The notes under the pieces: model-generated
The model's database searches: none
Seen by the model: the letters and a program-made list of their open reading frames with translations, nothing else
What the model was told of the DNA's origin: nothing
NCBI GenBank assembly: GCA_000004695.1
Contig: CM000150.2
Coordinates: forward strand, 2,112,001 to 2,176,000
Length of the DNA: 64,000 nucleotides
Direction: 5' to 3'
Source of the DNA: Dictyostelium discoideum
Taxonomy: Eukaryota
Made by a program: the position numbers and the translations under genes
Part shown: piece after piece, positions 1 through 64,000 of the stretch
How the letters are laid out: every line of letters starts with the position of its first letter
Position numbering within the stretch: the stretch's first letter is position 1

Positions 1-649
1 TATTATTATTGACTGGTATATTATTTAATGATTTCTTTATTGGTGTTGATTTTGAATTTGAAATTTTCTTTTTTTTTATTACTTTTTTATCATCAATATC
101 ACTTGCATCACTTGCATCTTCTTCATCTTCTTCTTCATCACCTCCACCACTACCCTCTTCATCACCTTCTTCATATTCATCACCTTCTCCATCCTCATAA
201 TCACCTTCTCCATCATCTTCATTATATTCTTCTTTACTATTATTTGAATTAACTTCATCTCCTATATCTACATCTTCTGATTCATCTTTATTATTATTAC
301 TATTATTATTACTACTACTACTATTATCATCAGATTGATCTGTATTTCTTTTTGTTGGTGTTAATGTTGAAGCAGGACGTTTTAATGATAATTTTACTTT
401 AATTGAAGCAGGTGGTGGTTGTGATGGTGGATTCTTACCACTTGCTTTTGATATTGGTTTTGATTTTGTTTTTGCTACTTTTTTTTTATTTGATGAATCT
501 GAATCTGATGCTTCATTATCATATAAATCATCAGTTGTAGTATTTGTTTCTTCCTCTTGTTCACCATCGCTTTCACTATTTTCACTTCCTGAAAAAAAAT
601 TCTTATTTATTGGTTTTCTACTCCTTTTTCCATTAAGTGTATTAACCAT
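1..649 (-). CDS. 5' partial CDS of an acidic, Lys/Ser/Asn-rich low-complexity protein. The ATG is at 649..647 on the minus strand and the ORF runs off the window start. The N-terminus reads MVNTLNGKRSRKPINKNFFSGSENSESDGEQEEE...
   Basis: Hand translation of the minus strand from the ATG at 649 stays open to position 1 with Dictyostelium-like codon usage. It encodes acidic D/E blocks and KKK runs. It is not in the ORF track, probably because it is truncated at the window edge. Confidence 0.4.
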   Translation of the reverse strand, partial: MVNTLNGKRSRKPINKNFFSGSENSESDGEQEEETNTTTDDLYDNEASDSDSSNKKKVAKTKSKPISKASGKNPPSQPPPASIKVKLSLKRPASTLTPTKRNTDQSDDNSSSSNNNSNNNKDESEDVDIGDEVNSNNSKEEYNEDDGEGDYEDGEGDEYEEGDEEGSGGGDEEEDEEDASDASDIDDKKVIKKKKISNSKSTPIKKSLNNIPVNNN

Positions 650-696
650 TTTATATATTGTTTTAAAAATATGTATATATGTATTTGTTTGGTTTA

Positions 697-735
<39 letters not shown>

Positions 736-1024
736 AAAAAATGAAAAAATAAATAAAAAAAAAAATAAAAATAAAAGTAAAAAATTTCAAAAAATTCCAA
801 AATAAAAAAAAAAAAACAAAAATTACAAAAACAAATAACTGCTGATTTAAATAATTTGATAAAATAATAAATGTTTTAAAATTTATTTGAACTAATTATA
901 TATTTTTTTTTTTTTCATTTTTTTGTAAGTGAGATATGGATTTTTTTTTTTTTTCGGATATTTTTTGGATATTTTTTTTTTTTTTTTTTTTTGGAAAGAC
1001 TTGGAAAAAAAAGACTAAATTAAT

Positions 1025-4020
1025 TTATTTTCTTCCACCTTTACCTTTACCTTTTTTACCTTTACCTTTGTTGTTATTATTATTGTTGTTTGGTTTTTTT
1101 GGTTGGTTAGCGTTGGTGGTAGTTTGTTCAGTGGTAGTATTAGAGGCTTCATCGACTTCTTCACCTTCTTCGGTTTCTTCTTTGTTTTCAGTTTCAGTTG
1201 GTTTAGCTTGTTCAGTGGTTGATTCTTCTACTTTGGTTTCTTCTTGGACTGGTTCTTCAACTTTGGTTTCTTCTTGAACTGGTTCTTCAACTTTAGTTTC
1301 TTCTTGGACTGGTTCTTCAACTTTAGTTTCTTCTTGAACTGGTTCTTCAACTTTAGTTTCTTCTTGGACTGGTTCTTCAACTTTGATTTCTTCTTGAACT
1401 GGTTCTTCAACTTTAGTTTCTTCTTGGACTGGTTCTTCAACTTTAGTTTCTTCGGCAGCTTTTTCAGCGGCGGCTTCAGCTTCTAATCTTTCTTTTTCGG
1501 CTTGTGCAGCGGCGGCAGCTTCAGCTTCTAATCTTTCTTTTTCGGCTTGGGCAGCAGCGGCTTCAGCTTCTAATCTTTCTTTTTCTAAACGTTCAGTTTC
1601 TTCTTTTTCTAATCTTTCTTTTTCGGCTTGGGCAGCGGCGGCAGCTTCAGCTTCTAATCTTTCTTTTTCAGCTTGAGCAGCGGCAGCTTCAGCTTCTAAT
1701 TTTTCTTTTTCAGCTTGAGCGGCAGCGGCGGCTTCAGCTTCTAATCTTTCTTTTTCAGCTTGAGCAGCGGCGGCTTCAGCTTCTAATTTTTCTTTTTCTA
1801 AACGTTCAGCTTCTTCTTTTTCTAATCTTTCTTTTTCGGCTTGAGCAGCAGCTTCAGCTTCAGCTTCTAATTTTTCTTTTTCAGCTTGAGCAGCAGCAGC
1901 AGCTTCAGCTTCTAATCTTTCTTTTTCGGCTTGTGCAGCAGCGGCGGCTTCAGCTTCTAATCTTTCTTTTTCAGCTTGAGCAGCGGCGGCTTCAGCTTCT
2001 AATTTTTCTTTTTCTAAACGTTCAGCTTCTTCTTTTTCAGCTTGAGCAGCAGCGGCGGCTTCAGCTTCTAATCTTTCTTTTTCGGCTTGAGCAGCAGCGG
2101 CGGCTTCAGCTTCTAATCTTTCTTTTTCAGCTTGAGCAGCGGCGGCAGCTTCGGCTTCTAATCTTTCTTTTTCGGCTTGGGCAGCAGCGGCAGCTTCAGC
2201 TTCTAATTTTTCTTTTTCAGCTTGAGCAGCGGCGGCAGCTTCGGCTTCTAATTTCTCTTTTTCTAAACGTTCAGTTTCTTCTTTTTCTAATCTTTCTTTT
2301 TCAGCTTGAGCGGCAGCGGCGGCTTCAGCTTCTAATCTTTCTTTTTCAGCTTGAGTAGCAGCGGCGGCTTCAGCTTCTAATTTTTCTTTTTCTAAACGAT
2401 CAGCTTCTTCTTTTTCTAATCTTTCTTTTTCAGCTTGAACGGCAGCGGCGGCTTCAGCTTCTAATCTTTCTTTTTCAGCTTGGGCGGCAGCGGCGGCTTC
2501 AGCTTCTAATCTTTCTTTTTCAGCTTGAGCAGCAGCGGCGGCTTCAGCTTCTAATCTTTCTTTTTCTAATTTATCTGCTTCTTCTTTTTCTAAACGTTCT
2601 TTTTCAGCTTGAGCGGCTGCTGCTGCTTCTTGTTGTTGTTTTTCTAAATTTTCTTGAGCTTCCTTTTCATCTTTAATTCTCTTTTCTTCAGCTTCTTTGG
2701 CAACTCTTTCAGCCTCTTCCTTTTCTAAACGCTCTTTTTCTAATTTTGCTGCTGCTTCTTCTTTTTCTAAACGTTCTTTTTCTTCTTTTTCTTTTGAATC
2801 ATCAACAACTGGTTCTGGTTTTGATTCTTCAACAACTGGTTTTGATTCTTCGACTACTGGTTTTGATTCTTCGACAACTGGTTTTGATTCTTCAACAACT
2901 GGTTTTGATTCTTCAACAACTGGTGAAGAAGTAGTTGTAGTAGTTGTAGTTGTTGTAGAAGTAGTAGTAGTGTTAATATTTGATGATGGTGATTCATTTT
3001 TAGCATTTTCAATTCTTTCTTTAATCCATTCTAAAATATAAGTAACAAATTCTTCTTTAGCAAATTCATTATGAACTTCATGATACATATTTTCCCAAAG
3101 TTTTAAAGTTTTATCGACAGTTGATGGAACACGATCATAGAATTGTTGTGAAGCTTTTGGACAAGTGATTTTATCATCATTAGCGTGAACCAATAATAAT
3201 GGAGTATCAAATTGTGGTGCTAAATCAATGAGTTGTTCAGAACGTTGTAACATCCATTTAGCCATACCCAATGAGATTTTATTGTGAACCAATTTATCTT
3301 GTTTATATTCGTTTACGACTGCAGAATCTTTAGAGATTAAAGTTGGATCGATTGAATTGCTGATGGTCCATGATGGCATGAGACCACCCAATAAATTACC
3401 CATACTAAGTTTGACACCTGATACTTTGATTGCTGGTTTAATCAATGGTGATGTAACGATACAACCTGCTGGATGGTGATCTTTCTTCTTTAAATTGTAA
3501 TGAAGTGCTAAACAACCACCAAAACTATGACCATAGATAAAATGTGGTACATCGGTTTCAGCTGTTGATGCAATTAATTGAATATCTTTTAATGATTGTT
3601 CGAGTGATGGTGAATGACCTCTAACACCACTTGAAATACCATGACCTCTTTGATCGAATGCATTTACTTTAATACCTTGTTCTGCAAATCTACTAAAAAC
3701 ATGTTCATAACGACCACTATGTTCACCTAAACCATGAATCTAAATAATAAAAAGTTTTTTATTAAAATTAAGTTACACATAAATTTTTTTTTTTTTTTTT
3801 TTTTTTTTTCCCTCTTAATTTTTTTTTTTTTTTTTTTTCCCACGAATCTCAAAAATAAAAAAAAAAAAAAAAAATAATGAAAAAGAAGGGGTGAAGGGGT
3901 TTATTATTGGTTTTAAAAAACTTACCATGGTAACTGTGGCAATTGGTTTAACTTTTGGCTATGAAATATAAAAATAAATTATTAAGAAAATTAATATCCA
4001 TGCATTATTATTTGAATTTG

Positions 4021-4070
<50 letters not shown>

Positions 4071-4145
4071 ATTACTTACAGTCCATGTTCTAAGTGATAA
4101 AGTTTCTTTATCAGATGTTAATAAATTACTAACTGATGATGTCAT
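1025..4145 (-). CDS. Monoacylglycerol-lipase-like alpha/beta hydrolase fused to a very long low-complexity coiled-coil/repeat tail. Three exons: join(1025..3739, 3926..3958, 4080..4145), minus strand.
   Basis: Exon 1 encodes MTSSVSNLLTSDKETLSLRTWT and ends at a GTAAGT donor. A 33-nt micro-exon encodes PKVKPIATVTM. Exon 3 begins IHGLGEHSGRYEHV.. with the HGxGEH oxyanion motif and the GHSFGG nucleophile elbow, then ..LLVHANDDKITCP..MYHEV (Asp and His of the triad). After the hydrolase domain come a poly-T/S linker, about seven PVVEESK repeats, more than 25 tandem 15-aa AEKERLEAEAAAAAQ repeats (45-bp DNA repeat), seven VEEPVQEETK repeats and a KGKGKKGKGKGGRK tail. The six-frame track shows only 1025..3445 because an alternative start was counted. 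Confidence 0.75.
1456..2700. repeat. About 45-bp tandem repeat array with more than 25 copies of gcttcagcttctaatctttctttttcggcttgagcagcggcggc. It is coding on the minus strand inside the hydrolase gene. Flanking arrays are a 30-bp repeat at 1240..1440 and a 21-bp repeat at 2810..2930.
   Basis: Periodicity is directly visible in the sequence. On the minus strand it translates to AEKERLEAEAAAAAQ units. Confidence 0.9.
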
Positions 4146-4938
4146 TTTAATTTATTATTTTCAATATATGTGTTTTATTTATTTTCTTTCTTTTTTTATT
4201 TTTTTTATATTTAATTTCTTTATTCTTTTTTTATGAAAAACACACACAAATTAATCTTATCTCTTTTTTTTCAGAATATTTTTTTATTTGAAAAGTTAAA
4301 AAAAAAAAAAAAATTAAATTAAAAAGGGAACTAAACTTGTAAGAGACAATTTTAATAAAATAAAAAAAATAAAAAAAAAAAATAAAAAAAAAAAAAAATT
4401 ATTGACGAAAATAAAAAAATAAAAAAAAATTAAAAAAAATTAATTTTTTTTTTTGGCGAAAGTTATTTCAAATAAATAGTTTTTGGATCAAAATAAATAT
4501 ATATTTTAATTCCAAAAAAAATAAAAAAAAATAAAAAAAATAAAAATAAAAATAAAAAAAAAAAAATATTGATTTCTTGGTTTCATTAACGACCTTTTTA
4601 TATTTTCAATTAAATCTCATTCTATTTCAATACCAAACACACATTTTATTTAAAATCTAAAATAATCGAAGTAATATGTTAAAATAAAAAAAAAATAAAA
4701 AAATATTTTAATTAAAAAAAAAAAAAGTAATAATAATAATAATTTTCCTAATAATTATTCATTATAATTTATTCCATATAAATTATCAAGTTCAAATAAC
4801 TTAAAATTCCAGAATATAGATTTTATTTTTTTTTTTTTTATTTTTTTTTTTTTTTTTCTTTTTTTTTTTTTATTTTTTTTATTTTATTTTTTTTTTTTTT
4901 TTATTTTTAAAACTTTTAATCAAAAAATAAAAATAAAA

Positions 4939-4992
4939 ATGGCAGATATTGAAGATTATGGTATTTTTTTTAAATTAATTAAAAAAGATTCA

Positions 4993-5049
<57 letters not shown>

Positions 5050-6255
5050 GTATTTTTTAAAGTTTGGAGAAATGTTGTATTAAAATTAAATATATTAGGA
5101 AAATTAAGATTATTAAAGGAAAATTATAAAAAGTCATTCTCAAGTTTTAGTGAATTGGATAATTATATATATAAGGATTATATTTCAATTATTTATTTAA
5201 GTGAAAATAAAAATTCAATAAATCTAAGTAAATTACCACACTCAATTACAAAATTACACTTTAAATATGATTTTAATAAACCAATTATTTCAATCTCAAA
5301 TAAAGCAACAAATTTAACAACAATAATCTTTGGTGAATCTTTTAATAATTCATTATGTAATTTACCATTATCTTTAACAAATTTAAAATTTGGTAATAAT
5401 TTTAATCAACCTATAGGAAATAGTAATATTAATAGTAAATTATTACCAGATTCAATTAAAACACTTGAATTTGGTGATGATTTCAATCAACCATTATCAT
5501 CATCATCATCACCATCATCCTCTTTAATTTATTTACCATCATCTTTAACATTTTTAAAATTTGGTAATAAATTCAATCAAAGATTAAATATTGGTGACTT
5601 TTTATTATTACCACCAACAATAGTTCATTTGGAATTTGGTAATCAATTTTACAATGGTCATGAAACAAATACATCAATTGACTTTAATCAAAATTTTATA
5701 CCAAATAGTGTTACATCAATTGTTGTTGGTGATTTTTTCAATAATAGTTTTCAACATGATCTTGATGGTGGTGATGGTGGTGGTGGTATTGAATCACTAT
5801 ATAAAAATAAAAATATAACTTCATTTAGTTATTGTCCAAATTTTAATAAACCAATAACACCAAATTCAATTCCTGAAACAACAATATTTTTAAAATTCTC
5901 TGCAAGATTTAATCAAATAATTAAATATGGTGATATTCCAAATAGAGTAAAATATATTACGTTTGGAAATGATTTCAATTTACCATTAATTAGAAATGAT
6001 GATAGTAATAATAATAATATTAGTGTATTACCACCATCAATAACTGATATTGAATTTGGTAAATATTATAATCAACCATTTCAACGTGGTTTAATTGGTG
6101 AAAATGTAAAATCAATTAAGTTTGGTCAAAACTTTAATAAACTATTAAAACCAGGTGATATTCCAAGTTCTGTAACATCTTTAAAATTTAACTCTTTTCA
6201 TAGACAATCAAGTCATGTAATTCCATCCACTGTTACCTCATTAATATATGAATAA
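4939..6255 (+). CDS. FNIP-repeat protein, 438 aa, single exon.
   Basis: Multiple about 22-aa repeats of the form L(P)xS(I/L)xxLxFGxxFNQP(I/L), matching the Dictyostelium FNIP repeat. There is an N-terminal poly-Asn run. The N-terminus (FFKVWRNVVLKLNI) is similar to the second FNIP gene at 50449..52638. Confidence 0.7.
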
Positions 6256-6380
6256 ACACTGATATTTAAAAAAAGTATATTTTTTTTTTTTTTTTTATTA
6301 ATTATACATAAAAAAACATATTATTATTATATTATATTATATTATTTATTATTATAAATTTGGAATTATATTTTACTAGA

Positions 6381-6442
6381 TTATCTCCATGAATCACTTT
6401 GGTAACTTGAGCTGTTGTTGTTATTTTTAGCACCAATACCCC

Positions 6443-6482
<40 letters not shown>

Positions 6483-7262
6483 AATTTTAAAAGAAAAATT
6501 AGTATTTTATAAAGTAATAATAATAATAATTTATAATTTATAATTATTATAATAATAATAATAACTTACTTTAGCTCTCATTTCATCTCTACGTCTATCA
6601 GTGATTGGAGTACGAGAAACCAAACGTTCAGTTTCATCATCTTGAATGTTATGATAGTGTTTATCTTTCTTTCTTCTACAACAACAACAACAAAGGCAAA
6701 TAAAGAAGAAGACAATAATTAAGAAGGCACCACCAGCAGCAATTAAAATTGCCCAACGACCTTGAATTTTACATTGCATCCACATGAAATCTTTACAGGC
6801 ACCATTGATATTTAATGGTTTAGTACCATAGAATGTACCTTCAGTGCAAATACCTTCTGATCCACACCAAACACATCCTTTATCTTCTCTACAATCACCA
6901 CATGAAGTGTATTCACCACAACCAGTGTTATCTGTTGAATTACTTACACCACTGCTACTTCCATTAATACTACTTGTGAGTGAGTATTGATGATCAATTT
7001 CTGAACTATTTACAACTGTTTTTTTTTTAAAATAAAAATAAAAATAAAAATATTTATTAGTAAAAAAAGGATACAGAGGTTTTTTTTTTTTTTTTTTTGT
7101 TTTGTTTTGTGTTGTCGTTTTTTTTTTTTTTTTTTTTTTTTTAGTTTTTGTTTTATTTTTTTTATTTTTAGTTTTTTTTTATTTTTTATTTTTAAATAAT
7201 AAAAACATACAGGTTAAAAAAACAGTTAAACATAAAAAGAAACCAATAATGAATTTATTCAT
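6381..7262 (-). CDS. Small type I membrane protein with a signal peptide and a PSI (plexin/semaphorin/integrin)-like Cys-rich domain. Three exons: join(6381..6443, 6560..7015, 7211..7262), minus strand.
   Basis: Exon 1 encodes MNKFIIGFFLCLTVFLT and ends at a GTATGT donor. Exon 2 encodes ..GCGEYTSCGDCREDKGCVWCGSEGICTEG.. (PSI pattern CxxxxSCxxCxxxxxCxWC), then the TM segment WAILIAAGGAFLIIVFFFICLCCCCC, then a basic tail ending ..DEMRAK at a GTAAGT donor. Exon 3 encodes WGIGAKNNNNSSSYQSDSWR and a stop. Phases are consistent (1/0). The track shows only 6531..6785. Confidence 0.5.
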
Positions 7263-7745
7263 TTTTGTTTTATATTTGTTATAAATAAAAATTTAAATGG
7301 GAAAAAAAAAAAATAAAAATTAAAAAAAAATTAAAAATTAAAAATTAAAAAATAAAAAAGTTTTTATGTGGTTGGAAAAAATAAAAAATAAAAAAAATTA
7401 AATAAAAAATAAAAAATAAAAAAAAAAAAAAAAATAAAAAAACAGAAAAAAAGTCTTTTTTTTGAGATATTTATTTTCCTCAAAAAAATAGGTAAAAGAA
7501 ATTTAATTAGTTTTTTGTTTTTTTTTTTAAATAATTATTACTATTAAATTCCTAAAATTTAAAATATTGATATTCTTAATACTCAAAAAAATAAAAAAAA
7601 TAAAAAAAAATAAAAAAAAAATAATAAAACAATTTATTTAAATAAAGCTAGTAAATTTTCCTACTTATTTCATTTTTTTAAATTTCACCCAAACATTATT
7701 TTTTTTTTTTTTTCAAAACGTCATCACACACCACACACCCACAAT

Positions 7746-7793
<48 letters not shown>

Positions 7794-7908
7794 TTTATTT
7801 TTTTTTTTTTTTTGATTGGAAAAAAAAAAGATACCCAAAACCATAATTATGTTTGAGGCTATATCTATTAAGATTTTTATCTCTTTAAAAAATAGGTTTA
7901 TTTTTTTC

Positions 7909-7945
<37 letters not shown>

Positions 7946-8273
7946 AAAAATTTAATACTCAAAAAACCAAAAAACTCAAAAATTGAATGGTTTGGTGAAA
8001 ATCCAAACTGATTATTATTATCATAAGGTTACATTCCCAAAAAAATTTATAACAATTTTTCTAGTTTTCAAAATTATATATATCTTCAAAAAATAAAAAA
8101 ATAAAAAAATAAAAGTTTTTATTATTTATTTGTATAAAATGAGTTTAAAAAAAAAAAAATAAAATAAAAAAAAAATTAAAGAAAATAATAATAATAATAG
8201 TAATAATAATAATTACCCCATCCGACTGATGAGATCAAATAGATATAGATAATTTCGATCACTAAATTTTTCC

Positions 8274-8322
<49 letters not shown>

Positions 8323-8421
8323 AAGAATATAAATAGAATTAAAACCAAGTTTTTTTTTCTTATAATTATTTTTTTTTTTATTGTTATTGCTATTTTTTTT
8401 TTTTTAATAAATAAGATATGT

Positions 8422-8465
<44 letters not shown>

Positions 8466-8473
8466 GTTAATTG

Positions 8474-9175
8474 TTATAATTTTACATTTGAACCTTGATT
8501 AACATCATTTGAGATACCAAAAAACAATTGTTCTGAAGCAGTTACAATGGCGGATAATCCATTCAATTGATCTTCATTTGATAATTTCCTTTTAAAAGAA
8601 CCAATTCCTACATTGGTCATCCTAGAGTTTTGATATGCTGGTGATGGTACATACTCTGAAATATTATAGTTATTATAACTACTATAGTAATTGTAACCAT
8701 TATTTTCAGTGGAATCCTTTGATGATGATAATTTATCAATATTATTATTATTATTATAATTATTTATGTTAAATGTTGGTGGGAAACCTTCTAATGCTGT
8801 ATTATTATTATTATTATTATTAATTAACTTATCATTATGATTTATTGATTGAAGATTTGGTGAGAGATTAGTTGGAGTATTAGTGGCAGATGAAAAATTT
8901 AGTGATTCTGATGATATTGTTGGTGATGTGGTTGTGGTTGTAGTAGTAGTAGTAGTAGTTGTTGAAGGTATTGGTGGAGAAGATGAAGATAATAGTGATG
9001 ATAAGAATGAAGATGATGAAGATGATGATTGTGATGAAAAAGAAGATGGTCTTGATAATGGTAAAGAATCATCTTGTTGTGAATTTGATTGTGATGAAAA
9101 TGAAGATGGTCTTGATAATGGTAAATGATCATCTTTTTGTTGTTGTTGTTGTATTATTTGTTGTTGTTGTATTAT

Positions 9176-9213
<38 letters not shown>

Positions 9214-10457
9214 GATTTGAAGATTCATTTAATAACATATTAATAGAGATATTTTTTTCTTTAACAGCCAATGCTTTCTCTTTACTAACTATATTTGCAA
9301 ATCTAATACCACAAGCATTACATAACGATTTACAACCATCGGGACCTCTACGCCATTGTGATGTTTGAGTTTCACCACATGAATGACAATATAATGAATC
9401 TAAAAATGGTGCAGGTGCTCTTGGTCTTCTTTTTCTTTTATTATTAGAAACACCATCTTCACTTATAATTTTTATTGATGTTGATGCTGTTGATATTGAT
9501 GTTTGTTGTGGTATATTATTATTATTATTATTAGTGGTGGTAGTAGTAGTATTTGATGGTGATGGTGGTATAGTAGTAGTTGTAGCAGTAGTAGAAGTAT
9601 TAGTAGTGGTTGGAGTAGTTTGTTGTAATAAATTAACTTTTTGACTGATTTGTTGATTAATTTGTTGTAATTCATTCAATTGTTGTTGATAGTATTGTTG
9701 TTGTAATTGTTGTAATTTCATTTGTTGTTCATCATATATATCAGTGGTAGTATTGGTTGAAGCAGTAGCACTACCTTTACTAGTTTGTTGCTTTTTATAT
9801 GATTTACAATTATTATTATTATTATTATTATTGCTATTATTATTTATAGTATTAATATTACTACTTAAAATACTAAAAAAATTATTACCACTTGTAGGTG
9901 GTGGTGGTTGTTGTGATTGTTGTGGTGGTGATATTATTATTGGTTGAGTATTATTTTCAAAAATTTTTGAAATATTTATAGTTTTTGAAAATTGTAATAA
10001 AGATTTTAATGATTCTTTATTTGATGGATCTGTTATAATTTGTTGAAATTCTGATTTTGTATTATTATTATTATTATTAATTGGTGGTTCATTTAAAAAC
10101 CTATATAAATAACTTTGATTTGAATATTGCGTCGTAAAATTTTCAATCATTAAAAATATCATTAATGATTTTTCAAATATACCTGATAAATCATAGCTAC
10201 TTGATGATATATCACTTAAAATTAATGATGATGATGAATTAACTTCATAACTATATTGTTGAATCTATAAAATAATAAATAAAAATAATAAAACGAATTA
10301 ATTAAAAATAAAAATAAAAAAAAAAAAAAAAAAATTTTAAAAAAAAAAAAATAAAATAAAATAAAATAAAAATTACTTTTTTCCAAATTAATTTATAATT
10401 TGGATTACTACATATTGAATTTGATGGAATGTATTTCAATGCCTCTTGAAATTCCAT
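8474..10457 (-). CDS. GATA-type zinc-finger transcription factor. Two exons: join(8474..10264, 10377..10457), minus strand.
   Basis: A single GATA finger is present: CHSCGETQTSQWRRGPDGCKSLCNACGIRFANI (C-x2-C-x17-C-x2-C plus a basic tail). There are long polyQ/polyN/polyT tracts. The upstream 27-codon exon (MEFQEALKYIPSNSICSNPNYKLIWKK) ends at a GTAATT donor, and a tatag acceptor joins it in frame to IQQYSYEV..., which runs into the track ORF 8474..10162. Confidence 0.7.
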
Positions 10458-10534
10458 CTTATCTTTATTTTTTTTATTTTATTTTGTGAAAGTAGTGCAA
10501 AAAAAAAAAGAGGAAAAAAAAATAAAAAATAAAA

Positions 10535-10573
<39 letters not shown>

Positions 10574-10676
10574 ATTTTTATTTTTTTTTTATTTTATTTT
10601 ATTTTTTATTTTTTATTTTTTTTTTTTTTAATTAAATTAATTAAAATATTTAGCCAAGGGCTCCTTTTTTCGAGAC

Positions 10677-10710
<34 letters not shown>

Positions 10711-11064
10711 TATAAATATTTCCCAGCTATTTTTCTTTTTTGAGCTTAAGAATTTTAAAAAAAAAAAAATTTTAAAGAAAACAAAAAAATCGTGTGATTT
10801 TTAATTTTCCCATGGGTGTCAAAAAATAATAACAATAAGTTTGGATATTTATTAAAAAAAATAATTGAGATAATAATCCATATCTATTATTATAAAAAAA
10901 AAAAAAATAAAATAAAATAAAAAATAAAATAAGTCCATAAGGTATATATCTTTTTTTTTATTTTGGGCAATTTTATAACAAATTCTTTTTTTTTTTTTTT
11001 TTTTTTTTTTTTGGGATTATAGAAATAAAAAAAAAAAAAAATTTATTATAAAAAATTTATTATA

Positions 11065-11099
<35 letters not shown>

Positions 11100-11317
11100 T
11101 ATAATCATTTTATATATATTTATAAATTAATAATAATAATAATATTATTATTATCATAATTATTATATTATTTTTTTTTATATTTTTTTCATTTTTTTTA
11201 TTTTATTTTTTTTTTTTTTTTTCAAAAACCAAAAATTTTTTTTTTTTTTTTTTTTTTTTTTATAAAAAAATTATTTTTAAACTCAAATCACACACACAAA
11301 TACATATAAATAAAACC

Positions 11318-12574
11318 ATGGTTATTAAAGATTTATCACCACACAATAATTCGTTAAGAAAGAAATATTTAGATTTAATAGATTATGGTAATAAAAATCC
11401 TTTAACAGTTGATCCAAATTTATACCAATTAAGAAAAACCATATTATTAGAAGGTTTACCACCCGAAACCGAAGAAGAAATAGAAGATAGAACCAAACAA
11501 GATGGTTCAAAATGTAGTTTAAGAGGTATGATTTGGAAAATATTATTAGGTGTTGATAAAATACAACCTGATAAATATATAGAATTAATTGAAAAAGGTC
11601 CTTCAAATAGGGTATGTTTATTATTATTTTATTGTTATACTATTGTGTATATACACATACACACACTTATTATTATTATTATTATTATTATAGTATCAAA
11701 AGATTAGAAAAGATATTGGTAGAACATTTAATAGGGATTCACAATTTAGTCAAGCAGTATCACAAGATCAATTATCAAGATGTTTAAATGCATTTGCACA
11801 TCAATGTGAAGAATTAGGATATGTTCAAGGAATGAATGCAATTTGTGGTACATTTTTATATGTTTTACCAGAGGTTGAGGCTTTTCAATGTTTTTATTCA
11901 CTATTAACTCAATGTTGTCCAAACTATTTCACATCAAATATATCTGGTGTAAATGATGCTTCAAAATTATTAGATAGAATTTTAGAATTTGTTGATCCAG
12001 AATTATATGAATATTTACAAAATAGAAGTTATCATCCACTTTTATTTACACCACGTATGTTATTATTAATTATTATTAATTATTAAATATTTTTTATTAT
12101 ATATATTAATTTTAATTTTAATTTTTAGCAATATTAAGTTTAGGTACAGCAACACCACCATTAGATGAATTATTAAAATTATGGGATTTCTTTTTAGCAT
12201 TTGGATTTCATTTAAATGTAATTTGTACAATTTCTCAAATTTTATTAATGAGAGATGTATTATTAGTACATCAATCACCTTGTTTATTATTTAGATCATT
12301 TCCAGAATTAGATGCACCAACTATTATAAATTTATCAATACACATTATTCGTCAATTACCTGATGATATCTATGATCTATTAGTTGATCATCCAATGACA
12401 AGTGTAGATTTAACGCCATTTGATAGAGATCCAAATAATTTAAATAGTTTCAATGGTAGTGGAGAGTTTGATAATGATAATGATAATGACAATGGTAATC
12501 AGGATGAAGAAGATGATGATGATGATGATATTGACGATGGCCATAATGATTATTTTAATGACAATGATGAATAA
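11318..12574 (+). CDS. TBC-domain Rab GTPase-activating protein. Three exons: join(11318..11611, 11694..12054, 12129..12574).
   Basis: TBC signature motifs are present: RGMIWKILLG (RxxxW), YQKIRKDIGRTF (IxxDxxR arginine finger) and YVQGMNAICG (YxQ glutamine finger). The ..LKLWDFFLAFGFHLNVI.. helix follows. Introns have GTATGT donors and poly-AT tracts ending TAG, and phases 0/1 are consistent. The C-terminus is acidic (DNDNDNGNQDEEDDDDD). Confidence 0.75.
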
Positions 12575-12706
12575 TATCAATATAAATAAATAAAATAAAA
12601 TAAAATATATATAAATTGTAATAATATAGAGACAAAGGTAAAAAAATAAAAAATAAAAAAAATAAAATTGTATTATATAATTTATTATTTTGGTGATTTT
12701 ATTTTA

Positions 12707-13061
12707 TTAAATATCATTTTCAGTATTGTTGTTATTATTATCAGAAGTATCAATTACATCAGTAATGAAAACAGTATTACCAGATGATTCAACTTTTTCT
12801 TTAAATGAATGAATATCAACTACTAATTTTAAGTCAACTTCACCACCACCTAAAAATACAGGTACACCTCTTGGTAAATCCATAATATGTTTTGAGATAA
12901 TGATTGGAATTTTAACAGTTGTACCAATTGGACAAACTGCATTATATTCAAATCCAGTTAATGATTCTGCTGATTGTGCTAATGTAAAATGAAATTTCTT
13001 TGCACTTTCATTACTATTCATATTTTTTATAAATTTAAAAATTTTATGACTTTGAATTCTA

Positions 13062-13101
<40 letters not shown>

Positions 13102-13439
13102 CAATTTGAAAATTGTGTGTTAACATTTATTTTATTTTTTATTTTTGTTAGTAAAATTATAAATAAAAATTAAAATATTTCAATTTTAAAAAAAAGATAG
13201 ACACACTACTTACTTTGTTGTATATTGAATAATTACACAATAATATCTACTATTAGTTGGAATTGATGTATCTGTATTTGTACATTCTGTATTTTCTAAA
13301 ATAATACTTTTTAATAAATATTCTGGTGAAAATGCATCTAAATAACTTGCACGTTGGTCTAATGTCCATGTATAATATGGTGATGGTACTCTAACTAATT
13401 CATGTCTATTTATTTGGATATTTATTTTATTTTATTTAA

Positions 13440-13506
<67 letters not shown>

Positions 13507-13744
13507 GAAGGATTAATAAAATAATTAATTGTTGTTTAGAAAATAAAAAAAAAAAAAAAAAAAAAAAAAATGAAAAAAAAAAAACCAATACATACTCCAA
13601 ACCAATTTCTTCACAAACTTTACCAATTCTTTTTTGATTATCTGTTATTATTGAAGGTGGGGTAATATTATTTAATCTTTCTTCAAGTGATTTTAATTTA
13701 TTTAAAATTGAATTTTGTTTTTCTTCTAATTGGTGATTTGACAT
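12707..13744 (-). CDS. YbaK/ProX-type aminoacyl-tRNA deacylase domain protein (PRORSD1-like). Three exons: join(12707..13058, 13214..13405, 13596..13744), minus strand.
   Basis: The spliced product reads MSNHQLEEKQNS...CEEIGL-E-HELVRVPSPYYTWTLDQRASYLDAFSPEYLLKSIILENTE...YYCVIIQYTT-K-IQSHK..HFTLAQSAESLTGFEYNAVCPIGTTVKIPIIISKHIMDLPRGVPVFLGGGEVDLKLVVD... The Cys-tRNA(Pro)/Ala-tRNA(Pro) deacylase core matches (..GYxxGxVSPxG.. and ..VYxGAGxxxxxLKLxxxDL..). Donors are GTATGT and GTAAGT, and phases are 2/2. Confidence 0.65.
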
Positions 13745-13825
13745 TTTTAAATATATATATATGGTAATATTACTATTTTCTTAAAAAAAAAATAAAAAAA
13801 AAATAAAATAAAAAAAATTAAAATT

Positions 13826-13867
<42 letters not shown>

Positions 13868-13922
13868 AAAAAAATGAAAAAACGAAGGTTTATGGATTTT
13901 TTTTTTTTTTTTTTTATTTTAA

Positions 13923-13953
<31 letters not shown>

Positions 13954-13973
13954 ACACAAACACAAAATAAAAA

Positions 13974-15342
<1,369 letters not shown>

Positions 15343-15557
15343 TCCAAAAAAAAAGAAAAAATCCAAAAAAAAAAGAAAAAATCCAAAAATAAAAGTGAAA
15401 ATCTAAAAAAATATCTTAGATTCTCTTTATCAAATTTACAATTGTTTTTTTTTTTTTTTTTTTTTTTTGAAATTTATTTTTAAAATTTTTATTTTTATTT
15501 TTTTTAATACACCCTTCTTGTTTCTCATAAATATAAGTGTTCATTACACCACCCCTT

Positions 15558-15594
<37 letters not shown>

Positions 15595-15908
15595 ATATAT
15601 TTTTTTATTTTCAATTTTAAACACTTTACAATTGTTTTTTTTTTTATTATTATTATTCATTTTTTTTTTTTTTTTTTTTTTTTATAACTCACAAACCAAT
15701 AATATTTTTTTTTTTTATATTTTTTTTTTTTTTTTTTTATAAAAATATAAAATATGAACATTTATTAAATTTTAATAGGTATACATATAATTAGTAAATA
15801 AATAATTTACAAATACCATCCACACAAACATACAGACACACACACAATACAAATACAATTACAAATATACACAATAAAAAAAAAAAAAAAAATAAAAATA
15901 ATAATAAA

Positions 15909-16143
15909 ATGAAAATTTTACAATCTTTTTTACTTGTGCTACCAATTTTATTTTCAATTTGTTTATTTGTTGCGTCATTAATTACAAATATCGATTTAAA
16001 AACCAAAATTCAAATTAAATCAGTATTTTTTAAATTTACAAAGATTATAAGTATTGGTTTTTATATTTTCCATATAATTTCATGTTTTTATTGGGTATTT
16101 AGTATTGGAGGTGTAAATATTGGAAATAGTTCTATTATTAATT

Positions 16144-16190
<47 letters not shown>

Positions 16191-16811
16191 TATAATTATA
16201 ATAATGAAATAATAAAATATAATGAAATTCAAAATAAATTAACAAGCAATGAATATAATGTTAATAATGAAAATGATGAATTTTTAAAAATGGCAACCAC
16301 ATCATCATCATCATCATCAAATTTACAATTAAAAATGGATTTATCAACATCAACATCATCAACAAAATTATTAATTAATGGTATTAATGATAATGCAAGT
16401 TATAGATACTATTTTAAATTATTAATTCAATCTGTTAAATTTTATCAATTCAATGATACAATTATAATTTTAATACCATTAATATTTGCAGCGATTTCAA
16501 TAATATTTGTATATTTAAAAAATTCATTGGTTAATAGAATTTTATTTATTAAAATCCAAGGATTTAGAAATGAAACACCTGCAGGTTATGATGTTTTAAT
16601 TAGAGTTTTATATATTTTCATGTTTGTTTTCATTTTAATAATTGGTCATTTTGGTAATTTGGTTTGTTTAAAAGTTAATGCTTTTGAAAAAATTGGAATT
16701 TGTAGTTATCATCATAATAATAATAATAGTTTTTGGTATTATCAAGGTTTTATAAATACACTTTATTTAGTATATGGTTATCCTTTATATGAATTGGTTA
16801 ATTTAATTTAA
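15909..16811 (+). CDS. Hypothetical multi-pass membrane protein, 300 aa, with a poly-Asn insert.
   Basis: The ORF has an ATG start. There are hydrophobic segments at the N-terminus (LLVLPILFSICLFVASL), in the middle (IILIPLIFAAISIIFVYL) and near the C-terminus (IFMFVFILIIGHFGNLVCL). No domain was recognised. Confidence 0.4.
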
Positions 16812-17177
16812 ATTTTAATTAATTATAATAAAAAAAAAAAAATGTATATATAAATAAATGTAAATAATCAATCTAATAATAAATAAATAAAAAATAATAG
16901 ATAATAAAAAAATAAAATAAATGTAAAATAAATGTAAAATAAATAAAAAAAAAAAAATTTAATTATTCTTTTTTTTTTTTTAAAATGCAATATATGGATT
17001 GTTTTTTTTTTTTTTTTTTAATTTATTGAGTAAAAAAATGAAAAAATTAATAATTAATTGAAAAACTTATCAAATTGTAAAAAAAAAAAGTTGGGATTAT
17101 GGTTTAAACCATAATCAGTTTTTAAAAAATAAAATTCTTGTTTTTTTAAGTTTTATTGTTTTTAAGTCAGTTATTTG

Positions 17178-17217
<40 letters not shown>

Positions 17218-17298
17218 AAAAAAATATGATCAAAACAATACCATTTTTGTTTTGGTGTAATATTTAAAACATTTGTGTTTCAGTGTAATATCTAAAAA

Positions 17299-17663
17299 AT
17301 GTCATTTTTATGCTCAGAAAATTCATATCAACAACAAAGTAAAATATCAATTGATATTGACAAATCTCTAAAAAATCATAAATTAAAATTAGAGGAAGAA
17401 ATAAGAGTATTAATTTATGGGCAAAAGAAAGTTGGTGTAACAACACTCTTTAAAACTTTTTTGTTAATGGGTGAAAGCCAAATAACACCTGAAGAATTAA
17501 TGGATAATAGAAATAATGTTTATAAAACTATAATTAACCAATTAAAAAAATTCATTATTATTTCAAATAATTCAAAAATTGAATTAGAAAATAATAATAA
17601 TATTGTAATTATTTATTTTATATTTTAAATTTTATTTTTCCCTACTTTCATAGTTACTAATAA

Positions 17664-17718
<55 letters not shown>

Positions 17719-18540
17719 ATGATAGCAAATGTCAAATTTAATATTGGAATTAGATAGTGAGAATTTTTTATGGAATAAAGAAATTGGAGAAACTTGTTTA
17801 AAACTATGGAATGATTCAGGTATTCAAAAAATATTTCAAAGTCAATTTAGTGAGTTTTTTGGTTATTTCTTTAAACATTTACAACGTATATCAGATGAAA
17901 ACTATACTCCAACACCTCAAGATTTAAATTTTATAAAACTTACTCAAAATGGTATAATTGAAGGTAAATTCACTTTTGAACGTTGTCTTATAAAAATGAT
18001 TGAAATGGGTATACAAACTTCAACTTTAAAGAAATGGATTAACTGTTTTAGTGAAGTCCAAGCCATAATATATGTCATTGATTTATCAGTGTAAGTAATT
18101 ATTTTTTTTTTTAAAAAAAAATAAACAATAATAATTAAAATAATAATAATAATTAAAATAGGTATGATATAGTTGAAAGTGAAGATTGTTCAAAATCAAT
18201 AAATAAATTAGAAAAATCTTTAAATGGGTTTAAAGAAATTATTGAATCAAAATATCTTCATGGTTGTGGAGTGATTGTATTTTTCAATAAAAAGGATATT
18301 TTTAGAGAAAAGTTAAAAACTGTACCATTTAAAACCTATGATAAAGATTACATTGGTGAAAATGATTTTGAATCCACAACAAATTTCATTAAAAATAAAT
18401 TACTTGATTATTATTCAAATCCAAATAAGAATGTCTATTTTTTGATTAATGAAGAATCTGAAGTTGATATTTGTAGGAGTACATTCAATATTTTAAAGGA
18501 TATTGTTCTCAACATAACATATAATTCTGTAAAAAATTAA
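17299..18540 (+). CDS. Divergent heterotrimeric G-protein alpha-subunit-like protein. Three exons: join(17299..17604, 17726..18090, 18162..18540), about 350 aa.
   Basis: It aligns along the whole G-alpha fold. N-terminus: MSFLCSE...SKxIDxxLKxxKLKLEEEIRVLIYG. The P-loop position reads YGQKKVGVTT instead of GAGESGKST. ..LWNDSGIQKIFQSQFSEF.. and ..ENYTPTPQDLNFIKLTQNGIIEGKFTFE.. correspond to switch I, with the catalytic Arg and Thr lost. EMGIQTSTLKKWINCFSEVQAIIYVIDLSVYDIVESED corresponds to DVGGQRSERKKWIHCF..AIIFVVALSDYD. FFNKKDIF keeps the NKxD box, and ICRST corresponds to TCATDT. Introns have GTAATT and GTAAGT donors, with phases 0/2. Confidence 0.7.
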
Positions 18541-18596
18541 AATAAAAAAATAAAACAAAATTTTAAAAAATAAATAATAGAATAATTTATTAAATT

Positions 18597-18633
<37 letters not shown>

Positions 18634-18760
18634 TGTTTTCTTTTTTTTTTTTTGTTTTTGTTTTTGTTTTTTTCTTTTTTTTTTTTTTTTTTTCTTTTTT
18701 CTTTTTTCTTTTTTTTTTTAATTTTTTTTTTTTTTTTTTTTTTTTCCAGGTTTTGAAAGT

Positions 18761-20559
<1,799 letters not shown>

Positions 20560-21060
20560 CTTCAAAACAAGATTTTAGTAATTCCAGTTTGTATTGTTAT
20601 ATATTTATATTAAATTTTTATCTTTACTTTAATAAATTTATATAAAAATTTTTTTATTTTTTTTATTTTTTTATTTATTTATTTTTTTTTTTATTTTTTA
20701 TTTTATTTTTATTATAAACTATACTAAAATATTGTCTATTTTTGTTGTTAAAAATGATATTTGTTAATAGGATACTATTTGAAGTACTAAATGAGAGAGT
20801 GTGTGTGTGTGTGTGTCTTTTTTTATGTTAAAATAAGTAAAAATAAAATAAAAAAAAACAAAAATAAAAAAAAGTGTGGTAAAAAAAAAAAATAAAAAAA
20901 AAAAAAAAAAAAACAATTCAACTGATTATAAAAGGTGTGTGATACTTTTTTTTTTTTTTTTTTCTCAAAATCTTGGAATTAAATGGTGTGTGTGGTGTGA
21001 TGTGGATTGTTGTGTGGATGTATAGCGAGAGATGATCAAAAAAAAAATAAAAATAAAAAT

Positions 21061-21096
<36 letters not shown>

Positions 21097-21727
21097 AATA
21101 AAAATAAAAACTTACAAAAAATAAAATAAATAAAAAAATAAAAAGGTAACTGATTTGATTTGATTTCTTTTTTTTTTGGTTAATCTTATTTTAATAATAT
21201 TATTATTGTTTTTTATTTTTATTGCCGTTGTGAAAAAAAAGACTTTGAAAAATTTTAAAAAAAAAAAAAAAAAAAAATTTTAAAAAATAAAAATAAAAAA
21301 TAAAAAAAAAAAAAATAAAACAAAAAAAAAGATTTTTATACACATTTTTTAAAATTTTAGATAATATCCTACTTCTTATCTTTTTAAACTCGATCGTATT
21401 TTTTTTTTTTTTTTTTTAAACAATATTTTTTATTATTTTCCTATTATTAATTTAGAATCATTTATTCTTAAAAAAGTAAAAACTATATTTTTTTTTCTTT
21501 TTTAACTATCCATCTTGAGGTATGCGGATATTGAAGTTCTAGGTAATCCAACCCTATTGTTTTTAACAACACTTGTGAAAAAAAAAAAAAAAATTATGAC
21601 CTTCATATAATTTAAGAGTGAGAAGTAGGGTTGTGGATTTGTTAGGGGCGTTTTTTTTATTTTTTTTTTACATACAACCTAATTTTTTATTTTTCACACA
21701 CATATTTTCAAATAAAATATGTAAAAA

Positions 21728-21786
21728 AAAAAAGTCCAAATCCCTTTCAAATAATTTAACTCTCTTTTAATCAACTTTTATTATCA
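21728..21786. repeat. Left arm of an inverted-repeat pair. The partner is at 24244..24298.
   Basis: aaaaagtccaaatccctttcaaataatttaactctcttttaatcaacttttatt is the reverse complement of gat..aataaaagttgattaaaagagagttaaattatttgaaaggggatttggacttttt at 24244..24298. There is one indel and about 55 of 57 identities, with weaker similarity extending about 15 bp further. Confidence 0.8.
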
Positions 21787-21977
21787 AAATAAAAATAAAA
21801 ATAAAAATAAAAATAAAAATAAAGAAATATATAATAGCGGTCAACCCCACCATCATCTTCAACAACAACTTCACCATCATCTTGTTAATTAATTACACAT
21901 ACACTCTATCACACACCCTTATCAACTTAATTTATTTAAATCAAAACCCAACGAACAAACAATCAAACCATTAACAC

Positions 21978-22021
<44 letters not shown>

Positions 22022-22255
22022 AAAAAAAGAAAATTAACCAAAAAAAAAACACTTTATTAAACTTTGTTTTGATGAGTTAAAAATTATTTAGTATTCTGTA
22101 CTATTTACATTTTGATCTATAATAATTACTTTTTTCCCCAATTTAATAATAAAATTAATGGTTATATATGGTTGCATAATATTGTGTGACTCACCTCTAC
22201 CTGTTTTTCCAAGTGTAATTCCTGTTTTTACATGTGTGGTTACAATATCCTTATG

Positions 22256-22666
22256 TTATTGATGATAATCAGAAAAACTTCCATGAGGACCACTACTGAA
22301 ACCACCTCCAATAGAATGCCATGTATGACCTGGGTCAATTACGGGATGATCATGAGATGGCAATTCTGAAACTGTTAAAAGATGATTTGTTAAACCAACT
22401 CCATTTCCTGCACCTATTGGACATTTACCACGAAAATCTGGTTTTGAAAATTCATGTTCACTTGAACCAAATGCATCTCCAATTTGTCGATATAATTCTG
22501 GATATGTTAATTTATTTAATGGAGCTCCATCACAAAGAGACCAACCAACTGGTATTTCAATACCTGTAAAAATATTAACTGATCCAGGTTGGATTGAATT
22601 TTCAATTTTTTTTTCTAAATTTGCAACTGCAAGTTTTTGTTTTGTTTCAATGGCTAATTTTGACAT
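22256..22666 (-). CDS. Phage tail-collar domain (microcystin-dependent protein MdpB-like) protein, 136 aa, intronless.
   Basis: MSKLAIETKQKLAVANLEKKIENSIQPGSVNIFTGIEIPVGWSLCDGAPLNKLTYPELYRQIGDAFGSSEHEFSKPDFRGKCPIGAGNGVGLTNHLLTVSELPSHDHPVIDPGHTWH... This matches the Phage_tail_collar consensus (..IxxFAGxxxPxGWLxCDGxxLxxxxYPxLFxxIGxxYGG...FxLPDLRGRxPxGxGxGxGL...xxMPxHxH). It is a bacterial/phage-type domain sitting inside the inverted-repeat-bounded segment. Confidence 0.7.
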   Translation of the reverse strand: MSKLAIETKQKLAVANLEKKIENSIQPGSVNIFTGIEIPVGWSLCDGAPLNKLTYPELYRQIGDAFGSSEHEFSKPDFRGKCPIGAGNGVGLTNHLLTVSELPSHDHPVIDPGHTWHSIGGGFSSGPHGSFSDYHQ

Positions 22667-22689
22667 TTTCTTTTTTAATCTTTTTTAAA

Positions 22690-22974
22690 TTACTTTGAAC
22701 TTTGTAATAGTTTATATAATAAGCCAGATTTCTTGATATAAATACAACAGTGACAATAAATGGTAAGATAAACATTAAGATATTTGATGCTTCTTCTTGC
22801 TTTGATATCAGCATTTGCTAAAGTTTCTGCACAATTTACCATTGCATTGGATACAGCAGTTGAAGATTTTTCAAGACCTTTAGAAACTTGTTTCAAACCA
22901 TCACCAATTTCAGCTCCACCTTATCAACTCCTAAACCAAGAGCACCCAAACTAAAACCGATGATTTCCATAAAA
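22690..22974 (-). pseudogene. Small ORF encoding a glycine-zipper/amphipathic peptide with an apparent +1 frameshift: MEIIGFSLGALGLGVDK | GGAEIGDGLKQVSKGLEKSSTAVSNAMVNCAETLANADIKARRS... It lies immediately upstream of the tail-collar ORF on the same strand.
   Basis: The ATG at 22974 opens a 25-codon frame that hits a stop. One nucleotide later the next frame (track ORF 22690..22896) continues a sensible peptide. No intron of plausible length separates the two frames. It ends 23 nt before the tail-collar ATG. Confidence 0.3.
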
Positions 22975-24243
22975 AAAATAGAAAAAACTCACAAAATAAA
23001 TATCTAATAATGATTGGGGAGTTTTTTTATAATTATAAATTTTTTTTTTTTTTTTTTTTAATTTCAAGAAAAATAAATAATTATTAGAATTTTTAAAAAT
23101 AAATAACTGGTAGGAAACAGATATTGATAAAATAGAAGAACTATTTATTTTAGAAGCTAATGTGGAAGTTTTGATCGTGTTCTATTAAAATTATTAGAAA
23201 TTATTAACTTAATATTTTAAAAAAAAAAAAATAAAAATAAAAATAATAAAATTAAATTGGTGCCAAAGAAAAAAAAAATAATTAAATAAAAAAAAAATTA
23301 AATTAATAAATAAAAAAATTTTAATTAATTAAATAAAAAAATTAAATAAAAAAATTAAATAAAAAAAAAAATTAATTAAATAAAAAAAAAAAAAAAAAAT
23401 AATAATAATAATAATAATACAAAATTGGTTAATTATTTACAAATATTAATATTGGTTTAATAATTTTAAAAATATATTTGTTTATGGTGTTTATGTTCTT
23501 TTGTTATGTTTAAAGTGATCAAAAAATTATAATTCAAACTTGTATACTATATTCATAACAAGCTGGAAGGATGATGTCTATATCAAGAGGATCAGAAGTC
23601 CATGGGAAGGGTTTGCCGAATTTACTTGATGAATGATTCATTTGAAATTTAAAACATTATGATTAATCGAGACATTTTTATTATATTGAGTTTGATTTTA
23701 TTGTGGAGTTTTCCCCTTTTTTTTTTTTTTTTTTTTTTTAACCCTTGCCCCTTTTTTTTTTGTAAACAAACTAAAATGGCTTTTTAAGAATTTATTTTTT
23801 ATTTTCCCACAAAAAAAATTCATAATGTGGAAATTAATAAAATAATGTTTTAAAAAAAGGGTAAAAATTAATAAGATGTAGGGGACTGTAAAATTAACAT
23901 TACACAATATCAAATTTTTTTTTTTCCCACAAAATCTATTTTTATACCAGTTCCATATACATTTGCTTTTTATTTTTTTTTTTTTTGATTATTTTGATTT
24001 TTTCACATAAAGTGTCATCAACAAATTAAAAATTTAATTTAAAAAAATAAAAAAATAAAAAAAATAAAAAAAAATTTTCAACTGAAAAACCATTTTTTTT
24101 TTTTTTTGAATAAAAAAATAATAAAAACTTATAGTGCTTATATGATCATATGACATTATTAAATAAATAAGTTTTTTATAATTTTATTTTTTTTTTAATT
24201 ATATAATTTTACTAGTAAAATTATTTAATTAATTTTTATTTGA

Positions 24244-24298
24244 TCAATAAAAGTTGATTAAAAGAGAGTTAAATTATTTGAAAGGGGATTTGGACTTT
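24244..24298. repeat. Right arm of the inverted-repeat pair (partner 21728..21786).
   Basis: See the left arm. The two arms bound a 2.5 kb segment that contains the tail-collar ORF. Confidence 0.8.
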
Positions 24299-24448
24299 TT
24301 TTTTTTTTTTTTTTTTTTATAAAAAAAAAATCTTTTATTTGAATACATATTTATATCACAAACAATTTGTTAAAAGTAATAAGAGAAAACTAAATAAAAT
24401 TATTTTCAAAGAAATAATTTTTTTTTTTTTTTTTTTTATTTGGTTGAT

Positions 24449-24500
<52 letters not shown>

Positions 24501-24701
24501 CAAAAATTTTTTCAACCAGATTTTAGAATTTTATACAAATTAAAAAAAATAAAAAAACTATTATCTGATTTGTTTAATTGAATTATTAAATATTTATCTA
24601 ATTTTAGTGAATCTGATAAGCTTGAGAAACTATTTAATTTCAAATATTATTTGAGTAATACTTTAAAAGTTTTTTTAGTTTGGTAAATTTTAATTTAAAA
24701 A

Positions 24702-24743
<42 letters not shown>

Positions 24744-25155
24744 TAATATTTTTTTTTTCAAAAGAATTAATTTGTTTTTTTATTTTAATTAAACCCTAAA
24801 TTATTTATCTGAAAAAAAATTTTCGCTTTCCCAAACAGTTTTATTTTTTTATTTGAAAAAAAAAGAAACAATTTTTTGAAAGCTTCCAACTCAATAGCGT
24901 CAAATCTGATCGGAGTTTCAGTTGAAAAATGGGTTTTTTTTTTTTTACAATTTTTTTTAATTTTTTTTCAATTTTTTTTTTTTTTTTCATAAACAAAATC
25001 TTTTTTATTTTACTTTTTTTTTTTTTTTTTTATTTATTGTATACTAAATTTTAGTTTTATATATATTTTTTTTTTTTTGTATATTTAATTTTTTATTTAT
25101 TTATTTTGTAATATTTTTATTTTTTTGTAAATTAATAACCACACATAAAAACAAA

Positions 25156-27957
25156 ATGTCAGAAGAACCAACCCCAGTTTCAGGTAATGACAAACAACTC
25201 TTGAACAAAGCTTGGGAAATTACCCAAAAAAAAGTAAAATATTATTATTTTTTCTATTCAAAAAAAAAAAAAAAAAAATAAATAAATAAATATAATAAAA
25301 TTTTATTAATTTTTTTTATTATTATTATTATTTTTTAAAAATATTTAGACTTTCACAGCATGGTGTAATTCACATTTACGTAAACTTGGATCATCAATTG
25401 AACAAATTGATACAGATTTTACTGATGGTATTAAATTAGCTCAATTATTAGAAGTTATTTCAAATGATCCAGTATTTAAAGTAAACAAAACACCAAAATT
25501 AAGAATTCATAATATCCAAAATGTTGGTCTCTGTTTAAAACATATTGAATCACATGGTGTTAAATTGGTTGGTATTGGTGCTGAAGAGTTAGTTGATAAA
25601 AACTTAAAGATGACTTTGGGTATGATTTGGACAATCATTCTTCGTTTTGCCATTCAAGATATTTCAATTGAAGAATTGAGTGCCAAAGAAGCCCTTTTAC
25701 TTTGGTGTCAAAGAAAGACCGAAGGTTATGACCGTGTTAAAGTTGGTAATTTCCATACCTCATTCCAAGATGGTCTTGCCTTTTGTGCTCTCATCCATAA
25801 ACATAGACCAGATTTAATCAACTTTGACTCTTTAAACAAAGATGATAAAGCTGGTAACTTACAATTGGCTTTTGATATTGCCGAAAAAGAATTGGATATC
25901 CCAAAGATGTTGGATGTTTCCGATATGCTCGATGTCGTTCGTCCAGATGAAAGATCAGTCATGACCTACGTCGCTCAATACTACCATCACTTTTCTGCCT
26001 CTAGAAAAGCTGAAACCGCCGGTAAACAAGTTGGTAAAGTTTTAGATACCTTTATGTTGTTAGAACAAACCAAATCTGATTATCTTAAAAGAGCCAATGA
26101 ACTCGTTCAATGGATTAACGATAAACAAGCATCACTTGAATCACGTGATTTTGGTGATTCCATCGAATCTGTTCAAAGTTTCATGAACGCTCATAAAGAA
26201 TATAAAAAAACCGAAAAACCACCAAAGGGTCAAGAAGTCTCTGAATTGGAAGCTATCTACAATTCATTACAAACTAAATTACGTTTAATTAAACGTGAAC
26301 CATTTGTTGCACCAGCTGGTCTCACTCCAAATGAAATCGATTCCACTTGGTCCGCTTTAGAGAAAGCTGAACAAGAACATGCTGAAGCCCTCCGTATTGA
26401 ACTCAAACGTCAAAAGAAAATTGCAGTTCTCTTACAAAAATACAATCGTATTCTCAAGAAACTCGAAAACTGGGCCACCACCAAATCTGTCTACCTCGGT
26501 TCCAATGAAACCGGTGACAGTATCACTGCTGTTCAAGCTAAATTAAAGAATTTAGAAGCTTTTGATGGTGAATGTCAATCATTGGAAGGTCAATCAAACT
26601 CTGATCTCCTCAGCATTCTTGCTCAATTAACTGAACTCAACTACAATGGTGTACCAGAACTCACTGAACGTAAAGATACATTCTTTGCTCAACAATGGAC
26701 TGGTGTTAAATCATCTGCTGAAACCTACAAAAACACTCTTTTAGCTGAACTTGAAAGACTCCAAAAGATTGAAGACTCATTGGTCGAATTCGCCAAGAGA
26801 GCCGCTCAATTAAATGTTTGGATTGAAGCTGCCGATGATCATGTATTTGATCCAATCAATGTTGACTCTGTTCAAGGTGTCCAAGAAATTCAAGAGAAAT
26901 TCGACGCTTTCCTCCACGATCAATCACAACAATTCGCTGAATTGGAAGCCCTCGCTGCTTTAACTCAACAACTCCGTGAACTCGGTCGTTCTGAAAACGA
27001 TTATTCAGTCATTTCATACGATGAACTCTCTGCCAAATGGAATAATTTATTGGCTGGTATTGAAGAACGTAAAGTTCAACTCGCCAATGAACTCACCACT
27101 CAAACCAACAACGATGTTCTTTGCCAATCATTCTCTGTTAAAGCAAATGAAATTTCAGATTATGTCCGTGTTACTTTAGATGCCATCTCACAAAACACTT
27201 CATCAGATCCACAAGAACAATTAAACAATATCCGTGCTATCATCACCGCTCATGCTGAAAAGAAACCAGAACTCGATGAATTATACACCATTGCTTCTCA
27301 ACTCGAAGAAGCTCAAGTTGTCGATAACAAACATACTCAACACAGTTTAGAATCAATTAAATTAAAATGGGATAAACTCAATACACTCGCTAAAAAGAAT
27401 GAACAAGTTGTTGAAGGTGAAATTCTTGCTAAACAATTAACTGGTGTTACTGCTGAAGAATTAAGTGAATTTAAAGGTATGTATAATTTATTTATTATAA
27501 ATATTAATTAAATTATTTAAAACTCGTCCAATGATTAATAAATAACTTTTTTTAATTAATTAACATGAACGAAAAAGCCTGCTTCTCACATTTCGATAAG
27601 GACAACGATAACAAATTAAATCGTCTTGAATTCTCCTCTTGCTTGAAGAGTATCGGAGATGAATTAACTGAAGAACAATTAAATCAAGTCATCAGTAAAA
27701 TCGATACCGATGGTAATGGTACCATTTCATTCGAAGAATTTATTGATTACATGGTTTCATCACGTAAAGGTACAGACAGCGTTGAATCAACTAAAGCTGC
27801 ATTCAAAGTTATGGCTGAGGATAAAGATTTCATTACTGAAGCTCAAATTCGTGCTGCTATCTCTGATTCTAAACAAATTGATTATTTACTCGCCAGTATG
27901 CCAGCTGTTGAAGGTGGTTTTGACTACAATTCATTTGCTGAAAAATTATACCAATAA
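25156..27957 (+). CDS. abpA: Alpha-actinin (F-actin cross-linking protein). Three exons: join(25156..25233, 25349..27476, 27578..27957), 861 aa.
   Basis: Exon 1 (MSEEPTPVSGNDKQLLNKAWEITQKK) is followed by exon 2 starting TFTAWCNSHLRK, with two calponin-homology domains (..DGIKLAQLLEVIS.., ..LLLWCQRKTEGY..DGLAFCALIHKHRPDLI..) and four spectrin-like repeats. The ..EFKG donor is GTATGT. Exon 3 begins (A)CFSHFDKDNDNKLNRLEF and carries two EF-hands (DKDNDNKLNRLEF, DTDGNGTISFEEF). This matches Dictyostelium alpha-actinin as I recall it. Confidence 0.9.
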
Positions 27958-28100
27958 ACAAATAATTATTAATTATAAATACATTTTAAAATTATATTAA
28001 TTTAATTTAAAAAAATTAAACATATAACAATATTCTTTTCATTTTTAATAAGTTTTTTTTTTTTTTTAGTCACATAAAGTTAACTGAACATTTCAAACTT

Positions 28101-28230
28101 TGGGAGAATTCAAGACGATTTAATTTGTTATCCTTATCCTTATCGAAATGTGAGTAGCAGGCTTTTTCGTTCATGTTAATTAATTAATTAAAAAAAGTTA
28201 TTTATTAATCATTGGATGAGTTTTAAATAA
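28101..28230 (-). repeat. Inverted partial duplicate of the abpA intron-2/exon-3 junction (original 27519..27645), about 95% identical.
   Basis: The reverse complement of 28101..28230 reads ttatttaaaactcatccaatgattaataaataactttttttaattaattaattaacatgaacgaaaaagcctgctactcacatttcgataaggataaggataacaaattaaatcgtcttgaattctccc. This matches 27519..27645 with a few substitutions. Confidence 0.8.
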
Positions 28231-28879
28231 AATTAGGTTCTTTTTACAATTTAATTTTTTATAGTTTTCAAAAAAAAATGAATATAATCATAACTTATGT
28301 AAAACAAACACTATTATTTATGTGATTGAAAAAATAATTGTTTTAAATTTATTTATAAAAAACAAATCAACCTTTTTTTAAATTAATAATTCCAACGATA
28401 TATAATTTTAAATTAAGTTAACAATAAAACAATTCATTTTTTCGTTTTAATGTATATTTATTTAAAAGATTCAAAATGTATTACAAAAATTTATTATTTA
28501 AAATAATATCAATTTAAAATGTGTTTTTGTTGTTAGCAATGAATAAAGATTAATTCATTTATCAATGTAGTGATTTAAAAAATTTTAGACTTTTAAAATT
28601 GAAATTATGTATAAATGTCATATCCAATGTATGGCTGCATTAATTATAGATCACCAAATGGAGATGTTATTAAAAATCTTAAAGCATTCAAATTTAATAA
28701 AGATGAATAATTAAAGGTAGAAGCACTGGTTATAATGTATGATTCTTTGATTAAATCATTCAATAGAGGTGTTTTTTTTCTTTTTGGTGATATTACAAAT
28801 TTAAGTAGAGAATTGCCAGAACTTGAAGGTTTAGGGTGGTTGGATTATTTGTTTTTTTACAAAACATAAGTGAAAATGG

Positions 28880-29030
28880 ATTTTGATCGTTGCAACGATA
28901 TCCACATTCTATTGTTTTATATTGACATTTTTGACCATAATATGCTGGTGCACATTGACATTGACCATCTAAACAACAAAGACCATTACCAGAACAACCA
29001 GTATTAAAGCAATTACCAAATGAAGGTTTA
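28880..29030 (-). other. Orphan EGF-like coding fragment: ..PSFGNCFNTGCSGNGLCCLDGQCQCAPAYYGQKCQYKTIECGYRCNDQNP.. It may be a remnant of, or an unassembled exon from, a comC/EGF-like gene.
   Basis: The Cys spacing (CSGNGxC..C.C..Y.G..C) matches the EGF-like modules of the neighbouring gene 29889..33041 (CSGNGICDSSLNCICNKGYTSYDCS). I could not build a complete gene model: no convincing start or upstream acceptor was found. Confidence 0.25.
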
Positions 29031-29134
29031 TATCAATAAAATAATAAAATAAATAAATAAATAAAAAAAAAATTAAAAAGTTTTAGAAAATAATTAAAAT
29101 TTAAAAAACTAATTTTGATAAAAAGGAAAGTATG

Positions 29135-29200
29135 TATGTATGTATGTATGTATGTATGTATGTATGTATGTATGTATGTATGTATGTATGTATGTATGAT
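29135..29200. repeat. (ATGT)n microsatellite, about 16 units.
   Basis: A perfect tetranucleotide run is visible. Confidence 0.95.
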
Positions 29201-29202
29201 TT

Positions 29203-29572
29203 ATAAATAACTTTTTTTAATTAATTAATTAACATGAACAAAAAAGCCTGCTTCTCGCATTTCTACAAGGATAAAGACAACAAATTAAATCGTCTTGAGT
29301 TTAGTTCTAGCTTGAAGAGTATCGGAGATGAATTAACTGAAGAATAATTAAATCAAGTCATCAGTAAAATCGACACGGATGGTAATGGTACCATTTCATT
29401 AGAAGAATTTATTGATTACATGGTTTCATCACGTAAAGGTACAGACAGCGTTGAATCAAATAAATGCTGCTATCCCTGATTCTAAACAAATTGATTATTT
29501 ACTTGCCAGCATGCCAGCTGTTGAAGGTGGTTTTGATTACAATTCATTTGCTGAAAATTATTAATAAATTAA
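29203..29572 (+). pseudogene. Degraded direct copy of the abpA 3' EF-hand exon plus about 40 bp of the preceding intron (original 27540..27960).
   Basis: Colinear, about 90% identical: ..ttaattaattaacatgaacaaaaaagcctgcttctcgcatttctacaaggataaagacaacaaattaaatcgtcttgagtt.. It contains an in-frame stop (GAA TAA where abpA has GAA CAA), an internal deletion of about 57 bp (the ..TKAAFKVMAEDKDFITEAQIRAA.. region is missing) and a changed terminus. It has no upstream exons. Confidence 0.75.
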
Positions 29573-29888
29573 TAAAATAAATAAATAAAAAAAAAAAAAA
29601 TTAAAAAGTTTTTGAATAAATATTTAATAAAAATGAAAATAATTTTTTATTTTTAGTTTTTAAAGAAAAGGATTTTTTTTTTTATTTAATCAATAAAACT
29701 TTTAAAAAAACCTAATTTCTTTAGTAAATATTGAATAAAGAAATATTAATCCCTTTCTTTATTGTACCCATTTTTTTTTTTTTTTTTTTTTATATGTTGA
29801 TATTATTTTTATGTATGTATGTATGAATGTATGTGCCAATGTGCACTTAAAGTATTATTACAAGATTATTTAATTGTTGATATGTTTG

Positions 29889-31843
29889 TTATTGTGTTTT
29901 ACAACCTTCACCAACTTTAATAGTATTAAATTTCATTCCATTGTATCTATCATCCAATTCTTCTTCTTCCTCTTCATTTTTGGTTTGTATTGGATTATCT
30001 TTTATTTCTAAATTATTATTATTTCTTTCAATTTCAATATTATCCCTAGTTGAAGTTGTTGAAGTCGAAGGTACAGAGGTTGAATGGGATCTTGGTTTTG
30101 ATATGATTTCTATATTTGGCATTGAATTATTTGGATTATCAACTACAGTATTATAACGTGGTGGTGATTGTGGCATTGGTTGTACTGGTGATGAATCATT
30201 TCTTGTTGTTCTATAGTTATCAACAATATCATTATAATTATAATCTGGTGATAAGGTAATACTTGAAGTCATTGGATTTTCACCTAAATATATTCTTTCA
30301 TGTGATTTATTATTATTATTATCATCATCATCATTATTATTATTATTATTATTATGTTGATTTTGTTGTTGTTTTTGATTTTGTTGTTGTTGTAGTGGAT
30401 TTATTACCATTACATCTCTTGAAGATTTTCTTAATGCTAAATTTATATTTGCAATTGTTCTTTCAACTTTATTACGTTGGTGAATGAAAATTAATGAACC
30501 TAATAATATAACAATACCTAATACACCACAAGCACCAATGAAATAATATTTCCATTTTGAAGAATCTTGATCATTGGTTATTGAATTACGATTTATAGAA
30601 TCAGTATTTGAATGTAAAACAAAGGATGAACCAATTTCAAATGAATTTGAATTACTAATATTTTTAAATGGAATTTTAATTGAAATGAATGCTGTATTAT
30701 TATTAATTATTGGTTTTTGTTGATTCTCTAATAGAGTTGATGTTGCAACTAAATTTGTTAATTCAAATGAATTTGAAAATTTAAATTTATTTGCCAATGT
30801 AAATAATAGGTAATTTGATTCATCCTTTTCTCTAATTAAAATGTAACCATTATCAACTATTTCCGATTCAATTTCTTTTCTACTATCAATTGATTTAATT
30901 TGAAATAGAAATTCAATCATATCATTTCCATCACCTCCAACAGTTGTTGATATTAAAGATTTTATTAAATTATTAATTTCTAATGAAACAATTACAGAAT
31001 TATTTGATATTGGTAAATTTGTACCATAATAATCATAAAATGAATTTGTTGTCGTTGTTGTCGTTTGATTATAAATATAATTTGATTTAATTGAAAATTT
31101 TGAAAATATATTATCATCATTTGTACCACTAAATTCAAAACCATTTTCATTTTTAATTTGATTTTTATTTGTTAAAGATGAAATTGGTATTGTTAATGAT
31201 TGAAATCCTAATGAATTTAAAATTCTAATATGTGAAACTGAAATAATATAACCATTATTTTTATTTAATGTCAATTTAAATGAATTAAAATCATTTGTTT
31301 CTGGTTTTATTATTGTAGTACTTTCTAAATCAACAAATTTAATTGAACAATCATATGATGTATAACCTTTATTACAAATACAATTCAATGAAGAATCACA
31401 AATTCCATTACCACTACAATCATTATTACCATTTAATTGATAATTATTATTATTGAACCAACTTTTTGATGGACATTTTTTCCAAGATGGTAAAAATGGG
31501 AATAAATTATTTAATGAATCACTTGTTACATTACCAATTCTAATATAGGTTAGTGTTGATGATAAATATGAATTTCTAATATAATTAACATTTAAATCAC
31601 ATGTTAATTTTTTATCACTTAATAGTTTAACATTTGGACAATTTTGATTTAATAATATAACTTTAATATCATTACTATTTAAATCTATATTAAAATGGTT
31701 ACCTGATATTGTTACTTTTGAAACACCACTACTTGAATATAAATCAACTTGAGTAATTGTTTCAATAGTTGGTTTTGGAATTCTAAATAAAACTTTTTTA
31801 ATAATATTCTTTTCATCAATTATAATATCATTATCATTATTAA

Positions 31844-31885
<42 letters not shown>

Positions 31886-33041
31886 AAGTGGTTTTATCAG
31901 TTGTATTTACTGAAATTAAATAACCTTCTCTATCATTTGATAAATTGATTAAACTATTTAATGATTTTGGTATTGTTAATTTAAAAGTTATACTTCTACT
32001 ATTTGAATTATAAATTTGTTTTAAATTTTCATTTCCAAATTTAAAATATTTTAAATTTGATTTTGATTTTAAATAAAATGAAATTTCAAAATTTTCATCT
32101 ATAATTTCATTACCAAAACTATAAAAAATTTTAATTTCATTACCACCATCAAATTCAATAATTTCATTTTGTTGTTGATTATTTTCAATTATTGTTGGAA
32201 AGTAAATACCTTTTGAAATACATGAAAATGGTGATTCAATATTAAAAGTGAATGAACAAGTTGATTTATTTTCAATTGGTTGTGACGCATATAATTTATA
32301 AAAGATACTAGATGATGTTGCTTCAATACATTTAAATTTAAATATTGATACTCTATTTGAACATTGATCTATCGAATTATTAAATTGATAATCTTTATCT
32401 TCTAATGATATTGATGTTCTATACTTTAATGTTAATGGATCATTTATTTCATTTGTCATTTCAAATATACCATAATTATAATTTCCAATTTGAAAATTTG
32501 TAAACTCATCACTATTATCATTACTATTGATTTGACATGATTGAGAATTATTGAATGGGCATAAATCAATTATACCGCAAATATTAAATAAATACTAATA
32601 AATAAATAAATAAATAAAATTGATGAAATTAAGAAATAAAAAATAATATATAAAAAAAAATGAAAAAAAATTAATAAGTTTGTGGGAATGTAAAAAAATA
32701 AAAATAAAAATAAAAATAAAAAAATAAAAAAATAAAAAAAAAAATAAAAAAGTGATTAATACGGAATGAGTGTGTGTGGGGTGGGTGGGGGTGTGAAAAT
32801 TGTAATAATTAATAAAAAAGAAATAAATTTAAACATAAAAATATAAACAATTATTAAAAAAAAAAGTACAAACCTTTATTTTATCAGATGAAATTTGATA
32901 ACCACCATTCGCCACTGATATTTCTGAAAGATTGTAAATTGCATTATTAAATGGTGTTTTAAAGACACAATCAATTGGTATGTATGTTGATATTGATAAT
33001 TTAATATTTGATAGTAATAATAAAAATATAAAAATAATCAT
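29889..33041 (-). CDS. Type I transmembrane protein with a signal peptide, an EGF-like module and a polyQ/N-rich cytoplasmic tail. Two exons: join(29889..32594, 32874..33041), minus strand.
   Basis: Exon 1 encodes MIIFIFLLLLSNIKLSISTYIPIDCVFKTPFNNAIYNLSEISVANGGYQISSDKIK and ends at a GTTTGT donor. A ttattag acceptor joins it in frame to YLFNICGIIDLCPFNNSQSCQ...MTNEIND..., which continues into the track ORF 29889..32459. EGF-like module: CSGNGICDSSLNCICNKGYTSYDCS. TM segment: YFIGACGVLGIVILLGSLIFI. The cytoplasmic tail carries QQQQNQKQQQNQHNNNNNNN. Confidence 0.6.
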
Positions 33042-33134
33042 TGTAATTAAAAAATTGTACACATAATTAAAAATACACAATTATATAATTTTACTGATTT
33101 GTTTTTGTATTTTCAAAAAATTCAAGAAGAAAAA

Positions 33135-33180
<46 letters not shown>

Positions 33181-34078
33181 AAAAAAAAATTAAAAAAAAA
33201 AAAAAAAAAAAAAAATTCTAAGCAAAAATGGCCAATCCACAAAAACTTCGAAATCGCGATCGTAAAAAAAATTTTTTTTTTTTAATTATTAAATATTTAT
33301 TTTTTTTTTTTTTTTTTTTTTTTTGGTATTATTTGTTTTATTATTTTATTTTTTTTTTTTTTCTTTTTTTTTAAGATATTAAAAAAAAAAAAAAAAAAAA
33401 ATAACTAAAAATAATAAAATAATCTCTATTATAGTAAATAACTATTAATTTTTTTGATTAGTTTTTAAGACTTATTAATGGATCTAAAAGATTTATTTTT
33501 TTTTTTTTTTTAATGTCTTTTTTTTAAATTTGTCAACAGAACAATTTTAAAGTAAAAATAAAAAAAAATTGTGGTTTAATTTCCAAAACAAACTAAAATT
33601 TATAAATACCCCTAATTTCTAATACATCATCGTCAATAAAATATCTAAAAGATATTTTTTTTTTTTTTTAATTCTAATAATGAAAAAAAAATTAGAAAAA
33701 AAAATGGAAAAAAAAAAAAAAATGAAAATAAAAAAAAAATAGACTATTTTTTTTTTTTTTTTTTTTTATTTCTTTATTCCTTTATTTTTTTTATTTTTAT
33801 TTTTATTATTTAATAAATTTATTAATTTTATTTTTCATATTAAAAAAAAAAAAAAAAAAAGAAATAATAAACAAATTTCTCTTTATTTTTTTTTTTTATT
33901 TTTTTTTTTTTATTTTTTCCCAAATTGTGTTTTTTTTATTTTTTTCATTTTTCAATTCATCCTGGTTGAAATGTCAATAGAGTTTTAGCACACAAAAAAT
34001 AAAATAAAAATATTTTATTCCCAAAAAAAAATATCTTACATCATTAAAATTCGGCTCAACTTGCACTTTTTTTTTTAA

Positions 34079-34114
<36 letters not shown>

Positions 34115-34326
34115 CAGTTTTTAAATAAAAAAAAAAAAAAAAAAAACTGATTTCATTTCGTTTTTTTTTTTTATTTTTTATTTTTTATTTTTTATTTTGG
34201 TTGGTAATTAGAAAGTAGAAGAAAGAAAGAAAAAAAAAAAAAAATATATATATATTATAAAGATTGTAACAATATTGTGTAAATTATTATCTTTATTTTC
34301 AAACACTTTTTTTTTTTTCAATTAAT

Positions 34327-34365
<39 letters not shown>

Positions 34366-34484
34366 ACCAAAACAAATCAAAATCAAAAAAAAAAAATTGT
34401 TCACAAATTTGTGTATGCTTGAAAATTTTTAAAATTTTTTTTTTTTTTTTTTTAAATCTATAAAATTTTTTTAAAAAAAAAAGA

Positions 34485-35580
34485 ATGGTTGGAAAAAGAG
34501 AAGAAAAGAAAAGATTGTTATCAGATGATTCATCGATAACAATCAATGATGATGGAGCAGGTGGAGCCAAATTTGCCGATGAGCCAGAGAAAGATGGATG
34601 TACAACAGGAATTTTACGTGCATTAGGTTTGAAAGAAAAGAAGAAACCAAAGAAGGATATGAATAAAGAGAAAGAGTTTAACGATAAATTCAGAGAGATT
34701 TCAATGTTGGATAAAGATTCAATGTTAAATAGAACTGGATCACCATTATCAGGTTTATCAGAGGAAGAGGTCAAACGTCGTCTTGGAGTTTATGGAAAGA
34801 ATGTAATAGCACAAGTTAAACCAATCTCATGGTATAAATTATTATTTGTTGCATTCACACATCCATTCAATATCGTGTTGACTATTATCGCCACCGTTTC
34901 CATTGCCACCCAAGATTATGCAACCTTTGCAGTTGTAATGTTTATGGTGTTATTATCAGCAGTTTTACGTTTCTATGAAGAGCATAAATCAAGTAAAGCA
35001 TTCATTCATTTGAAATCCTTAGTGAAAACCACTGTAACAGTGTTACGTACTATCAAAGGAGTTAGCACAGAGGTACAAATCGATATTGAAGACGTTGTAC
35101 CAGGTGATATTGTACCATTGAAAGCAGGTGACGTTTTTCCAGGTGATGTTCGTATTTTAGAATCAAATAGTTTATTCGTATCACAATCTTCATTGACCGG
35201 TGAATTTTTACCAGTAGAAAAAGGTCCAGACGCTTCCGAAGAACAAACTACAATTTTCGATACTCCAAATGTTGGTATTATGTCAACAAATATTGTCTCT
35301 GGTAGTGGTATTGGTGTTGTTTTCGATACTGGTTGTAGAACTTATATCTCTTCAATCTCTGAAATTCTTACTTCAACTCAAACTACAAATGCTTTTGATG
35401 TTGGTGTTAAAAAAGTAGCTTATCTTTTAATGGGTTTTGGTGTAGTTTTAGTACCAATCGTTATTGTTATTAATGGTTTAACTACTCATGATTGGGTTGA
35501 TTCAACTATGTTTGGTTTATCTGTTGCTGTTGGGTAAATATTAATCTTTATTATATTTATATTTATATTAATTATATACT

Positions 35581-35628
<48 letters not shown>

Positions 35629-37458
35629 TAATTAAATTTTAGTTTAACACCAGAAATGTTACCAATGATTTTAAATGCAAATCTTGCAAAAGGTGCAGCA
35701 GATATGTCAAAAAAGAAAACAATTGTTAAACAACTTCATTCAATTCAAAATATGGGTGCTATGGATATTTTATGTTCAGATAAAACAGGTACTTTAACAG
35801 AGGATAACGTTAGATTAGATTCTTATATTGGTGGTGATAAAAAGGAATTGGCAGATGTTTTACGTTATTCATTCTTTAATTCATCATTCCAAAAGGGTTT
35901 AAAGAATGTATTGGATAATTCAATCATTTCATATTATAATAATCAATTTGCACCAGGTACAGCCGATGGATCAAATAAAAATCATCATGAACAAGAAGCA
36001 ATTGGTCATGGTGCTGAAGTTAAACCAGATGAAAGATTAATTGAAGGTTATGCATTGGTTGATGAATTCCCATTTGATTTCACTCGTCGTCGTGTATCAA
36101 TTATTCTTTCACAACCAGAATCAAAAGGTAATCTTTTAATTTGTAAAGGTGCAGTTGAAGAAGTTTTATCATGTTGTACACATTTGGCTGTTCGTGATTC
36201 TGAACCAATTTTATTGACTCCAGATTTGAAAGAACAAATGCTTTCAATCACCAATGAATTAAATGTTGATGGTCTTCGTGTACTCTCTGTTGCCACTAAA
36301 GTATTTAGCACCGATATTCCAAGTGATTATGAATATGATGTTAAAAATGATGAAGGTGGTCTCACTTTCTATGGTTTCCTTTCATTCATTGATCCACCAA
36401 AATCAGATTGTGCAGGTGCTATTGAAATGTTAAGAGGTAATGGTATTGAAATTAAAGTATTAACAGGTGATAATTTAGCAGTTGCTAGAAAGATTTGCAA
36501 AGATGTTGGTATCGATACAACTCGTGTTATATCAGGTATTGAATTGGAGAATGCTTCACCAGAGGAATTTGATGAACTTGTCGAACGTTGTACCTTATTT
36601 GCCAAATTAACTCCAATTCAAAAATATAACGTTGTTAAAGCTTTAAAGAAACATAAACATACCGTTGGTTTCTTGGGTGATGGTGTTAATGATGCTTTGG
36701 CCCTTCGTGAAGCTGATATTGGTATCTCTGTAGATACTGCCACCAATATTGCCAAGGATGCTTCTGATATTATTCTTTTGGAAAAGTCACTCACTGTCAT
36801 TAATACCGCCGTTAGAACTGGTCGTATCACTCATGCCAACACTATTAAATACATTAAGATGGCTGCTTCTTCCAATTTTGGTAACGTTTTCTCAATGTTG
36901 ATTGCATCAGCTTGGCTTCCATTCATTCCACTTAAACCACTCCAAATGTTAACTCAAAATCTTTTATACGATTTCTCTCAAATCTCTATCCCTTGGGATA
37001 ATGTCGATGAAGAATACTTAAAGATCCCACATCCATGGAGTGTTAGAAGTTTATTCAAATTTATGGTTTTCTTGGGTCCAATTTCCTCAATTTTCGATGT
37101 TGGTATTTTCTCTTACATGTGGTGGTATTTAGGTTGGACTACAGAAGTTACCCAATCAAGTTTCCAAACTGGTTGGTACGTTGAAGGTCTTATCACTCAA
37201 GTTTTCATCGTTCATATGATTCGTACCGTTAAAGTACCATTTATTCAACGTTGGGCTTCTTGGCAATTAACTGTTAATACCGTAATCATCGCTGCTATTT
37301 GTATTGCAATTCCATATACTCCATTAAGTCCATACTTATTAATGGAAAAATTACCAGCAATGTATTATCCAGGTCTTGCCAGTACTTTTGTTGGTTATTT
37401 CTTATTAACTCAAATTGTTAAAAAGATTTATATGGCTGTATTTGGTGAATGGTTATAA
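34485..37458 (+). CDS. P-type ATPase of the bacterial MgtA (Mg2+-importing, P3B) type. Two exons: join(34485..35533, 35643..37458), about 954 aa.
   Basis: ..FTHPFNIVLTIIATVSIATQDYATFAVVMFMVLLSAVLRFYEEHKS.., TGEFLPVEKG and ..SVAVG|LTPEMLPMILNANLAKGAADMSKKKTIVKQLHSIQNMGAMDILCSDKTGTLTEDNV (DKTGT phosphorylation site). Also KGAVEEVL, LTGDNLAVARKICKDVGI, GDGVNDALALREADIGISV and 10 predicted TM segments. It looks close to bacterial MgtA/MgtB from memory. The intron has a GTAAAT donor and an aattttAG acceptor, phase 2. Confidence 0.8.
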
Positions 37459-37473
37459 AATCTTTCAAAATCT

Positions 37474-37510
<37 letters not shown>

Positions 37511-37904
37511 ATTTTTTTTTATAATCAAAAAAAAATAATTCAAAATGAAATCGAAAATAATTAAGATATCGATATTCGAAAAACTTAAATAAAAATAAAA
37601 ATAAAAAAATAAAATAAAATAAAAAAAAAAAAAAAAATAAAAAAAAAAAAAAAAAATGGTTCGGCAATATACATTTATTTTTGTGATATTTTTCTTCTTT
37701 TATTTTTTTTTTAATTTTTCGATACCATACCAACACAAATACATACTAATTACTGTTTTTTTTTTTAAAAAAAAAACACACACAAAAATAAGTTTTAGAA
37801 TTCAAGATATTTTTTTTTTTTTTTTTTTTTTTTCACTGTTGTTTTTTATTTTTATTTTGGTTTTTTATTTTAATTTTTTTATTTTTTATTTTTACTGGTT
37901 AACC

Positions 37905-39088
37905 ATGAAATCATTATTTCTTTTATTATTTTTATTTTTATCTTTTGCAAATGTTTTTTCAATCACAACAGAAGAATGTAATTTTTTGTTTGTAAATATA
38001 AAAAAAAAAAAAAAAAAAATATTTGGAAAACTAAAATAAAATTTTTATTTATTTTTTTATATTTTTACAGATGATTGTTTATTAAAATTGGTAACAAAAT
38101 TAGAAGGTATAGTTTATTTAGTGAAAATTTTTAAAAATATATAAACTTATTATTTTTTTTTTTTTTTTTTTATATTTAATTAAACAAAAAAATTTAGTTT
38201 TATCACAATTTCCACAAACTTTAAATGGAAATACAGAATATGATTTTTGTTCAACTTCTAATTTGACATGTGGAACCCAAAATGGAGTTAGATTTATGTA
38301 TGTCAGAGAATAGTACTTTAATTTTTTATTTTATTTAAATATTTAATAAATTTTTAATATTTCAAAAAAAAAAAAAAAAAAAAATAGGAATTTATATCAA
38401 AATGAATCATCAACCAATATAATGAATTATTCAGATATTTCATGTGTAGAAATAGGTGTTGTAGAGTTTGGTAGATGGAATCTTTCACCAAATTTTTTTA
38501 ATTTTACAAATAGATTACCCACAGTGTAAGTTTTTTAGTTTTTTAGTTTTTTTTTTCTTTTTTTCCCTTTTAAATCCAATAAAATATTAATAATAAAAAA
38601 AATAAATTATCAAGATCTTGTTATGATTGTGAAATTACAGAGATAAATTCAAAAGTAAATTCAGATTACTTAATCATTAAATTAAATAAACCAATTTATA
38701 AAAAAATTTTATTGTCAAATATAATCAATTGTATAAATGCAGAATTTCACTCATCAAATGGAGACCCATTTAATTCAGTGGAAATTGAAAATGATCTTCC
38801 AAATTCAACTCTACAATCATATAATCAATTTGTTTTGGGTGGGGTAGTTAGAAAAATTCCAGATTTATCAAATGTACAATTTCAAATTGTACAATATTAT
38901 ATTGGAGAACCTTTTGATTTAAACTCTTTAAAAAATTTATCAACACATACTTTTATAAATCGGGTATCAATGTTACCAACTAATTCTTCATTTGGTCCAT
39001 TTCCATTCCCTATTGATATTGAAAGATTAAATCCAACAAATAGAACTGATGTATTACCCCATAAATATTTGTAAGTACTTACTCACTC

Positions 39089-39119
<31 letters not shown>

Positions 39120-42061
39120 TTAAAAAATAACATTAAAATTGATTTAAAAAATAGTGCTTCAGATTTAGCTTTTCAAAAACCAGATGATTATTTAGATCTT
39201 AATAGTTCAAAATCTGGATCAGAACAAATGTAAATATTAAATTAAAGAATATTTCTTTTAATTTTCACTTTTTAACAATAGAGTTTTTATTTTTAGATAT
39301 TTAGGAAAAGTTGGACCACATTTTAATATTGATGGAAATTTACCATTTAAATCATTTAATCCTGATCTTAAAGTTTTGTAATTATTAATTTCATTATTTT
39401 ATAATATTTCATTATTATAATATCTATTTTTATATTATTAATAATATTATTTTTATTATTTTTATTTGTAGATATTTTTTAAACGGTAATCTTTCATATG
39501 TACCAAATTTTGATAATGCTAATGATTTATTTGTATTGGCATCATTAACAAATAATAGTATTGGAGGAAATCTCAAAAAACCTTGGATTAAGAAATATTT
39601 AAGAAATTTAGATCTTTCAAATAATAAAATAACAGGTACAATAGATGATTCCTATTGTTCAACACTAATTAAAGTAACTAATAATTCAATGAGTGGAAAT
39701 CTTCCAAATTGTTATGCTTGTAATTTAAAAATTAATAGATTTAGAGATAGTTTCATTGGTAATAACTTTACGAATATTGATTCTTTAAATGAAACTTGTA
39801 GTATGTATTTTTTTATTTTTTTATTTTTTTTTTTTTAATTTTTTTAAATATTAATATATATGTATAAATGTTTTTTTTTTTCAATTTTATAGAAATTATA
39901 CCAAATATGAAAACTACAGAAATTAAAGTTGAAATTTCAGGAGAAATTTTAAATATAACAAAACTATTAATTTTTGGACAAAATATTGGTTATAGTGTAA
40001 TGGATAATAGTTATTCAGAAACTTTTGAATTAGATCCTAGTATTTCTTTAACAACAGAGATTCAAAATTCATTAATTGTTTCATATTTTTATACAAATAC
40101 TAGAACAATTTATAAGATGACATATCAATCAAATGGAGAGATTTTTTATTTAACACCAGATCCATATCCACCAACACCAATAAATGTAACAACAAACAAT
40201 GGGTTAATAACAATTCAAGGTATTTATTTTTCATATAATATTTCAGTTATAAGTATAACAATGAATAATGGAAAACAAATTTGTAATGTAGTTGATGATC
40301 CAACATTTTTCACTATCAAATGTCAGTTATCAGAATTACCAAATCCATCAAAGAATGTTTCAACTTTATTAAAAGTGGATGAATTACAAACTTTATTCTA
40401 TATAGATTTAGATGATACAATTGTAAATAATTATAATAAATGTTTAGATTACTGTAATATTGATAATGGTATTTGTGATTATTCAAAAGGTATTTGTAAT
40501 TGTAATTATGGATGGATTGGTGATAGTTGTTCAATTCCATTTTTTGAATGTTTAAATAATTGTTCAAATGTTGGAATTTGTAATACAACAATAGGAGAAT
40601 GTAATTGTAATAGTGGTAGAGTATTAAATGATTGTAGTGGTTATGAATGCTTAGATCCAACATGTGGTGGTGGTAATAAACATGGTCAATGTAATTATTT
40701 AAAAGGTATATGTAATTGTAATTTAAATTGGTTTGGTGAAAATTGTACAATACCAAATCATTATGTTTCATCAGTTGAACCATCTACAACTTTAGGAGGA
40801 TTAGTAAAATTATTTGGATGGTTTGGAGATTTACATGATAGACTATCAGTTAAAATTGGTAAATTAGATTGTGATTTAATTTTACCAATTACAAATGATA
40901 CTATTAATTGTAAAATTGGTTCAGGAAATGGTATTCAAAATATTACAATAGTTCAAAATGGTATTACATGGATTGGAATTAATAAATATTTATATATAAA
41001 TAATGATATTAAACCAAGTTGTTTAAATAATTGTACAAATTTAAATCAAGGTATTTGCATTTCAAATGGACACTGTCAATGTTATTCAAGTTGGACTGGT
41101 TTTGATTGTAGTTCACCAAAAAATAATGGTGGTGGTGGAGATTTACCATCAACAAATTCAACAATAAATAATAATGGTTCAACTACATTTGAAAATCAAA
41201 AAACATCATATCAAGTATTGGTTACAGATTTAATAGAAATTGATTTTAATGGTAATTTAATTTCACAATACCCACTATTAAATAATTGGATAGTTAATAA
41301 TACCGAAATAAAAAATGGAATTTCACAATTTACTCAATTAATTAATGAAACAAATTGTAGAGTCAATATGACAATCGAGGAATTAACTAAATCAAAAGAT
41401 ATTAATTTTGCAGGAATAGATTTAAAATTTGATAAAGGTTCTATAAAAGTATCAATATCAATTGAAAATTATAATTATAAAAATATTTTAAATACATTAC
41501 AATTAAGAATGAAATCATTAGTTACAACATTAAGCAAGGAAGATGATTGTAATGATCAATCAACAGAAATTAATTCAAATTTAGAAAATACAAATTTATT
41601 AAATTATATTTCAATTAGTAAAGATAATAAAGTTTTAACAGGTAGATTTTTAAATAGAGTAATATCTGATGGTAGATCAACAATAATTACAACTTCTTTA
41701 ATTTCAAATGATAATTCATCAATTGAAATTGGTTTAAATTTACCACATTGTTCAAATCAATGTTTAATTGATCCTGGTAAGTTATTAAAAAAAAAAAAAA
41801 AAAAAAAAATTGTAAAAAATTAAATTAATACTAATATTTATTAATTATTTATTAGACTTTTCAGTATTATTATCATCACAATTTAAATCTTGTGATAAAA
41901 ATAATAAATTAAAATCTTATATAATACCAGTTTCTGTTATTTGTGGTTTTATTGGTATTTCATTAATTTTAGGAGGTTCATATTTAATTTATAGAAAGAA
42001 ATTTATTGAAAAAGATTTAAAAAAAAAATTAAAGAATATAGAAATGCAAAAAAATAAATAA
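37905..42061 (+). CDS. Receptor-like type I membrane protein with a signal peptide, plant-type LRRs, multiple EGF-like/Cys-rich modules, a TM segment and a short tail. Ten exons, about 1125 aa: join(37905..37977, 38071..38106, 38198..38297, 38387..38524, 38615..39070, 39155..39229, 39297..39377, 39472..39800, 39893..41776, 41856..42061).
   Basis: Exon 1 encodes MKSLFLLLFLFLSFANVFSITTEE (signal peptide). Short exons are linked by GTAATT/GTATGT/GTAAGT donors and AT-rich ..AG acceptors, and all phases are consistent. The total CDS length is divisible by 3 only with these junctions. LRR block: SLTNNSIGGNLKKPWIKKYLRNLDLSNNKITGTIDDSYCSTLIKVTNNSMSGNLPNCYACNL. EGF-like blocks: CNIDNGICDYSKGICNCNYGWIGDSCS, CSNVGICNTTIGECNCNSGRVLNDCS, CGGGNKHGQCNYLKGICNCNLNWFGENCT and CTNLNQGICISNGHCQCYSSWTGFDCS. 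The last exon has the TM segment IIPVSVICGFIGISLILGGSYLIY plus KKFIEKDLKKKLKNIEMQKNK. Confidence 0.55.
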
Positions 42062-42155
42062 TAATAAAAATCAATTATTAAATAATTAATAATTTAAATG
42101 TTTTTTTTTTTTTTTTTTTTTTTTAAATTATTATTAATAATAATAATTAATTTTA

Positions 42156-42808
42156 TTAAATTTTAACAAAATAAACTTTTTCTCTACGATTCGAAATTTC
42201 AATTTCAATTTCATTTAGGACATCTAAAAGAAATGGACAATGAATTGAATCAATACCTTTTTTCCAAATATTATAATTATCGCAACTAACAATATTTTTA
42301 ACTTTATCTTTTGTATTTTCTAATAATGGATAATTTATATAATTTACAATTGATTTTATACCTTTTGCAATACCTTTTTGAATGTAAACTGCCGATGATT
42401 TTGGTAACTTTATATTTAACTTTTTTAAGAGATGTTCTCTCATCATTCTAATTTGAAAAGATTCGGTACTTGGATTTTGAAATATTGAAAACAATAATAA
42501 TTTTAAACTATTCATATGATATCTATAACCAATTGTGAATAAACTATTATTTAAACAACTTATATTTGAATTTATTAATGAAAAATACCATCCATTTTTA
42601 TTTGGTGTTTCGTAACATATTATATTTGAAAAGTAAATCGAACTATCATCTCCTGCTATATTTGTTTTACAAAAATTATTACAAAATATATCAAACGCTA
42701 TTATTTTACCAAGTTGTTTAAATTTTTCTTGACCTTTGTATCCTGAAAAATATTCTTTATGATTTAATTCATTAAATTTTTTACCATTTTGTCTAAATTC
42801 CATTACTA

Positions 42809-42845
<37 letters not shown>

Positions 42846-43464
42846 TATTGATTATAATTAATTAATTTTTTAAAAAATACTTACTTAAAAAAAATGTTTT
42901 TTCAAATTCAGATTTTATAAAATCATTTAAAAATTGATCATCTTTTGAAAAATCTAATAAATTTGAAGACATTTCTAAAAATTCATTATTTTTTTCTAAT
43001 AATCTTAAATCTAAAATTGGTAATTTTAAAATATTTTGTAAAACTGATGCATAACATTCTTGTGCAATAGTTGGTGTTGATTTTATTAAAATTTGATTAA
43101 AATGTAAATTATCACTTGATAATGTAACTAATAAACAAACTATAGAATTTCCAAAATCTATAATTTCAATATCTATTATTGTATTCCAATCAATTTCTAA
43201 AATATTTGATGTTATAAATTCTTGATTATTAATATTTAAATTTTTTTTTAAATTTGATTTCAAATTTTGTGGCGTTGAACATAATGTATCATAATTATCA
43301 ATTATTGAAATACTTGGTGTATATATATTATTCGAATTATTATTATTATTATTTTTATTATTTTTATTATTATTACTGTTATTATTATTAATATTATTAT
43401 TTTTATTATTTTTATTATTATTATTATTTTTTATTTTTTTTTTAAAATCTCTAAATGTTTTCAT
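42156..43464 (-). CDS. Hypothetical protein with an N-terminal poly-Asn/Lys region and a C-terminal region with kinase-like motifs. Two exons: join(42156..42805, 42885..43464), minus strand.
   Basis: Exon 1 (..SEFEKTFFL) ends at a GTAAGT donor. An aaattAG acceptor then gives I-MEFRQNGKKF..., which is the track ORF 42156..42803. It contains ..IEIIDFGNSIV.. (DFG-like) and ..FDIFCNNFCKTNIAGDD..., which could be an atypical or actin-fragmin-kinase-like fold. This assignment is weak. Confidence 0.45.
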
Positions 43465-44089
43465 TTTTATATTTTTTTTTTTTTTTTAAAAAATAATAAT
43501 AATAAAAAGTTATAAATTAATTAATTAAATAAAATGTAATAATAAATTTTTTTTTTTTTTTTTTTTTTTCTAATCGTTTAAAATAATTTTATTTTTATAT
43601 AAATATAAATATAAATATAAATATAAATATAAATATAAATATAAATATATATGTTTTTTTTTTTTTTTTTTTCTTTTTTAGAAAGATTTTGGTTTTAAAT
43701 GCGTAATATATTTGTTTTAATTAACAATGATATTATTTTTAAAAAAAAAAAAAAAAAAAATTTTAAAAACCATTTTAATATATAATTTTAAAATTTTTTT
43801 ATTTAAAATAAAATTAAAAAATATCCACAACACACACGCATGCAAAACAATAAAATAACTTTTAAGAATGCTTTACCCATTACATTAATGATAGGTATTA
43901 TAAATGTTATTATTACATTCACACACACACAAATTTTCTCTTTCCTCTCGACTTTTTAAAGAAAACTCCCACACACACACCTTTTTTTTTTTTTTTTAAT
44001 ACCACCATATGAAAAATAATTGTGTTTATATATGACCCTTTTAATTTTCAAAACATATCATATTGTATAGTGCTATAAAAAATAATTGT

Positions 44090-44126
<37 letters not shown>

Positions 44127-45043
44127 TCTTATAGTGTGTTTTTATCACGTGAGAAAAAAAAATCGATAGTAGTGTGGGTGTTAACAGGTATTTTTAAGAT
44201 ATTTAATTTTTTTATGTAATATTAATTATTTTAGATTTATCTATAATTTTTTTTTTTTTTCTATTTGATTGTTGTATTTTATAGTAATTGTTTGAAAATA
44301 GTGGGGTAATTATAAAATTTTATTTTTTTTATTTTTTTATTTTTTTTTGTTTTTTTTTTAAAATTCCTTTTTAAGTCGCATTACGAACATATGAAATCAT
44401 TTGTGGTTATTTGAGTTTTTTTCCATGTTTTAATTTTTTTAATTTTAAAAAGTCCTTACTAACCACTTAAAAAAAATAAAAATAATTAAAGATTTTTTGT
44501 AGCAATTACCATTAATTTCCATTGACACATTTACGAATAAATAAAAATGATAAAATAAAATAAAAAAATAATAAAATTAAAAAAATAGAAAAAAAAAAAA
44601 AAAAGAAAAAACAAATTATTGAAAAAAAAAAAAAAAAATAAAAAAACAAGAAAACAAATAATATAAAAAGAAAAAAAAAAATAATTCAATTATTTTTTTA
44701 TAATTTTATTTTTAAATTGTTTAAAATAATTTGTAAATCAAAAAAATATAATGAAATTATTTATTTGATTAAAATATTAACCAATGAATTTTTTTTTTTT
44801 TTTTTTTTTTTTTTTATTATTATTTATTATTTATTTTTTTTTTTTTTTATTTATTTTTTTTTTTTTTTATTTATTTTTTTATTTTTTCAAAAAATGTTTA
44901 GATAATTTTATTTTACAAATTAAAAATGAAATTATTAATTGTAATAATATAAAAAAAAAAATTTTAAAACAATGTTTAAATCAAATTCCTTAAATTTTTT
45001 AAATAATATTAAATAATAAAAAGAAAAAAAGGAAATTCAAAGA

Positions 45044-45105
<62 letters not shown>

Positions 45106-45294
45106 TTTTAAACTTGATTTTTTATTATTAAAATTACCAAATTGTCTATACCAACCAATAAAAATTTTTTTTTTTTTTTTTTCATAATATTTTTTAACTT
45201 CCTTTGACTTTTTAAATCTGTTTTTTTTTTTTTTTTTTTTTCTTTATTTTTTCTTTTTTTTTTCGAGTCACCACAAATAGGGAATATATCTTTA

Positions 45295-45327
<33 letters not shown>

Positions 45328-45479
45328 TTTTGTTTTTTTTTTTTTTTTTTTTGTTTATTTTTTTTTTTTATTTCAAAAATTCGAATTTTAAAAAAAAACA
45401 TAATTTCCACCCAAAAAAAGATTTTTTTTATTCCTTGTAAAAATTTCAATAATTTCAAATAAAAATTTTATTCGCAAAA

Positions 45480-45949
45480 ATGAGCTTTGCAAGTAGCACG
45501 GTCTCAAATTCTAATAATAGTTCACTAACATCCTCATCATTAATCAACGCTAACAATATTTTATTCAGTTTTGAAAAATCAACATACAACAAAGAATCTA
45601 ATAATAATAGTGATAATAATAATAATAATAATAATAATAATAGTGATAATAATAACGATAATAATCAAAATAAAAATAAAACAACACAAATAAAATCAAA
45701 AGCAAAATCAGAATCATCACCACCACAACCAAAAATTGTAATATGTAAAATTTGTAATAAAAAAGGTCATAAGGAAAAAGAATGCCCCACACCGGATCTT
45801 AATAAAATCTGTTCAAATTGTAATAAAATTGGACATATCTCTTCAAATTGTAAGGTTATTCATGTTAATTTTGCAAGATCACCAAAACCACAACAAAATC
45901 AAAAAGAAAGAAAACCAAGAAATCAAAAACAACAACCACAACAACAACC

Positions 45950-45980
<31 letters not shown>

Positions 45981-46298
45981 GATCAACAACAAGAGCAACA
46001 ACAAAAACAAAAACCACAAACAAATTCAAGTAATTCAACTACACCATCTCCTACATATTCTTCACCACCACAACAAGCACCACAACCAAAACAACAATTA
46101 AAAAATGAACCAATCATTAAAAAAAGATTAGAATTAAAAAAAGTTGAAGTAGAAACTTTAAAACTTTCAAAAGATTTACCAAATAAACAATATTGTTTAT
46201 CAAATGGTGATGATATATTATTATATGATTCAGAAAAATTAGACTCATTTATTAATAGTCTTGTAAATTCAAAAATATCATCAATTTCAATTCCATTC

Positions 46299-46392
<94 letters not shown>

Positions 46393-48359
46393 GTGATCAA
46401 TATTTACCAATAATTGAATCACTCCATAAAAAAAATATAAATATTATTTTTAAAATTCAAATAGTACCAGATTCTTCAATATCTTGTATTAATAGTAATG
46501 AATTCCAACAACAATTTAAATCAAAAATTTCAAAAATTATTAATGATTTAAAACCAGATGGATTATTTTTTACAAATTTAAAACTATCTCATAAAGACAA
46601 TAAGGAAGAAGAAGAAGAAGAAGAACAAGAAGAATTATGCCAGAACTGTAAAGAAATGATGATTGAAAATGAACTAAATCCAAATGAACCTAAAGATAAC
46701 TTAATCTTTAATGATTATTCAATTGACCAATTTAAAAGATTTATTTCTCAATTCATAATTTCAATAACTACAAACTCAACATCAACTACAACAACAACTA
46801 CAACAACTACAACTACTACTACAAACACTAATAAAAAGAAAAAGAAAGCAATTCCAATTAGTGTAGCATTTGAAAATCAATTTAACAATTTTATTCAATT
46901 AAATAAAGAATCATTAATTACTTCAAATTACCAAGAGATTCAATATAAAGATCAAATTAATTTCTCATTATTCTCGCATTACTCAAAAACTTTATCAAAT
47001 CAATCAATTGGTATTATTGATCTTTTCAATCAAAATCAACAACAACAACAACCAATTATTAAACCAATTGATACAATTTATTATGAATCACTTTATTCAC
47101 TATTATTAAATGGAAAATACTCATTGAACAACAACAACAACAACAACAATAATAATAACAATAATAATTGGGATGATAAATTATTAAATTATATTGGTAA
47201 AATTAATACATTAATTGATAATCAAGAAATTAAAATTCATAAAAATTGTAAATCAGTAGCTGAAATTGCAATTGTAATTCCAAATTATCAAAATCAATTA
47301 AATAATAACAATTGTGAAGAATCAATCAAACAATCAATTTATGGTGCAATTAGATTATTAGAAGATAATAATTATCAATTTAATGTAATCACTCAAATTG
47401 AAACAATTGCTTTAAATGATTTATCTCGTTACAAACTTTTAATTTTACCAGATCATTGTATTTTAACTTTTGATCAATCAAATAGATTACAAAAGTATAT
47501 TAATCAATGTGGTGGTTCAGTATTAATGTCAAATAGATCTGGTTTAATTGAATCAATTAATAATGACAACAACAACAATAATAATAGTAATAATAATAAT
47601 AATAGTAACACCAGTTTCAATAAATTAGAATTTAGTGATTCTATTTTAGATAAATCAAAACTACTTTCAACAAAAAAGAATTTTAATATTACTTCAAAGT
47701 CGCTAGCAATGAATGAATTATTTAATAATATTGATATTGACTATTTATCAAATTGTTTAATTGTTAATAATGGTTATGATGGTTGTACTCAATTAAAACA
47801 ATTACAAGACGAATCTTCAATAGTATTAATGAATAGTATAAATAGTAATAGTAATAAATCTCCAGCAATCTTATTAAATACAAACCAAAGAACAATTTAT
47901 TGTGTCTTTCCAATATTCCAACAATATTATCAATTTGGTCCATCAAATATGGAATTTATATCAAATATTTTCACAACTTTATTGGATCAAATTTTATTAA
48001 CTGATAATTTAATTTCAATAAATCCAATTTCTTCTGATATTAAAGTATTTATTTATAATCAACAACAACAAAAGTCAAATTCAACAAATAAAAATGATGA
48101 AAGTGATAAATACATTATTCATTTTTTAAATTTTAAAAAGCAACTTGATAACTCTGGTGAATTTTATAAACAAGGTTGTAAACTTGGAGTGGTTAGTGTA
48201 AATATAAAATTACCAAATAGCTCTGTATCCTCTGTATATTTAAAAACAAGTTCAACAATCATCCCAATTACAAATTTTAAAGTTTTAAATAATCATTTTA
48301 TTTCTGAAATTCCATTAAATCATTCTTTCCAAACTTTATTTATTCAATTTTCAAATTAA
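45480..48359 (+). CDS. CCHC zinc-knuckle protein, 959 aa, single exon, with very long polyQ/polyN/polyT tracts.
   Basis: Two CX2CX4HX4C knuckles are present: CKICNKKGHKEKEC and CSNCNKIGHISSNC. There is a Q-rich region (QQQPQQQQQQQQQQDQQQEQQQ), N runs and a (T)13 run. The start is an ATG. Confidence 0.55.
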
Positions 48360-48759
48360 ATAAATAAAAAAAAAATAAAAAAAAAAAAGTACTTCATACT
48401 TACTCCAAATAATACAAATAAATAAATAAATAAAATAAATAAATAAATAAAATAAATAAATAAATAAATAAATAAAAATTGATTATAGAAGACCCCAAAC
48501 TTGATATCTCTTTCTCTATCTCTACAACTATTAATCATTCATTACTGTTGTAGAGAATATCCTTTTTTATTTGTTATTAATATTAATCAATAATTAGTTG
48601 GATGGTGAAAAGAAACCACGACCAATCCTCAACATTTATTAAACAATCTAAAATTTCTAAAAATTTCTCTATTTTAATTTTTCAATAAATTCTTTTTTTT
48701 TTATTTTAATTTAAATTTTATATATTACAAAATAAGATTTTTTTTTTTTTTTTTTTTTT

Positions 48760-49866
48760 TTAAACATTTTGAACAATTCTTCTAATTTGACGAGAAGTAT
48801 GATCATGATGCTGAATATTTGTTTGAGTCATTTGTTTAAAATCAATTTGGTAACACCATTGACCAGATTGAACCGATCTAACATCAATAAAACTATTTAA
48901 TAACCAATCTTGGTATGCTTGTTCAGTGATAGCAGAGGCAGCTTCAGTATAATCCATCCAATTATTTGAGAATTTGTATTGCCATTTTGGAATCATTTTA
49001 CCTTCACCACTAAGATTGTTACCTTCAAGTTGATTATTTAATTCAGTTGATGAAGTAGTGGTAGTGGTATTCTTTTCAAAATTATATTTGAGATTTGATT
49101 TCTTTGGTTTAACAGTTTTTAGAGTTTTTGTTGTTGTTTTTTTTGGTGATTTTATTGGTGATTTTGGTGTTTTTACTCCTTTGGTGGCGATTTCTTTTTT
49201 TGAAACTTTTTTTGAAACTTTTTCAACTTTTGATTTCTTTTTTAATTTTTCAGCTTTTGGTTGCTTTTTAGCTTTAACAACAGCGACGACTGGTGGTTTT
49301 CTAACTCTTTTCTTTGGTTCTTCATCTTCAATTTCAATAATTAAACCTAATGATATTGATTCTTCAATGATTTTCTCTTTAATATAATCAACGAAATCAT
49401 CAAGTTCAATTGAACCACTTTCATTAAGATCAGCAGATTCTAAAATGTTATCAACATTTATTGGTGGTGTAACTTTGTTTAATTGATCAGTTGTATAGTT
49501 GTTTTTAAGATAATTTGTTAAATCTTGTGTGGTAATAACTGATGTTGATTGTTTTGGGAATTGTTCAAAGCAAACTGATAATTCTTTTTCTGTTGGTCCA
49601 ACAAATTCATAACCAATTAAAGTTTGAATATCATCTTTACTATTTATAATATTACCAAATAAATAATCAAAAGTTATTTTTGCTCTTTTTTGACCTCTTG
49701 TTGTTGTTGTTGTTAATGAAATAATATTTTTTTTAATTTCTTTATTTGATGTTGTTTTGGTTGTTGTTGTTTTGGTTGTTGTTGTTGTTGTTGTTGAAGT
49801 ATCTTTTTCTTGAGTTAACTCTACTGATTTTTCAGTTTGAATAGATGTTTCTTCAATTGGCTCCAT
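48760..49866 (-). CDS. Protein with an EF-hand-like loop, a Lys-rich basic region and a C-terminal WWE-like domain, 368 aa.
   Basis: DLNESGSIELDDFVDYI has the EF-hand loop pattern DxNxSGxIxxxDF. KKRVRKPPVVAVVKAKKQPKAEKLKKKSKVEK is the basic stretch. The C-terminal ..MIPKWQYKFSNNWMDYTEAASAITEQAYQDW...WCYQIDFKQM.. resembles WWE (WxWxx.....W..Y......iE.ay). Confidence 0.5.
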   Translation of the reverse strand: MEPIEETSIQTEKSVELTQEKDTSTTTTTTTKTTTTKTTSNKEIKKNIISLTTTTTRGQKRAKITFDYLFGNIINSKDDIQTLIGYEFVGPTEKELSVCFEQFPKQSTSVITTQDLTNYLKNNYTTDQLNKVTPPINVDNILESADLNESGSIELDDFVDYIKEKIIEESISLGLIIEIEDEEPKKRVRKPPVVAVVKAKKQPKAEKLKKKSKVEKVSKKVSKKEIATKGVKTPKSPIKSPKKTTTKTLKTVKPKKSNLKYNFEKNTTTTTSSTELNNQLEGNNLSGEGKMIPKWQYKFSNNWMDYTEAASAITEQAYQDWLLNSFIDVRSVQSGQWCYQIDFKQMTQTNIQHHDHTSRQIRRIVQNV

Positions 49867-50338
49867 GGAAATAAATTTTTTTATTATTATTATTATTTGT
49901 TTATGGTTATTTTTTTTTTTATTTTTTTATTTTTATTTCTTTTACTACTATTATTATTTTAAAAAAAGAAAAATGAAAATAAAAAAAAAAAAGTAAAAAT
50001 AATTTTTTTTTTTCAGCAAAACAAAAAAAAAAAAATCACTTGAGATATTTTTGATTATTTCATGATTTCGTGGAATATTTGAAATAATAGCAAATTTGAA
50101 ATAATTTTTATTTTTTTTTTCAAATTTTTATTTTTATTTTTATTTTTTTTTTATTTTTATTTTTTTTTTATTTTTATTTTTATTTTTTTTTTTTATAAAA
50201 AATAACAAAAGAAAGAAAAAAGATAAAATTAGAACTAAAAAAAAAAACAAAAATAAAAAGATAAAAGGATAAAAAAATAACAAAAAACAAATAAAAACAA
50301 ACAAAATATTTTTTAAATATTAAATACCACATATAAAT

Positions 50339-50386
<48 letters not shown>

Positions 50387-50448
50387 ATAATGATTATCCA
50401 TATAATTTATTAAAACTCTTAAATTTTTGATATTTTTTTTTTTTAGAT

Positions 50449-52597
50449 TTAAAAATAAAATTGAACAAATTTACTAAAAAAGTTTGAATTTAAAATTTTT
50501 GAAAGATTTGATTGTTTTTTAATATAAAAGGTTTCAAATGAAATTGTAAAATAATCATTAAATGATAATGAAAGATCTTGATCAAATTGCATTGAATTAA
50601 TTGTTAAAATTTTTAAAGAGGATGGTAATGAACCAATTGGAAAATGTAAATTATAATTTATATTACTAAATGATAGTGATGTTATATTATTTGGAAGTAT
50701 ATTAATTTCAATTTTTTGATTAAACATACTACCAAAGTATAAAGATGTTAATGTTTTTGGTAAAATATCAATTTCAATAAATTGATTAAATTTACTACCA
50801 AATGATAAATTAATTAAATCATATGGTAATACACCTTTTTCAATTGGTTGATTAAAGTCGCAACCAAATGATAAACTTTTTAAACTATATGGTAATACAT
50901 CATTTTCAATTGGTTGATTAAATTTTGACCCAAATTTTAAATTAATTAAATTATATGGTAGTACATCTTTTTCAACTGGTTGATTAAATGAATAACCAAA
51001 TGATAAACTTGTTAAATTGCATGGTAAAACATCTTTTTCAATTGATTGATTAAATGAAGCTCCAAATGATAAACTTGTTAAATTTATAGGTAAAACATCT
51101 TTTTCAATTGGTTGATTAAAATAATAATCAAATGATAAATTTGTTAAAGTAATTGGTATAACATTTATTTTAATTGGTTTATTAAAATGATATCCAAATG
51201 ATAAATTTTTTAAATTTAATGGTAATTCATTTTCATTTAAAATTTGATTAAAATTTAAACCAAATGATAATGTTTTTAAATTTTTTGGTAATGAATCCAT
51301 TTCAACAATTTCATTAAATTTATTACCAAATGATATTTCTTTAATATTATGATTAAATAAATTACCTTTTTTAATTAAACAATTAAATTTATCATTAAAT
51401 GATAAAATTTTAATTTTAAAATAATTTGGTATTAAATTTTCAATATTATTATTATTATTATTAAAATTTAATGAAATTTTAATTTTATTATTATTTGGAA
51501 ATATATGATTATTATTATTATTATTTTTTAAACCAAATTTTAAAATTTCTAATTTATTTAATGAATTTAAATTTTTAAAATTACCAGATTCACATAAATC
51601 TAAAAATGTTAATGTTTTTGGTAAAGTTTTATTATCAATATATTGTTGAAAATTTTCACCAAATTTTAAAGATTTTAATGGTAAATTTAAAAAGTAACCA
51701 CTTGGTATTGGTTGATTAAAATTTTCTTTAAATGTTAAAGATGTTAAATTTGGTGGAAATTTACAATCATTATCATTAAATGATATATTAAAATTTTTAC
51801 CAAATATAATTGTTTTTAAATTTATTAATTCATTAAAATTAAATGATTGATTAAAATTTTCACCAAATTCAATAAACTCCAATTTAATTGGTAATGAATT
51901 TATTTCAATTAAACTATTAAAACAAAAATCAAATGTAATTGATAAAACATTATTTGGAATTACATTTGGTTTAATAATTTGATTAAATAATCTATCAAAT
52001 TTTAAAGTTGTTATTGATTTTGGTATGATTAAATTTGATTTTAATTTTAATTTATTTAATTCTGATCTATATAAAAATTCAAATCTTCTTTCAATTGAAA
52101 ATGACGATGATGATGAAATTGAAAAATTAAAATCAAAATTTTCATTCAATTTTTCAATTAATTTATTTGGTAATATTAATGATTTTAATTTATTTGGTAA
52201 GTTAATATCTTGATTGATTGATTGATTAAATTCTTTACCAAATTTTAAATATTCAATATTTAATGGTAACCAATTACCAATAAGTGATTGATTAAATGAA
52301 TTTCCAAATTCAATATATTTAATAGTTGATGGTAAAACTCCAATTTCAATTGGTTGATTAAATTCTTCAAAAAATTTAATTGCTTTAATATTATTTGGTA
52401 TCATACCTTTTACTAAGGTTTCATTATTTTCAATTGATAATTTAATAATATTTAAATAACTTTTATATTTATAATTTATAAAATCTTTTAATTTGAATGA
52501 AAATAATTTATTATAATGTTTATTATATAATCTTAAATGAAGTATTATTTCATTTCTAATTATAATATTTCTCCAAATTTTAAAAAATAAATTACAG

Positions 52598-52628
<31 letters not shown>

Positions 52629-52638
52629 GTTTTCCCAT
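50449..52638 (-). CDS. FNIP-repeat protein, 729 aa, single exon. It is a paralogue of 4939..6255.
   Basis: More than 20 FNIP units (..LPxxLxxLxFGxxFNQ(P/S)I..). The N-terminus MGKLNNKNNNNNNNCNLFFKIWRNIIIRNEI parallels the other FNIP gene. Confidence 0.7.
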
Positions 52639-52811
52639 TTAATAAATTAATTTTTTTAATTTTTATAAAAATCAAATGAAAAAAAAAAAAAAAAAAAAAA
52701 AATCATATTGTTCATTAATTTTCATTTTTTTTTCTTAAAAATTACTTAATTTAAAAAAAAAAAATGACAACCAATGGTTGTCGAAATTTTATTTTTTATA
52801 AATCCCACCAT

Positions 52812-52824
52812 CTAGAATCGAACC
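52812..52824 (-). promoter_or_regulatory. External B box (ggttcgattctag) about 30 bp downstream of tRNA-iMet copy 1.
   Basis: A GGTTCGAnTCC B-box-like motif lies just 3' of the tRNA. Dictyostelium tRNA genes commonly carry an extra downstream B box. Confidence 0.5.
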
Positions 52825-52853
52825 TGCGGCATATTTCTCCATGTCGAAAAATT

Positions 52854-52925
52854 TAGCTTCTCTAGGTTTCGATCCTAGGACCTCGAGGTTATGGGCCTCG
52901 CACTCTACCCCTGAGTTAAGAAGCT
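52854..52925 (-). tRNA. Initiator tRNA-Met (anticodon CAT), 72 nt.
   Basis: AGCTTCT-TA-ACTC-AGGGGTA-GAGT-G-CGAGG-CCCATAA-CCTCG-AGGTC-CTAGG-ATCGAAA-CCTAG-AGAAGCT-A. All four stems pair perfectly. The anticodon loop is C-C-CAT-A-A. The T-loop is GATCGAAAC with A54 and A60, and there are three G-C pairs in the anticodon stem, which are hallmarks of eukaryotic cytoplasmic initiator tRNA. Confidence 0.85.
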
Positions 52926-52985
52926 GTAGATACAAGCTTGTTGAACCATGAGTTTCCACCATTTAAATATACACTGAGTACCAGA

Positions 52986-53126
52986 AAATTAAAAAAATTC
53001 AAAAACATCATCTCCCTACAACTCGAAAGATTTAGCAAACACTGGAACTCACCACTACACACAGTAGCACTACCATTAAACCTCAACAAATATATTACGT
53101 CACCAAACACACTCTACACCCCCCAA

Positions 53127-53184
<58 letters not shown>

Positions 53185-53671
53185 ATACAACCTTAAAAGG
53201 CAGTAAACGTGTGGCGCACTGGCGAGAAACTTCAAGTAACGGGAAGGAGGCTAGTGACTATGGGCCGTCGCGCTCACACAAATTAAGTCGACAAAAGGAA
53301 AAATATATATAAAGACCTATGGTGAGTTAGTGGCGCGAGAGATCACGAAAGTGGCTTAAGGTTTTACCGATAGTATTAGTGGAGGTTGGGTAGTTATAGC
53401 ACCATCAACTTCAAGACCCTCCATACTGTCGCTTAGGAAAAGAACTACCAGTACACGAACTAAAGAAAACTCAAGCAGCAGCCTGGGAAAAAAAACAACA
53501 TATACAAACTAATCAGACAAGAAAAAAAAGCAACCAAAAACGAATAAATAAAAAAATTCAAAAATCACCCTACAACTTGCTAGATTAAGCAAACACTAGA
53601 ACTCACCATTACAACAGTAACATCAAACCTCAATAAATATTACATCACTCAACACACTCTACACCCCCCAA

Positions 53672-53706
<35 letters not shown>

Positions 53707-53725
53707 ATACAACCTTAAAAGGCAC
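52986..53725. mobile_element. TRE5 (DRE)-like tRNA-targeted non-LTR retroelement fragment(s). There are two tandem about 170-bp modules (52990..53203 and 53551..53725), each ending in ccccccaactt(A)n + aaccatacaaccttaaaaggca, flanking a GC-richer about 340-bp segment.
   Basis: It starts about 60 bp upstream of the tRNA, the classic TRE5 insertion distance. The duplicated module resembles the A-module organisation of TRE5-A. Internal poly(A) tracts sit at module ends. The subfamily was not determined. Confidence 0.45.
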
Positions 53726-54400
53726 CTATAAAATATTTAATAATAAAATGAGATATCTCAAGAAGAAGCAACTAAAATTGCGTTATCCATTCAAAAAAAG
53801 AAAATTAGGGAAGTTAAGATATTTTGATAGGATATAAAAATGTTTAATTATTAAACATCAAACAATTTACAAATTTCTTAATCAAATTCTTAATATCAAA
53901 AGTCAAAAACTCTGAATTTCAAAAAAATCAATAATAATCAAATTAAAAATTACAAATTTACAAACTCCAATTCACAATTTCTAAGATTACACATATCTGA
54001 TCTTAAGTAATCATTGTTGCAGAATGGTCTGCAAAACTTTGGAACTTTTATCTTTGATCAATATCATTCAGAGGGTGGCTTCTTATGTTGGCATCATATA
54101 GAATTGTTCTGGATAGTTCTTCAATGACCGTTACAAAGAGAGTAGGTGATATGGTTTCCCTGTTTTACTCCTCTTTTTATAGTAAAGGGGAGGGGCTTTC
54201 CATTGATTTCTATCCTGGGTGTGAGTTTCATAATTAGGTTTGTTAGGTTGGTGGGAACTTTGATACGTTGAACCGTTCTAAGTATTGATTTAGAAAGAGT
54301 TATTTATCTCAGGTTTTTTTAAATTAAATTATCTTAAATTCCATTATATTCTGGTACTTTTTTTTTTTGAATTGGAGGAATTATATTCTGGTACTGATTG
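53726..54400. mobile_element. Unclassified repeat/retroelement remnant between the TRE5-like modules and tRNA-iMet copy 2. It may be an LTR or element terminus facing the second tRNA.
   Basis: GC-richer, non-coding-looking sequence with a TATA-like tataaaaag. It abuts the conserved about 60-bp upstream flank of tRNA copy 2. A 15-bp direct repeat gtaccagaatataat (x2) at about 54340..54392 brackets a 21-bp insert. Confidence 0.3.
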
Positions 54401-54446
54401 TATATCCAAATGGTGGAAACTCATGGTTCAACAAGCTTGTATCGAC

Positions 54447-54518
54447 AGCTTCTTAACTCAGGGGTAGAGTGCGAGGCCCATAACCTCGAGGTCCTAGGAT
54501 CGAAACCTAGAGAAGCTA
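54447..54518 (+). tRNA. Initiator tRNA-Met (anticodon CAT), 72 nt, identical to copy 1 but in opposite orientation.
   Basis: Same sequence as 52854..52925 reverse-complemented. About 60 bp of upstream flank is also shared, with one mismatch. Confidence 0.85.
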
Positions 54519-54548
54519 AATTTTTCCACCATAATTAAAGAGGTCAAA

Positions 54549-54559
54549 GGTTCGACTCC
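54549..54559 (+). promoter_or_regulatory. External B box (ggttcgactcc) about 30 bp downstream of tRNA-iMet copy 2.
   Basis: A B-box consensus lies 3' of the tRNA. The downstream flanks of the two tRNA copies otherwise differ. Confidence 0.5.
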
Positions 54560-55054
54560 CTATTTTTAATACTCTCATTTTCCGTTCAATTATTTGTTTC
54601 TATTTGCTTATGAGGGGCCACTCAGCACCTCCAAAAAAAAAAAATAAAAACAAAATAATTAAAAAAAAAAAAATTAAATTAAAACAAATAAAAAATTAAT
54701 TTCCTTACACCCAACTATAATTTTATTACACCAGAATAAAAACAATCTTCCAAAAATACTTTGATATTAAAAAAAAAAAAAAAAAAAATCAAAAAAATAT
54801 TTTCTTATTATACATTATTATGTAGTCTTAATTTGGATTTTTATTGAATTTTTTATCTGTCTATGGTTTTTTTTTTTAATTTTTTATCATTACTAAATTA
54901 GTAAATCTTTTAAAATAAATTAATTTTTTTTTTTTTTTATTTTTTTTTTTTTTTGTTTTTTTTTTATTTATTTTTGAATAATTTTTGCAATCAGCCACTT
55001 CTTTTTTTTTTTTTTTTTTTTTTTGCGATCATATATAAAAGAAAAAAACAAAAA

Positions 55055-56395
55055 ATGAATAAAGTTGAAGAAATTGCAAAACAATTAATAATAAAAAGGG
55101 TTAATAAAAAAGGTGTAAGATTTTATGAAATAAGTGATCCAAATAAACCAAAAGAAGAGAAATTAATTTATCCATCAGTATCAACAGTATTATCGATTAT
55201 TGATCAACCAGGATTTAAATTGAGTGAAAGAGAAAGATTATTTAGTCACTTAAAGAAAACATTTGAAAATTCAATCAAAGCTGGTGTACCAATGTCAAAA
55301 AAGCAAGAATATTTTTTTAAAAGAGAAGCATTAAACAAATATGATGAAATTTCAAAAAACTCAATAAAGTATGGTAGTATCATTGGTACAGATTCTCATA
55401 ATGAAATTGAAGGAATGGTAGATCAAATTTTAGTTAAAACCGTATCAAAATCAAAACCATTAAAATCATTAATTGAAACTAAAAATGCTTTACTTTTAGA
55501 TGAAAATAATGAAATCCTTTCACAACCACTTCAACCACCAACACCAACACCAACATCAACAGAACCAGAATTAAAATCAGATACAGAATTAAAATCAGAT
55601 ACAGAAAAAACTAAAATTAAACCCAAAACAAAAACTGAATTAGAATTATCACTTGTTACTTCAACAATTTCAAAGGAACTATTAAATGATGCACCAGTAA
55701 AAGTGAAAAATGTATCAACATCATTTAAATATTGGGAGCAATTATCCGGTTTAAAATTAGAACATAATGATACTTTAGTTTTTAGTAATAAATATAAATT
55801 TGCAGGTGCATGCGATGCGGTTGCAAGAAAACCAAATGGTGAATTGGTTGTATTAGATTGGAAAACTTCATCAGCAATGTCAATAAATTATGCACTTCAA
55901 ATCTCTGCATATTCAAAAGCAATCGAAGAGATGACAGGTGAGAAAATTTCAGAAGCATGGGTAGTTATATTCAATAAAAATTTTCCAACCTTTAGTACCT
56001 ATTCAGTTAAAGATATCGATAGTTGTTTTCAAAATTTTTTATCAGCTTTAAACCTTTGGAATGCTTATAATGTTGATAAAATTGATGAAAGATATGAATC
56101 AACTGAAGTTCATTTTTTTAATCATTTACCATTTGCTTCAAAATTTACAACTAGTAATAATACTACTCCAATTAAAATTAATGGTAAAAAAGAAAGAATA
56201 AAAAATAAAAATAATAATAATAATAATAATAATGATGATAATAATGATAATAATGATAATAATGATAATAATGACGATAATAATGATAATAATGATAATA
56301 ATGATAATAATGATAATAATAATAATAGTATTTCATTTTCAAAAAGTGGTGGTATCATAATACCTGATACTGTTAAAAAAATAAAAATCAAATAA
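55055..56395 (+). CDS. Mitochondrial genome maintenance exonuclease 1 (MGME1)-like PD-(D/E)XK nuclease, about 446 aa.
   Basis: MNKVEEIAKQLIIKRV..YPSVSTVLSIIDQPGFKLSERERLF.. matches the MGME1 N-terminal PSVTxVL motif. ..FAGACDAVARKPNGELVVLDWKTSSAMSINYALQISAYSKAIEE.. matches MGME1/RecB-type motif II-III (D..V..Y.G.L.V.DWKTS...Q..AY). The C-terminus is Asn/Asp-rich (NDDNNDNNDNND). I take the start at the ATG at 55055; the track ORF starts upstream in a poly-F artefact. Confidence 0.6.
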   Translation: MNKVEEIAKQLIIKRVNKKGVRFYEISDPNKPKEEKLIYPSVSTVLSIIDQPGFKLSERERLFSHLKKTFENSIKAGVPMSKKQEYFFKREALNKYDEISKNSIKYGSIIGTDSHNEIEGMVDQILVKTVSKSKPLKSLIETKNALLLDENNEILSQPLQPPTPTPTSTEPELKSDTELKSDTEKTKIKPKTKTELELSLVTSTISKELLNDAPVKVKNVSTSFKYWEQLSGLKLEHNDTLVFSNKYKFAGACDAVARKPNGELVVLDWKTSSAMSINYALQISAYSKAIEEMTGEKISEAWVVIFNKNFPTFSTYSVKDIDSCFQNFLSALNLWNAYNVDKIDERYESTEVHFFNHLPFASKFTTSNNTTPIKINGKKERIKNKNNNNNNNNDDNNDNNDNNDNNDDNNDNNDNNDNNDNNNNSISFSKSGGIIIPDTVKKIKIK

Positions 56396-56608
56396 ATAAA
56401 TTCATATTGATATATATAAATAAATATTAAAAAAATAAATAAATAAATAAATTATTTATAAATAATTAATTGTTTTTTTTTTTTTAGTTTATTATTTTTT
56501 TTTTTTTGTTTTTTGTAAATATTAATAAAATATTTACAAAAAAAAAAAAAAATAAAATAAAATAAAGATATTTATTTATTTATTAATTTATTTATTTATT
56601 AAATTTTT

Positions 56609-57291
56609 GGTATTTTTTCAGAATATTGAATCGGAGCAGAAAACATATAAAGGCATAATGCCATAAATGCTAAAGTTGATAAGAATACTATTATACAAAC
56701 TATAAAACCTAATGCTCTAAAAACTTTTGGATTAATTTGTTCTCTTGGTAATGACATTGGATTATTTATTCTTTAGATTATTTATTATTTATTTTATTAT
56801 TATAATTTTATTTTATTTTTTATTTTTAAATGAAAAAAAAAAAAAGTTAAAATTAAATATATATATATATATTGATATAATTAAATATATACTTACTGTG
56901 CATTATAAAGATGATTATTTCTATTTAATAATATATAAAAAAAGAAAATACCTAAAATCGACCAACCAATTACTTTTGAAAAACTATAATGTTCCCAATC
57001 TAATTCATAAGTAACACTACATGGATGATCATTACCATATAATGAAAATGAAATTGGTTTTGACGGTTTTTGACAATCAATTCTTAATTTTGATAATTGA
57101 ACATTTTTTGAAATTGAATTGGTATGACATCTCCAACTAATATCTCTACTATATATATCAAATAATGATGATTTACAAAGTAAATATAAAACCTCTTCAT
57201 TTGTTCCCATAGCAGTTCCTCCAATACATTTTAATTGTGCTATTCCATTCGGTGTTTCAATTGTTTTTGAAAATCTAAGTTGTGGTAATGT

Positions 57292-57377
<86 letters not shown>

Positions 57378-57495
57378 GAGATGGCCTATTATATGATGTA
57401 GTAGTACAATTTACAAAATTACATATAAATAATAGTAAAACTAATATTATAAATCCTATATTTTGTTTATAAAGGTTCCCATTTAATTTTATCAT
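56609..57495 (-). CDS. Hypothetical membrane protein with a signal peptide, a long polyQ tract, a Cys-containing domain and a C-terminal TM segment. Two exons: join(56609..56770, 56897..57495), minus strand.
   Basis: Exon 1 encodes MIKLNGNLYKQNIGFIILVLLLFICNFVNC... then (Q)30, then ..CIGGTAMGTNEEVLYLLCKSS...DCQKPSKPISFSLYGNDHPCSVTYELDWEHYSF.., ending ..HLYNAQ at a GTAAGT donor (phase 2). Exon 2 encodes QINNPMSLPREQINPKVFRALGFIVCIIVFLSTLAFMALCLYMFSAPIQYSEKIPKI and a stop. Confidence 0.45.
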
Positions 57496-57613
57496 TTGTT
57501 TTTTTTTTTTTTTTTTTTTTTTAATATAAAATAGTTTTATTTTTATTTATATATAGATATATATATATTTCTAAATAATTTTATTTTTATTATTTTATTA
57601 TTTTATTTTTTTT

Positions 57614-57653
<40 letters not shown>

Positions 57654-58093
57654 TGTATAGTTTTTTTTTTTTTTTTAAGATTGAGAAAATTAATAATTTA
57701 ATTTACAGAAAAAAAAAAAAAAAATAAAAAGTCATTCCTCCCAAAAAACCAGAAAATGAAAAAAAAAATTAAAAAAAAAAAAAAAAAAAAAATTAAAAAA
57801 TACAAAAACAATTTCTGTTTTTTTTTTTTTTATTTTAAATTAAAACATTCAAATTTGACACTTTAAATATTTTCTTTTTTTTTTTTTATTTTTTTTTTTA
57901 ATAGACTTAGAATTCAAATCAACTGATCATGAAAATCAATCAATTAATAGTATGATCACTTTAATCTCTTTCATATCCATATGTACCATAAATATATATA
58001 TATAAAGTAAAAAATAAAATAATTTAAAATTGTTGTAAATTATTAATTATTCCTACAATTATATATATATTTATTTTAAAATTAAAAAAAATT

Positions 58094-58888
58094 TTATTTA
58101 AAAAAAGGATTTGATTCATCTAAACCATTACCACCATTTTCTGAAAGAAATCTTTGAAAATTCTTTTTCTTTAATCTTGTTTGATAGTCATCACCTGGTT
58201 GAATAACAAAACGTGGATCGATATTTGTTTGTGAACCTAAACCCGATCTCTCTGTTTTCATTGTAACTTGAATTGTTGAGGTCATACCATCACTATTTTT
58301 ACCTAATCCTTCACCTTGTTTCCAACCTGTTTTCTTTAATAATTTAACACCAATACTATTTTCACCAAAGGTTGAATCTTGTTTTCTTTTATTAGATTCT
58401 GAATTATTACCAAATCCGCTATTATTATTATTATTGTTGTTGTTGTTGTTGATATTGCTATTACTACTACTACTACTACCAAAACCACCGCCACCACCAA
58501 AACCACCATAACTATTATTGAGTGATGAAGATGATGAAGATGATGGTGAAAATGATGAAGACGATTTTGGTCTCAATTTTTCTAAATTTGATTGATGTAA
58601 TTTTGATTCTTTTTCATGTTTACGTAATGCCTCTTCTGATATAAACATTCTATCACATATTTTACAAATGATTTGTCTTTGAACAATTTTTGATTGATCT
58701 TGTGTTGACTGATTATTACTATTGTTGTTGTTGTTGTTGTTGTTATTGTTAGTATTTTGCTTTTGACTTTCGCCACCTTGGTCATCATCATCGTCATCAT
58801 TTGAAAATAAACTTTGTTTTTTAATTATTACTGGCGAAACAACTTTTATTGCCGATGTTGTTGGCTTTGAAAATTTAATTCCACCACC

Positions 58889-58931
<43 letters not shown>

Positions 58932-59775
58932 TTACTATTACCTCCAATAGAAAATGATCCTATTGATGGTTTTCCTGTTGATGTTGATGTTGCTGTTGTT
59001 GTGGTGGTTAATGTTGATGTTGATATTATATCTGGTGTTAAAGGGTCATATTCTTCTGTATTCAAAGATTTGGTCGAGTGTTCAAGTTGAAGTTGTTCTA
59101 ATTGTTGTTCTTGTTCTAATTGTTGTTGTTCCAATAATTCTTTCTCCTTTTGTTTCATCTCATTTTCTATTTCTTTTTCTGTAATACTTGCTTTTAATTT
59201 CCATTTTTCAATTTCATTGTTATTCTTGAATAAAATAAAAATTAGTAAGAAAATTAAAATTATTAAATGGATTATTATTTTAAAATATATATATGTGAAT
59301 ATTATTACCTTTTTCTTTAAAAATGAATTGAATTTTGGCACATGTGATACAACTTTACGTTTATCTTCTTGTTTTGTTTGATCATTTGTTGGTGTATCAG
59401 TTTTTGTCATTAAAGTGGTTGATGTTGAAGTTGCTATTGATGGTGATGATGTTGTTGCTGTTGTGGTTGTTGTTGCTGTTGTGGTTGTGGTTGTTGTTGA
59501 AGATGTCATTGTTGTATTGATTGCATCAGTACCACTTTGATCAATAGCCTTATCATTTGATTTTGGTATGAATGGTAAATAGGAATTTGTTGTTGAATCA
59601 TAGTAATAATAAGCTTGTGAATTATTATCATAATAAAAGTAAACACCACTACTATGATCATAAAAATAACTAGTTTCTGGATTATAATAATAACCAGATG
59701 CTGCATGGAAATTAAAACCACCTATTTATTTATTATTATTATTGTTGTTATTAATAAAATATAATTATGACTATC

Positions 59776-59866
<91 letters not shown>

Positions 59867-61749
59867 TAAAATAAAATACTTACTTGGAATATTTGATGCA
59901 CCATAATTATTTAACCATTGATCCATATCAGATTTTGTTAAACCTGTATTTGGATCTAAAACTTCTTTTTTACTACTATTTTCATAATTATTCTTTGCAT
60001 AAGAGATGCTACCTACGACACCATCACAAATGTATGGTAGTTTTTTTTGACATTGTGTGAATACATCAATTGCATCCTAAAATAATAATAATAATAATTA
60101 ATAATTAATAATTAATAATTAATAATTAATAATTAATAATTAATAATTAATAATAATAATTTATATAAATATAAATAAATAATAATAGTAAACTTACATT
60201 TATTGCATAATATTCAACAAAACCAATACAATTATTTCTTTTCTTTGAAACTGACACTCTTTTTGGTTTTCTATTAAATTGTGAAAAACAAAGTGCCAAC
60301 TACATGTTTGTGTATAATTATTTTGAAATTTTTATGATGTTAGTAACATATCATAATGAATGAGAAAAAAAAAATTATAATTATTAAATTATTAAATTAT
60401 ATCATTATTATTATTATTATTATGATTATTATTATTATTTTTAATAAATGATTAATATTCAATTACTATTTCATCTGTTGCCAATAATGATAATTCACGA
60501 AGTATTAATGTATTACTTGGAATGAAATTCTCTTGATATTGTTGAGATTGGTGAGGTTGATTTACAACCCATCTTGGTTCTCTTGTTATATTACTATGAC
60601 ATTTATGACATGATGGTCTCCATGAATAATTTGAATTATTACACTAATAAATAAAATTTTTATATATTTTTTTTTTTTTGAAGAGGTAGAAATAAGAAGA
60701 TTTTTGATGGGGGGTAATAATAATAATAATAACAATAATTGAAGTTTTGAATTTAAATTTAGAATTTGATAAAAATTGAATGAAAAAACATGTTAGATAA
60801 GTTTAATCAAAAAAAAAAAAAAATTTTAAAAAATAAAAAATAAAAAAAAAATATATGGTAGTATGTATACAGTTTCACAAATCCAATCATAAGTAACTTC
60901 TGGTATGCCATAGGATAAATAAATTCTAGTACCATCGATTGATAGAGTTCCACCAGTTGATAATAGTATTGTGGATGCTTCTTCAACTGTTTTGTAATTT
61001 ACAAAGGCAAAACCTCTAATTTCACCATTTTTATCATATTTAATTGAGAGTGATTCAAATGCACCATAAACTTTCATAAAATCTGATAACTTTTTTTAAA
61101 AAAAAAATTAAAAAAATAATAATAAAAAATTATTAAAATTTAATTTTTTTTTTTTTTTTTTTTTTTTTTTGATAATTTTAAGAATATATAATATTTGAAA
61201 TCATGTTGTATTTGTTGTAGTGTTGTTTATATTACAAACCCTCTCTTCATTTATTGAATTATTTAATCCTTTTAGCATTAATATATTTGTAGGTTCATCG
61301 CCTTTAGATGATGATGATGATTTGTGGTGGTTATTATTATAGTCTCTTCTTTTATTATAGTCTCTTCTTCTATTATATCTTTCCCTTGAACCACTTCTAC
61401 TCCTACTTCTACTATAACTTCTTGATCTACTTCTACTGTAACTTTTTCTTCTTCCTCCTCCTCCTCCTCCTCTATTGCTATATCTATTATATCCATCCCT
61501 ACTATCAGATCTACTTCTACTTCTACTTCTACTTCTGCTTCTACTTCTACTATAACTTCTATTATATCTACTATCTCTGCTATTTCTTGTATTATAATGT
61601 CTTTGTTTATTTTCAATATCTTTTTTTTCTTCATCATTTATAGGTCCCTCATATAAACCTTCATCATCATCATCACCATCATCATCTTTATAACTACCAA
61701 CCCTACTACTACTATTATTACTATCAATATTTTTATTACTATAATTCAT
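58094..61749 (-). CDS. RBM5/RBM10-like splicing factor with RS-rich N-terminus, RRM, RanBP2 zinc finger, RRM, OCRE, C2H2 (matrin/U1-type) zinc finger and G-patch. Seven exons, about 914 aa: join(58094..59224, 59309..59721, 59884..60076, 60198..60299, 60467..60643, 60871..61089, 61240..61749), minus strand.
   Basis: E1: RS domain (SRSRSRSRSRSRS..RRKSYSRSRSRSYSRSRSRSGSRERYNRRRDY) and RNP2 TNILMLKGL. E2: ..YGAFESLSIKYDKNGEIRGFAFVNY.. (RNP1), ending ..YDWICET. E3: CNNSNYSWRPSCHKC completes the RanBP2 finger (W-x-C-x2-C-x3-N-x6-C-x2-C across the splice), then NTLILREL (RNP2). E4: ..CIGFVEYYAIN (RNP1). E5: DAIDVF... E6: OCRE Tyr repeats GYYYNPETSYFYDHSSGVYFYYDNNSQAYYYYDSTTNSY, then MTSSTTT..FLKKK. 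E7: C2H2 CKICDRMFISEEALRKHEKESKLH and G-patch IGVKLLKKTGWKQGEGLGKNSDGMTSTIQVTMKTERSGLG. All phases are consistent; donors are GTTTGT, GTATAC, GTAATT, GTAAGT x2 and GTAATA. Confidence 0.65.
59766..59867. repeat. (TAA)n microsatellite inside an intron of the RBM5-like gene. A nearby 7-mer tandem repeat (aattaat)n lies at about 60098..60168 in the next intron.
   Basis: Perfect repeats are visible. Confidence 0.9.
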
Positions 61750-61976
61750 TTTTATTTTTTAAATAATTTTTTTTTTTTTCTTTTTTTTTAAAAAATTTAA
61801 ATTGTGTGTCGGAAAAAAAAAAAAATAAAAAATAAAAAATAAAAAAAAAATTTTTTAAAAAATAAAAAAAAAAATTAAAAAAGAAAATCTTTTTATAAAA
61901 TTTTAATTTTTATTTTTTTTATTTTTTTTATTTTTTTTAATAACAATAATAATAATCTATTACAAAGAATATTTGC

Positions 61977-63771
61977 ATGAGTAACGAAAATTTTAGAGAA
62001 AATAATTTAGGGATTGGATTATCATATACATTAACAATGGCAAATATAATTGAGGGAACATCATACCAAAAGAAGAGAAGTTTATTTGATGCAGTTTATC
62101 AAAAATTAATAAATAATGGTTCCCCAAATTTATCAGATCATAATTACAATAATGGAAATACTAGTTTCACAAGTGGAAAAATAAATAAAAAGAGTAAAAT
62201 TCAACTTTTTCTATTTTTTACTATTTTTATACAAATTTCCCCTTTATTATTAAAAATTCAATTCTTATATTTTAATAAATTAATTCTTTTTTTTTTTTTT
62301 TTTTTTTTATATTAAATTTATAATTTTTATAAATGAATTTATTTTATTTTATGTTTAATTGTATTTAATATAATAATAATAAATAAATCAATAAATAAAT
62401 AAATAAATAAATAATTTTTTTTTTTTATTTTTTTTTTTTTTTAAATAAATAATAGAATTAAATTCATCAAAAACATCAACATCACCAATTGATTTAAATC
62501 AATTATATAAATCATTTCAAGTTTTTCAAGGCGCACAATTATCAGTATGGCATGATACAGCTGGACCAGTGATAGAACAATCATGGTATTATAAAGAGTT
62601 ACCATTAGATTTTAAACAATTCATAGCAAGACAAACATTATGTGGTTTAGATCCAAAGAATACATGTGATGAATTTAGATTCAACATTTATTCTGATCAA
62701 GGTGTTTTAGTATTATCTCATATTTTCAATTCAAAATATAATGATAGTTTAACAAAGTTTGCTCTATCACTTTATTTATCAATTAATTTCTTTAATGATT
62801 ATTTACCAATTCATGATATAATAGTTGATAGAATAACTTGTTTATCTTGTAAATTATTAAAAATGTATACTTTAAATGTATGTATAATATATATATTTTA
62901 TTTAGAAATATTTATATATATTTTTACTAACTTTATTATTATAGTTAATAGATCAATCAGATTTATTTACAAAAGAATTAGTATTAACAATGATAAATAT
63001 TGAACATTTATTTTTATCAAATTACAATGAGAAATGTGGTTCAATATCAGTATCAAATACATGTTTTAATGATAGTAAAGTTGATCAAGACTTTTTAATT
63101 AGAGTATTAACTTCACATTTTCAAACATATGGTTCAACAATTATCATTGGTAGTAATGCTGATTTAGTTTATCAATGGATGGATACAATTTATTTATTTT
63201 TAACACCAAAAGAAAGAAAATTAACAACTCGTAATTTAAATTTAAAAGAATATATACCTGATATAATGATTCAGGGTTTTTTAAATGAAAATAGTATAAA
63301 TATAAATAATAGTATAAATAATAATAATAATAATATGAATAATAGTAGCAATAGTATAAATAATAATAATAATAATAATCATAATCATTTAAATAGTAGT
63401 AATAATATAAATAATATAAATAATAATAATAATTCATGGTTAAAACAAATTGATGAAAGATTACATTTTTCACTTAGACCTTCAACAGTAGTTGATTTAG
63501 ATAAAGGTATTGTTTATCAAACAAAGAGGAATCATGAATATGTTGATAAGAGAATTGACTTATTTTCAAAGTTAATTGTAGATAATTATCATCAAGGTAA
63601 AGAGTTTGAAAATTTAACACCTTTTAAAAATTCAAATTCAATATTTATTACTAAAATGGTTAATGAAGTATTTCAATTACCATTTCATTTAAAAGAAGTT
63701 TTCTTAATGCAATCAATTAAAAGTTTATTAAGAAAATCTTCAATTGTTATTACAACACTTCAACATTTGTA

Positions 63772-63817
<46 letters not shown>

Positions 63818-64000
63818 ACTAATTAAAATGAAAAGAAAGTTTTAGAATATTAACATATATTTTTTATTTATTTATTTATTTTATTTATTTATTTTTAGGT
63901 CGTTTACACCAGCAATTGAACAAAAATATAAGATTTCACAACTATTTACACCACCATTAAATGAAGTTGATATTGAATTATTATATGGATTGGCAGAAAA
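61977..64000 (+). CDS. Hypothetical protein, 3'-partial (continues beyond the window end). At least four exons: join(61977..62193, 62456..62877, 62945..63768, 63899..>64000).
   Basis: E1: MSNENFRENNLGIGLSY...SGKINKK, then a GTAAAA donor (phase 1). E2: (K)LNSSKTSTSPIDLNQLYKSFQVFQGAQLSVWHDTAGPVIEQSWYYKELPLDFKQF...CKLLKMYTLN, then a GTATGT donor. E3: LIDQSDLFTKELVLTMINIEHLF...SIVITTLQH, then a GTAATG donor (phase 2). E4: (L)SFTPAIEQKYKISQLFTPPLNEVDIELLYGLAE... is open in only this frame to the window edge. No confident domain assignment. The last junction could instead be a real stop at 63770..63772. Confidence 0.4.

Follow-up and report, generated by a model that had tools for sequence, protein, structure and literature searches.

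Does the gene at positions 17299-18540 of the + strand of the window, the 64,000-nucleotide stretch of Dictyostelium discoideum DNA analysed here, code for a G-alpha subunit that no longer handles GTP, and what might such a protein still do? Dictyostelium is a main model of GPCR-driven chemotaxis and has one Gbeta and one Ggamma for twelve Galpha subunits. An earlier note, made from the letters of the sequence, had described a G-alpha-like protein with several nucleotide-binding motifs destroyed and had proposed it as a candidate pseudo-GTPase.

From start codon to stop codon, the gene occupies exactly this interval, with three exons separated by GT..AG introns (Table 1). The spliced product of 349 residues is 100% identical (349/349) to XP_646975.1 (UniProt Q55EP5) and has the same exon structure. 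The locus is the already annotated gpaJ gene of D. discoideum AX4, coding for G-protein subunit alpha 10 (Galpha10), and the earlier guess of a divergent member among the annotated gpa genes was right. In UniProt, Q55EP5 is named 'Guanine nucleotide-binding protein-like alpha-10 subunit', i.e. it is already flagged as G-alpha-like; D. discoideum Galpha11 (gpaK) presumably also carries a '-like' label there. Deviant motifs in Dictyostelium Galpha proteins were reportedly noted by Anantharaman and colleagues in 2011. Both gpaJ and the deviant catalytic motifs of some Dictyostelium Galpha subunits are thus already in databases and a review, and are not new. In the literature that we searched, Galpha10 appears only in a list or tree of the twelve 'conventional' Dictyostelium Galpha subunits (PMC12849267) and among the proteins that gave a negative yeast two-hybrid result with RACK1 (PMC4094278). 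The same searches returned no mention of Q55EP5 and nothing relevant on heterotrimeric pseudoGTPases.

Table 1. Features of gpaJ, with positions in the window; substitutions follow Galphai1 numbering.
Feature	Residues or codons	Positions	Strand	Remarks
Exon 1: MSFLC N-terminus, alphaN, beta1, degenerate P-loop, alpha1, start of helical domain	1-102	17299-17604	+	100% match to annotated protein
N-terminal MSFLC		17299-17313	+	M1, S2, F3, L4 and C5 invariant in six orthologue clusters
Degenerate G1/P-loop GQKKVGVTT	41-49	17419-17445	+	Aligned with GAGESGKST (K46V)
Exon 1 splice donor gtaat		17605	+	GT..AG
Intron 1		17605-17725	+	Phase 0; contains a (TAAA)n microsatellite; matched in position and phase by an intron of Galpha6 genes
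Exon 2: helical domain, switch I, beta2-beta3, switch II, beta4	103-224 (last codon split)	17726-18090	+	
Degenerate G2/switch I KLTQNG	173-178	17936-17953	+	Aligned with RVKTTG (R178K, T181Q)
Switch II/alpha2 EMGIQTSTLKKWINCFSE	195-212	18002-18055	+	Most constrained segment (dN/dS 0.18)
Intron 2		18091-18161	+	Phase 2; position and phase common to Galpha6 genes
Exon 3: switch III, alpha3, beta5, NKKD, alphaG, alpha4, beta6, degenerate G5, alpha5	224-349 and stop	18162-18540	+	
G4 box NKKD	266-269	18286-18297	+	Intact in AX4
alphaG-loop-alpha4 patch ...KLKTVPFKTYDKDYIGxNDFESTTNFIKNK...	267-306	18289-18408	+	dN/dS 0.24
Degenerate G5 NEES	320-323	18448-18459	+	Aligned with TCAT
alpha5 helix and C-terminal tail	325-349	18463-18537	+	Poorly conserved

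Galpha10 belongs to the G-alpha fold family over its entire length, with alphaN, the Ras-like domain, the helical insert and alpha5. It matches Pfam PF00503 with E = 5e-78 and 263 bits (cut-off 48.8 bits), residues 15-339 covering positions 2-333 of the 333 of the profile, and it matches Galphai/o chains of the PDB with E of about 1e-43 to 1e-45, values that chance cannot explain. It is colinear with Galphai1; the earlier reading had likewise noted colinearity with heterotrimeric G-alpha. An AF2 model built on a 103-sequence alignment (pLDDT 87.6, pTM 0.79), which superseded a first model from six orthologues alone (pLDDT 53), contains all the expected elements, namely the Ras-like domain, the inserted all-helical domain, the N-terminal helix and the C-terminal alpha5. 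The top 50 Foldseek matches of the model are all G-alpha chains.

The motif residues were read against Galphai1, whose numbering is used throughout for K46, R178, T181, G203 and the other positions. In the P-loop, GQKKVGVT departs from GxxxxGK[ST] by replacement of the Lys with Val, and switch I departs from RxxTxG, with Lys in place of the catalytic Arg and Gln in place of the Mg-binding Thr. The degenerate P-loop had been recognized in the earlier note; for switch I, the loss of the Arg and the Thr had been correctly seen but the register was off by one, RVKTTG pairing with KLTQNG and not with LTQNGI. As also claimed there, DVGGQR of switch II has become EMGIQT (D200E, G203I) and no longer conforms to DxxGQ, while Q204, S206, K209, K210, W211, C214 and F215 are kept in switch II/alpha2. 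The G5 box reads NEES where TCA[TV] is expected, a loss not mentioned before, and the nucleotide contacts of the helical domain and linker, D150/S151 and L175/R176, are gone as well. Judged from these residues, Galpha10 almost certainly cannot hydrolyse GTP and probably sits nucleotide-free, i.e. as a pseudo-GTPase. Almost every residue for GTP binding or hydrolysis having been lost, it is therefore probably a nucleotide-independent binding protein and not a switch.

A faulty gene model or a sequencing error in the window can be given practically no credence as the source of these motifs. The gene model reproduces the curated protein exactly, and the replacements recur in seven independent assemblies. 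Furthermore, all the degenerate motifs are exonic, and no canonical P-loop-, DxGGQ-, RxxTxG- or TCAxD-like peptide is present in the six frames of 14000-22000, so alternative splicing or a different choice of exons cannot restore them.

Throughout the D. discoideum complex the motif losses are fixed; they are neither a peculiarity of AX4 nor a gene-model error, the same replacements being found in the seven other genomes of the complex. A word-indexed protein search yielded six orthologue clusters only; an exhaustive profile search brought out distant relatives, with no score between 639 and 232 bits. K46V, R178K, T181Q/R, G203I/T and A326E are each present in all six clusters, the D200 position is occupied by E or D, and Q204 has not changed. 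The G4 box is the exception. The NKxD motif, described as intact in the earlier note, is indeed NKKD in AX4, in one 'D. cf. discoideum' assembly and in D. dimigraforme, but it has decayed in three of the six clusters, to DKME in P0003 and to SKKD in both D. citrinum assemblies. All seven Galpha6 sequences, in contrast, are canonical at each position that is degenerate in Galpha10. Two D. discoideum strains, ACTFIW and ACTFIR, have a Galpha10 that differs by 7% from that of AX4. A polymorphism excess specific to the locus was considered and rejected, since identity to AX4 is no more than about 90% over the entire 15-kb region; these strains are simply divergent lineages.

We found that purifying selection still acts on gpaJ, most strongly on switch II/alpha2 and alphaG-alpha4. 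All distant pairs have dN/dS values significantly below 1 (0.35-0.51, p from 1e-4 to 1e-10 versus neutrality), and most of the genes adjoining gpaJ have values of about 0.05-0.2. The protein evolves faster than its neighbours, its dN being 3-10 times as high as in the flanking genes at similar dS, and in the closest pairs dN/dS (0.53-0.75) is not significantly below 1, making it possible that constraint was recently relaxed within the D. discoideum clade. Together with the confinement of Galpha10 to one young clade, and with the fact that no phenotype or functional study of gpaJ was found in the literature searched, these features are consistent with a redundant duplicate that is becoming a pseudogene, its motif losses reflecting neutral decay and the protein having no current function. 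Nevertheless, we hold such a decay to be very unlikely in view of the distant pairs and of the intact ORF, whose two introns and splice sites are unchanged in eight of eight genomes (exon 2 measuring 365 nt in 8/8) at dS values of up to 0.64. Moreover, constraint along the protein is strongly heterogeneous, with regional dN/dS spanning 0.18 to 0.73 and stretches of 30 residues nearly invariant, a pattern that neutral decay is not expected to yield.

The distribution of this constraint is informative in itself. Regional dN/dS is 0.18 for switch II/alpha2 and 0.24 for G4-alphaG-alpha4, versus 0.58 for P-loop/alpha1, 0.62 for the helical domain and 0.58 for alpha5, and conservation of the alphaG-loop-alpha4 patch is higher in Galpha10 than in Galpha6. 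With presumed secondary-structure boundaries, the least conserved elements of Galpha10 are alpha1, alphaF and alpha5, the very elements that are 95-100% conserved in Galpha6. Among Galpha10 proteins, pairwise identity averages 0.53 in alpha5 and 0.27 in the tail, whose length varies, compared with 0.95 and 1.0, respectively, between the Galpha6 proteins of D. dimigraforme and D. firmibasis. Thus, constraint has weakened in the nucleotide pocket and alpha5 and persists in switch II/alpha2, which is the pattern expected of a nucleotide-independent binding protein.

An alternative that we regard as improbable is that Galpha10 still binds nucleotide in an unorthodox pocket, for instance one in which a relocated lysine, K43 or K44, replaces K46, as in WNK kinases; it would then hold GTP without hydrolysing it, as a G-alpha that is either always 'on' or slow to exchange. 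K44 does not vary and K43 is found in five of the six orthologue clusters, both within the P-loop remnant, but the P-loop of the P0003 orthologue has acquired a six-residue insertion, and this sequence, like those of D. citrinum, has drifted further in its G4 box as described above. Likewise, although G40, G45, T48, Q204, K270 and mostly D272 are retained and conservation in Galpha10 is highest in switch I (0.85), all five G boxes are affected at once; among the losses are the Mg ligand T181, the gamma-phosphate sensor G203, D150/S151 and R176 as contacts to ribose and phosphate, and the TCAT guanine box. The coupling of the pocket to the receptor depends on alpha1 and alpha5, which are among the least constrained parts. 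The similarly degenerate XLG subunits of plants show GTPgammaS binding that is very low yet measurable (PMC8584482), which would speak for residual binding.

Several observations point to the origin of Galpha10 in the Galpha6 (gpaF) lineage, most parsimoniously by DNA-level duplication. An NJ tree places it inside the Galpha6 clade (96% bootstrap); its identity is 40-41% to Galpha6 of the D. discoideum complex versus 33-36% to other Galpha6 proteins; and a derived loss of the middle intron is common to Galpha10 and D. dimigraforme Galpha6, the intron being retained in the Galpha6 genes of D. purpureum and P. violaceum. Neither protein has Gly2, and each carries a Cys near its N-terminus (MAFLC in Galpha6, MSFLC in Galpha10); both harbour a KxVPFxTYD motif after alphaG, and two intron positions and phases are shared. 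Unlike Galpha10, Galpha6 has intact nucleotide-binding and catalytic residues and highly conserved alpha1, alpha5 and switch II. These data indicate that Galpha10 is a young, fast-evolving copy of Galpha6 that arose after the D. purpureum split. It is not the one-to-one orthologue of gpaF, as D. dimigraforme carries both a canonical Galpha6 (P0180) and Galpha10 (P0006), 40% identical and encoded on different contigs; Galpha10 is a paralogue from the Galpha6 group.

The best non-self match of the exhaustive profile search, at 232 bits, was CYY_007074 of Polysphondylium violaceum (KAF2071602.1). Like Galpha10, it is a degenerate relative of Galpha6, with QKNKSINE in switch I, DINVQN in switch II and VNAL at G5, and with FFNKKD kept. 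It differs from Galpha10 by its intact P-loop (GQSGSGKT) and by the three-intron structure of P. violaceum Galpha6, which is its most similar gene (46%). The NJ tree pairs the two proteins with 98% bootstrap, a grouping that conflicts with the intron-based scenario unless it results from long-branch attraction. No synteny was detected between the CYY_007074 locus and the window, and intron structure and identity also argue against a positional orthologue of Galpha10, a status that we therefore rejected. CYY_007074 probably represents an independent degenerate duplication of Galpha6.

The hallmarks of a pseudo-GTPase can thus be recognized in Galpha10: the fold is kept, essential residues are lost and the loss is conserved in orthologues, and maintenance by selection is seen for distant pairs (p < 1e-4), although it is not significant for the closest ones. 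We consider it likely that gpaJ codes for a Galpha6-derived G-alpha fold that has lost its nucleotide-pocket residues and acts as a pseudo-GTPase binding protein. The candidate status proposed in the earlier note gains support from the motif losses across the complex, the canonical Galpha6 parent and the pattern of selection.

In such a protein, receptor-driven GTP/GDP switching would no longer be possible. Without Gly2, Galpha10 has no N-myristoylation site, and Cys5, whose column is invariant in 26 of the 26 Galpha sequences of our alignment, is its likely palmitoylation site; palmitoylated at this residue, Galpha10 would be held at membranes. It might act by contacting other proteins through the retained switch II/alpha2 face, and the conserved alpha4 patch may bind a second partner. 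Among the presumed Gbeta-contact residues of Galphai1 (PDB 1GP2), I184, E186, K197, Q204, S206, K209/210, W211, C214 and F215 are kept in Galpha10, and the positions of E207, H213 and E216 have changed. The switch II/alpha2 face of canonical Galpha subunits also binds effectors, RGS and GoLoco proteins, so its conservation does not single out Gbeta-gamma. The leading mode of action, which we put forward tentatively, is a constitutive association with the single Gbeta-gamma dimer, for which Galpha10 might be a buffer, a decoy or a scaffold.

The best functional analogy is with plant XLG1-3, which also combine the G-alpha fold with degenerate G boxes. These proteins bind very little GTPgammaS and are probably nucleotide-free in vivo, still pair with Gbeta-gamma, and are functional when GTP binding is mutated away (PMC8584482). 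Galpha10 is not a member of the XLG type, however. XLGs have a long, Cys-rich N-terminal extension with an NLS, which is absent from the plain 349 residues of Galpha10, whose profile match starts at residue 15; it is thus an analogue of independent evolutionary origin.

Engineered dominant-negative Galpha subunits offer another comparison; in these, nucleotide affinity is lowered and the heterotrimer is kept together. At the positions mutated in such designs (S47N/G203A/E245A/A326S; examples are PDB 7ts0, 5tdh and 1gg2), Galpha10 has T, I/T, K and E. The engineered proteins differ from it in keeping K46, R178, T181, a conserved alpha5 and receptor coupling, whereas Galpha10 has lost these three residues and its C-terminal tail is unconstrained. 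A bolder and somewhat doubtful proposal is that Galpha6 gave rise to nucleotide-dead copies at least twice (Galpha10 and CYY_007074), and that Galpha10 is a natural 'dominant-negative', palmitoylated, permanently nucleotide-free and uncoupled from receptors, that titrates the single Gbeta-gamma or locks it in a complex that is silent in signalling or serves as a scaffold. Social amoebae would then have a nucleotide-independent branch of G proteins analogous to the plant XLGs.

The value of this analysis lies in a sharpened, testable hypothesis on the recent origin of Galpha10 from Galpha6 and on which of its surfaces are selected and which are not, rather than in a discovery. If a non-cycling Galpha still presents its switch II face, models of Gbeta-gamma availability in Dictyostelium would change. 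Galpha10 would then be a second, independently evolved case of nucleotide-independent G-alpha signalling beside the plant XLGs.

The interval 17299-18540, which the earlier note described as a G-alpha-like candidate pseudo-GTPase, yields a spliced product of 349 aa that matches XP_646975.1/EAL72990.1, 'G-protein subunit alpha 10 [Dictyostelium discoideum AX4]', at 100% identity from the first residue to the last. The interval is thus exactly the gpaJ CDS from start to stop codon, and the guess that it might be a divergent annotated gpa gene was right. The G+C content of the window, 21.7%, is that of AT-rich Dictyostelium DNA.

Features of gpaJ, of its surroundings and of two related genes (window coordinates unless a locus is named)
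Feature	Coordinates	Strand	Remarks
gpaJ exon 1	17299-17604	+	Open segment, spliced model
gpaJ intron 1	17605-17725	+	Short GT..AG, phase 0
gpaJ exon 2	17726-18090	+	Open segment, spliced model
gpaJ intron 2	18091-18161	+	Short GT..AG, phase 2
gpaJ exon 3	18162-18540	+	Open segment, stop codon included
(TAAA)n microsatellite	17640-17722		Most of gpaJ intron 1
PDEase_I-type gene	19024-21650	-	Directly downstream of gpaJ, opposite strand
959-aa ORF	45480-48359	+	Sole Pfam match: CCHC zinc-knuckle
tRNA-Met (CAT)	52854-52925	-	Pair with the next, divergent, ~1.5 kb apart
tRNA-Met (CAT)	54447-54518	+	
P0003, Galpha10 copy	L003:6001-7343		D. cf. discoideum GCA_054859235.1
P0007, CYY_007074	L008:10001-11276		Polysphondylium violaceum

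The microsatellite repeat also matches elsewhere in related loci. Homologues of the gene downstream of gpaJ are called PDEase_I (class I cyclic-nucleotide phosphodiesterase) in related loci, and identity among its catalytic exons is 93-98% across species in which that of Galpha10 reaches only 61-84%. The 959-aa ORF may code for a retroelement Gag-like protein or represent a low-complexity Dictyostelium gene.

The proposed colinearity with G-alpha is borne out, as Galpha10 aligns with the Pfam profile PF00503 over its whole length (positions 2-333 of 333; 263 bits, E = 5e-78), and Galphai/o chains of the PDB match it with E-values of about 1e-43 to 1e-45. The AlphaFold2 model, based on a 103-sequence alignment, is confident (pLDDT 87.6, pTM 0.79) and includes alphaN, the Ras-like domain, the helical insert and alpha5. 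All of the top 50 Foldseek matches from the PDB are G-alpha chains. The top TM-scores of this model (mc5a2bc2d54a9), 0.60-0.68, were obtained with G-alpha chains from receptor-G protein cryo-EM complexes, and global TM-scores with G-alpha structures in the closed, nucleotide-bound state reach only 0.53-0.58, a hint that the helical domain is placed away from the Ras domain in the model.

Most nucleotide-binding motifs of Galpha10 are degenerate (numbering as in Galphai1). The P-loop GAGESGKST reads GQKKVGVTT (K46V), switch I RVKTTG reads KLTQNG (R178K, T181Q), switch II DVGGQR reads EMGIQT (D200E and G203I, with Q204 kept), and the G5 motif TCAT is altered at all four positions (NEES). Substitutions also affect the helical-domain and linker contacts D150/S151 and L175/R176. 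The G4 box NKKD is unchanged in AX4. The motifs had been read correctly in the earlier note except switch I, where LTQNGI is one residue out of register. Corrected splicing that would restore canonical motifs can be ruled out, since every degenerate motif falls within exons and window 14000-22000 has no reading frame that encodes a canonical P-loop, DxGGQ, RxxTxG or TCAxD peptide.

In protein searches, Galpha10 was confined to the D. discoideum complex, with identities to AX4 of 93% in two other D. discoideum strains, 82% and 70% in two assemblies of 'D. cf. discoideum', 66% and 65% in two of D. citrinum, and 61% in D. dimigraforme. All seven orthologue genes, for each of which DNA was recovered, share the three-exon structure with an exon 2 of 365 nt. 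Six of the seven loci are syntenic with the window; each has a PDEase_I-type gene immediately downstream, on the other strand, and most have an alpha-actinin-like gene beyond. K46V, R178K, T181Q/R, G203I/T and A326E are each fixed in 6/6 orthologue clusters. The 'intact' NKxD box holds for AX4 but gives way to DKME in one assembly and to SKKD in the two from D. citrinum, which argues that guanine recognition is likewise not being preserved.

P0003 lies outside the syntenic locus, with Ribosomal_L22e and IP_trans genes in its flanks, and its locus matches the window only over the Galpha10 gene, ~140 bp upstream and ~230 bp downstream. No other copy is as degenerate: its P-loop has a six-residue insertion, and NKKD is replaced by DKME. 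Two assemblies labelled D. discoideum (L006, GCA_054859355.1; L007, GCA_054859385.1) share ~90% DNA identity with AX4 over ~9-15 kb around gpaJ, with dS of 0.06-0.09 in flanking genes. As this divergence is far above that expected for one D. discoideum population, these strains may be cryptic lineages.

A profile search of 1.84 billion representative proteins returned one Galpha10 cluster at 639 bits. The next score, 232 bits, was that of P. violaceum CYY_007074, whose P-loop is intact and whose switch I, switch II and G5 are degenerate, followed by a fully canonical Synstelium protein of the Galpha6 (gpaF) orthogroup. Other members of this orthogroup occur in H. album, A. subglobosum, T. lacteum, P. 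violaceum, D. purpureum, D. dimigraforme and D. firmibasis. That Galpha10 belongs to the Galpha6 group is indicated by three observations. In a neighbour-joining tree (300 bootstraps), Galpha10 and CYY_007074 fall inside the Galpha6 clade (96%). Galpha10 is 40-41% identical to Galpha6 of its own complex, 33-36% to other Galpha6 and 26-31% to other Galpha subunits. Lastly, three introns are present in CYY_007074 and in the Galpha6 genes of P. violaceum and D. purpureum, and the middle one is absent from D. dimigraforme Galpha6 and from the three mapped Galpha10 genes (AX4, D. citrinum, D. dimigraforme).

Most parsimoniously, Galpha10 would be a DNA-level Galpha6 duplicate postdating the D. purpureum split, CYY_007074 would be a separate degenerate duplicate, and their pairing in the tree (98%) would reflect long-branch attraction; a single earlier duplication with later parallel intron loss or gene conversion is a possible alternative. 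CYY_007074, whose closest Galpha is P. violaceum Galpha6 (46%), is probably an independent case of like decay. Its introns are the same three as those of P. violaceum Galpha6, and its locus has no synteny to the window. A 721-aa JGI metagenome protein (P0010) is a tandem double G-alpha protein with deviant motifs in both halves (GPGNCGKS with DVGAERSQ; GPRNGGKT with EDLGARTLE).

dN/dS ratios (Nei-Gojobori) of distant gpaJ pairs are 0.35-0.51, significantly below neutrality (Fisher p 1e-4 to 1e-10), and those of the closest pairs are 0.53-0.75, not significant. Coding segments of flanking genes give 0.05-0.43, mostly 0.05-0.2; at similar dS, gpaJ has a dN 3-10 times as high as theirs. Purifying selection is concentrated on switch II/alpha2 (dN/dS 0.18) and G4-alphaG-alpha4 (0.24), and is relaxed in beta1, the P-loop and alpha1 (0.58), and in alpha5 and the C-terminal tail (0.58); the N-terminus with alphaN, the helical domain and alpha3-beta5 show 0.41, 0.62 and 0.73, respectively. 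With approximate element boundaries based on Galphai1 structures, the conservation pattern is inverted relative to Galpha6: alpha1, alphaF, beta6 and alpha5 show 95-100% conservation in a comparison of two Galpha6 from the D. discoideum complex and rank near the bottom in Galpha10 (0.46-0.56), whose most conserved elements are switch I (0.85), alpha4 (0.84) and the alphaG-alpha4 loop (0.81). The extreme C-terminus, which docks into the receptor in canonical G-alpha, varies in length and sequence across orthologues. Ten switch I/II residues that we take to contact Gbeta in Galphai1-beta1-gamma2 (PDB 1GP2), namely I184, E186, K197, Q204, S206, K209, K210, W211, C214 and F215, are kept and nearly invariant.

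Judging from its sequence, Galpha10 has quite probably lost its switch. Devoid of P-loop Lys, Mg-binding Thr, arginine finger, gamma-phosphate Gly and guanine box, the protein would be incapable of a GTP cycle driven by a receptor, and it probably carries no nucleotide. Having no Gly2, it should not be N-myristoylated. Its N-terminal MSFLC is invariant among orthologues and the Cys column is invariant in 26/26 aligned Galpha sequences, which makes predicted palmitoylation of Cys5 the likely membrane anchor.

The switch II/alpha2 face of canonical G-alpha binds Gbeta-gamma, effectors and RGS, and G203 substitutions are classic mutations that block heterotrimer dissociation. Engineered dominant-negative Galpha are altered at S47, G203, E245 and A326, where Galpha10 likewise departs from the canonical residue in every case (T, I/T, K and E). 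Given the probable loss of the switch, the retained switch II/alpha2 face and these dominant-negative-like changes, we favour Galpha10 as a nucleotide-independent binding module that would hold Gbeta-gamma constitutively, or another switch II partner; Gbeta-gamma itself is a tentative candidate. The alpha4 patch might form a second interface.

The best functional analogy is with the plant XLG group, which has deviant G boxes, is probably nucleotide-free, and whose members are Gbeta-gamma partners functional without GTP binding (PMC8584482). Galpha10 lacks the N-terminal extension of XLG and is thus an analogue rather than a member. Galpha10 is included in the list and tree of twelve 'conventional Galpha subunits' (PMC12849267), and no yeast two-hybrid interaction was detected with RACK1 (PMC4094278). 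On deviant Galpha motifs in Dictyostelium, the review with the XLG data (PMC8584482) cites Anantharaman et al. 2011. gpaJ is already annotated, with a UniProt name that is already 'G-alpha-like' (Q55EP5, 'Guanine nucleotide-binding protein-like alpha-10 subunit'), and is known as a gene and class. The earlier observation is confirmed, and sequence and evolutionary evidence support its pseudo-GTPase reading. The present analyses add the origin of Galpha10 from Galpha6, a profile of how constraint varies along the protein, the decay of NKxD among orthologues, and what is probably another Galpha6 copy that degenerated independently, in P. violaceum.

Follow-up and report, generated by a model that had tools for sequence, protein, structure and literature searches.

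Several families of Dictyostelium DNA transposon with terminal inverted repeats have been described (DDT-A/B/S, thug-S/T and Tdd-4/5), in which inverted repeats enclose a few kilobases of DNA. Short duplications of host DNA are also known from this organism; the 2005 genome paper reportedly described paired identical tRNA genes in D. discoideum. To our knowledge, the dictyostelids are a group in which no virus has been described. Regions derived from NCLDVs have been reported from the genomes of amoebae, Acanthamoeba among them (PMC5203793, PMC12220804). The tail-collar domain (PF07484) is found in small tail-fibre or MdpB-like proteins of phages and bacteria; collar-domain proteins have also been reported from virophages and from OLPV, a large eukaryotic DNA virus with a family of them (PMC3671162).

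Here, we analyze a segment of about 2.5 kb, bounded by an inverted repeat, within 64 kb of D. discoideum DNA (the window). It occupies part of the 4.4 kb that separates a phosphodiesterase (PDE) gene from abpA, the gene for alpha-actinin. A first-pass annotation had proposed that the segment is possibly a transposon-derived or horizontally acquired cassette. We find that it is probably a non-functional relic of an insertion of virus-like DNA, and that a duplication of host sequence flanking the insertion was rearranged into the inverted repeat.

Locus and Sequences Compared

All synteny comparisons were anchored on abpA, whose product was matched to the AX4 protein by homology search. The AX4-type haplotype is represented by the window, L008 and Logan contigs. 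It was compared with D. citrinum (L011), D. firmibasis (L012), two wild D. discoideum strains (L046/L047), the sister lineage D. cf. discoideum (L015) and a second sister strain (L014). Upstream of abpA, D. citrinum and D. firmibasis have approximately 0.9 kb where AX4 has approximately 3.2 kb. The features of the locus are listed in Table 1.

Table 1. Features of the segment upstream of abpA (window coordinates).
Feature	Position	Strand	Remarks
GC-richer island just beyond the left arm	21464..21633		Host DNA; in L046/L047 at 82-86% identity
Left arm: inverted, truncated second copy (T1') of host intergenic sequence T, ~145 nt	21693..21834	-	Core 21723-21782
C-rich non-coding island 21836-21980 (33% GC), then A-run of ~40 nt	21835..22086		AX4-type haplotype only
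Phage tail-collar-domain pseudogene	22087..22666	-	ATG at 22666, in-frame TAA at 22256-22258
Small membrane protein pseudogene, upstream ORF	22690..22970	-	At least two frameshifts; intact 187-aa version in L015
AT-rich non-coding DNA with GC-richer island 23480-23960 (24.5% GC)	22971..24040		Presumed insertion residue
Right arm inner flank	24040..24185		Directly after partial direct T1 remnant in L046/L047
Host sequence T upstream of abpA, holding the right arm	24172..24700	+	Core 24246-24306; extended 24176-24352
abpA (alpha-actinin A)	25156..27957	+	Three exons; product 100% identical to D. discoideum AX4 protein

The RNA fold of the GC island (21505-21655) was no better than that of shuffled sequences (z = +0.5). 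The 64-kb window holds two more dispersed inverted repeat pairs, one at intron 2/exon 3 of abpA and the other formed by a tRNA-Met pair. The 3' region of abpA shows a similar style of local inverted and direct duplication.

Structure of the Inverted Repeat

The inverted repeat is present within a few bases of the place given by the first-pass annotation. The 61-nt core pairs 21723-21782 (+) with 24306-24246 (-) and is 60/61 identical (98%); the arms differ by one single-base indel (CCC versus CCCC). Both arms contain the exact 38-mer TTTCAAATAATTTAACTCTCTTTTAATCAACTTTTATT, which is found nowhere else in the 64-kb window. Among 100 shuffles that preserved dinucleotide composition, none yielded a match, even with three mismatches allowed (0/100). 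The gapped similarity of the arms reaches about 21693-21834 versus 24176-24352. Inward, this extension takes in a (TTTTA)n tract; outward, past a homopolymer run, it takes in TTTTATTTGAA-ATAT. In the left arm, the (TTTTA)n tract faces inward and an A11 run and ATATTTTCAAATAAAATATGT face outward.

The Same Site in Other Dictyostelium Genomes

On sequence comparison, the arms are the amoeba's own intergenic DNA, and the material between them is restricted to certain lineages. D. citrinum (L011 ~8859-9006) and D. firmibasis (L012 ~8960-9093) each have one arm copy in the right-arm orientation, with the same right flank, upstream of abpA and without the payload. The two wild strains L046/L047 lack the 2.5 kb payload and retain the arm sequence once, also upstream of abpA. 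Since the payload-free genomes retain one arm with its position and orientation unchanged, the arm is host DNA and lies outside any mobile unit. We refer to this host sequence as T, and to its left and right copies as T1 and T2. In an alignment of the T core from nine sequences, the block GAG[T/C]TAAATTATTTGAAAG is invariant in 9/9. The right flank of T is colinear with abpA in all genomes. Exact scans of the JGI metagenomes and IMG/VR with the T core gave no match.

The left arm copy is not present in D. citrinum, D. firmibasis or L046/L047; it has a direct counterpart in L015. There, a direct repeat of about 550 bp (2830-3378 and 8939-9506), with copies 78% identical, encloses an insert of 5.56 kb, and each copy matches window 24172-24700. 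Within the insert are the collar gene and a 187-aa membrane-protein ORF that is intact; their order, and their orientation with respect to abpA, are those of the window. In L046/L047, a partial direct T1 stub is followed by sequence equal to window 24040-24185, which is the remainder expected after an internal deletion of an ancestral T1-insert-T2 arrangement.

The payload was observed in the AX4 type (window, L008 and Logan contigs) and in L015, and was not found in D. citrinum, D. firmibasis or D. dimigraforme. In D. citrinum, D. firmibasis and L046/L047, the orthologous site lacks it, which bears out the suggestion that this is a compact, lineage-restricted cassette of foreign derivation.

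Transposon and Regulatory Readings of the Repeat

A near-perfect 61-nt inverted repeat around a compact payload is what led to the proposal that the arms are the terminal inverted repeats of a DNA transposon or foldback element. In this reading, the element would be non-autonomous and the collar gene would be captured cargo. The comparison with other genomes speaks against it: payload-free sites hold one arm in place in its usual orientation, and the homologous copies in L015 are direct repeats of about 550 bp. Outside the core, the A11 run on the left and the T23 run on the right are reverse complements, not direct repeats. Beyond these runs, the sequences ...AAATAAAATATGT (left) and ATAAAAAAAAAATC... 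(right) have no direct repeat in common, and a target-site duplication is thus lacking on either side of the arms. No ORF or Pfam match in the segment resembles a transposase. No other copy of the core was found in the 64-kb window and approximately 240 kb of Dictyostelium loci (~300 kb together), which include three copies of the virus-like element described below. The first-pass annotation had itself stated that local duplication would be likelier if neither target-site duplications nor other copies existed, and this is the situation in the sequence examined. On these data, we consider the transposon reading extremely improbable.

The repeats had also been proposed to be palindromic promoter or terminator elements of a foreign locus. 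This is unsupported because the arm sequence is older than the insertion. A related possibility is that two copies were retained because the repeat is functional, either as a cis-regulatory element in duplicate or as paired small RNA genes. The core contains a block of about 20 nt that is invariant across species, whereas the adjoining intergenic DNA is merely ~77-80% identical, and a T-run is present on the outer side of each arm. However, one copy suffices in most lineages, and the left copy adjoins pseudogenes. At the gathering score, Rfam returned two tRNA-Met genes only from the whole window; by E-value, 21300-24800 gave a single chance-level mir-1 match. ARAGORN detected no tRNA near the segment. 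With no Rfam or tRNA match, the arms are not a known RNA gene, and a retained function for both copies seems very unlikely.

The Payload

The first-pass annotation placed two ORFs of bacterial or phage appearance between the arms; neither ORF is intact, and we classify both as pseudogenes. On the minus strand, the collar ORF (22256-22666) matches Pfam Collar (PF07484) with E=5.7e-15 and 55.5 bits, against a gathering score of 24 bits, over profile positions 1-57 of 57. Past the in-frame TAA, the conserved C-terminus runs on in the same frame to about 22087, and the C-terminal motif HNIMQPYITINFIIK is still legible in the window. The L015 allele is approximately 205 aa long and is intact apart from one A-run frameshift; relative to it, the window gene has deletions of 33 nt and 6 nt. 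The same TAA is present in independent assemblies, and other strains add a 5-bp deletion. The membrane-protein gene is closely packed and co-oriented with the collar gene. In addition to its frameshifts, it has lost 374 bp internally, between 22792 and 22799, relative to its intact relative.

The rest of the payload is non-coding. The stretch 21835-22086 has no match in L015, L014, L016, L017, L046 or the outgroups. Similarly, 22971-24040 contains no ORF and no Rfam match, and nothing alike was found in the other genomes examined.

Among 1.84 billion representative proteins, the collar protein has no close relative besides its own alleles. The closest detectable relatives are bacterial and phage tail-fibre proteins with 30-46% identity. 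A scan of IMG/VR with the collar protein gave phage tail-fibre relatives only (≤37% identity), and a scan with the membrane protein gave zero matches. An example is the phage contig L007, which carries three collar genes and a peptidase. The third-codon-position GC content (GC3) of the collar gene is 9%, compared with 25% for abpA, and the contigs of the nearest phage relatives have 33-62% GC. These values indicate that the collar gene has long resided in a genome rich in AT, rather than having arrived recently from a bacterium.

A Capsid-Like/VLTF3-Like Element in Sister Genomes

In L015, the payload genes share one insert with homologues of genes from a capsid/VLTF3 element. This element is present in multiple copies in sister genomes, with full copies on JBTAPH010000039.1, and some wild strains carry numerous near-identical copies. 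The L015 insert also holds ORFs of 327 aa and 132 aa, which are 74% and 58% identical to L016 ORFs. The L016 homologues are located approximately 0.5-2.5 kb from sequence matching the T-abutting end of the L014 copy. In L014 (contig JBTAPH010000036.1, of which 10 kb was read), a copy of the element stops precisely at the counterpart of window 24246, which is the right arm's inner edge.

The NCLDV-type capsid-like protein of the element matches Pfam Capsid_N below threshold (E=5.3e-5, 23.3 bits, cut-off 24), and its match to PBCV-1 MCPv3 is weak (E=0.075). The VLTF3-like protein scores 25.4 bits (E=1.4e-5) against a curated cut-off of 25. A profile search of the PDB with a four-sequence alignment of the capsid-like protein gave chance matches only, and an AlphaFold model from the four-sequence alignment was unusable (pLDDT 32). 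Ten further element ORFs had no informative match in Pfam. In about 45 kb of element copies (L014, L016 and L017), we detected no polymerase, packaging ATPase, protease or integrase. The capsid-like proteins of D. cf. discoideum and D. dimigraforme are 97% identical, but the alpha-actinins only 88%, thus suggesting recent movement between species. In AX4, a capsid-like fragment, DDB_G0277467, would mark a copy of the element. In a literature search, no report was found of an endogenous virus, of such an element, or of a collar, capsid or VLTF3 gene, in Dictyostelium.

Neither the collar gene nor the membrane-protein gene was detected in these ~45 kb of element copies, so their membership of the element rests on linkage in one genome, L015. 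Inside the AX4 segment there are no viral hallmark genes, and no remnants of element ORFs were detected even at E≤5. An alternative is that the collar gene was transferred directly from a bacterium or phage to the amoeba through feeding, unrelated to the capsid/VLTF3 element, and that the virus-like genes beside it in L015, and those at the corresponding site in L014, are separate later insertions at a fragile spot. The absence of the gene from the element copies read would fit this, as would the bacterial or phage tail-fibre type of every detectable collar relative, such as those on contig L007. Several independent breakpoints also fall within the same stretch of about 25 nt of T, as expected of a fragile or hot site. 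On the other hand, the gene has an extreme AT-rich codon bias and is tightly packed with a co-oriented membrane-protein gene that has no phage relative. In L015, the collar and element genes are in one insertion within one pair of host duplications, and collar-domain proteins have also been reported from virophages and OLPV. We regard direct transfer as unlikely, and favor a viral source as the probable origin of the collar gene.

Proposed History of the Locus

We propose that, once the lineage of the D. discoideum species complex had separated from D. citrinum and D. firmibasis, an ancestor of the complex received foreign DNA at a site approximately 0.9 kb upstream of abpA. The most likely source is the multi-copy capsid-encoding virus-like element. 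This was probably a single ancestral insertion. The insertion would have left about 0.5 kb of host sequence T duplicated on either side. The L015 branch would have retained T as the ~550-bp direct repeat around its 5.6 kb insert. Nearly the whole insert would have been lost from the L046/L047 branch, where only a stub of the left copy persists. In the AX4-type branch, the insert may have been reduced to about 2.4 kb, while the left T copy was cut to ~145 nt and inverted, either by a small inversion or by inverted re-duplication during break repair. The inverted left copy and the ancestral right copy would then form the observed inverted repeat. The tail-collar and small membrane-protein genes would have been inactivated afterwards.

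Some observations stand against this history. Much of the AX4 payload (21835-22086 and 22971-24040) has no match elsewhere. In addition, the AX4 arms are 60/61 identical compared with 78% for the L015 copies, which requires that the cores were homogenized by gene conversion or kept alike by selection, or that an inverted duplication took place more recently. In the last case, fold-back or template-switch repair within the AX4-type lineage would have copied the right arm in inverted orientation to form the left arm, with the rest of the history unchanged. The 3' region of abpA, with its same style of local duplication, lends this some plausibility. However, the left-arm flanks, (TTTTA)6 and TTTTATTTGAAAATAT, are nearer to the ancestral T flanks (L015, L014 and D. 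firmibasis) than to the AX4 right-arm flanks, which points to an older copy with a homogenized or conserved core. We consider a recent duplication rather unlikely.

Simple inversion of a T1-containing segment was considered as a source of the left arm, but the sequences that flank this arm today differ from its prediction; the route to the inverted orientation proposed above is accordingly tentative.

We tentatively suggest that the AX4 cassette could be the fossil of an integration by a dictyostelid capsid-encoding element that is still mobile, with T as a preferred site of integration or breakage; we hold this extension of the relic reading with limited confidence.

Implications

The relic reading would account, as dead cargo, for the odd phage-like ORF beside a much-studied cytoskeletal gene. 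The palindromic borders would be a repair scar and not the signature of a mobile element, and annotation of the segment as a transposon is unwarranted. By this comparison, the D. discoideum species complex has acquired DNA of a multi-copy capsid-like/VLTF3-like element, with turnover continuing. If the element is confirmed as a virus or a virus-like mobile element, this model organism would gain a natural DNA virus system. Strains that have kept all of the insertion, kept part of it or lost it at this one locus would then allow integration, host duplication and decay to be traced stepwise.

Comparison with Known Systems

Compared by description with the DDT, thug and Tdd families, the repeats here differ in being single-copy host sequence that is left behind at payload-free sites, and in that no transposase, target-site duplication or other copy was found in the sequence examined. 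The locus resembles local D. discoideum duplications, such as the window tRNA-Met pair and the abpA intron 2/exon 3 junction, in that a short host stretch is inverted within a few kilobases. Unlike ordinary local duplications, it is located at the borders of a foreign insertion, and its orientation varies between sister lineages.

Like phage tail-collar proteins, the window gene encodes a full Collar domain and has the typical C-terminal H-N-x-M-Q-P-Y motif. Unlike them, it resides in a eukaryotic nuclear genome, has host-like AT-rich codons and is at most 46% identical to the other proteins found, and the AX4 copy is inactivated.

A further parallel is with endogenous insertions of large DNA viruses or polinton-like viruses in protists. 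The AX4 relic differs from these in retaining no hallmark gene, and the flanking host duplication spans hundreds of base pairs and is not a short target-site duplication. It resembles them in its lineage-restricted, intron-less foreign genes, in their rapid pseudogenization and deletion, and in the linkage, in sister genomes, to a multi-copy element with capsid-like and VLTF3-like genes.

The inverted repeat upstream of abpA

The inverted repeat reported in the first-pass annotation is present, with a core of 61 nt in which the two arms differ by one single-base indel. An exact 38-mer common to both arms has no other occurrence in the window and no match in shuffled sequence (0/100 shuffles). 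When gaps are allowed, the similarity extends over ~140–175 nt. On the inner side it takes in a (TTTTA)n tract, and on the outer side, past a homopolymer run, TTTTATTTGAA-ATAT. The segment lies within the ~4.4 kb gap between a class-I phosphodiesterase gene and abpA, which are divergently oriented, in very AT-rich DNA (window GC 21.7%). Self-comparison of the whole window gave only two other dispersed repeat systems, namely copies of the abpA intron 2/exon 3 junction and an inverted pair of tRNA-Met genes.

Features of the locus and of the genomes compared with it
Feature	Sequence	Position	Strand	Remarks
Phosphodiesterase gene, class I	window	left of segment	−	D. firmibasis orthologue with Pfam PDEase_I
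Arm cores	window	21723–21782; 24306–24246		
Gapped arm similarity	window	21693–21834; 24176–24352		
GAG[T/C]TAAATTATTTGAAAG block	window	21747–21766; 24262–24281		inside T
T, right copy	window	24172–24700		
Tail-collar pseudogene ORF	window	22256–22666	−	full Pfam Collar domain, E=5.7e-15
ORF upstream of collar ORF	window	22690–22970	−	frameshift-broken
TCCCACAAAA copies	window	23805–23814; 23925–23934	+	inside payload
abpA (alpha-actinin A)	window	25156–27957		three exons; spliced product 100% identical to AX4 protein
abpA intron 2/exon 3 junction	window	27513–27636		
Inverted junction copy	window	28103–28230		94% identical; ~150 bp beyond abpA stop codon
Direct junction copy	window	29196–29557		~360 bp, 91–96% identical; ~1.2 kb past inverted copy
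tRNA-Met (CAT) inverted pair	window	52846–52986; 54386–54526		141-nt repeat
T copies	L015	2830–3378; 8939–9506		direct repeat
Element copies	L014, L016, L017 (D. cf. discoideum GCA_054859205.1)	L014 1–8922		densely packed intron-less ORFs
abpA block	L014	8923–13104		abpA, ~0.9 kb upstream, ~0.7 kb downstream
Breakpoints in GATCAATAAAAGTTGATTAAAAGAGAG	L014, L046, L015, AX4			L014 junction; L046 stub end; L046 T2 start; L015 T1 edge; AX4 repeat inner end

Orthologous loci without the payload

Orthologous loci in other genomes were fetched via alpha-actinin orthologues. For D. citrinum (L011) and D. firmibasis (L012), even the intergenic DNA can be aligned. The payload, i.e., the DNA between the arms, is absent from both; each has a single arm copy in the right-arm orientation, followed by the same right flank up to abpA. 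Two wild D. discoideum strains (L046 and L047; ~95.5% identical around abpA) are also without the payload and without the left arm. They carry one complete copy of a host intergenic sequence, T. About 480 bp upstream of it, a second copy in direct orientation is present as a stub, which is followed immediately by sequence equal to window 24040–24185. Accordingly, the right arm belongs to T and is ordinary host DNA, and the left arm is a second copy of T, inverted and truncated.

The arms had been read as possible terminal inverted repeats of a DNA transposon or foldback-type element, which is contradicted by an arm kept at payload-free orthologous sites. There is no target-site duplication outside the arms, where an A-run stands at the left and a T-run at the right, and we found neither a transposase nor, in the window and ~240 kb of other Dictyostelium loci, further arm copies. 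On these grounds, we reject a transposon. The other suggestion, a foreign cassette, holds in a refined form: the segment is a decayed insertion, probably of viral derivation, with rearranged host duplications at its borders.

Both arms contain the block GAG[T/C]TAAATTATTTGAAAG. It is invariant in 9/9 aligned sequences from six lineages, and the adjoining intergenic DNA is ~77–80% identical. Such conservation may mark a candidate cis-regulatory element ~0.9 kb upstream of abpA.

The payload genes

The collar ORF is ended by an in-frame TAA, and the conserved C-terminus (...GESHNIMQPYITINFIIK...) runs on in the same frame. The payload defects are also found in independent assemblies of other D. 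discoideum strains (L001–L006, 99.3% identical), and an AX4-type assembly (L008) is near-identical, with only homopolymer-length and a few single-base differences. L001–L006 are Logan assemblies from several sequencing runs that correspond to window 22005–23057. They have the same collar stop, an extra 5-bp deletion (GGTCA) in this gene, and two substitutions; the 5' end of L006 consists of 23 unrelated bases. The rest of the segment gave no coding sequence and no Rfam or tRNA match, and about half of the AX4 payload is without a match elsewhere. The motif TCCCACAAAA resembles the Dictyostelium upstream sequence element, which lies ~60 nt ahead of small-RNA genes; the DNA downstream of its two copies gave no match to an Rfam family.

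Searched exhaustively with HMMER, a set of 1.84 billion representative proteins gave no close collar relative besides the gene's own allele. The other matches are 30–46% identical among the best 150 listed, and the few with context checked (including IMG/VR) are phage tail-fibre-type proteins. Third-position GC is 9% in the collar gene versus 25% in abpA, and the nearest phage contigs have 33–62% GC overall. The low value argues for a long stay in an AT-rich genome or virus over fresh bacterial DNA.

The D. cf. discoideum genome L015 has T in two direct copies of ~550 bp (78% identical), with a 5.56 kb insert between them. The insert holds a collar gene intact but for a one-base A-run difference and an intact membrane-protein ORF of 187 aa; the order and orientation of this pair relative to abpA match the window. 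Relative to these alleles, deletions of 33 and 6 nt and a new stop codon mark the AX4 collar gene, and the AX4 membrane-protein gene has lost 374 bp. The sole L015 collar defect (~7310) is a run of A10 versus A9 in AX4, which could be an assembly homopolymer error; the L015 gene would then be intact. The public annotation of L015 fuses the collar gene with the upstream ORF into one 354-aa product. Two more ORFs of 327 and 132 aa complete the genes noted in the insert.

A virus-like element

Another D. cf. discoideum genome (L014) has wholly different DNA to the left of T, dense in intron-less ORFs. This DNA encodes a capsid-like protein of NCLDV type (Pfam Capsid_N E=5e-5, slightly below the cut-off) and, in back-to-back arrangement with it, a VLTF3-like protein (E=1.4e-5, at the cut-off). 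The capsid assignment is marginal, and the structure predicted for this protein has a pLDDT of 32, too low for use. The block belongs to a multi-copy element: besides this copy, two more lie on another contig (L016 and L017) with an identical capsid-like protein; mutual identity of the copies is 98–99.6%. The capsid-like and VLTF3-like proteins have 414 and 470 aa. Further genes of the element code for a large coiled-coil protein, which has 804 aa in L014, where it is intact, for a fibre-like protein rich in repeats (463 aa) and for small proteins that form paralogous families.

The end of the L014 copy coincides exactly with the counterpart of window 24246, which is the inner edge of the right arm. 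The 327-aa and 132-aa ORFs of L015 have homologous ORFs in L016 (74% and 58% identity), which lie ~0.5–2.5 kb from the L016 sequence corresponding to the L014 copy end. These homologues tie the collar-bearing insert to the element. The tie comes from one genome (L015), and neither the collar gene nor the membrane-protein gene turned up in the three element copies examined.

D. cf. discoideum and D. dimigraforme share 97% identity in the capsid-like protein and 88% in alpha-actinin; the AX4 annotation DDB_G0277467 is a fragment 95% identical to the capsid-like protein. Together, these values hint at recent mobility.

History of the locus

In the simplest history, the common ancestor of the D. 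discoideum complex would have acquired element-derived DNA upstream of abpA in one insertion, leaving T duplicated at both sides. Decay would then have been lineage-specific, with little loss in L015, near-complete loss of the insert in L046/L047 with a stub of the left copy (T1) remaining, and loss of the left part in the AX4 type, where T1 would have been truncated and inverted. The similarity of the AX4 arms to each other far exceeds that of the L015 copies of T, which calls for conversion, constraint or a younger duplication. A stretch of ~25 nt, GATCAATAAAAGTTGATTAAAAGAGAG, gathers the breakpoints of several lineages, and this clustering may point to a fragile or preferred site.

Copies of the abpA junction are present 3' of the gene in every D. 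discoideum-complex genome checked (L008, L015, L046 and L047; L014 with the inverted copy) and were not found in D. citrinum, D. firmibasis or D. dimigraforme. Both abpA flanks were therefore rearranged in the same lineage. The gap from abpA to the next gene is ~1.9 kb in the window versus ~0.3 kb in D. citrinum. In L014, the abpA block is bordered on both sides by DNA homologous to the element-rich contig of L016/L017, with an LTR retrotransposon farther downstream. The usual neighbours, the phosphodiesterase and cation ATPase genes, were not found within 10 kb. This arrangement could reflect two flanking insertions or relocation of the gene. Elsewhere in the window, the two tRNA-Met genes are identical and, with flanks of ~35 nt each, form an inverted repeat (96% identical, ~1.4 kb apart).

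The segment is an inert relic, yet it points to an undescribed virus-like element in the species complex of a major model organism, and the hint of recent mobility is the most interesting lead from this finding. For Dictyostelium, our literature search found no report of collar genes, capsid-like genes or endogenous viruses. The kinds of thing seen here are known ones: collar-domain proteins, endogenous viral DNA in protists and local inverted duplications.

Follow-up and report, generated by a model that had tools for sequence, protein, structure and literature searches.

A phage tail-collar reading frame in Dictyostelium discoideum is the broken front part of a dead gene in a lineage-restricted, probably foreign insertion

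The locus and its collar domain

We analysed a window of 64,000 nt from Dictyostelium discoideum, in which the open reading frames (ORFs) around the feature of interest encode FNIP repeats, ComC, a GATA factor, an alpha-actinin-like CH and spectrin protein and a P-type ATPase. Among them lies an ORF of 136 codons on the minus strand, for which an original prediction, made from the letters alone, had proposed an intronless phage tail-collar gene of old horizontal origin. The ORF is present and intronless as described, and starts in a good context (AAAATG). The features of the locus are collected in Table 1. A literature search found no description of the locus.

The predicted domain was confirmed by profile search. 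The ORF matches Pfam PF07484 (Phage Tail Collar, 'Collar') with an E-value of 3.2e-15 and 56.3 bits, against a gathering threshold of 24 bits, and residues 28-83 cover the profile completely (positions 1-57 of 57). In addition, 17 PHROG tail or tail-fibre families match, as does the T4 short tail fibre gp12 in the PDB (E=2.6e-4), and a search of NCBIfam with the ORF gave zero matches. When a profile of the whole family was used, the match to solved tail-fibre tips extended over the whole length, including the last strand (PDB 8kec, E=4e-15; 9nxk; 9qgo; T4 gp12). As an assignment by profile, the collar domain is sound and lies far above chance. Both histidine columns of the SHDH motif are 90% conserved among 60 homologues and invariant in one of our alignments, and the H-D-H of LPSHDH would correspond to the HxH metal-binding motif of tail-fibre tips.

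The base composition of the ORF is less informative than had been proposed. Its GC content is indeed above that of the flanks (0.31 versus 0.12-0.20), but the elevation is shared by every coding stretch of the window and does not set the ORF apart. The AT-rich codon usage was found as predicted, with a GC content at third codon positions (GC3) of 9%, which is host-like.

Table 1. Features of the locus, with positions in the window (empty strand cell: none given)
Feature	Position	Strand	Remark or basis
Inserted block, approximate extent	21634..24049		Present in AX4, absent from the same site in GCA_054859385.1
Inverted repeat, left arm	21705..21808		Duplicated host flank, single-copy in empty-site strains; 88.7% over 97 nt
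Same-frame continuation past the premature stop, 55 codons	22091..22255	minus	Second stop at 22088-22090
Conserved C-terminal block GESHNIMQPYITINFIIK, severed from the ORF	22142..22195	minus	Homologue alignment
Premature in-frame TAA	22256..22258	minus	CAT (His) codon in D. cf. discoideum
Flagged ORF, ATG to TAA	22256..22666	minus	136 codons + TAA; 5' portion of decayed collar gene (ancestral ORF2); ORF listing, PF07484
6-nt in-frame deletion site in AX4	22327..22332	minus	DPGHSHSW -> DPGHTW
H-D-H of the 'LPSHDH' motif	22346..22354	minus	Aligned to PSHQH of PDB 8kec
33-nt in-frame deletion junction	22388..22389	minus	RVIGSKGGEEN lost, including GG, 80-98% conserved; alignment
Collar domain proper (aa 28-83 of the ORF)	22418..22585	minus	Pfam; aligned to T4 gp12 residues ~334-412
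Former 5' end of the collar gene	22667..22775	minus	ATG 22773-22775, hydrophobic segment MFILPFIVTVVFI, then basic/coiled linker
Orphan ORF1 remnant (187 aa in D. cf. discoideum)	22775..22970	minus	Alignment
Inverted repeat, right arm	24220..24323		Original host flank upstream of alpha-actinin

The reading frame is truncated and internally deleted

The family match had been taken to run along the full length of the protein, which does not hold. The ORF comprises only the front three quarters of the family architecture, and the C-terminal block follows the in-frame TAA that ends it. The 55 codons behind this TAA encode GRGESHNIMQPYITINFIIK, which matches the invariant G.G..HNN.QP....IIK block of the family; the AX4 version reads GxGxSHNIMQPYITINFIIK, and the H, N, Q, P and I columns of the block are 83-95% conserved across the family. 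In D. cf. discoideum the block is in frame with the collar, whereas in AX4 the two are not part of one polypeptide. Because the C-terminal residues of the T4 fibre protein gp37 fold back and complete its collar domain (PMC12724248), a product ending at codon 136 would probably lack part of its own domain. It is possible that such a truncated product is made in AX4; a collection of ~15 billion proteins, in which AX4 is represented, has no entry for the exact 136-residue sequence.

The stop codon is not the only lesion. Compared with D. cf. discoideum, 13 codons are missing from the AX4 collar frame (11 and 2 in the two in-frame deletions). The ancestral start of the gene lies 36 codons upstream of the flagged ATG, and a 1-nt insertion in an A-run has shifted this former 5' end into a different frame from the ORF. 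A second D. discoideum haplotype was recovered as a 1-kb contig assembled in six public runs and colinear with positions 22005-23057; the Logan contigs that represent it end in homopolymers and could stem from RNA or DNA alike. It differs from AX4 by two substitutions and shares the TAA, and it carries an extra 5-bp deletion (CAGGT, 22328-22332) that shifts the frame at codon 114. An intron that would splice out the TAA was ruled out, since the only GT..AG pairs nearby enclose 22-29 nt, less than the length of a Dictyostelium intron, and the Logan contigs run colinear with the locus.

The proposal of an intact gene is not supported, given the premature stop, the 33-nt and 6-nt deletions, the uncoupled start, the frameshift in the second haplotype and an omega of ~0.9 (see below). 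The flagged ORF is real collar sequence, from the front of a gene that is broken, dead and unannotated.

A better-preserved copy in D. cf. discoideum

Using the neighbouring 856-aa gene as an anchor, we located the syntenic region in the D. cf. discoideum assembly GCA_054859235.1. Just past alpha-actinin, an annotated gene of 354 aa matches PF07484. The collar copy scores 54.9 bits against this profile, and its frame keeps both the RVIGSKGGEEN segment (11 codons) and the HS pair (2 codons) that are deleted in AX4. The frame is open except for one homopolymer difference (A10 versus A9), which may be an assembly error, and the gene may still be working in this species. The repaired protein also passes the Gp10_C profile (PF21939; 28.4 bits, cut-off 27).

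In D. cf. discoideum, the collar gene, ORF2, specifies a protein of ~241 aa that begins with a hydrophobic stretch and continues through a coiled-coil linker into the collar module. The start codon of ORF2 shares bases with the stop codon of an upstream ORF of 187 aa (ORF1) in the sequence TAATG, an overlap that is also present in AX4. In AX4 itself, ORF1 has suffered a 1-nt deletion and a deletion of ~367 nt, as seen in a three-way alignment. The D. cf. discoideum insertion contains a third ORF, an orphan of 327 aa with coiled-coil character. Searches of Pfam, PHROGs, the PDB, phage genomes and viral contigs with ORF1 and the 327-aa ORF returned coiled-coil noise only.

In the annotated 354-aa model (P0177), three predicted introns connect ORF1 with the collar. 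We rejected this model as an artefact that bridges frame changes; one of the introns removes the invariant SHNIMQPY block.

The collar gene evolves close to neutrality

In the comparison of AX4 with D. cf. discoideum, dS is 0.092 and dN 0.083 for the collar gene, which gives an omega of 0.90 (bootstrap confidence interval 0.48-1.97). The values for its neighbours in the same comparison are 0.06 for alpha-actinin (dS 0.118), 0.12 for the ATPase (dS 0.130) and 0.47 for the 856-aa orphan (dS 0.095). Purifying selection, in the form of an omega well below 1, was thus not detected on the collar gene (0.90 versus 0.06-0.47 in the neighbours). The gene evolves close to neutrally, with a confidence interval wide enough for a degree of constraint on the branch leading to D. 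cf. discoideum. In 60 homologues, 31 columns are at least 80% conserved; 26 of them are retained in D. cf. discoideum, and 24 in AX4 when the part behind the stop is included.

The gene lies in an insertion that is absent from close relatives

At the syntenic site in D. citrinum and D. firmibasis, both flanks are present, and the collar gene and ORF1 are absent. Against D. citrinum the block is bounded at ~21484-24041 and is replaced by ~124 nt. The same site is empty in the D. discoideum-complex strain GCA_054859385.1, in which the segments 20158-21633 and 24050-26000 map 482 nt apart. Strain GCA_054859355.1 does not enter this comparison, as its sequence ends ~200 nt short of the site. The block measures ~2.4 kb in AX4 and ~5.6 kb in D. 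cf. discoideum. An identity matrix of the ATPase gives the species order (((D. discoideum, D. cf. discoideum), D. citrinum), D. firmibasis).

The insertion is associated with duplicated host sequence. In D. cf. discoideum it is bracketed by a direct duplication of ~560 bp of the host flank, the copies of which are 77.5% identical over 595 nt. Intergenic identity is 81-85% between AX4 and D. cf. discoideum and 73-76% between AX4 and D. citrinum. The divergence of the flanking copies falls between these two values, and the duplication is therefore dated near the stem of D. discoideum and D. cf. discoideum. Neither this date nor the empty sites in GCA_054859385.1, D. citrinum and D. firmibasis support the description of the gene as old and ameliorated. 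Rfam and tRNA scans of the 18-27 kb interval found nothing, and there is therefore no signature of a tRNA-targeted retroelement.

The pattern is consistent with the block having been gained once, on the stem shared by D. discoideum and D. cf. discoideum, and it would then have been lost cleanly from one strain, probably by recombination between the repeats. Alternatively, the absences in three lineages could be separate secondary losses via direct repeats, with an insertion older than we propose. One feature counts against the proposed history: AX4 keeps ~100 nt of the second flank copy, in an orientation that is inverted relative to D. cf. discoideum. The locus is a lineage-restricted, polymorphic and decaying horizontal acquisition that is non-functional in AX4.

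Proposed history of the locus and rival accounts

We consider it likely that the flagged ORF is the front part of an unannotated pseudogene from a foreign block gained by the common ancestor of D. discoideum and D. cf. discoideum. A block of a few kb would have entered the nuclear genome of this ancestor between a phosphodiesterase-like gene and alpha-actinin, duplicating the host flank. It would have retained the compact layout of its donor, in which the ORF1 stop overlaps the ORF2 start. Such a TAATG layout appears ill-suited to eukaryotic translation of the second ORF, and failed translation may have been the cause of the decay. The ancestral protein of ~241 aa would have been anchored by a short hydrophobic segment at its N-terminus, from which a coiled-coil linker led to the distal tip module of a tail fibre. 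This module would have combined a collar domain with a head containing HxH and with a C-terminal strand running back to the collar. Such tip modules form trimers in phages and bind cell-surface receptors. By homology, the ancestral protein may likewise have assembled as a homotrimer, coordinated metal and bound a receptor. Near-neutral evolution would then have led to the AX4 stop, the two in-frame deletions, the uncoupled start and the gutting of ORF1, as well as to the extra frameshift in the other haplotype, and in one lineage the whole block would have been lost, probably by recombination between the flanking direct repeats. Of this history, the lesions, the synteny, the pattern of presence and absence and the omega value are direct observations.

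Three other accounts of the ORF were weighed. It could be an intact, horizontally acquired gene whose 136-aa product is a working collar protein of the amoeba, for example one that binds bacteria. The clean ATG-to-stop frame, its start context and the strong Pfam match speak for this account, as do most of the invariant residues within the ORF, which are kept (24 of 31 columns only if the post-stop part is counted). Nevertheless, we regard it as very improbable, given that the invariant C-terminal block lies behind the stop, that 13 codons have been lost relative to the sister copy, that the second haplotype is frameshifted and a close strain has no locus at all, that omega is near 0.9, and that no protein record exists for the product. 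An ancient dictyostelid gene, inherited vertically and lost repeatedly, would account for the fully host-like codon composition, and the flanking direct repeats would permit clean secondary losses. This seems more improbable still: the searched collections contain no homologue from any other eukaryote or any other dictyostelid proteome, two outgroup species have empty sites, the divergence of the flanking copies dates the duplication near the stem of D. discoideum and D. cf. discoideum, and an ancient gene under no constraint, evolving nearly neutrally, would by now have decayed beyond recognition. Contamination or a chimeric contig, which the original prediction had kept as an alternative, is suggested by nothing except the phage-like domain itself. 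Against it stand native Dictyostelium genes on both sides of the ORF, with an ATPase exon that is 100% identical to XP_646983.1 of D. discoideum AX4, junctions reproduced in six independent Logan assemblies, a syntenic copy in the separate assembly of D. cf. discoideum and a host-like GC3. As far as sequence data allow, contamination of the AX4 locus is excluded, and its probability is negligible. The decayed foreign insertion remains the account that we prefer.

Relatives of the collar gene and the possible donor

The collar family is large, with 24,030 representatives at E<=1e-3 (HMMER search of 1.84 billion representatives), and the named top matches are metagenomic 'microcystin-dependent proteins'. 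No eukaryotic homologue was found outside the D. discoideum complex among ~15 billion proteins, and the other dictyostelid proteomes in the searched collections contained no collar homologue. Together with the relatives in phages and giant viruses, this upholds the proposed horizontal origin. The accompanying view that the domain is essentially bacterial and phage is only partly correct: the phage tail relatives are there, but giant viruses and virophages carry the domain too. A closer donor did not emerge, as nothing above ~46% identity was found outside the species complex in 5.8 billion clustered proteins, 1.84 billion representatives, phage genomes, IMG/VR, GTDB genomes and metagenomes.

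The search for nearest neighbours yielded foreign relatives, of which the two best, a phage gene and a member of a giant-virus clade, tie at 42.9% identity. A neighbour-joining tree (62 sequences, 165 columns, 300 bootstraps) pairs the two amoeba copies at 100% and gives any sister group a bootstrap below 25%. With clade-specific HMMs, the phage-like group scores 148-155 bits, the giant-virus clade 136 and actinophage tail proteins 132. The GC3 of the amoeba collar copies is 9-12%; the nearest giant-virus genes have 23-29%, and the closest phage gene has 56%. Because GC3 is so low in the amoeba copies, the actual donor should already have been AT-rich; a host-like GC3 in a young insertion requires an unusually AT-rich donor, which counts against the proposed history. 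The TAATG overlap of ORF1 and ORF2 points to a compact prokaryotic or viral source genome. A foreign origin is well supported, with two candidate classes of donor: AT-rich phages or bacteria on the one hand, and giant viruses or related elements on the other. The symbiont-derived insertion envisaged in the original prediction is a possible source.

Between these donors, an AT-rich bacterium or its (pro)phage, such as one of prey bacteria or of an intracellular symbiont, has slightly less than an even chance in our estimate. The best single match, P0002 (42.9% identity, 138 bits), belongs to a tailed-phage contig, where it forms part of a triplet of collar genes beside a tail tube gene and an M15 endolysin. 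The clade HMM of its group scores highest, a stop/start overlap of the TAATG type is typical of prokaryotic and phage operons, and 844 phage records have matches. However, the GC3 of the best phage gene argues that this lineage itself was not a recent donor, the bootstrap values never reach 25%, ORF1 and the 327-aa ORF have no phage relatives, and a close bacterial match is lacking, with a single GTDB genome matching at 32% identity. Alternatively, a giant virus (Nucleocytoviricota), a virophage or a polinton-like element may have infected an ancestor of D. discoideum and left behind a fragment of itself, so that the block would be an endogenous viral relic, a reading to which we give roughly a third of our confidence. 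Its best match, P0178, equals P0002 in identity (127 bits) and lies on a gene-dense contig of 30% GC. Full-length relatives of P0178 (43-56% identity, 230-255 aa) are found on contigs of giant-virus metagenomic assemblies (GVMAG), and on one of these (L040) a gene of this type adjoins Rpb2 and directly follows a gene for the PBCV-type minor capsid protein P2. P0183, on another NCLDV-like contig, of 120 kb, has the same succession of transmembrane anchor, coil and collar and an identical SHNIMQPY motif. The size of 241 aa and the AT-richness are closer than for the phage match. To our knowledge, no virus of Dictyostelium has been described, which weighs against this donor; so do the tree, in which it has no supported sister group, and a clade-HMM score slightly below that of the phage group. 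Moreover, the inserted block of either species holds only ORF1 and the collar ORF2, with the 327-aa orphan in addition in D. cf. discoideum; NCLDV and virophage hallmark genes (major capsid protein, packaging ATPase, polB, integrase and others) were not found in it. Virophages do carry the collar domain, in triplets of collar proteins of ~200 aa (PMC12724248; PMC3671162), which favours the viral donor.

More speculatively, the block may descend from a DNA virus that infected social amoebae, either one of the giant viruses or a virophage/polinton-like element, and that had a membrane-anchored collar fibre protein, although we think this specific version unlikely. If it were true, the locus would hold the first trace that a virus has left in a genome of Dictyostelium, a model organism. 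A donor among eukaryotic viruses would provide a starting point for finding viruses of dictyostelids. Activity may also persist in the better-preserved D. cf. discoideum copy, which comprises ORF1, the collar gene of 241 aa and the ORF of 327 aa. The significance of the locus would rise if a viral donor or activity of this copy were demonstrated.

Comparison with known systems

The whole-length profile homology links the amoeba gene to phage tail-fibre tips (T4 gp12 and gp37; the 'long tail fiber' 8kec, 9nxk and 9qgo; PF07484 and PF21939). Both have the collar domain, the PSHxH and DPGHxH histidine motifs and the C-terminal QPY..IIK strand. In contrast to the phage proteins, the amoeba module stands alone in a protein of ~241 aa, in which a hydrophobic N-terminus replaces the long fibre shaft, and it is located in a eukaryotic chromosome, where it is interrupted and internally deleted in AX4. 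The MdpB-like 'microcystin-dependent' and minor tail proteins of bacteria and phages (170-255 aa) belong to the same size class and have the same end-to-end architecture, with matches that span residues ~4-176 at 28-43% identity; the amoeba copy differs from them in its eukaryotic host, in the absence of neighbouring tail genes and in its pseudogenisation. Collar proteins of giant viruses (230-255 aa, GVMAG) are similar in length and AT-richness, with 43% identity for P0178, and the 'tripartite tail proteins' of virophages (DSLV2; OLV18/19) are related collar proteins (PMC12724248; PMC3671162). These genes adjoin capsid genes in viral genomes, whereas the Dictyostelium copy is not accompanied by a viral hallmark gene.

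Horizontal transfer into eukaryotes is usually documented from its survivors, the domesticated genes, and the collar locus shows the other outcome, at good resolution and in an intensively studied model amoeba. The transfers from bacteria to Dictyostelium that Eichinger et al. reportedly listed in 2005 with the AX4 genome are said to be intact, annotated and generally conserved genes. Like the collar gene, they are intronless genes of prokaryotic or viral type in an amoeba chromosome, with host-like codon usage; the collar locus, in contrast, lacks an annotation, is restricted to one lineage, varies between strains and is decaying. It adds a new case to a known phenomenon, the failed or decaying horizontal acquisition in a eukaryote. 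The locus also calls for caution in annotation, as an ORF that looked clean and had a strong Pfam match proved to be no gene. What is preserved beside alpha-actinin is a compact two-gene cassette of prokaryotic or viral type that was never under detectable constraint, and its nearly intact, decayed, further decayed and absent states are all visible in close relatives. As a dated failed transfer, it offers a few strains for studying what becomes of foreign DNA.

Gene content of the inserted block in other Dictyostelium assemblies

The public 354-aa gene model of the D. cf. discoideum insertion, P0177, is probably wrong. Its three predicted introns join ORF1 and the collar gene into one gene, and one of them removes the invariant SHNIMQPY..IIK block of the collar family.

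The larger form of the insertion in D. cf. discoideum also holds a 327-aa orphan ORF, in a portion of the block that is missing from AX4. With a GC content of 37-40%, this ORF lies well over the local background. Its N-terminal part is globular; NLQNQV heptad-like repeats, a stretch rich in Gly and a tail rich in Cys and Pro are also present. Searches of Pfam, PHROG, PDB and viral sequences returned no relatives.

One of the contigs of the second D. discoideum haplotype, which carries a 5-bp deletion in the collar gene, is a Logan contig (L006, SRR24091729). The sequence upstream of the ORF1 remnant on this contig differs (positions 1-45, GTGGTGTTGTTGGTGCTG...) and an additional gene of 41 aa is called; either structural variation or chimerism of the contig, at approximately window position 22996, is suggested by these differences.

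Two CCCACAA motifs in the AX4 block resemble the Dictyostelium upstream sequence element (DUSE), which precedes genes for small non-coding RNAs by ~60 nt. An Rfam scan of this region found no RNA families.

Features of the inserted block, its neighbourhood and related contigs
Feature	Location	Strand	Context
P0177 gene model, 354 aa (ACTFIZ_004665)	L120 10001-11290		Public annotation, D. cf. discoideum
327-aa orphan ORF	L120 12589-13572	-	D. cf. discoideum, larger form of insertion
CCCACAA motif, two copies	window 23806-23812, 23926-23932	+	Within inserted block
Collar gene directly after PBCV-type minor capsid protein P2 (DUF5899) gene	L040 8134-10687		Giant-virus contig
Serine-hydrolase (Hydrolase_4) gene	window 1025-3445	-	
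Additional annotated gene, 736 aa	L033 15753-18146		Between 856-aa gene and alpha-actinin
Additional annotated gene, 513 aa	L121 14015-16523		Between 856-aa gene and alpha-actinin

Collar proteins of giant viruses and metagenomes

Giant-virus contigs (L040, and also L038-L049) share a conserved clade of 230-255-aa collar proteins. The position of the L040 gene directly after that of the minor capsid protein suggests that its product is a capsid-attached fibre. Among the top HMMER matches, metagenomic giant proteins, including P0017 (4832 aa), contain up to 11 tandem collar modules, and many proteins of ~450-550 aa contain exactly three; the latter may be single-chain pseudo-trimers.

Neighbourhood of the block

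The compositional anomaly at window 1-3 kb (GC 0.40, AT-skew -0.5) originates from the Hydrolase_4 gene and is ordinary repetitive coding sequence. In the long C-terminal tail of this gene a 45-nt AEKERLEAEAAAAAQ-type repeat occurs ~25 times, together with VEESKP and VEEPVQEETK repeats. The additional genes in the wild D. discoideum-complex assemblies L033 and L121, neither with a Pfam match, are absent from AX4 and D. cf. discoideum, and constitute a further presence/absence difference in its neighbourhood.

Follow-up and report, generated by a model that had tools for sequence, protein, structure and literature searches.

A small open reading frame (ORF) on chromosome 1 of Dictyostelium discoideum AX4 is, at a probability of roughly 0.88, a unitary pseudogene which retains the first 57 and the last few codons of a former gene encoding a 187-aa protein. 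Uninterrupted, this gene is found in the D. cf. discoideum genome L041 (assembly GCA_054859235.1), which was used as the reference for the intact gene. With a decayed phage tail-collar gene following on the same strand, the small ORF makes up a two-gene block that is probably a relic of foreign, and perhaps viral, DNA. The stretch analyzed, in the following called the window, comprises 64,000 nt of AX4 chromosome 1, and all positions refer to it unless another genome is mentioned. Both genes lie on the minus strand about 2.2 kb upstream of the alpha-actinin gene abpA, with alpha-actinin A being encoded by ORFs from position 25156 onward (100% identity to the AX4 protein). XP_646978.1, the AX4 protein of the collar gene DDB_G0269088, is an exact translation of the window sequence. 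For comparison, the syntenic regions of other genomes were fetched via their alpha-actinin orthologues. At the ATG of the small ORF (22970-22968), the GC content jumps from about 10-18% to about 35-40%, and tRNA and Rfam scans of the region did not give any match.

In L041, positions 8036-7473 hold an uninterrupted ORF of 187 codons (MEIIGIGLGALGLGIGKGGAEIGNGLEQVSKGLEKSSTAVSNAMINSAETLADAGIR...CAFIFPTILGSFTVISMLILAALYLKEQLSKYYKHQIF) which starts with MEIIGIGLGALGLGIGKGGAEIGNGLEQ... and encodes contiguously the peptide that is split over two frames in AX4, confirming the view of the initial annotation that the two halves belong to one ORF. Also the annotation of the L041 genome lets the gene begin at the MEIIG ATG. 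The deduced 187-aa protein shows an N-terminal glycine zipper, IIGxGLGALGLGxG, followed by a polar central region (about 130 residues) and a single strong hydrophobic or transmembrane (TM) helix close to the C-terminus (residues ~150-175). This intact orphan of a wild relative is a gene that is unrecognizable from AX4 alone.

The AX4 counterpart consists of several pieces, all on the minus strand. Segment 1 (22920-22970) comprises the ATG and codons 1-17, MEIIGFSLGALGLGVDK, representing the glycine-zipper N-terminus of the ancestral gene, and is collinear and in frame with L041 codons 1-17; the frame opened by this ATG ends after 25 codons at a stop at 22893-22895. The break is caused by a 1-nt deletion at 22921-22922, where AX4 shows AA in place of the L041 Lys codon AAA. 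In the alignment, L041 GGT AAA GGT GGA faces AX4 GAT AA- GGT GGA, with one A missing from the codon of Lys-17, and at the peptide level GIGK GGAEIG of L041 corresponds to GVDK joined to GGAEIG in AX4. Hence, the frame break reported after GVDK is real and, as also stated, leaves no room for an intron, whereas its direction is not +1 but -1, one A having been lost from AAA. Segment 2 (22801-22920, GGAEIGDGLKQV...ANADIK) corresponds to the ancestral codons 18-57, now placed in the -1 frame relative to the ATG. Read from 22920 to 22801 in this adjacent frame (GGAEIG...ADIK), it gives GGAEIGDGLKQVSKGLEKSSTAVSNAMVNCAETLANADIK, with 81% of the amino acids being identical in L041. A codon model trained on the long ORFs of the window assigns 0.46 bits per codon to segment 2 at a GC3 of 0.10, compared with 0.48 bits and a GC3 of 0.07 for the collar ORF; due to strong antisense shadows, this score is not able to assign the strand.

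Segment 2 is followed by the junction of a 367-nt internal deletion (22794-22799), by which about 122 codons including those for the C-terminal TM helix are gone. According to the gapped alignment and the blastn blocks, L041 positions 7863-7514 and 7509-7493 are without AX4 counterpart. Behind the junction, 22775-22792 still carries the final sense codons of the former gene, K H Q I S, together with its TAA stop (22777-22775), all now lying in the third frame because the 1-nt and the 367-nt deletions combine (L041 ends with ...YYKHQIF and stop, AX4 frame 2 with ...KKKHQIS and stop). Since the A has been lost and the 367-nt deletion has occurred, the ancestral protein is unobtainable from any frame of AX4. 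The ORF as initially described is accordingly ancestral coding sequence up to ...ADIK, while its tail ARRSIKYLNV...SSK (22690-22800, stop at 22692-22690) is non-ancestral read-through past the deletion junction, scoring -0.35 bits per codon and having no counterpart in the L041 protein. The operon-like spacing of 23 nt to the collar ORF likewise dissolves, as the TAA at 22692-22690 belongs to the wrong frame after the deletion. The real spacer between ancestral stop and collar ATG (22667-22774) measures 108 nt in AX4 and 107 nt in L041, where it is located downstream of the intact stop. It contains a TM-like chance ORF, QEEASNILMFILPFIVTVVF..., and shows 89% nucleotide identity between the two genomes, with the frame relation to the collar ATG differing between both. 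A three-segment model resting on codon scores, in which segments 1 and 2 were continued by the TM-like stretch as segment 3 (22799-22650) via two compensating frameshifts, was abandoned, as this stretch is post-stop in L041 and the true C-terminus is found in the third frame. Also discarded was a 120-nt GT..AG intron between segments 1 and 3, having 36% GC compared to the nearly pure A+T of the abpA intron and being contradicted by the L041 orthologue.

The neighboring collar gene (DDB_G0269088, Q55EP2, 'Phage tail collar domain-containing protein'; minus strand, 22088-22666, ATG at 22666) had been annotated before, unlike the rest of the block. It resembles the small ORF in strand, location within the same insert, codon bias and decay but belongs to a known family, PF07484, whereas the small ORF is without family. 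Its ORF matches the Pfam Collar model with 56.3 bits (cutoff 24), and the alignment to the tail protein PHROG 9116 (E = 6e-21) crosses an in-frame TAA at 22258-22256, beyond which the family-conserved C-terminus HNIMQPYITINFIIKL goes on in frame. L041 has a His codon at the site of this TAA and keeps 33 nt (encoding NRVIGSKGGEE) as well as 6 nt that are deleted in AX4 at 22389/22388 and 22329/22328, respectively. Both the 33-nt segment and the residues directly following the stop are conserved in members of the collar family. A further deletion of 5 nt (22332-22328) is found in the Logan allele of this gene. In the 166-aa AX4 reference model (P0145), the TAA is skipped by a 78-nt GT..AG 'intron' (22201-22278, minus strand), resulting in ...GPHGS directly followed by RGESHN.... 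The skipped residues include KTGITLGKTG, equivalent to the family block TGI(T/S)...G, and the 'intron' is regarded as an annotation work-around because it removes conserved residues. In total, two public annotations have protein-coding models here, P0145 for AX4 and P0018 for ACTFIT, which counts against a pseudogene. The DDB_G0269088 reference model and the ACTFIT models look like attempts of annotation to get around two pseudogenes. The L041 collar gene has an additional A in a poly-A run, which may be either an assembly error or a lesion, and the 'intact' locus may thus itself be non-functional. The upstream segments were also considered as an N-terminal part that the collar protein has lost, but this was rejected, since the N-termini of its homologues are equally short.

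Comparing AX4 and L041, the dN/dS of the small ORF amounts to 0.68 at a dS of 0.13, a value derived from 56 codons with only 16 substitutions (5 synonymous and 11 non-synonymous), and that of the collar gene to 0.87 at a dS of 0.095 (187 codons). For the host gene encoding alpha-actinin, a dN/dS of 0.05 at a dS of 0.119 was obtained. Judged by these ratios, the high dN/dS argues for a two-gene block that has been essentially unconstrained since the common ancestor of AX4 and L041, and the equal dS argues for vertical inheritance of the block from this ancestor. An island younger than the AX4/L041 split, acquired independently in both lineages, is ruled out by an island dS about equal to the host dS.

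Frameshift, large deletion and neutral-like evolution agree with pseudogenization, the option among the three initially offered that proved right, and the other two hardly retain any probability. Since short runs of A, such as the one with the missing base, are easily miscalled, one might assume a sequencing or assembly error in a gene that is really intact. Such an error is excluded because the same lesions are present in independent material: assembly GCA_054883475.1 is identical to AX4 over 22019-23263, and six read-derived Logan contigs match AX4 at 22920-22925, which covers the junction, and carry the 367-nt deletion as well. Alternatively, programmed -1 ribosomal frameshifting might join the halves into a functional short AX4 protein, in line with halves that abut without a stop in between and with the strong coding signal of the second frame. 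This is very unlikely, as the halves are simply in frame in L041 and the shift is thus not conserved, no slippery heptamer of the type X XXY YYZ can be found in GGA GTT GAT AAG GTG GAG, and the product would run into the 367-nt deletion downstream, lacking two thirds of the protein including the anchor. Moreover, the neighboring collar gene is decaying, too. Equally negligible is the assumption of chance open frames in AT-rich DNA that have never been a gene. It would be in accordance with searches of 5.8 and 1.84 billion proteins, in which no homologue turned up beyond a model of this very locus, an outcome that the initial annotation had named as a sign of a chance ORF. Distant homologues of the joined peptide are indeed missing, but the L041 orthologue proves the ORF to be a gene remnant: with about 7.5% of random codons being stops, a frame of 187 codons has a chance of about 5e-7, and the codon-position bias is the same as in the collar gene.

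Two further explanations leave the AX4 locus with a function. The NCBI model ACTFIT_008096 (P0018) describes a live spliced gene in which exon 1, MNHSSS...YEYS, is joined to the AG at 22921-22920, resulting in a 107-aa protein and making MEIIGF... a chance ORF within the intron. Besides being on record, this model is backed by the GT at 23547, the AG mentioned and an exon-1 island (23548-23641, minus strand) that is GC-richer than its flanks. Nevertheless, it is highly improbable. The L041 orthologue reads from the MEIIG ATG straight into GGAEIG and is devoid of the island, which is probably not part of this gene and does not reach a positive codon score, and the second half of the predicted product (ARRS...SSK) is out-of-frame read-through of the deletion junction. 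In addition, the implied intron (23547-22920) would be 628 nt long, several times the size of the abpA intron of about 115 nt, and would finish in 50 nt of coding-like sequence with 33% GC, whereas the abpA intron is almost pure A+T. Finally, the remnant might have adopted a new role in AX4, either as a hydrophobic micropeptide of 25 aa, MEIIGFSLGALGLGVDKVELKLVMV, or as 5' leader or upstream ORF of a collar transcript. All AX4-type sequences keep the ATG along with the first 17 codons, the only two SNPs of the 1-kb Logan allele fall here, one being synonymous and the other (S7G) restoring the L041 state, and the 108-nt spacer to the collar gene is short. Disablement of the collar gene downstream, neutral-like evolution and a T-rich sequence just upstream of the small-ORF ATG, as opposed to the A-rich context of the collar ATG, make this role highly improbable as well.

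In the two collections of 5.8 and 1.84 billion proteins, the sole match of the joined AX4 peptide is the gene model at the same locus, and an exact look-up of the 136-aa ORF found nothing on record. For the L041 protein, searches against Pfam, PHROGs, NCBIfam, PADLOC, PDB sequences, IMG/VR and JGI metagenomes did not return any significant match. ZorA (15 bits) and DUF7409 (17 bits) stayed under any threshold, and a metagenome 'hit' (L044) turned out to be a PurD enzyme having one 8-mer in common with the 187-aa protein. The initial proposal of a holin-like or stress peptide does not fit, as the intact protein has 187 aa with one strong TM helix and belongs to no family. It does share with glycine-zipper membrane proteins and holins the N-terminal run of the GxxxGxxxG type, IIGxGLGALGLGxG, and a hydrophobic C-terminal helix. 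In contrast to these, it is mostly polar with a single strong TM segment, matches no model of Pfam, PHROGs, NCBIfam or PADLOC, and has no adjacent endolysin. Glycine-zipper HMMs matched neither the joined AX4 peptide nor the L041 protein, even when cutoffs as lax as E = 1 and E = 0.1 were used, and the holin models of Pfam and PHROGs gave no match to the small ORF or the 187-aa protein. An endolysin gene was found neither in the AX4 nor in the L041 island; the neighbors of the small ORF are the collar gene and AT-rich spacer. Small ORFs close to collar genes elsewhere (27 loci, including ORFs of 68 aa in L009 and 120 aa in L008) do not bear any likeness to it.

Both genes reside on an insert of about 2.4 kb that is confined to AX4-type genomes and has approximate limits at 21634 and 24049. 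At the syntenic site, it is absent from D. citrinum, D. purpureum and the strains ACTFIR and ACTFIW. In D. citrinum L038, 8627-8751 (about 124 nt) matches window positions 21482-24041, and the empty site in L042/L043 corresponds to window positions 21633-24041/24050. In D. citrinum and D. purpureum, there is no collar gene, no small ORF and nothing between. Because of the empty sites in these two species, the block is considered an acquisition that postdates the divergence from D. citrinum (actinin dS 0.49). ACTFIR and ACTFIW, both labelled D. discoideum, are nearer to AX4 than L041 is (actinin dS 0.07), yet they have an empty site. Judging from this distribution, the block apparently is one that has since been lost in, or is still segregating among, lineages of the D. 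discoideum group.

The insert is associated with a 38-nt core element, AAAAGTTGATTAAAAGAGAGTTAAATTATTTGAAAGGG, of which AX4 has two perfect inverted copies bracketing the insert. The left copy (21742-21779, minus strand) is inverted and matches perfectly; the right one (24249-24286, plus strand) is at the ancestral position and is the sole copy in genomes with an empty site. The core is single in L042, L043, L040 and D. citrinum. The island of L041 measures about 5.6 kb and is flanked by two copies in direct orientation. The only common part of the AX4 and L041 islands is the segment of about 0.9 kb with collar gene and small ORF, and the core is duplicated only where an island is present.

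The foreign origin initially suggested for the pair is supported by the absence of the block from D. citrinum, D. purpureum and two D. discoideum strains and by the relatives of the collar gene, which are phage minor tail proteins, bacterial proteins of the 'microcystin-dependent protein' type and sequences from uncultured viral contigs. As to the donor of the island, the evidence is such phage, bacterial and viral collar relatives at identities not exceeding 38%, next to a small ORF without relatives. As deduced from the sequence comparison, the two-gene block would have come into the lineage from a foreign source once D. citrinum had branched off, but before AX4 and L041 diverged, the donor presumably being a virus or a phage-like element. 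Subsequently, it would have evolved without constraint at the protein level, with decay proceeding faster in AX4 than in L041. The 187-aa protein might have been the membrane-anchored partner of the fibre-like collar protein, and its relic in AX4 would be without function.

In several respects, the locus resembles unitary pseudogenes of horizontally acquired eukaryotic genes, namely by frameshift, large deletion and nonsense mutation in comparison with an intact orthologue, by a dN/dS near 1, by presence/absence variation among close relatives and by a compact, intron-free gene arrangement of the prokaryotic or viral type. In contrast to these, the pair includes an orphan gene that lacks relatives even among phages and viruses. 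In relation to Collar proteins of phage tails, virophages and giant viruses, the neighbor matches PF07484 and PHROG tail families over nearly the full length, and such genes for phage minor tail or tail-fibre proteins are likewise found in dense gene arrays. On the other side, the identity here is at most 38%, a gene like the small ORF is present at 0 of 27 collar-bearing loci examined, and the AX4 and L041 islands are devoid of further hallmark genes of phages or viruses, such as those for capsid, packaging ATPase or VLTF3.

At the same chromosomal site, strain L040 carries a VLTF3 match (25.4 bits, cutoff 25) and an ORF resembling Capsid_N (E = 5e-5). Beyond the 38-nt core, this viral element and the island share no sequence, and an IMG/VR scan with the capsid-like protein of L040 gave no link to the island. 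It can be speculated, with the odds clearly against it, that small ORF and collar gene are the last remaining module of a dsDNA virus that had become endogenous in dictyostelids, with the collar protein serving as fibre or attachment protein, the 187-aa protein as its anchor and the conserved 38-nt element, located about 0.9 kb ahead of abpA, as a recurrent integration site. This would fit because the core is duplicated around the island in AX4 and L041, because the element with capsid and VLTF3 genes abuts the same core in the third strain, and because virophages and giant viruses are known to have Collar proteins, with Collar domains having been reported in OLV18/19 and OLPV (PMC3671162).

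The small-ORF pseudogene itself is of modest interest, as its mechanism is ordinary and the collar neighbor is already in databases. More interesting is the insertion hotspot, together with the viral element that occupies this site in another strain. Viruses of Dictyostelium have, to our knowledge, not yet been isolated, and an endogenous virus, if this reading were true, would provide a handle on one. A hotspot of this kind could also aid the search for viruses and mobile elements of social amoebae, considering that the site upstream of abpA holds different foreign DNA in different strains of the D. discoideum group, in each case tied to the 38-nt element.

A non-coding element with a 38-nt core, situated about 0.9 kb upstream of abpA (alpha-actinin), is kept in strains of the D. 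discoideum group as well as in D. citrinum, a degree of conservation which is unusual for AT-rich intergenic DNA. A single copy is found in D. citrinum (L038 8942–8979), in the two empty-site strains ACTFIR and ACTFIW (loci L042 5078–5115 and L043 5109–5146) and in strain ACTFIY (L040 8925–8962). AX4 possesses two copies, one on the minus strand (window 21742–21779) and one on the plus strand (window 24249–24286), and the D. cf. discoideum locus L041, which bears the intact small-ORF orthologue, has two direct copies (2921–2958 and 9019–9061). Duplication of the core coincides exactly with the sites of foreign DNA insertion. An Rfam scan of the core gave no match.

In strain ACTFIY (D. cf. discoideum GCA_054859205.1, contig JBTAPH010000036.1), long ORFs lacking introns, which together span no less than 9 kb (L040 1–8960), take the place of the AX4-type sequence directly upstream of abpA, and the 38-nt core adjoins the right edge of this block. 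Among the deduced products, one of 470 aa scores 25.4 bits with Pox_VLTF3 (cutoff 25), and another, of 414 aa, matches the N-terminal domain of the NCLDV major capsid protein (E = 5e-5). The block has the appearance of an endogenous viral element of the dsDNA type.

Two further ORFs, both missing from AX4, are present on the larger island of L041. The first (4465–5448, plus strand) is GC-richer (39%), and its product of 327 aa shows coiled-coil repeats (NLQNQV), a glycine-rich repeat (GDGKN) and a tail rich in Cys and Pro. The second (3521–3919, minus strand) encodes 132 aa. Family searches with the two proteins did not return a significant match for either. Within the AX4-specific insert, a GC-richer stretch of about 108 nt with the ORF MNHSSSKFGKPFPWTSDPLDIDIILPACYEYSIQV stands isolated (window 23534–23641). 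This stretch was not found in L041 or any other genome examined and gave no match in Rfam and tRNA scans.

For the collar gene, the AX4 reference model DDB_G0269088 (window 22088–22666) predicts a 166-aa protein in which a 78-nt intron (window 22201–22278) skips the in-frame TAA and also takes out family-conserved residues; a pseudogene is the more likely interpretation of this locus. In the ACTFIT annotation, a 654-aa model (L001 8976–12846, equivalent to window 22666–18796) begins at the collar ATG and runs on for some 3.9 kb into the gene that follows. Orthologous models in D. citrinum, ACTFIR and ACTFIW comprise 458–483 aa and leave out the collar region, and the 654-aa model is probably a fusion artefact. 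Read-derived Logan contigs originating from six or more SRA runs (L002–L007, corresponding to window 22005–23057) contain a second AX4-type allele. Two SNPs lie within the initial codons of its small ORF, one synonymous (22959) and the other resulting in S7G (22952), which is the L041 state, and its collar gene has a 5-nt deletion (22332–22328) precisely where the 6-nt indel distinguishes AX4 from L041.

Downstream of abpA, partial duplicates of the 3′ end of this gene are located at window 27531–27800, 29196–29470 and 28103–28230, showing about 91–94% identity, with one of them being inverted.

Follow-up and report, generated by a model that had tools for sequence, protein, structure and literature searches.

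Copies of the terminal abpA exon in the Dictyostelium discoideum clade: a probable local rearrangement hotspot with ongoing gene conversion

The abpA 3′ end and its downstream spacer

The alpha-actinin gene abpA, a textbook Dictyostelium gene, ends within the window analysed here (a 64-kb stretch of D. discoideum DNA, whose positions are used throughout), on the plus strand and convergent with a neighbour gene. In the derived gene model intron 2 occupies 27477..27577 (101 nt, GT..AG), which agrees with spliced RNA-seq contigs (L002 and L003) joining 27476 exactly to 27578. Exon 3 (27578..27957, stop codon TAA at 27955-27957), the functional parent of the copies described below, encodes the EF-hand region, with profile matches to EF-hand_7 and EFhand_Ca_insen. 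The spliced product of the gene matches alpha-actinin A of D. discoideum AX4 with 100 % identity; exon 3 alone (130 aa) found no homologues as a query, whereas the full-length spliced protein did. An AATAAA motif overlaps the stop codon, and the assembled abpA mRNA contigs have their 3′ ends at 27979 or earlier.

The neighbour gene encodes a TIG/EGF/transmembrane protein, and its last large exon (29889..32459, minus strand) forms the ancestral right border of the spacer. It is annotated with 957 aa in L001 (GCA_054883475.1), an independent Nanopore plus Illumina de novo assembly that carries no annotated gene in the spacer; exact-sequence look-ups of the 856-aa ORF of the neighbour and of the exon 3 ORF gave no match. 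From the abpA stop to the neighbour gene, 288 nt are found in D. citrinum and 662 nt in D. firmibasis, as compared to 1.9-5.5 kb in the D. discoideum clade, where the content of the spacer differs in every sequenced strain.

When window positions 27400-28100 were compared by blastn with the whole 64-kb window, two matches rose above the AT-rich background: 27531-28078 with 29196-29697 on the plus strand (E=4e-116), and 27513-27636 with 28230-28103 on the minus strand (120/128 identical, one 4-nt TTAA indel, E=1e-51). A repeat search and a tiled Smith-Waterman self-comparison of 27400-29900 reproduced the same repeat families and added one further pair, X/X′.

The direct pseudo-exon and the insert of the lab lineage

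The direct copy (29196..29567, plus strand) is found 1.2 kb past the 3′ end of its parent and consists of 49 nt from the 3′ end of intron 2 (29196-29244) followed by a decayed exon 3, with 346/371 positions (93.3 %) identical to the parent exon in a global alignment. A preliminary description of the locus had called it an exon-level pseudogene with a stop, substitutions, and a 57-bp deletion, of which everything but the deletion size holds: a CAA codon has become an in-frame TAA (29345-29347), and the deletion, out of frame, comprises 56 nt (original 27796-27851), with small indels near the end. Orthologues are present in the wild D. discoideum genomes L015 (14136-14351) and L016 (16220-16594) and carry different deletions, the former being 5′-truncated and the latter having lost 117 nt and gained a stop. 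Judged by its sequence, the direct copy is thus a dead pseudo-exon that is orthologous in three strains and disabled differently in each of them.

Since both copies contain intron 2 sequence (65 nt in the inverted and 49 nt in the direct one), they point to duplication at the DNA level and not to retroposition, in which introns are lost; an A-rich tract does come after the pseudo-exon, in a spacer that is A/T-rich throughout. Like other unprocessed pseudogenes and pseudo-exons, the direct copy retains the intron-exon junction of its parent, lies close to it, and has accumulated a stop, a frameshifting deletion, and substitutions, while its orthologues decay independently. Unlike in the usual case, only the terminal exon was duplicated, and the dead copy sits beside the neighbour gene, in the slot that exon 3 takes in D. 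citrinum; pseudo-exon and neighbour gene are in fact collinear with exon 3 and neighbour gene of that species. A further difference is a trace of exchange with the live exon: a derived two-base change (AAA to AGG) is common to exon 3 and the pseudo-exon of L015, which suggests that these copies also exchange sequence.

The left boundary of the direct duplication has been eroded by microsatellites in every strain. In the window, the pseudo-exon is abutted by an (ATGT)16 array at exactly 29132-29195 (plus strand; repeat search and alignment), as previously noted. The sole Rfam hit to this array, mir-297 with 39.9 bits where the gathering score is 90, was dismissed as a low-complexity artefact. 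Ahead of the array lies X (29019..29117, plus strand; local alignment), a duplicate of the extreme 3′ end of the pseudo-exon and its 3′ flank; its parent is X′, the flank itself (29559..29647, plus strand; repeat search and local alignment). The two align over 29031-29117 and 29559-29647 with z=11 against dinucleotide shuffles, X starting with TTATATCAATAAA where exon 3, for comparison, ends in TTATACCAATAAA. L015 and L016 hold a single X-type copy only, and the 85-nt X/X′ duplication, confined to the lab lineage, is not a target-site duplication of the original event. X was also considered as a third copy of the abpA 3′ UTR, but a comparison with the actual 3′ UTR gave no significant similarity (z=2.0), and X copies X′.

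Between abpA and these repeats, an orphan EGF-like fragment is open on the minus strand from 29032 to 28796, has no start codon, and contains a cysteine-rich core at about 28880-29018. Its cysteine pattern is EGF-like and it is 30 % identical to the EGF region of the neighbour, while its Pfam hits to EGF_TEN, EGF_Teneurin, and EGF_Tenascin (E=6.5e-5 to 6e-3) all fall short of the curated gathering thresholds, scoring 23.1 (cut-off 65), 18.8 (cut-off 24.3), and 17.1 bits (cut-off 25), respectively. The fragment is restricted to the window and L001 and absent from L015, L016, L012, and L013. The adjacent GC-richer stretch (28600-28870), which might be taken as part of it, is instead the remnant of a different gene on the plus strand: 28624..28794 correspond to amino acids 238-294 (tblastn, 84 % amino-acid identity, E=1.5e-26) of an orphan protein of ~500 aa, whose ORF is intact in the wild isolates L015 and L016, so that lab strains are devoid of a gene that wild isolates have kept. 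The search for relatives of this orphan gene turned up no more than a single orthologue and a few partial paralogues in Dictyostelium. A role as mobile element or endonuclease was considered and rejected, as the GIY-YIG match is weak and below the cut-off (E=0.011), relatives are few, and evidence of mobility is lacking.

Complex insertions are known to arise by template switching or capture of filler DNA during break repair (FoSTeS/MMBIR-type events). The insert of the lab lineage resembles these in combining an EGF-like fragment, a flank copy from 500 nt away, and a microsatellite, and in being accompanied by the loss of most of the orphan gene, and this mosaic suggests a similar mechanism.

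The inverted copy and exchange between its arms

The second copy is inverted and short. Its parent arm (27513..27636, plus strand) takes in the final 65 nt of intron 2 together with the 59 nt that open exon 3, and the copy (28103..28230, minus strand) follows after 466 nt; an identity of about 95 % and a distance of about 460 bp had been reported, with coordinates right to within a few bases. Orthologous arms were located in L013 (10987-11111), a ′cf. discoideum′ isolate, as well as in L015 (11366-11492) and L016 (11445-11574). The left junction (..ACACCTAATT joined to TTATTTAAA) and the right junction (GAATTCTCC joined to CAAAGTTTGAAA) are common to the window, L016, and L013 and nearly so to L015. 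Such sharing of junctions across lineages argues for a single origin, and the inverted copy is, on this comparison, old: it occurs with the same junctions in the lab lineage, two wild D. discoideum, and one ′cf. discoideum′ isolate. In L012 the inverted arm has been lost, while abpA is intact and intron 2 is kept.

The two arms of one genome are closer to each other than either is to its orthologue in another genome. Within strains they differ at 4/123, 4/127, 3/127, and 15/125 positions, as compared to 11-26 per ~125 nt between strains; in other words, the arms are ~97 % alike within three strains and 9-14 % apart between strains, with the two arms of L013 having diverged by 12 %. In a neighbour-joining analysis, the grouping of arms by strain received bootstrap values of 99.8, 99.4, and 92.8 %. 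An alignment of L015 with L016 revealed mirrored strain-specific patches at the 3′ splice site in both arms, and these two strains are set apart by a replaced stretch of ~17 nt at the splice acceptor of intron 2, although their exon 2 sequences diverge by only 0.19 %. Both the likeness within strains and the shared patches suggest recurrent arm-to-arm gene conversion, and this pattern indicates that the arms have been homogenised repeatedly, each strain′s own variant sitting in both copies. We infer that the underlying process is gene conversion within the chromosome, acting on repeats that lie close together, and not selection for an RNA hairpin.

Arm-to-arm gene conversion is well known from inverted segmental duplications and palindromes such as the human Y-chromosome palindromes, F8 int22h, and the IKBKG/NEMO inverted repeats. 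The abpA arms share with these systems the presence of two inverted copies on one chromosome, one within a functional gene and one non-coding, and an identity within genomes far above that between lineages, with lineage variants in both arms. However, they measure only about 125 nt with a spacer of 466 nt, in contrast to kilobases to megabases, the converted tract spans a splice acceptor together with the codons that begin an EF-hand, and an inversion of the spacer was seen in none of the five genomes.

Origin of the copies and of intron 2

Taken together, the copies of the last exon probably mark a hotspot of rearrangement that is specific to this lineage and in which gene conversion continues. 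A hotspot of local rearrangement had already been proposed and is well in line with the growth of the spacer, the strain-variable copies, and the insert of the lab lineage. The short stretch separating abpA from its neighbour would have become prone to rearrangement once the clade had diverged from D. citrinum and D. firmibasis, and the copies may be by-products of double-strand-break repair or of template switching during replication. The inverted arm, itself unconstrained, would then be a source of mutations for the abpA splice acceptor and for the codons at the start of the EF-hand. The spacer of the lab lineage alone also contains the captured EGF-like fragment and the duplicated flank with its microsatellite.

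Several other readings have to be weighed against this hotspot. AT-rich Dictyostelium DNA is hard to assemble (Holland et al. 2025, PMC12745789), and the copies might conceivably be mis-joined or collapsed repeats of one assembly; nothing else was found that favours such an artefact, and its probability appears negligible. The independent L001 assembly, presumably that of AX2 by Holland et al. (2025), has the identical structure, being 99.975 % identical to window positions 25000-33000 with the length of a T run at 25030 as the single difference. Moreover, orthologous copies occur in four further genomes (wild D. discoideum and ′cf. discoideum′), among which those of L013, L015, and L016 have diverged, while neither copy was found in D. 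citrinum, D. firmibasis, or D. purpureum; and the copies carry substitutions and indels relative to the parent, which collapsed repeats would lack. Scarcely more credible is a function of the direct copy as alternative 3′ exon or small EF-hand gene. It does keep a splice-acceptor-like AAAAAAG/CC and a 37-codon ORF (29234-29347) that still scores as an EF-hand pair, and its substitutions fall preferentially on third codon positions (6:2:14); a skew of this kind is, however, what synonymous changes of the functional partner, together with occasional conversion, would produce. Its in-frame TAA, the frameshift, and the differing truncations and deletions of its orthologues speak against this role, as does the lack of a called gene at this site in the L001 annotation; moreover, splicing to it would require an intron of 1.77 kb that spans the abpA poly(A) region.

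More attractive, yet still unlikely, is a functional RNA hairpin, in which the splice-acceptor region of a read-through abpA pre-mRNA would pair with the inverted arm and selection for pairing would keep the arms alike. Regulation of intron 2 splicing, 3′ end formation, or a Dicer substrate for abpA-directed small RNAs are variants of this scenario that even jointly seem unlikely. As had been anticipated, original and inverted copy can form a long stem-loop: a near-perfect stem of ~124 bp is predicted, and the 784-nt RNA folds with a minimum free energy of -255 kcal/mol as compared to -129 +/- 7 for shuffles (z=-17), which is a trivial result of the inverted repeat itself. The ~97 % complementarity of the arms in three strains despite a divergence of 9-13 % between strains, the persistence of a repeat that predates the separation of the cryptic species lineage, and the unusually conserved 3′ half of intron 2 would also fit a hairpin. 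However, the inverted arm begins 146 nt beyond the abpA stop and 124 nt beyond the end of the assembled mRNA contigs, with the AATAAA at the stop codon itself; three of the four mismatches between the window arms would pair U-U, C-A, and C-C instead of forming wobble pairs; an Rfam scan found no family match for the arms; and abpA remains intact in L012 without the arm, while the arms of L013 have diverged by 12 %. These observations count against the earlier suggestion of double-stranded RNA directed at abpA, and gene conversion alone explains the pattern. Nor did the copies yield any evidence of function, as judged by the Rfam scan of the arms, the L001 annotation of the spacer, and the mRNA contigs.

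The age of the inverted copy raises the question of a connection to intron 2. This intron (gene positions 2322-2422) is one of 40 putative gains listed by Ma et al. (2015, BMC Evol Biol 15:286, PMC4683709, Table S1), who identified no source sequence for it; our search of main texts for an abpA pseudogene or DDB_G0268632 returned nothing relevant besides that study. Our data agree with this source-less gain and add that the intron is missing not only from D. purpureum and C. fasciculata but also from the closer outgroups D. citrinum and D. firmibasis, so that among the genomes compared it is confined to the D. discoideum clade. There, it is present in all five genomes, varies in length between 101 nt and about 600 nt owing to microsatellite expansion, and has a 3′ half (65 nt) that is unusually conserved for an AT-rich intron and lies inside the gene-converting inverted repeat. 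A derivation of the intron start GTATGTAT from the (ATGT)n array was rejected, because the adjacency of this array to the pseudo-exon, in the form of the X-(ATGT)16 block, is restricted to the lab lineage: L016 has (ATT)n upstream of the pseudo-exon, and L015 has an ATGT array only beside the neighbour gene.

A link between the copies and the putative gain of intron 2 is possible. In its most explicit form, a break at the exon 2/3 boundary would have been repaired by copying that ran from an inverted exon 3 fragment into the intergenic DNA next to it, the downstream arm templating the 3′ half of the intron, so that intron and inverted repeat stem from one event. The intron gain, the inverted copy, and the orphan-gene insertion indeed fall on the same branch, the repeat unit is exactly the conserved 65 nt of the intron plus the start of the exon, the intron is a published gain lacking a source, and the arms demonstrably exchange sequence. 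Nevertheless, we consider this a rather improbable course of events. The branch is long (13 % exon 2 divergence as compared to 3 % within the clade), which makes the co-occurrence weak evidence; searches of spacers and upstream regions of D. citrinum, D. firmibasis, and D. purpureum on both strands gave no homologue of the intron or the arm flank above homopolymer level (z<=3.5); L012 has the intron without the arm; and the simpler order, intron first and duplication thereafter, fits equally well. A transposon-derived (introner-like) intron would be expected to recur at many other sites in nearly identical form, bounded by terminal repeats or target-site duplications; across the 64-kb window and some 190 kb of related loci, intron 2 sequence occurred in the three local copies only.

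What the present analysis newly contributes is the concerted evolution of the arms, the orthology of the pseudo-exon, the growth of the spacer with its orphan-gene remnant, and the EGF-like fragment specific to the lab lineage. A more far-reaching idea, to which we assign a low likelihood, is that the inverted arm may have been template or co-product of the repair that created intron 2 and may still be rewriting its acceptor by gene conversion. If true, this would be among the very few spliceosomal intron gains with a reconstructable source and mechanism, and a non-coding paralogue would drive rapid splice-site evolution in a conserved cytoskeletal gene. With a haploid organism, easy knock-outs, and several wild genomes, the locus is experimentally tractable and suited to measuring short-tract gene conversion, to asking how pseudo-copies supply variation to a live exon and its splice site, and to re-examining the origin of intron 2. 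On the practical side, anyone designing primers, targeting knock-ins, or mapping reads at the abpA 3′ end can be misled by the copies.

Copies of the last abpA exon

In this very AT-rich region, the alpha-actinin gene abpA comprises three forward-strand exons (25156–25233, 25349–27476, and 27578–27957), whose spliced 861-aa product matches D. discoideum AX4 alpha-actinin A (P0001) with 100% identity. The spliced mRNA is represented by two Logan RNA-seq contigs (L002 and L003), which have their 3′ ends at 27979 and 27954 and connect 27476 directly to 27578, showing that intron 2 (27477–27577) is spliced as predicted. A blastn search of 27400–28100 against the whole window yielded two matches that stood out strongly from the low-complexity background. 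In the inverted one, a parent arm spanning the end of intron 2 and the start of exon 3 (27513–27636) pairs with an inverted arm at 28230–28103 (120/128 identical, one TTAA indel, E=1e-51), and 466 nt separate the two arms. The direct one (29196–29567, + strand, E=4e-116) is 93.3% identical to exon 3 over 371 aligned bases in a global alignment. The copies first noticed by eye are thus real and, since each includes the 3′ end of intron 2, represent DNA-level duplicates rather than retrocopies. The direct copy was described as a pseudo-exon with a stop, substitutions, and a 57-nt deletion; the stop (CAA to TAA at 29345–29347) and the substitutions were recovered, whereas the deletion spans 56 nt and is out of frame (original 27796–27851). 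A stem-loop between the original and the inverted copy is predicted as had been expected.

Besides these two families, tiled self-comparison of 27400–29900 revealed just one more, in which X (29031–29117) duplicates X′ (29559–29647), the 3′ flank of the pseudo-exon (z=11 vs dinucleotide shuffles). An Rfam mir-297 match on 29132–29199, which overlaps the (ATGT)16 tract (29132–29195), scored 39.9 bits against a gathering score of 90 and was dismissed as a low-complexity artefact, not a miRNA.

An assembly artefact can be ruled out, as an independent assembly (L001; GCA_054883475.1, 3.2-Mb contig) carries the same structure across 25000–33000 with 99.975% identity, the sole difference over these 8 kb being a 2-nt change in the length of a T-run at 25030, upstream of abpA. 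L001 is from one of the genomes that Holland et al. 2025 (PMC12745789) assembled de novo from Nanopore and Illumina reads, probably that of AX2. For comparison, we used two wild D. discoideum loci (L015 and L016), two loci of 'D. cf. discoideum', a possible cryptic species (L012 and L013), and the outgroups D. citrinum (L004), D. firmibasis (L014), D. purpureum (L005), and Cavenderia fasciculata (L017). The exon 2 tree is ((((window, L001), (L015, L016)), (L013, L012)), (D. firmibasis, D. citrinum)), D. purpureum, with divergences of 0.19% between L015 and L016 and of 1.6%, 2.8%, and 13.3% between the window and L015, L013, and D. citrinum, respectively. An 853-aa alpha-actinin with 77% identity to that of D. 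discoideum is encoded by six transcript-like environmental contigs (L006–L011; JGI samples 3300028165 and others), and these samples presumably contain a dictyostelid that has not been sequenced.

Concerted evolution of the inverted arms

The inverted copy dates back some way, as orthologous arms with the same junction sequences as in the window are present in L013 (10987–11111), L015 (11366–11492), and L016 (11445–11574); the arm is absent in L012, D. citrinum, D. firmibasis, and D. purpureum. Within a strain, parent and inverted arm differ at only 4/123 positions in the window, 4/127 in L015, 3/127 in L016, and 15/125 in L013, while orthologous arms compared across strains show 11–26 differences per ~125 nt. 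Accordingly, the arms cluster by strain in a neighbor-joining tree (bootstrap 99.8% for L015, 99.4% for L016, and 92.8% for L013). The exon 3 and 3′ UTR sequences of L015 and L016 are almost identical, and yet, in the clearest case of all, a stretch of ~17 nt at the acceptor of intron 2 is wholly different (AAACATCAACGAAAATAG/CC in L015 vs AACCAAATGTGACCCAG/CA in L016), with a mirror-image patch carrying the same difference in the inverted arm. From a single origin combined with strain-specific variants common to both arms, we infer recurrent and partly very recent gene conversion from arm to arm.

The same likeness within strains would also arise if selection for pairing of the arms kept them alike. 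This appears less likely, however, given that L012 has lost the arm altogether, that the arms of L013 are 12% apart, and that, in the window, three of the four arm mismatches could not form wobble pairs; moreover, the inverted arm lies beyond the 3′ end of the assembled abpA mRNA. Gene conversion hence remains the preferred reading, and the sequences indicate no function of the copies. Directly ahead of the inverted arm in the abpA 3′ flank, L015 (AGTCACATAAAGTTAAC, 11335–11352) and L016 (AGCCGCATAGGGTTGAC, 11408–11425) are distinguished by five A→G/T→C transitions within 17 nt, the two strains being otherwise nearly identical there.

The pseudo-exon and the spacer

The distance from the abpA stop to the convergent neighbor gene (last large exon 29889–32459, − strand) is 288 nt in D. 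citrinum and 662 nt in D. firmibasis, and the window pseudo-exon, its flank, and the neighbor are collinear with exon 3, spacer, and neighbor of D. citrinum. As judged by sequence comparison, the direct copy occupies the ancestral position and is a pseudo-exon in decay. Its counterparts are 5′-truncated in L015 (aa 49–120, without internal deletion) and carry a different 117-nt deletion plus a stop in L016; an AGT→AGC change common to all three marks them as orthologous. No pseudo-exon was found in L012 or L013. A derived two-base change (AAA→AGG) is shared by the L015 pseudo-exon and the functional exons of both L015 and L016, which indicates that exon 3 and pseudo-exon also exchange sequence. 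Substitutions between exon 3 and pseudo-exon are distributed 6:2:14 over the codon positions and cluster in the arm region. Outside the arm (27637–27957), exon 3 differs between the window and L015 at 18/321 positions compared to 35/2128 in exon 2 (~3.5-fold, Fisher p=7e-5); measured against D. citrinum, the excess is far less pronounced (17.4% vs 13.3%). Although the numbers are small, the raised divergence fits variation fed in from the copies. The initial interpretation was essentially correct and the finding is real. Its features are of known kinds: the pseudo-exon is of the unprocessed type, and the inverted copy is a small segmental duplicate subject to gene conversion. Added here are the comparative proof, arms across a splice acceptor that apparently still evolve in concert, and the co-location of this process with a lineage-specific intron.

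The suggestion of a local rearrangement hotspot is borne out by the spacer, which differs in size and content among lineages and extends from the 288 nt of D. citrinum to 1932 nt in the window and L001, 2249 nt in L013, 3476 nt in L015, and 5524 nt in L016. In L012, the neighbor gene is absent within 8 kb, and an LTR-retrotransposon-type ORF (RVT_1, RNase H, and integrase; 15274–18879, − strand) lies downstream of abpA. Collinearity of L015 and L016 ends immediately past the inverted arm. Between abpA and the neighbor, both wild isolates carry an intact orphan ORF of ~500 aa on the + strand (L015 12377–13867; L016 11822–13351) with a weak GIY-YIG match (E=0.011; motif FEIYYYGQTLQNLRKRLSGHQSH) and essentially no homologues except a few remote Dictyostelium hypothetical proteins (e.g., DDB_G0287139). 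The lab lineage lacks this intact gene and retains only aa 238–294 (28624–28794, + strand), different, frameshifted pieces remain in L012 and L013, and the gene is absent at the abpA locus in D. citrinum, D. firmibasis, and D. purpureum. In L016, part of the orphan-gene region recurs in the same spacer as a diverged second copy (14645–15499, 86–89%), a strain-specific local segmental duplication. The preliminary description rightly placed on the minus strand an orphan EGF-like fragment (open 29032–28796, no start codon, Pfam EGF matches sub-threshold), which shares 30% identity with the EGF part of the neighboring 856-aa ORF; the GC-richer stretch 28600–28870, however, belongs to the orphan-gene remnant rather than to this fragment, as aa 238–294 reside there. 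Only the window/L001 lineage carries the EGF-like fragment and the X-(ATGT)16 block.

Gain of intron 2

Intron 2 is present in 5/5 D. discoideum-clade genomes and missing in D. citrinum, D. firmibasis, D. purpureum, and C. fasciculata, where exons 2 and 3 are contiguous (4/4). It was listed among 40 putative D. discoideum gains without an identified source (positions 2322–2422 of DDB_G0268632; Ma et al. 2015, PMC4683709), and no source was found in this analysis either. The (ATGT)16 tract was rejected as origin of the intron start GTATGTAT, as the tract adjoins the pseudo-exon in the lab lineage only. Since the intron gain, the orphan-gene insertion, and the inverted arm fall on one and the same long branch, a mechanistic link is possible but unsupported. 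Common to the clade are a 5′ end of GTATGT or GTTTGT and a conserved 3′ portion of 65 nt, while TACTAAC and the T-run (core TACTAAC...TTATTTAAATCTCATCCAATGATTAATAAATAAC) are kept by the other clade genomes and lost in the window. Intron size ranges from 101 nt in the window to ~540–600 nt in the wild isolates (L015 10325–10862; L016 10328–10923), the extra several hundred nt consisting of expanded (AAT)n and (AAATAAAC)n repeats.

Follow-up and report, generated by a model that had tools for sequence, protein, structure and literature searches.

Two questions are raised by the gene for an MgtA-type pump in the nuclear genome of Dictyostelium discoideum: whether it was taken directly from a bacterium, and whether its product would still import Mg2+. 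We analyzed it within a stretch of 64,000 nucleotides (hereafter the window), in which the gene runs from the ATG start at 34485 to the last base of the TAA stop at 37458. Two open reading frames (34485-35537 and 35656-37458) are joined through a GTAAAT...TTTTAG intron, and splicing leaves a CDS of 2865 nt that encodes a protein of 954 aa, identical at every residue to EAL72994.1 / XP_646983.1 / UniProt Q55EN7 of D. discoideum AX4. The limits of the gene and its single intron, as given in a preliminary description of this DNA, are therefore exact, and the motifs quoted there (GLTPEMLPMILNANLAKGAADMSKKKTIVKQLHSIQNMGAMDILCSDKTGTLT, LTGDNLAVARKICKDVGI and GDGVNDALALREADIGISV) were all found in the protein.

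The GC3 of the gene is 20%, and its neighbors code for a CH plus spectrin-repeat protein, a ComC-like protein and actin-fragmin kinase; surrounded by such ordinary dictyostelid genes, it is indeed an amoeba nuclear gene, as had been proposed. Contamination or a mis-joined pair of reading frames was also considered and could be ruled out, since the product equals the AX4 reference, is present in several independent Dictyostelium assemblies and has neighbors typical of dictyostelids. The gene is already annotated and its membership in the P3B family is already known, thus nothing categorically new was found at the locus; as its closest relatives are fungal and not bacterial (see below), we regard the gene as ordinary and its history as moderately interesting. 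The sequence points to a functional dictyostelid gene, vertically inherited within the group, for a P3B pump with Mg2+ import as its putative function. The features discussed here are collected in Table 1.

Table 1. Features of the P3B-type ATPase gene, with positions in the window and residue numbers of the spliced protein.
Feature	Position	Strand	Remarks
Whole gene, ATG to TAA	34485..37458	+	954-aa P3B-type P-type ATPase
Exon 1	34485..35533	+	1049 nt: N-terminal tail, M1-M2, A domain, M3, first half of M4
N-terminal Lys/Glu/Asp-rich tail, ~aa 1-85	34485..34739	+	Upstream of the part alignable with E. coli MgtA (alignment starts at query residue 63-87)
A-domain dephosphorylation loop TGEF, aa 238-241	35196..35207	+	Canonical form TGES
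Spliceosomal intron A	35534..35642	+	109 nt, GTAAAT...TTTTAG, 3.7% G+C, phase 2, Gly350 codon in M4
Exon 2	35643..37458	+	1816 nt with stop: remaining M4, P and N domains, M5-M10
M4 PEMLP, aa 353-357	35650..35664	+	Glu354 = E. coli MgtA E331
Met391 codon, ATG in GGTGCTATGGAT	35764..35766	+	Intron-less site of position B in D. discoideum
Phosphorylation motif DKTGT, aa 396-400	35779..35793	+	Asp396 = E. coli D373
P-domain TGDN, aa 624-627	36463..36474	+	
P-domain GDGVND, aa 695-700	36676..36693	+	
M5 Mg2+-site Ser760, Asn761, Asn764	36871..36885	+	E. coli S705, N706, N709
M6 Asp793	36970..36972	+	E. coli D738; position of the proton-acceptor Asp of P3A pumps
M7 Mg2+-site Ser831, Asp835	37084..37098	+	E. 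coli S776, D780
M8 Thr868, Gln869	37195..37200	+	E. coli S813, Q814

Subfamily models were used to place the protein among the P-type ATPases. TIGR01524, the NCBIfam equivalog model for P3B, gave 1009.8 bits (cut-off 610.75), while the P3A model gave 428.5 bits (cut-off 615.5), the P2A model 327.8 bits and all the P2 models 328 bits or less, each below its cut-off. Membership of the P3A or P2 ATPases is ruled out by these scores, and the grouping with either of them, which the preliminary description had set against its own proposal, was not seen. Moreover, the enterobacterial-type MgtA subfamily model (NF011702 / PRK15122) gave 964 bits, under its cut-off of 975, and the protein is therefore not placed in this narrower bacterial subfamily.

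The same identity is obtained from the structures, as those of E. coli MgtA (8uy7, 9byb and 9ejn) match residues 63-953 with E values of 4.6e-241 to 1e-204, whereas Ca2+-ATPase structures match far more weakly (E ~ 1e-74). Five Pfam domains of P-type ATPases were detected in the canonical order (E1-E2_ATPase, Hydrolase, Cation_ATPase, Cation_ATPase_N and Cation_ATPase_C), and the best 270 homologues are all P3B-like. The MgtA-type identity and the near full-length colinearity with E. coli MgtA are thus upheld by the TIGR01524 score and the structure matches. Compared with bacterial MgtA/MgtB, about 890 residues are colinear at roughly 45-48% identity with the same domain order, and DKTGT, TGDN, GDGxND and the PEMLP of M4 are common to both; however, the Dictyostelium gene is nuclear, is interrupted by a spliceosomal intron, follows the codon usage of Dictyostelium, is not in an mgtL or Mg2+-sensing leader context, and encodes a longer, charged N-terminal tail.

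Among the best-matching homologues, the fungal proteins (50-54% identity) came ahead of the bacterial ones (45-47%), and dictyostelid orthologues, present in all the dictyostelid genera sampled, displayed 69-94% identity. Trees of P3B-like sequences, without a P3A or P2 outgroup, were built by Neighbor-Joining (NJ), and placements were scored with our own pruning-likelihood scan under a homogeneous model derived from BLOSUM62 on a fixed NJ backbone. Dictyostelids formed a clade with 100% support, the two main branches of which fit the accepted split of the group. Together with fungi and plants they constitute a eukaryotic P3B clan of 64 sequences (NJ bootstrap 96; Dayhoff-6 recoding lowers it to 86), whose labellable non-dictyostelid members are all fungi or plants. 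Three unlabelled sequences (P0132, P0135 and P0156) are located in or beside this clan; for P0135, which lies inside it, a scan of bacterial genomes gave a best match of only 41% identity, in Enterococcus. No amoebozoan other than dictyostelids was found among the best 120 and the best 150 matches, the database including EukProt.

The backbone of the eukaryotic clan was poorly supported (bootstrap 6-45). The NJ topology was (Calcarisporiella,(Jimgerdemannia,(Dictyostelia,(Mucorales+Umbelopsis+Lipomycetaceae)))), with support of 96/97/82, in which the fungi follow the species order within Mucoromycotina (Calcarisporiella, Endogonales and then Mucorales plus Umbelopsidales). Grouping of dictyostelids with Mucoromycotina reached 94-98% in NJ under three distance corrections, fungi without dictyostelids being recovered in 0%, and this support drops to 60% after Dayhoff-6 recoding. 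In the maximum likelihood placement dictyostelids were positioned on the stem of Mucorales+Umbelopsis (RELL 0.997); placing them as sister to all the fungi with TGEF (see below) was 61.7 lnL worse (z = 3.6), at the eukaryote base 106-165 lnL worse, and on any bacterial branch at least 285 lnL worse (z > 8). An attraction of AT-rich sequences driven by composition was also evaluated, by Dayhoff-6 recoding and FYMINK/GARP counts, and was rejected: the grouping persists with reduced support, and dictyostelids are not drawn towards the bacterium with the strongest AT bias.

In the dephosphorylation loop of the A domain, TGEF replaces the canonical TGES in 35 of the 36 sequences of the clade formed by dictyostelids and Mucoromycotina/Lipomycetaceae and in none of the 221 others, a rare change that marks precisely the fungal and dictyostelid group. 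A Ser186-to-Phe disease mutant of SERCA reportedly has a disturbed phosphoenzyme processing, and searching the literature for consequences of Phe at this loop position gave no match. A second difference concerns E. coli D663, the Asp bridging the A and P domains via a cytoplasmic Mg2+, which is Asn718 in Dictyostelium; Asp occupies this position in 180 of the 196 non-eukaryotic sequences, whereas nearly all the eukaryotic ones, and every labelled eukaryote, have another residue, and no sampled bacterial group has Asn there. E. coli E173 corresponds to Gln198 and T702 to Ala, and the bacterial cytoplasmic inhibitory Mg2+ site (D191, E173 and T156/T158 with D663) is not reproduced in the Dictyostelium protein. 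Two putative regulatory details, the Phe in the TGES loop and the Asn in place of D663, thus depart from the bacterial enzymes.

We also compared the intron positions. Intron A cuts its Gly codon after the second base (GG|T), leads at once to an in-frame TAA if left unspliced, and is typical of Dictyostelium. It had been located between the A-domain/M2 linker and the P domain, but its actual position is inside M4, in the middle of the helix (hydrophobic segment 342-360), 4 residues before Glu354 and 46 before Asp396. An intron in the same position and phase is present in D. discoideum and in two dictyostelids distant from it, Cavenderia fasciculata and Heterostelium album, and among the genes examined it is exclusive to dictyostelids. 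At position B, which is empty in D. discoideum, a phase-2 intron occupies the same alignment column in D. purpureum, T. lacteum, H. album, the fungus Jimgerdemannia and the plants Diphasiastrum and Macadamia. The view of the intron as a recent feature of the D. discoideum gene is not supported, as the positions are common to dictyostelids and B also to a fungus and plants.

Considering these results altogether, the best explanation is that the locus carries a functional dictyostelid P3B pump gene, which the last common ancestor of Dictyostelia already possessed and which had been transferred from a Mucoromycotina-like fungus, a reading to which we assign a probability of about 0.68. As dictyostelids branch inside Mucoromycotina, within one eukaryotic clan, a transfer from a fungal donor is more economical than a direct bacterial one. 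The P3B proteins of Mucoromycotina (Jimgerdemannia, Calcarisporiella, Mucorales and Umbelopsis) and Lipomycetaceae are the closest relatives, grouping exclusively with the dictyostelid ones and sharing TGEF with them, and Jimgerdemannia has intron B as well; they belong, however, to another eukaryotic supergroup and lack intron A among the genes examined. According to this transfer, the stem lineage of dictyostelids would have received the intron-bearing gene from a Mucoromycotina-like fungus, intron A would be a gain in that stem, and the older intron B would have been lost later in the lineage of D. discoideum. A single origin of the eukaryotic P3B genes is suggested by TGEF, by the common intron positions and by the tree, and the same comparisons suggest that they moved between eukaryotes, from a fungus to dictyostelids and from Mucorales to Lipomycetaceae yeasts; this picture would correct the usual view of sporadic bacterial transfers.

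An ancient vertical inheritance, in which an intron-bearing P3B gene of an early eukaryote, or of the ancestor of Amoebozoa and fungi, persisted in plants, in many fungi and in dictyostelids but was lost elsewhere, and the nesting in Mucoromycotina is a tree artefact, seems unlikely to us. It would account for the single eukaryotic clan and for a phase-2 intron B in three eukaryotic supergroups, the flanks of which (GCN AT|G GAY) are not the canonical AG|G proto-splice site, and both the weak backbone of the clan and the nesting support of 60% after recoding are in its favor. However, dictyostelids are inserted within the species order of Mucoromycotina, placing them outside those fungi costs 62-165 lnL, and TGEF is restricted to the clade that they form with Mucoromycotina/Lipomycetaceae; moreover, very many independent losses would be needed, and no other amoebozoan appeared in the best matches despite the EukProt sequences.

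Regarding function, the protein is predicted to have roughly ten helices and its catalytic motifs are intact: Asp396 in DKTGT, TGDN, GDGVND and the TGE of the A-domain loop. All the membrane residues that bind or conduct Mg2+ in E. coli MgtA are kept (Glu354, Ser760, Asn761, Asn764, Asn789, Asp793, Gly828, Ser831, Asp835, Trp861, Thr868 and Gln869), thus the Mg2+ site of the MgtA clade in M5, M7 and M8 (S705, N709, S776, D780 and S813/T) is fully present, together with the equivalents of the M4 Glu (E331) and of D738. E331 is essential for transport in E. coli, and D780, likewise essential, is a residue peculiar to the MgtA clade (bioRxiv 10.1101/2024.02.28.582502). At the position of S813, Thr is the commonest residue among bacteria as well. 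Judging from these conserved residues alone, the Dictyostelium P3B protein may import Mg2+: the pump would run the usual E1/E2 phosphoenzyme cycle, and Mg2+ would enter the cytosol from the extracytosolic side, which may be the medium or the lumen of endosomes, phagosomes or the contractile vacuole, in the way proposed for bacterial MgtA. Whether P3B pumps truly transport Mg2+ is debated (PMC10654040). This is a eukaryotic P3B with a complete bacterial-type Mg2+ site in a genetically tractable phagocyte, and therefore a convenient system to address that doubt.

In plants, Petunia PH1 is a P3B protein that helps the P3A proton pump PH5 on the vacuolar membrane (PMC10654040, PMC5903981), and it has been described as lacking a conserved Asp (PMC5903981). 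PH1-type proteins fall in one eukaryotic clan with the Dictyostelium protein and share intron position B, and Dictyostelium has a P3A pump, PatB (PMC10654040), so that the amoeba protein could be a similar partner boosting a P3A proton pump and not an ion pump itself. We consider this very unlikely, as the Macadamia PH1-like protein has seven changes in the ion site (E331Q, S705A, N709S, N734S, D738S, G773A and S776C), so that most of its membrane ion-site residues are lost, while all of them are kept in the Dictyostelium, fungal and early land plant P3B proteins; the site lost in seed plants is complete in Dictyostelium, Asp793 included.

Dictyostelium has another P-type ATPase linked to Mg2+, the P5B ATPase Kil2, a proposed supplier of Mg2+ to phagosomes (PMC6884021, PMC7003747), beside which the P3B pump could illustrate how amoebae handle this ion. 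Kil2 is of a different subfamily (the P5 model gives 215 bits for the P3B protein), its transport is proposed to go from cytosol to lumen, opposite to the P3B proposal, and genetic evidence exists for it, whereas our search of the literature on Dictyostelium P3B or MgtA found no study of the Q55EN7 gene. A more detailed version of the fungal origin, for which we see slightly less than even chances, states that a soil fungus of Mucoromycotina type was the source of an intron-bearing gene captured ahead of the dictyostelid radiation, that all eukaryotic P3B genes come from one ancient intron-containing ancestor and moved between lineages, including from Mucorales to Lipomycetaceae yeasts, and that the amoeba pump still genuinely imports Mg2+, in contrast to its relatives in seed plants. 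If this were true, the pump could reside in the plasma membrane or in phagosomes and work in the opposite direction to Kil2.

Returning to the question of a bacterial source, the description of a bacterial gene in an amoeba holds for the family, which is MgtA-type, and does not hold for the origin, as the nearest relatives are fungal and bacterial placements are the most costly ones by the likelihood values given above. A direct transfer from bacterium to amoeba, followed by amelioration and the gain of one intron, was not borne out and appears extremely improbable: although the family is mostly prokaryotic with thousands of bacterial homologues at 45-47% identity, bacteria (PVC-type included) make up the closest non-eukaryotic group in the trees and the gene has one intron only, the fungal proteins are closer than any bacterial one, dictyostelids nest within the eukaryotic clan and inside Mucoromycotina, and grafting them on a bacterial branch carries the penalty of at least 285 lnL. 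Instead of a bacterial sister group and no eukaryote-specific characters, as a straight bacterial acquisition would show, we found that TGEF and the loss of the Asp equivalent to D663 are common with eukaryotes and not with bacteria, and that a fungus and plants also have an intron at position B.

Two long open reading frames, in differing frames of the plus strand and separated by a short, very AT-rich segment, make up the P3B gene (table below). When the intron is removed, GG|T closes up to a Gly codon, and the resulting 2865-nt CDS encodes 954 aa, the protein reading ...SVAVGLTPEMLPMI... across the junction; splicing is needed, since the unspliced reading meets a TAA immediately after exon 1. 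The product matches at every residue D. discoideum AX4 EAL72994.1 / XP_646983.1 / UniProt Q55EN7, which bears the UniRef name "Magnesium-transporting ATPase, P-type 1". The AX4 copy lies on a 4.92-Mb contig, and several further Dictyostelium assemblies carry almost identical copies. Coding G+C (34%) and GC3 (20%) are normal for the D. discoideum genome, and the neighbouring genes, which encode a CH plus spectrin-repeat protein, a ComC-like EGF protein and an actin-fragmin kinase, are typical of the host. The exact splice product, the AX4 identity and the host neighbours thus establish that the single-intron gene of the preliminary description is real, with exact coordinates and a pre-existing annotation.

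Features of the window (window positions)
Feature	Position	Strand	Remarks
P3B gene	34485-37458	+	two exons
First long ORF	34485-35537	+	
Intron	35534-35642	+	GTAAAT start, TTTTAG end; 109 nt, 3.7% G+C
Second long ORF	35656-37458	+	
Actin-fragmin kinase catalytic domain	42156-43464	-	two adjoining ORFs, profile positions 1-127 and 125-282
959-aa ORF	45480-48359	+	CCHC zinc knuckle, otherwise without clear domain
tRNA-Met (CAT)	52854-52925	-	
tRNA-Met (CAT)	54447-54518	+	
G+C-rich segment	1001-3445		~40% G+C, ~2x window average; AT skew strongly negative

The MgtA-type family assignment was likewise borne out: the protein scored 1009.8 bits with TIGR01524, the NCBIfam equivalog model of P3B pumps (cut-off 610.75), narrowly missed the narrower enterobacterial model PRK15122 (964 vs 975), and displayed the five canonical Pfam P-type ATPase domains in canonical order. 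The best structure match was E. coli MgtA 8uy7 (E = 4.6e-241); E. coli MgtA 9byb and 9ejn matched residues 63-953 (E ~1e-204), and Ca2+-ATPases formed the second structure group (E 1e-74). A P2 or P3A grouping, named beforehand as the refuting outcome, was not seen, the P3A model giving 428.5 bits and the P2, P1 and P5 models less, each under its own cut-off.

The residues were compared by alignment to E. coli MgtA (MG1655), whose key positions were defined by cryo-EM (bioRxiv 10.1101/2024.02.28.582502; PMC13174805). All catalytic and membrane-site positions are retained: Asp396 (E. coli D373, phosphorylation site), Glu240 (E215, TGE loop), Glu354 (E331, M4), Ser760, Asn761 and Asn764 (S705, N706, N709, M5), Asn789 and Asp793 (N734, D738, M6), Gly828, Ser831 and Asp835 (G773, S776, D780, M7), and Trp861, Thr868 and Gln869 (W806, S813, Q814, M8). 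Hydropathy analysis found the expected helices, the intron falling mid-M4 (segment 342-360). We infer that the protein would act as a pump whose Mg2+ site is of the MgtA type; the assignment of P3B pumps to Mg2+ transport is debated even for bacteria (PMC10654040). Two positions differ from bacterial MgtA: the loop is TGEF instead of TGES, and the position of the cytoplasmic ligand D663, Asp in 180 of 196 non-eukaryotic sequences and substituted in nearly all eukaryotic ones, is altered (Asn718), so that cytoplasmic Mg2+ regulation probably differs from the bacterial one.

Each dictyostelid genus in the sample (Dictyostelium, Tieghemostelium, Polysphondylium, Heterostelium, Acytostelium and Cavenderia) has orthologues with 69-94% identity, and Acytostelium subglobosum has three copies (P0007, P0010, P0011). 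One of these, P0011 (60% identity), branches basal to all dictyostelid sequences and displays the cytoplasmic-site changes T156N, T158V and D191N. Fungal relatives (Endogonales, Mucorales, Umbelopsis, Calcarisporiella and Lipomycetaceae yeasts) share 50-54% identity, early land plants 47-48% and bacteria 45-47%; no non-dictyostelid amoebozoan was among the best 120 matches of the large database search. An exhaustive search of representatives added 150 sequences, those grouping with eukaryotes and labelled being chytrids, Blastocladiomycota, Mortierellomycota, Glomeromycota, Dikarya and seed plants. The unlabelled metagenomic sequences P0132, P0135 and P0156 lie within the eukaryotic clan or next to it, the first two clustering with Podila and Rhizophagus; for P0135 (876 aa, 43-kb contig) the bacterial genome collection yielded no close relative, the best being Enterococcus at 41% identity. 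Ten further metagenomic proteins of ~1250 aa (P0065, P0067, P0071, P0076, P0083, P0086, P0087, P0105, P0120, P0130) are fusions of an MgtA body with HAMP, HisKA and HATPase_c sensor-kinase domains (precomputed Pfam); this bacterial subgroup lies near the eukaryotic clan and clusters with PVC-type bacteria (Methylacidiphilales, Verrucomicrobiae, Lentisphaeria).

Trees of P3B-like sequences were built by purpose-written neighbour-joining (NJ) with bootstrap. In the broad tree (257 sequences, 829 columns) all labelled eukaryotes formed a single clan, with dictyostelids (100%) within a fungal group. The focused tree (L-INS-i alignment, 100 sequences, 870 columns, 200 replicates) gave 96% support to a 64-sequence eukaryotic clan and 96/97/82 to the order (Calcarisporiella,(Jimgerdemannia,(Dictyostelia,(Mucorales+Umbelopsis+Lipomycetaceae)))), whose fungal part agrees with the Mucoromycotina species order. 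The dictyostelid plus Mucoromycotina group received 94-98% with Kimura, gamma and p distances, and a dictyostelid-free fungal clade 0%; composition differences among the sequences were small, and Dayhoff-6 recoding lowered the group to 60% and left the eukaryotic clan at 86%. The two main dictyostelid branches agree with the accepted group division, so that the gene was inherited vertically from the dictyostelid common ancestor.

Moreover, we grafted a five-taxon dictyostelid clade in turn to all 41 branches of a 22-taxon backbone using a purpose-written pruning-likelihood program (BLOSUM62-derived exchange matrix, empirical frequencies, four gamma categories, shape 0.8 as grid optimum), with full branch-length optimisation at every graft. 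The best placement was the stem of Mucorales+Umbelopsis+Lipomycetaceae (lnL difference 0, RELL 0.997), followed by a second one also within Mucoromycotina (-30.5, KH z 2.6, RELL 0.002 or less); RELL was 0 for placements sister to all TGEF fungi (-61.7, KH z 3.6) and at the eukaryote base (-106 to -165, KH z 4.6-6.0).

The TGES loop and the introns were considered as independent characters. Phe for Ser occurs in 35 sequences, all within one clade of 36 members that unites dictyostelids, Mucoromycotina (Bifiguratus among them) and Lipomycetaceae, and in 0 of 221 others. Exact exon structures of twelve genes were mapped on genomic DNA. Intron A (the one tabulated above; phase 2, Gly before LTPEM) is common to D. 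discoideum, Cavenderia fasciculata and Heterostelium album, and is missing in D. purpureum, T. lacteum and all fungi and plants among the twelve. Intron B interrupts, in phase 2, the Met codon ahead of D-x-L-C-x-DKTG in D. purpureum, T. lacteum and H. album. Jimgerdemannia (a fungus), Diphasiastrum (a lycophyte) and Macadamia (a seed plant) have it at the equal alignment column and phase; D. discoideum reads an unbroken GGTGCTATGGAT there. Since H. album has both, the two introns were most likely present already in the dictyostelid ancestor, one or the other being lost by lineage. The sequence around position B (AT|GG) is no classic proto-splice site, which counts against repeated independent insertion while permitting it.

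These data fit a single, intron-bearing eukaryotic P3B lineage within which the dictyostelid stem would have acquired the gene from a Mucoromycotina-like fungus; intron A would have been gained after the transfer, and D. discoideum would later have lost intron B. Old vertical descent, combined with numerous losses and a tree that misleads, is the chief alternative and keeps some probability: the nesting comes from simple tree methods and weakens after recoding, the backbone of the eukaryotic clan is poorly supported, and absence from other Amoebozoa is read from match lists. Direct transfer from a bacterium to the amoeba, implied by the preliminary description, is strongly disfavoured by the comparison, every bacterial branch being at -285 lnL or worse (KH z over 8, RELL 0) and fungi exceeding bacteria in identity.

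The Lipomycetaceae genes nest in Mucorales beside Apophysomyces (proteins P0013-P0026; NJ bootstrap 96-97). Lipomyces tetrasporus and Apophysomyces have two intron positions and phases in common, the first N-terminal and the second in the E. coli E139-equivalent codon (phase 1), which looks like fungus-to-fungus transfer of an intron-bearing gene. Another Apophysomyces intron (locus L006, 3442-3509), 9 nt downstream of position B and of equal phase, may have arisen by intron sliding or been gained separately. The PH1-like gene of the seed plant Macadamia integrifolia (P0143) shares seven identical intron positions with that of Diphasiastrum (P0038). Its protein lacks seven membrane ion-site residues, in line with published accounts in which PH1 does no pumping of its own (PMC10654040; PMC5903981), whereas D. 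discoideum keeps all, as do the lycophyte, moss, fungal and other dictyostelid proteins; thus the pump site was seemingly lost within land plants.

Fungal and plant MgtA homologues are on record (PMC4758953; Li et al. 2016, as cited in PMC5903981), and one review claims that P3B pumps are solely prokaryotic (PMC6884021). Membership of the D. discoideum gene in the family is already known, Q55EN7 carrying an automatic MgtA-type name; our literature search found no paper discussing the Dictyostelium P3B gene, and its evolutionary details, of specialist interest, may be new.

Elsewhere in the window, the two ORFs of the actin-fragmin kinase indicate an intron between them, and the 959-aa ORF could encode a retroelement-type or nucleic-acid-binding protein. 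The tRNA-Met genes have equal scores and are inverted ~1.5 kb apart, the segment between them having higher G+C (31%) and a strong AT skew. An 806-aa minus-strand ORF lies in the G+C-rich segment.
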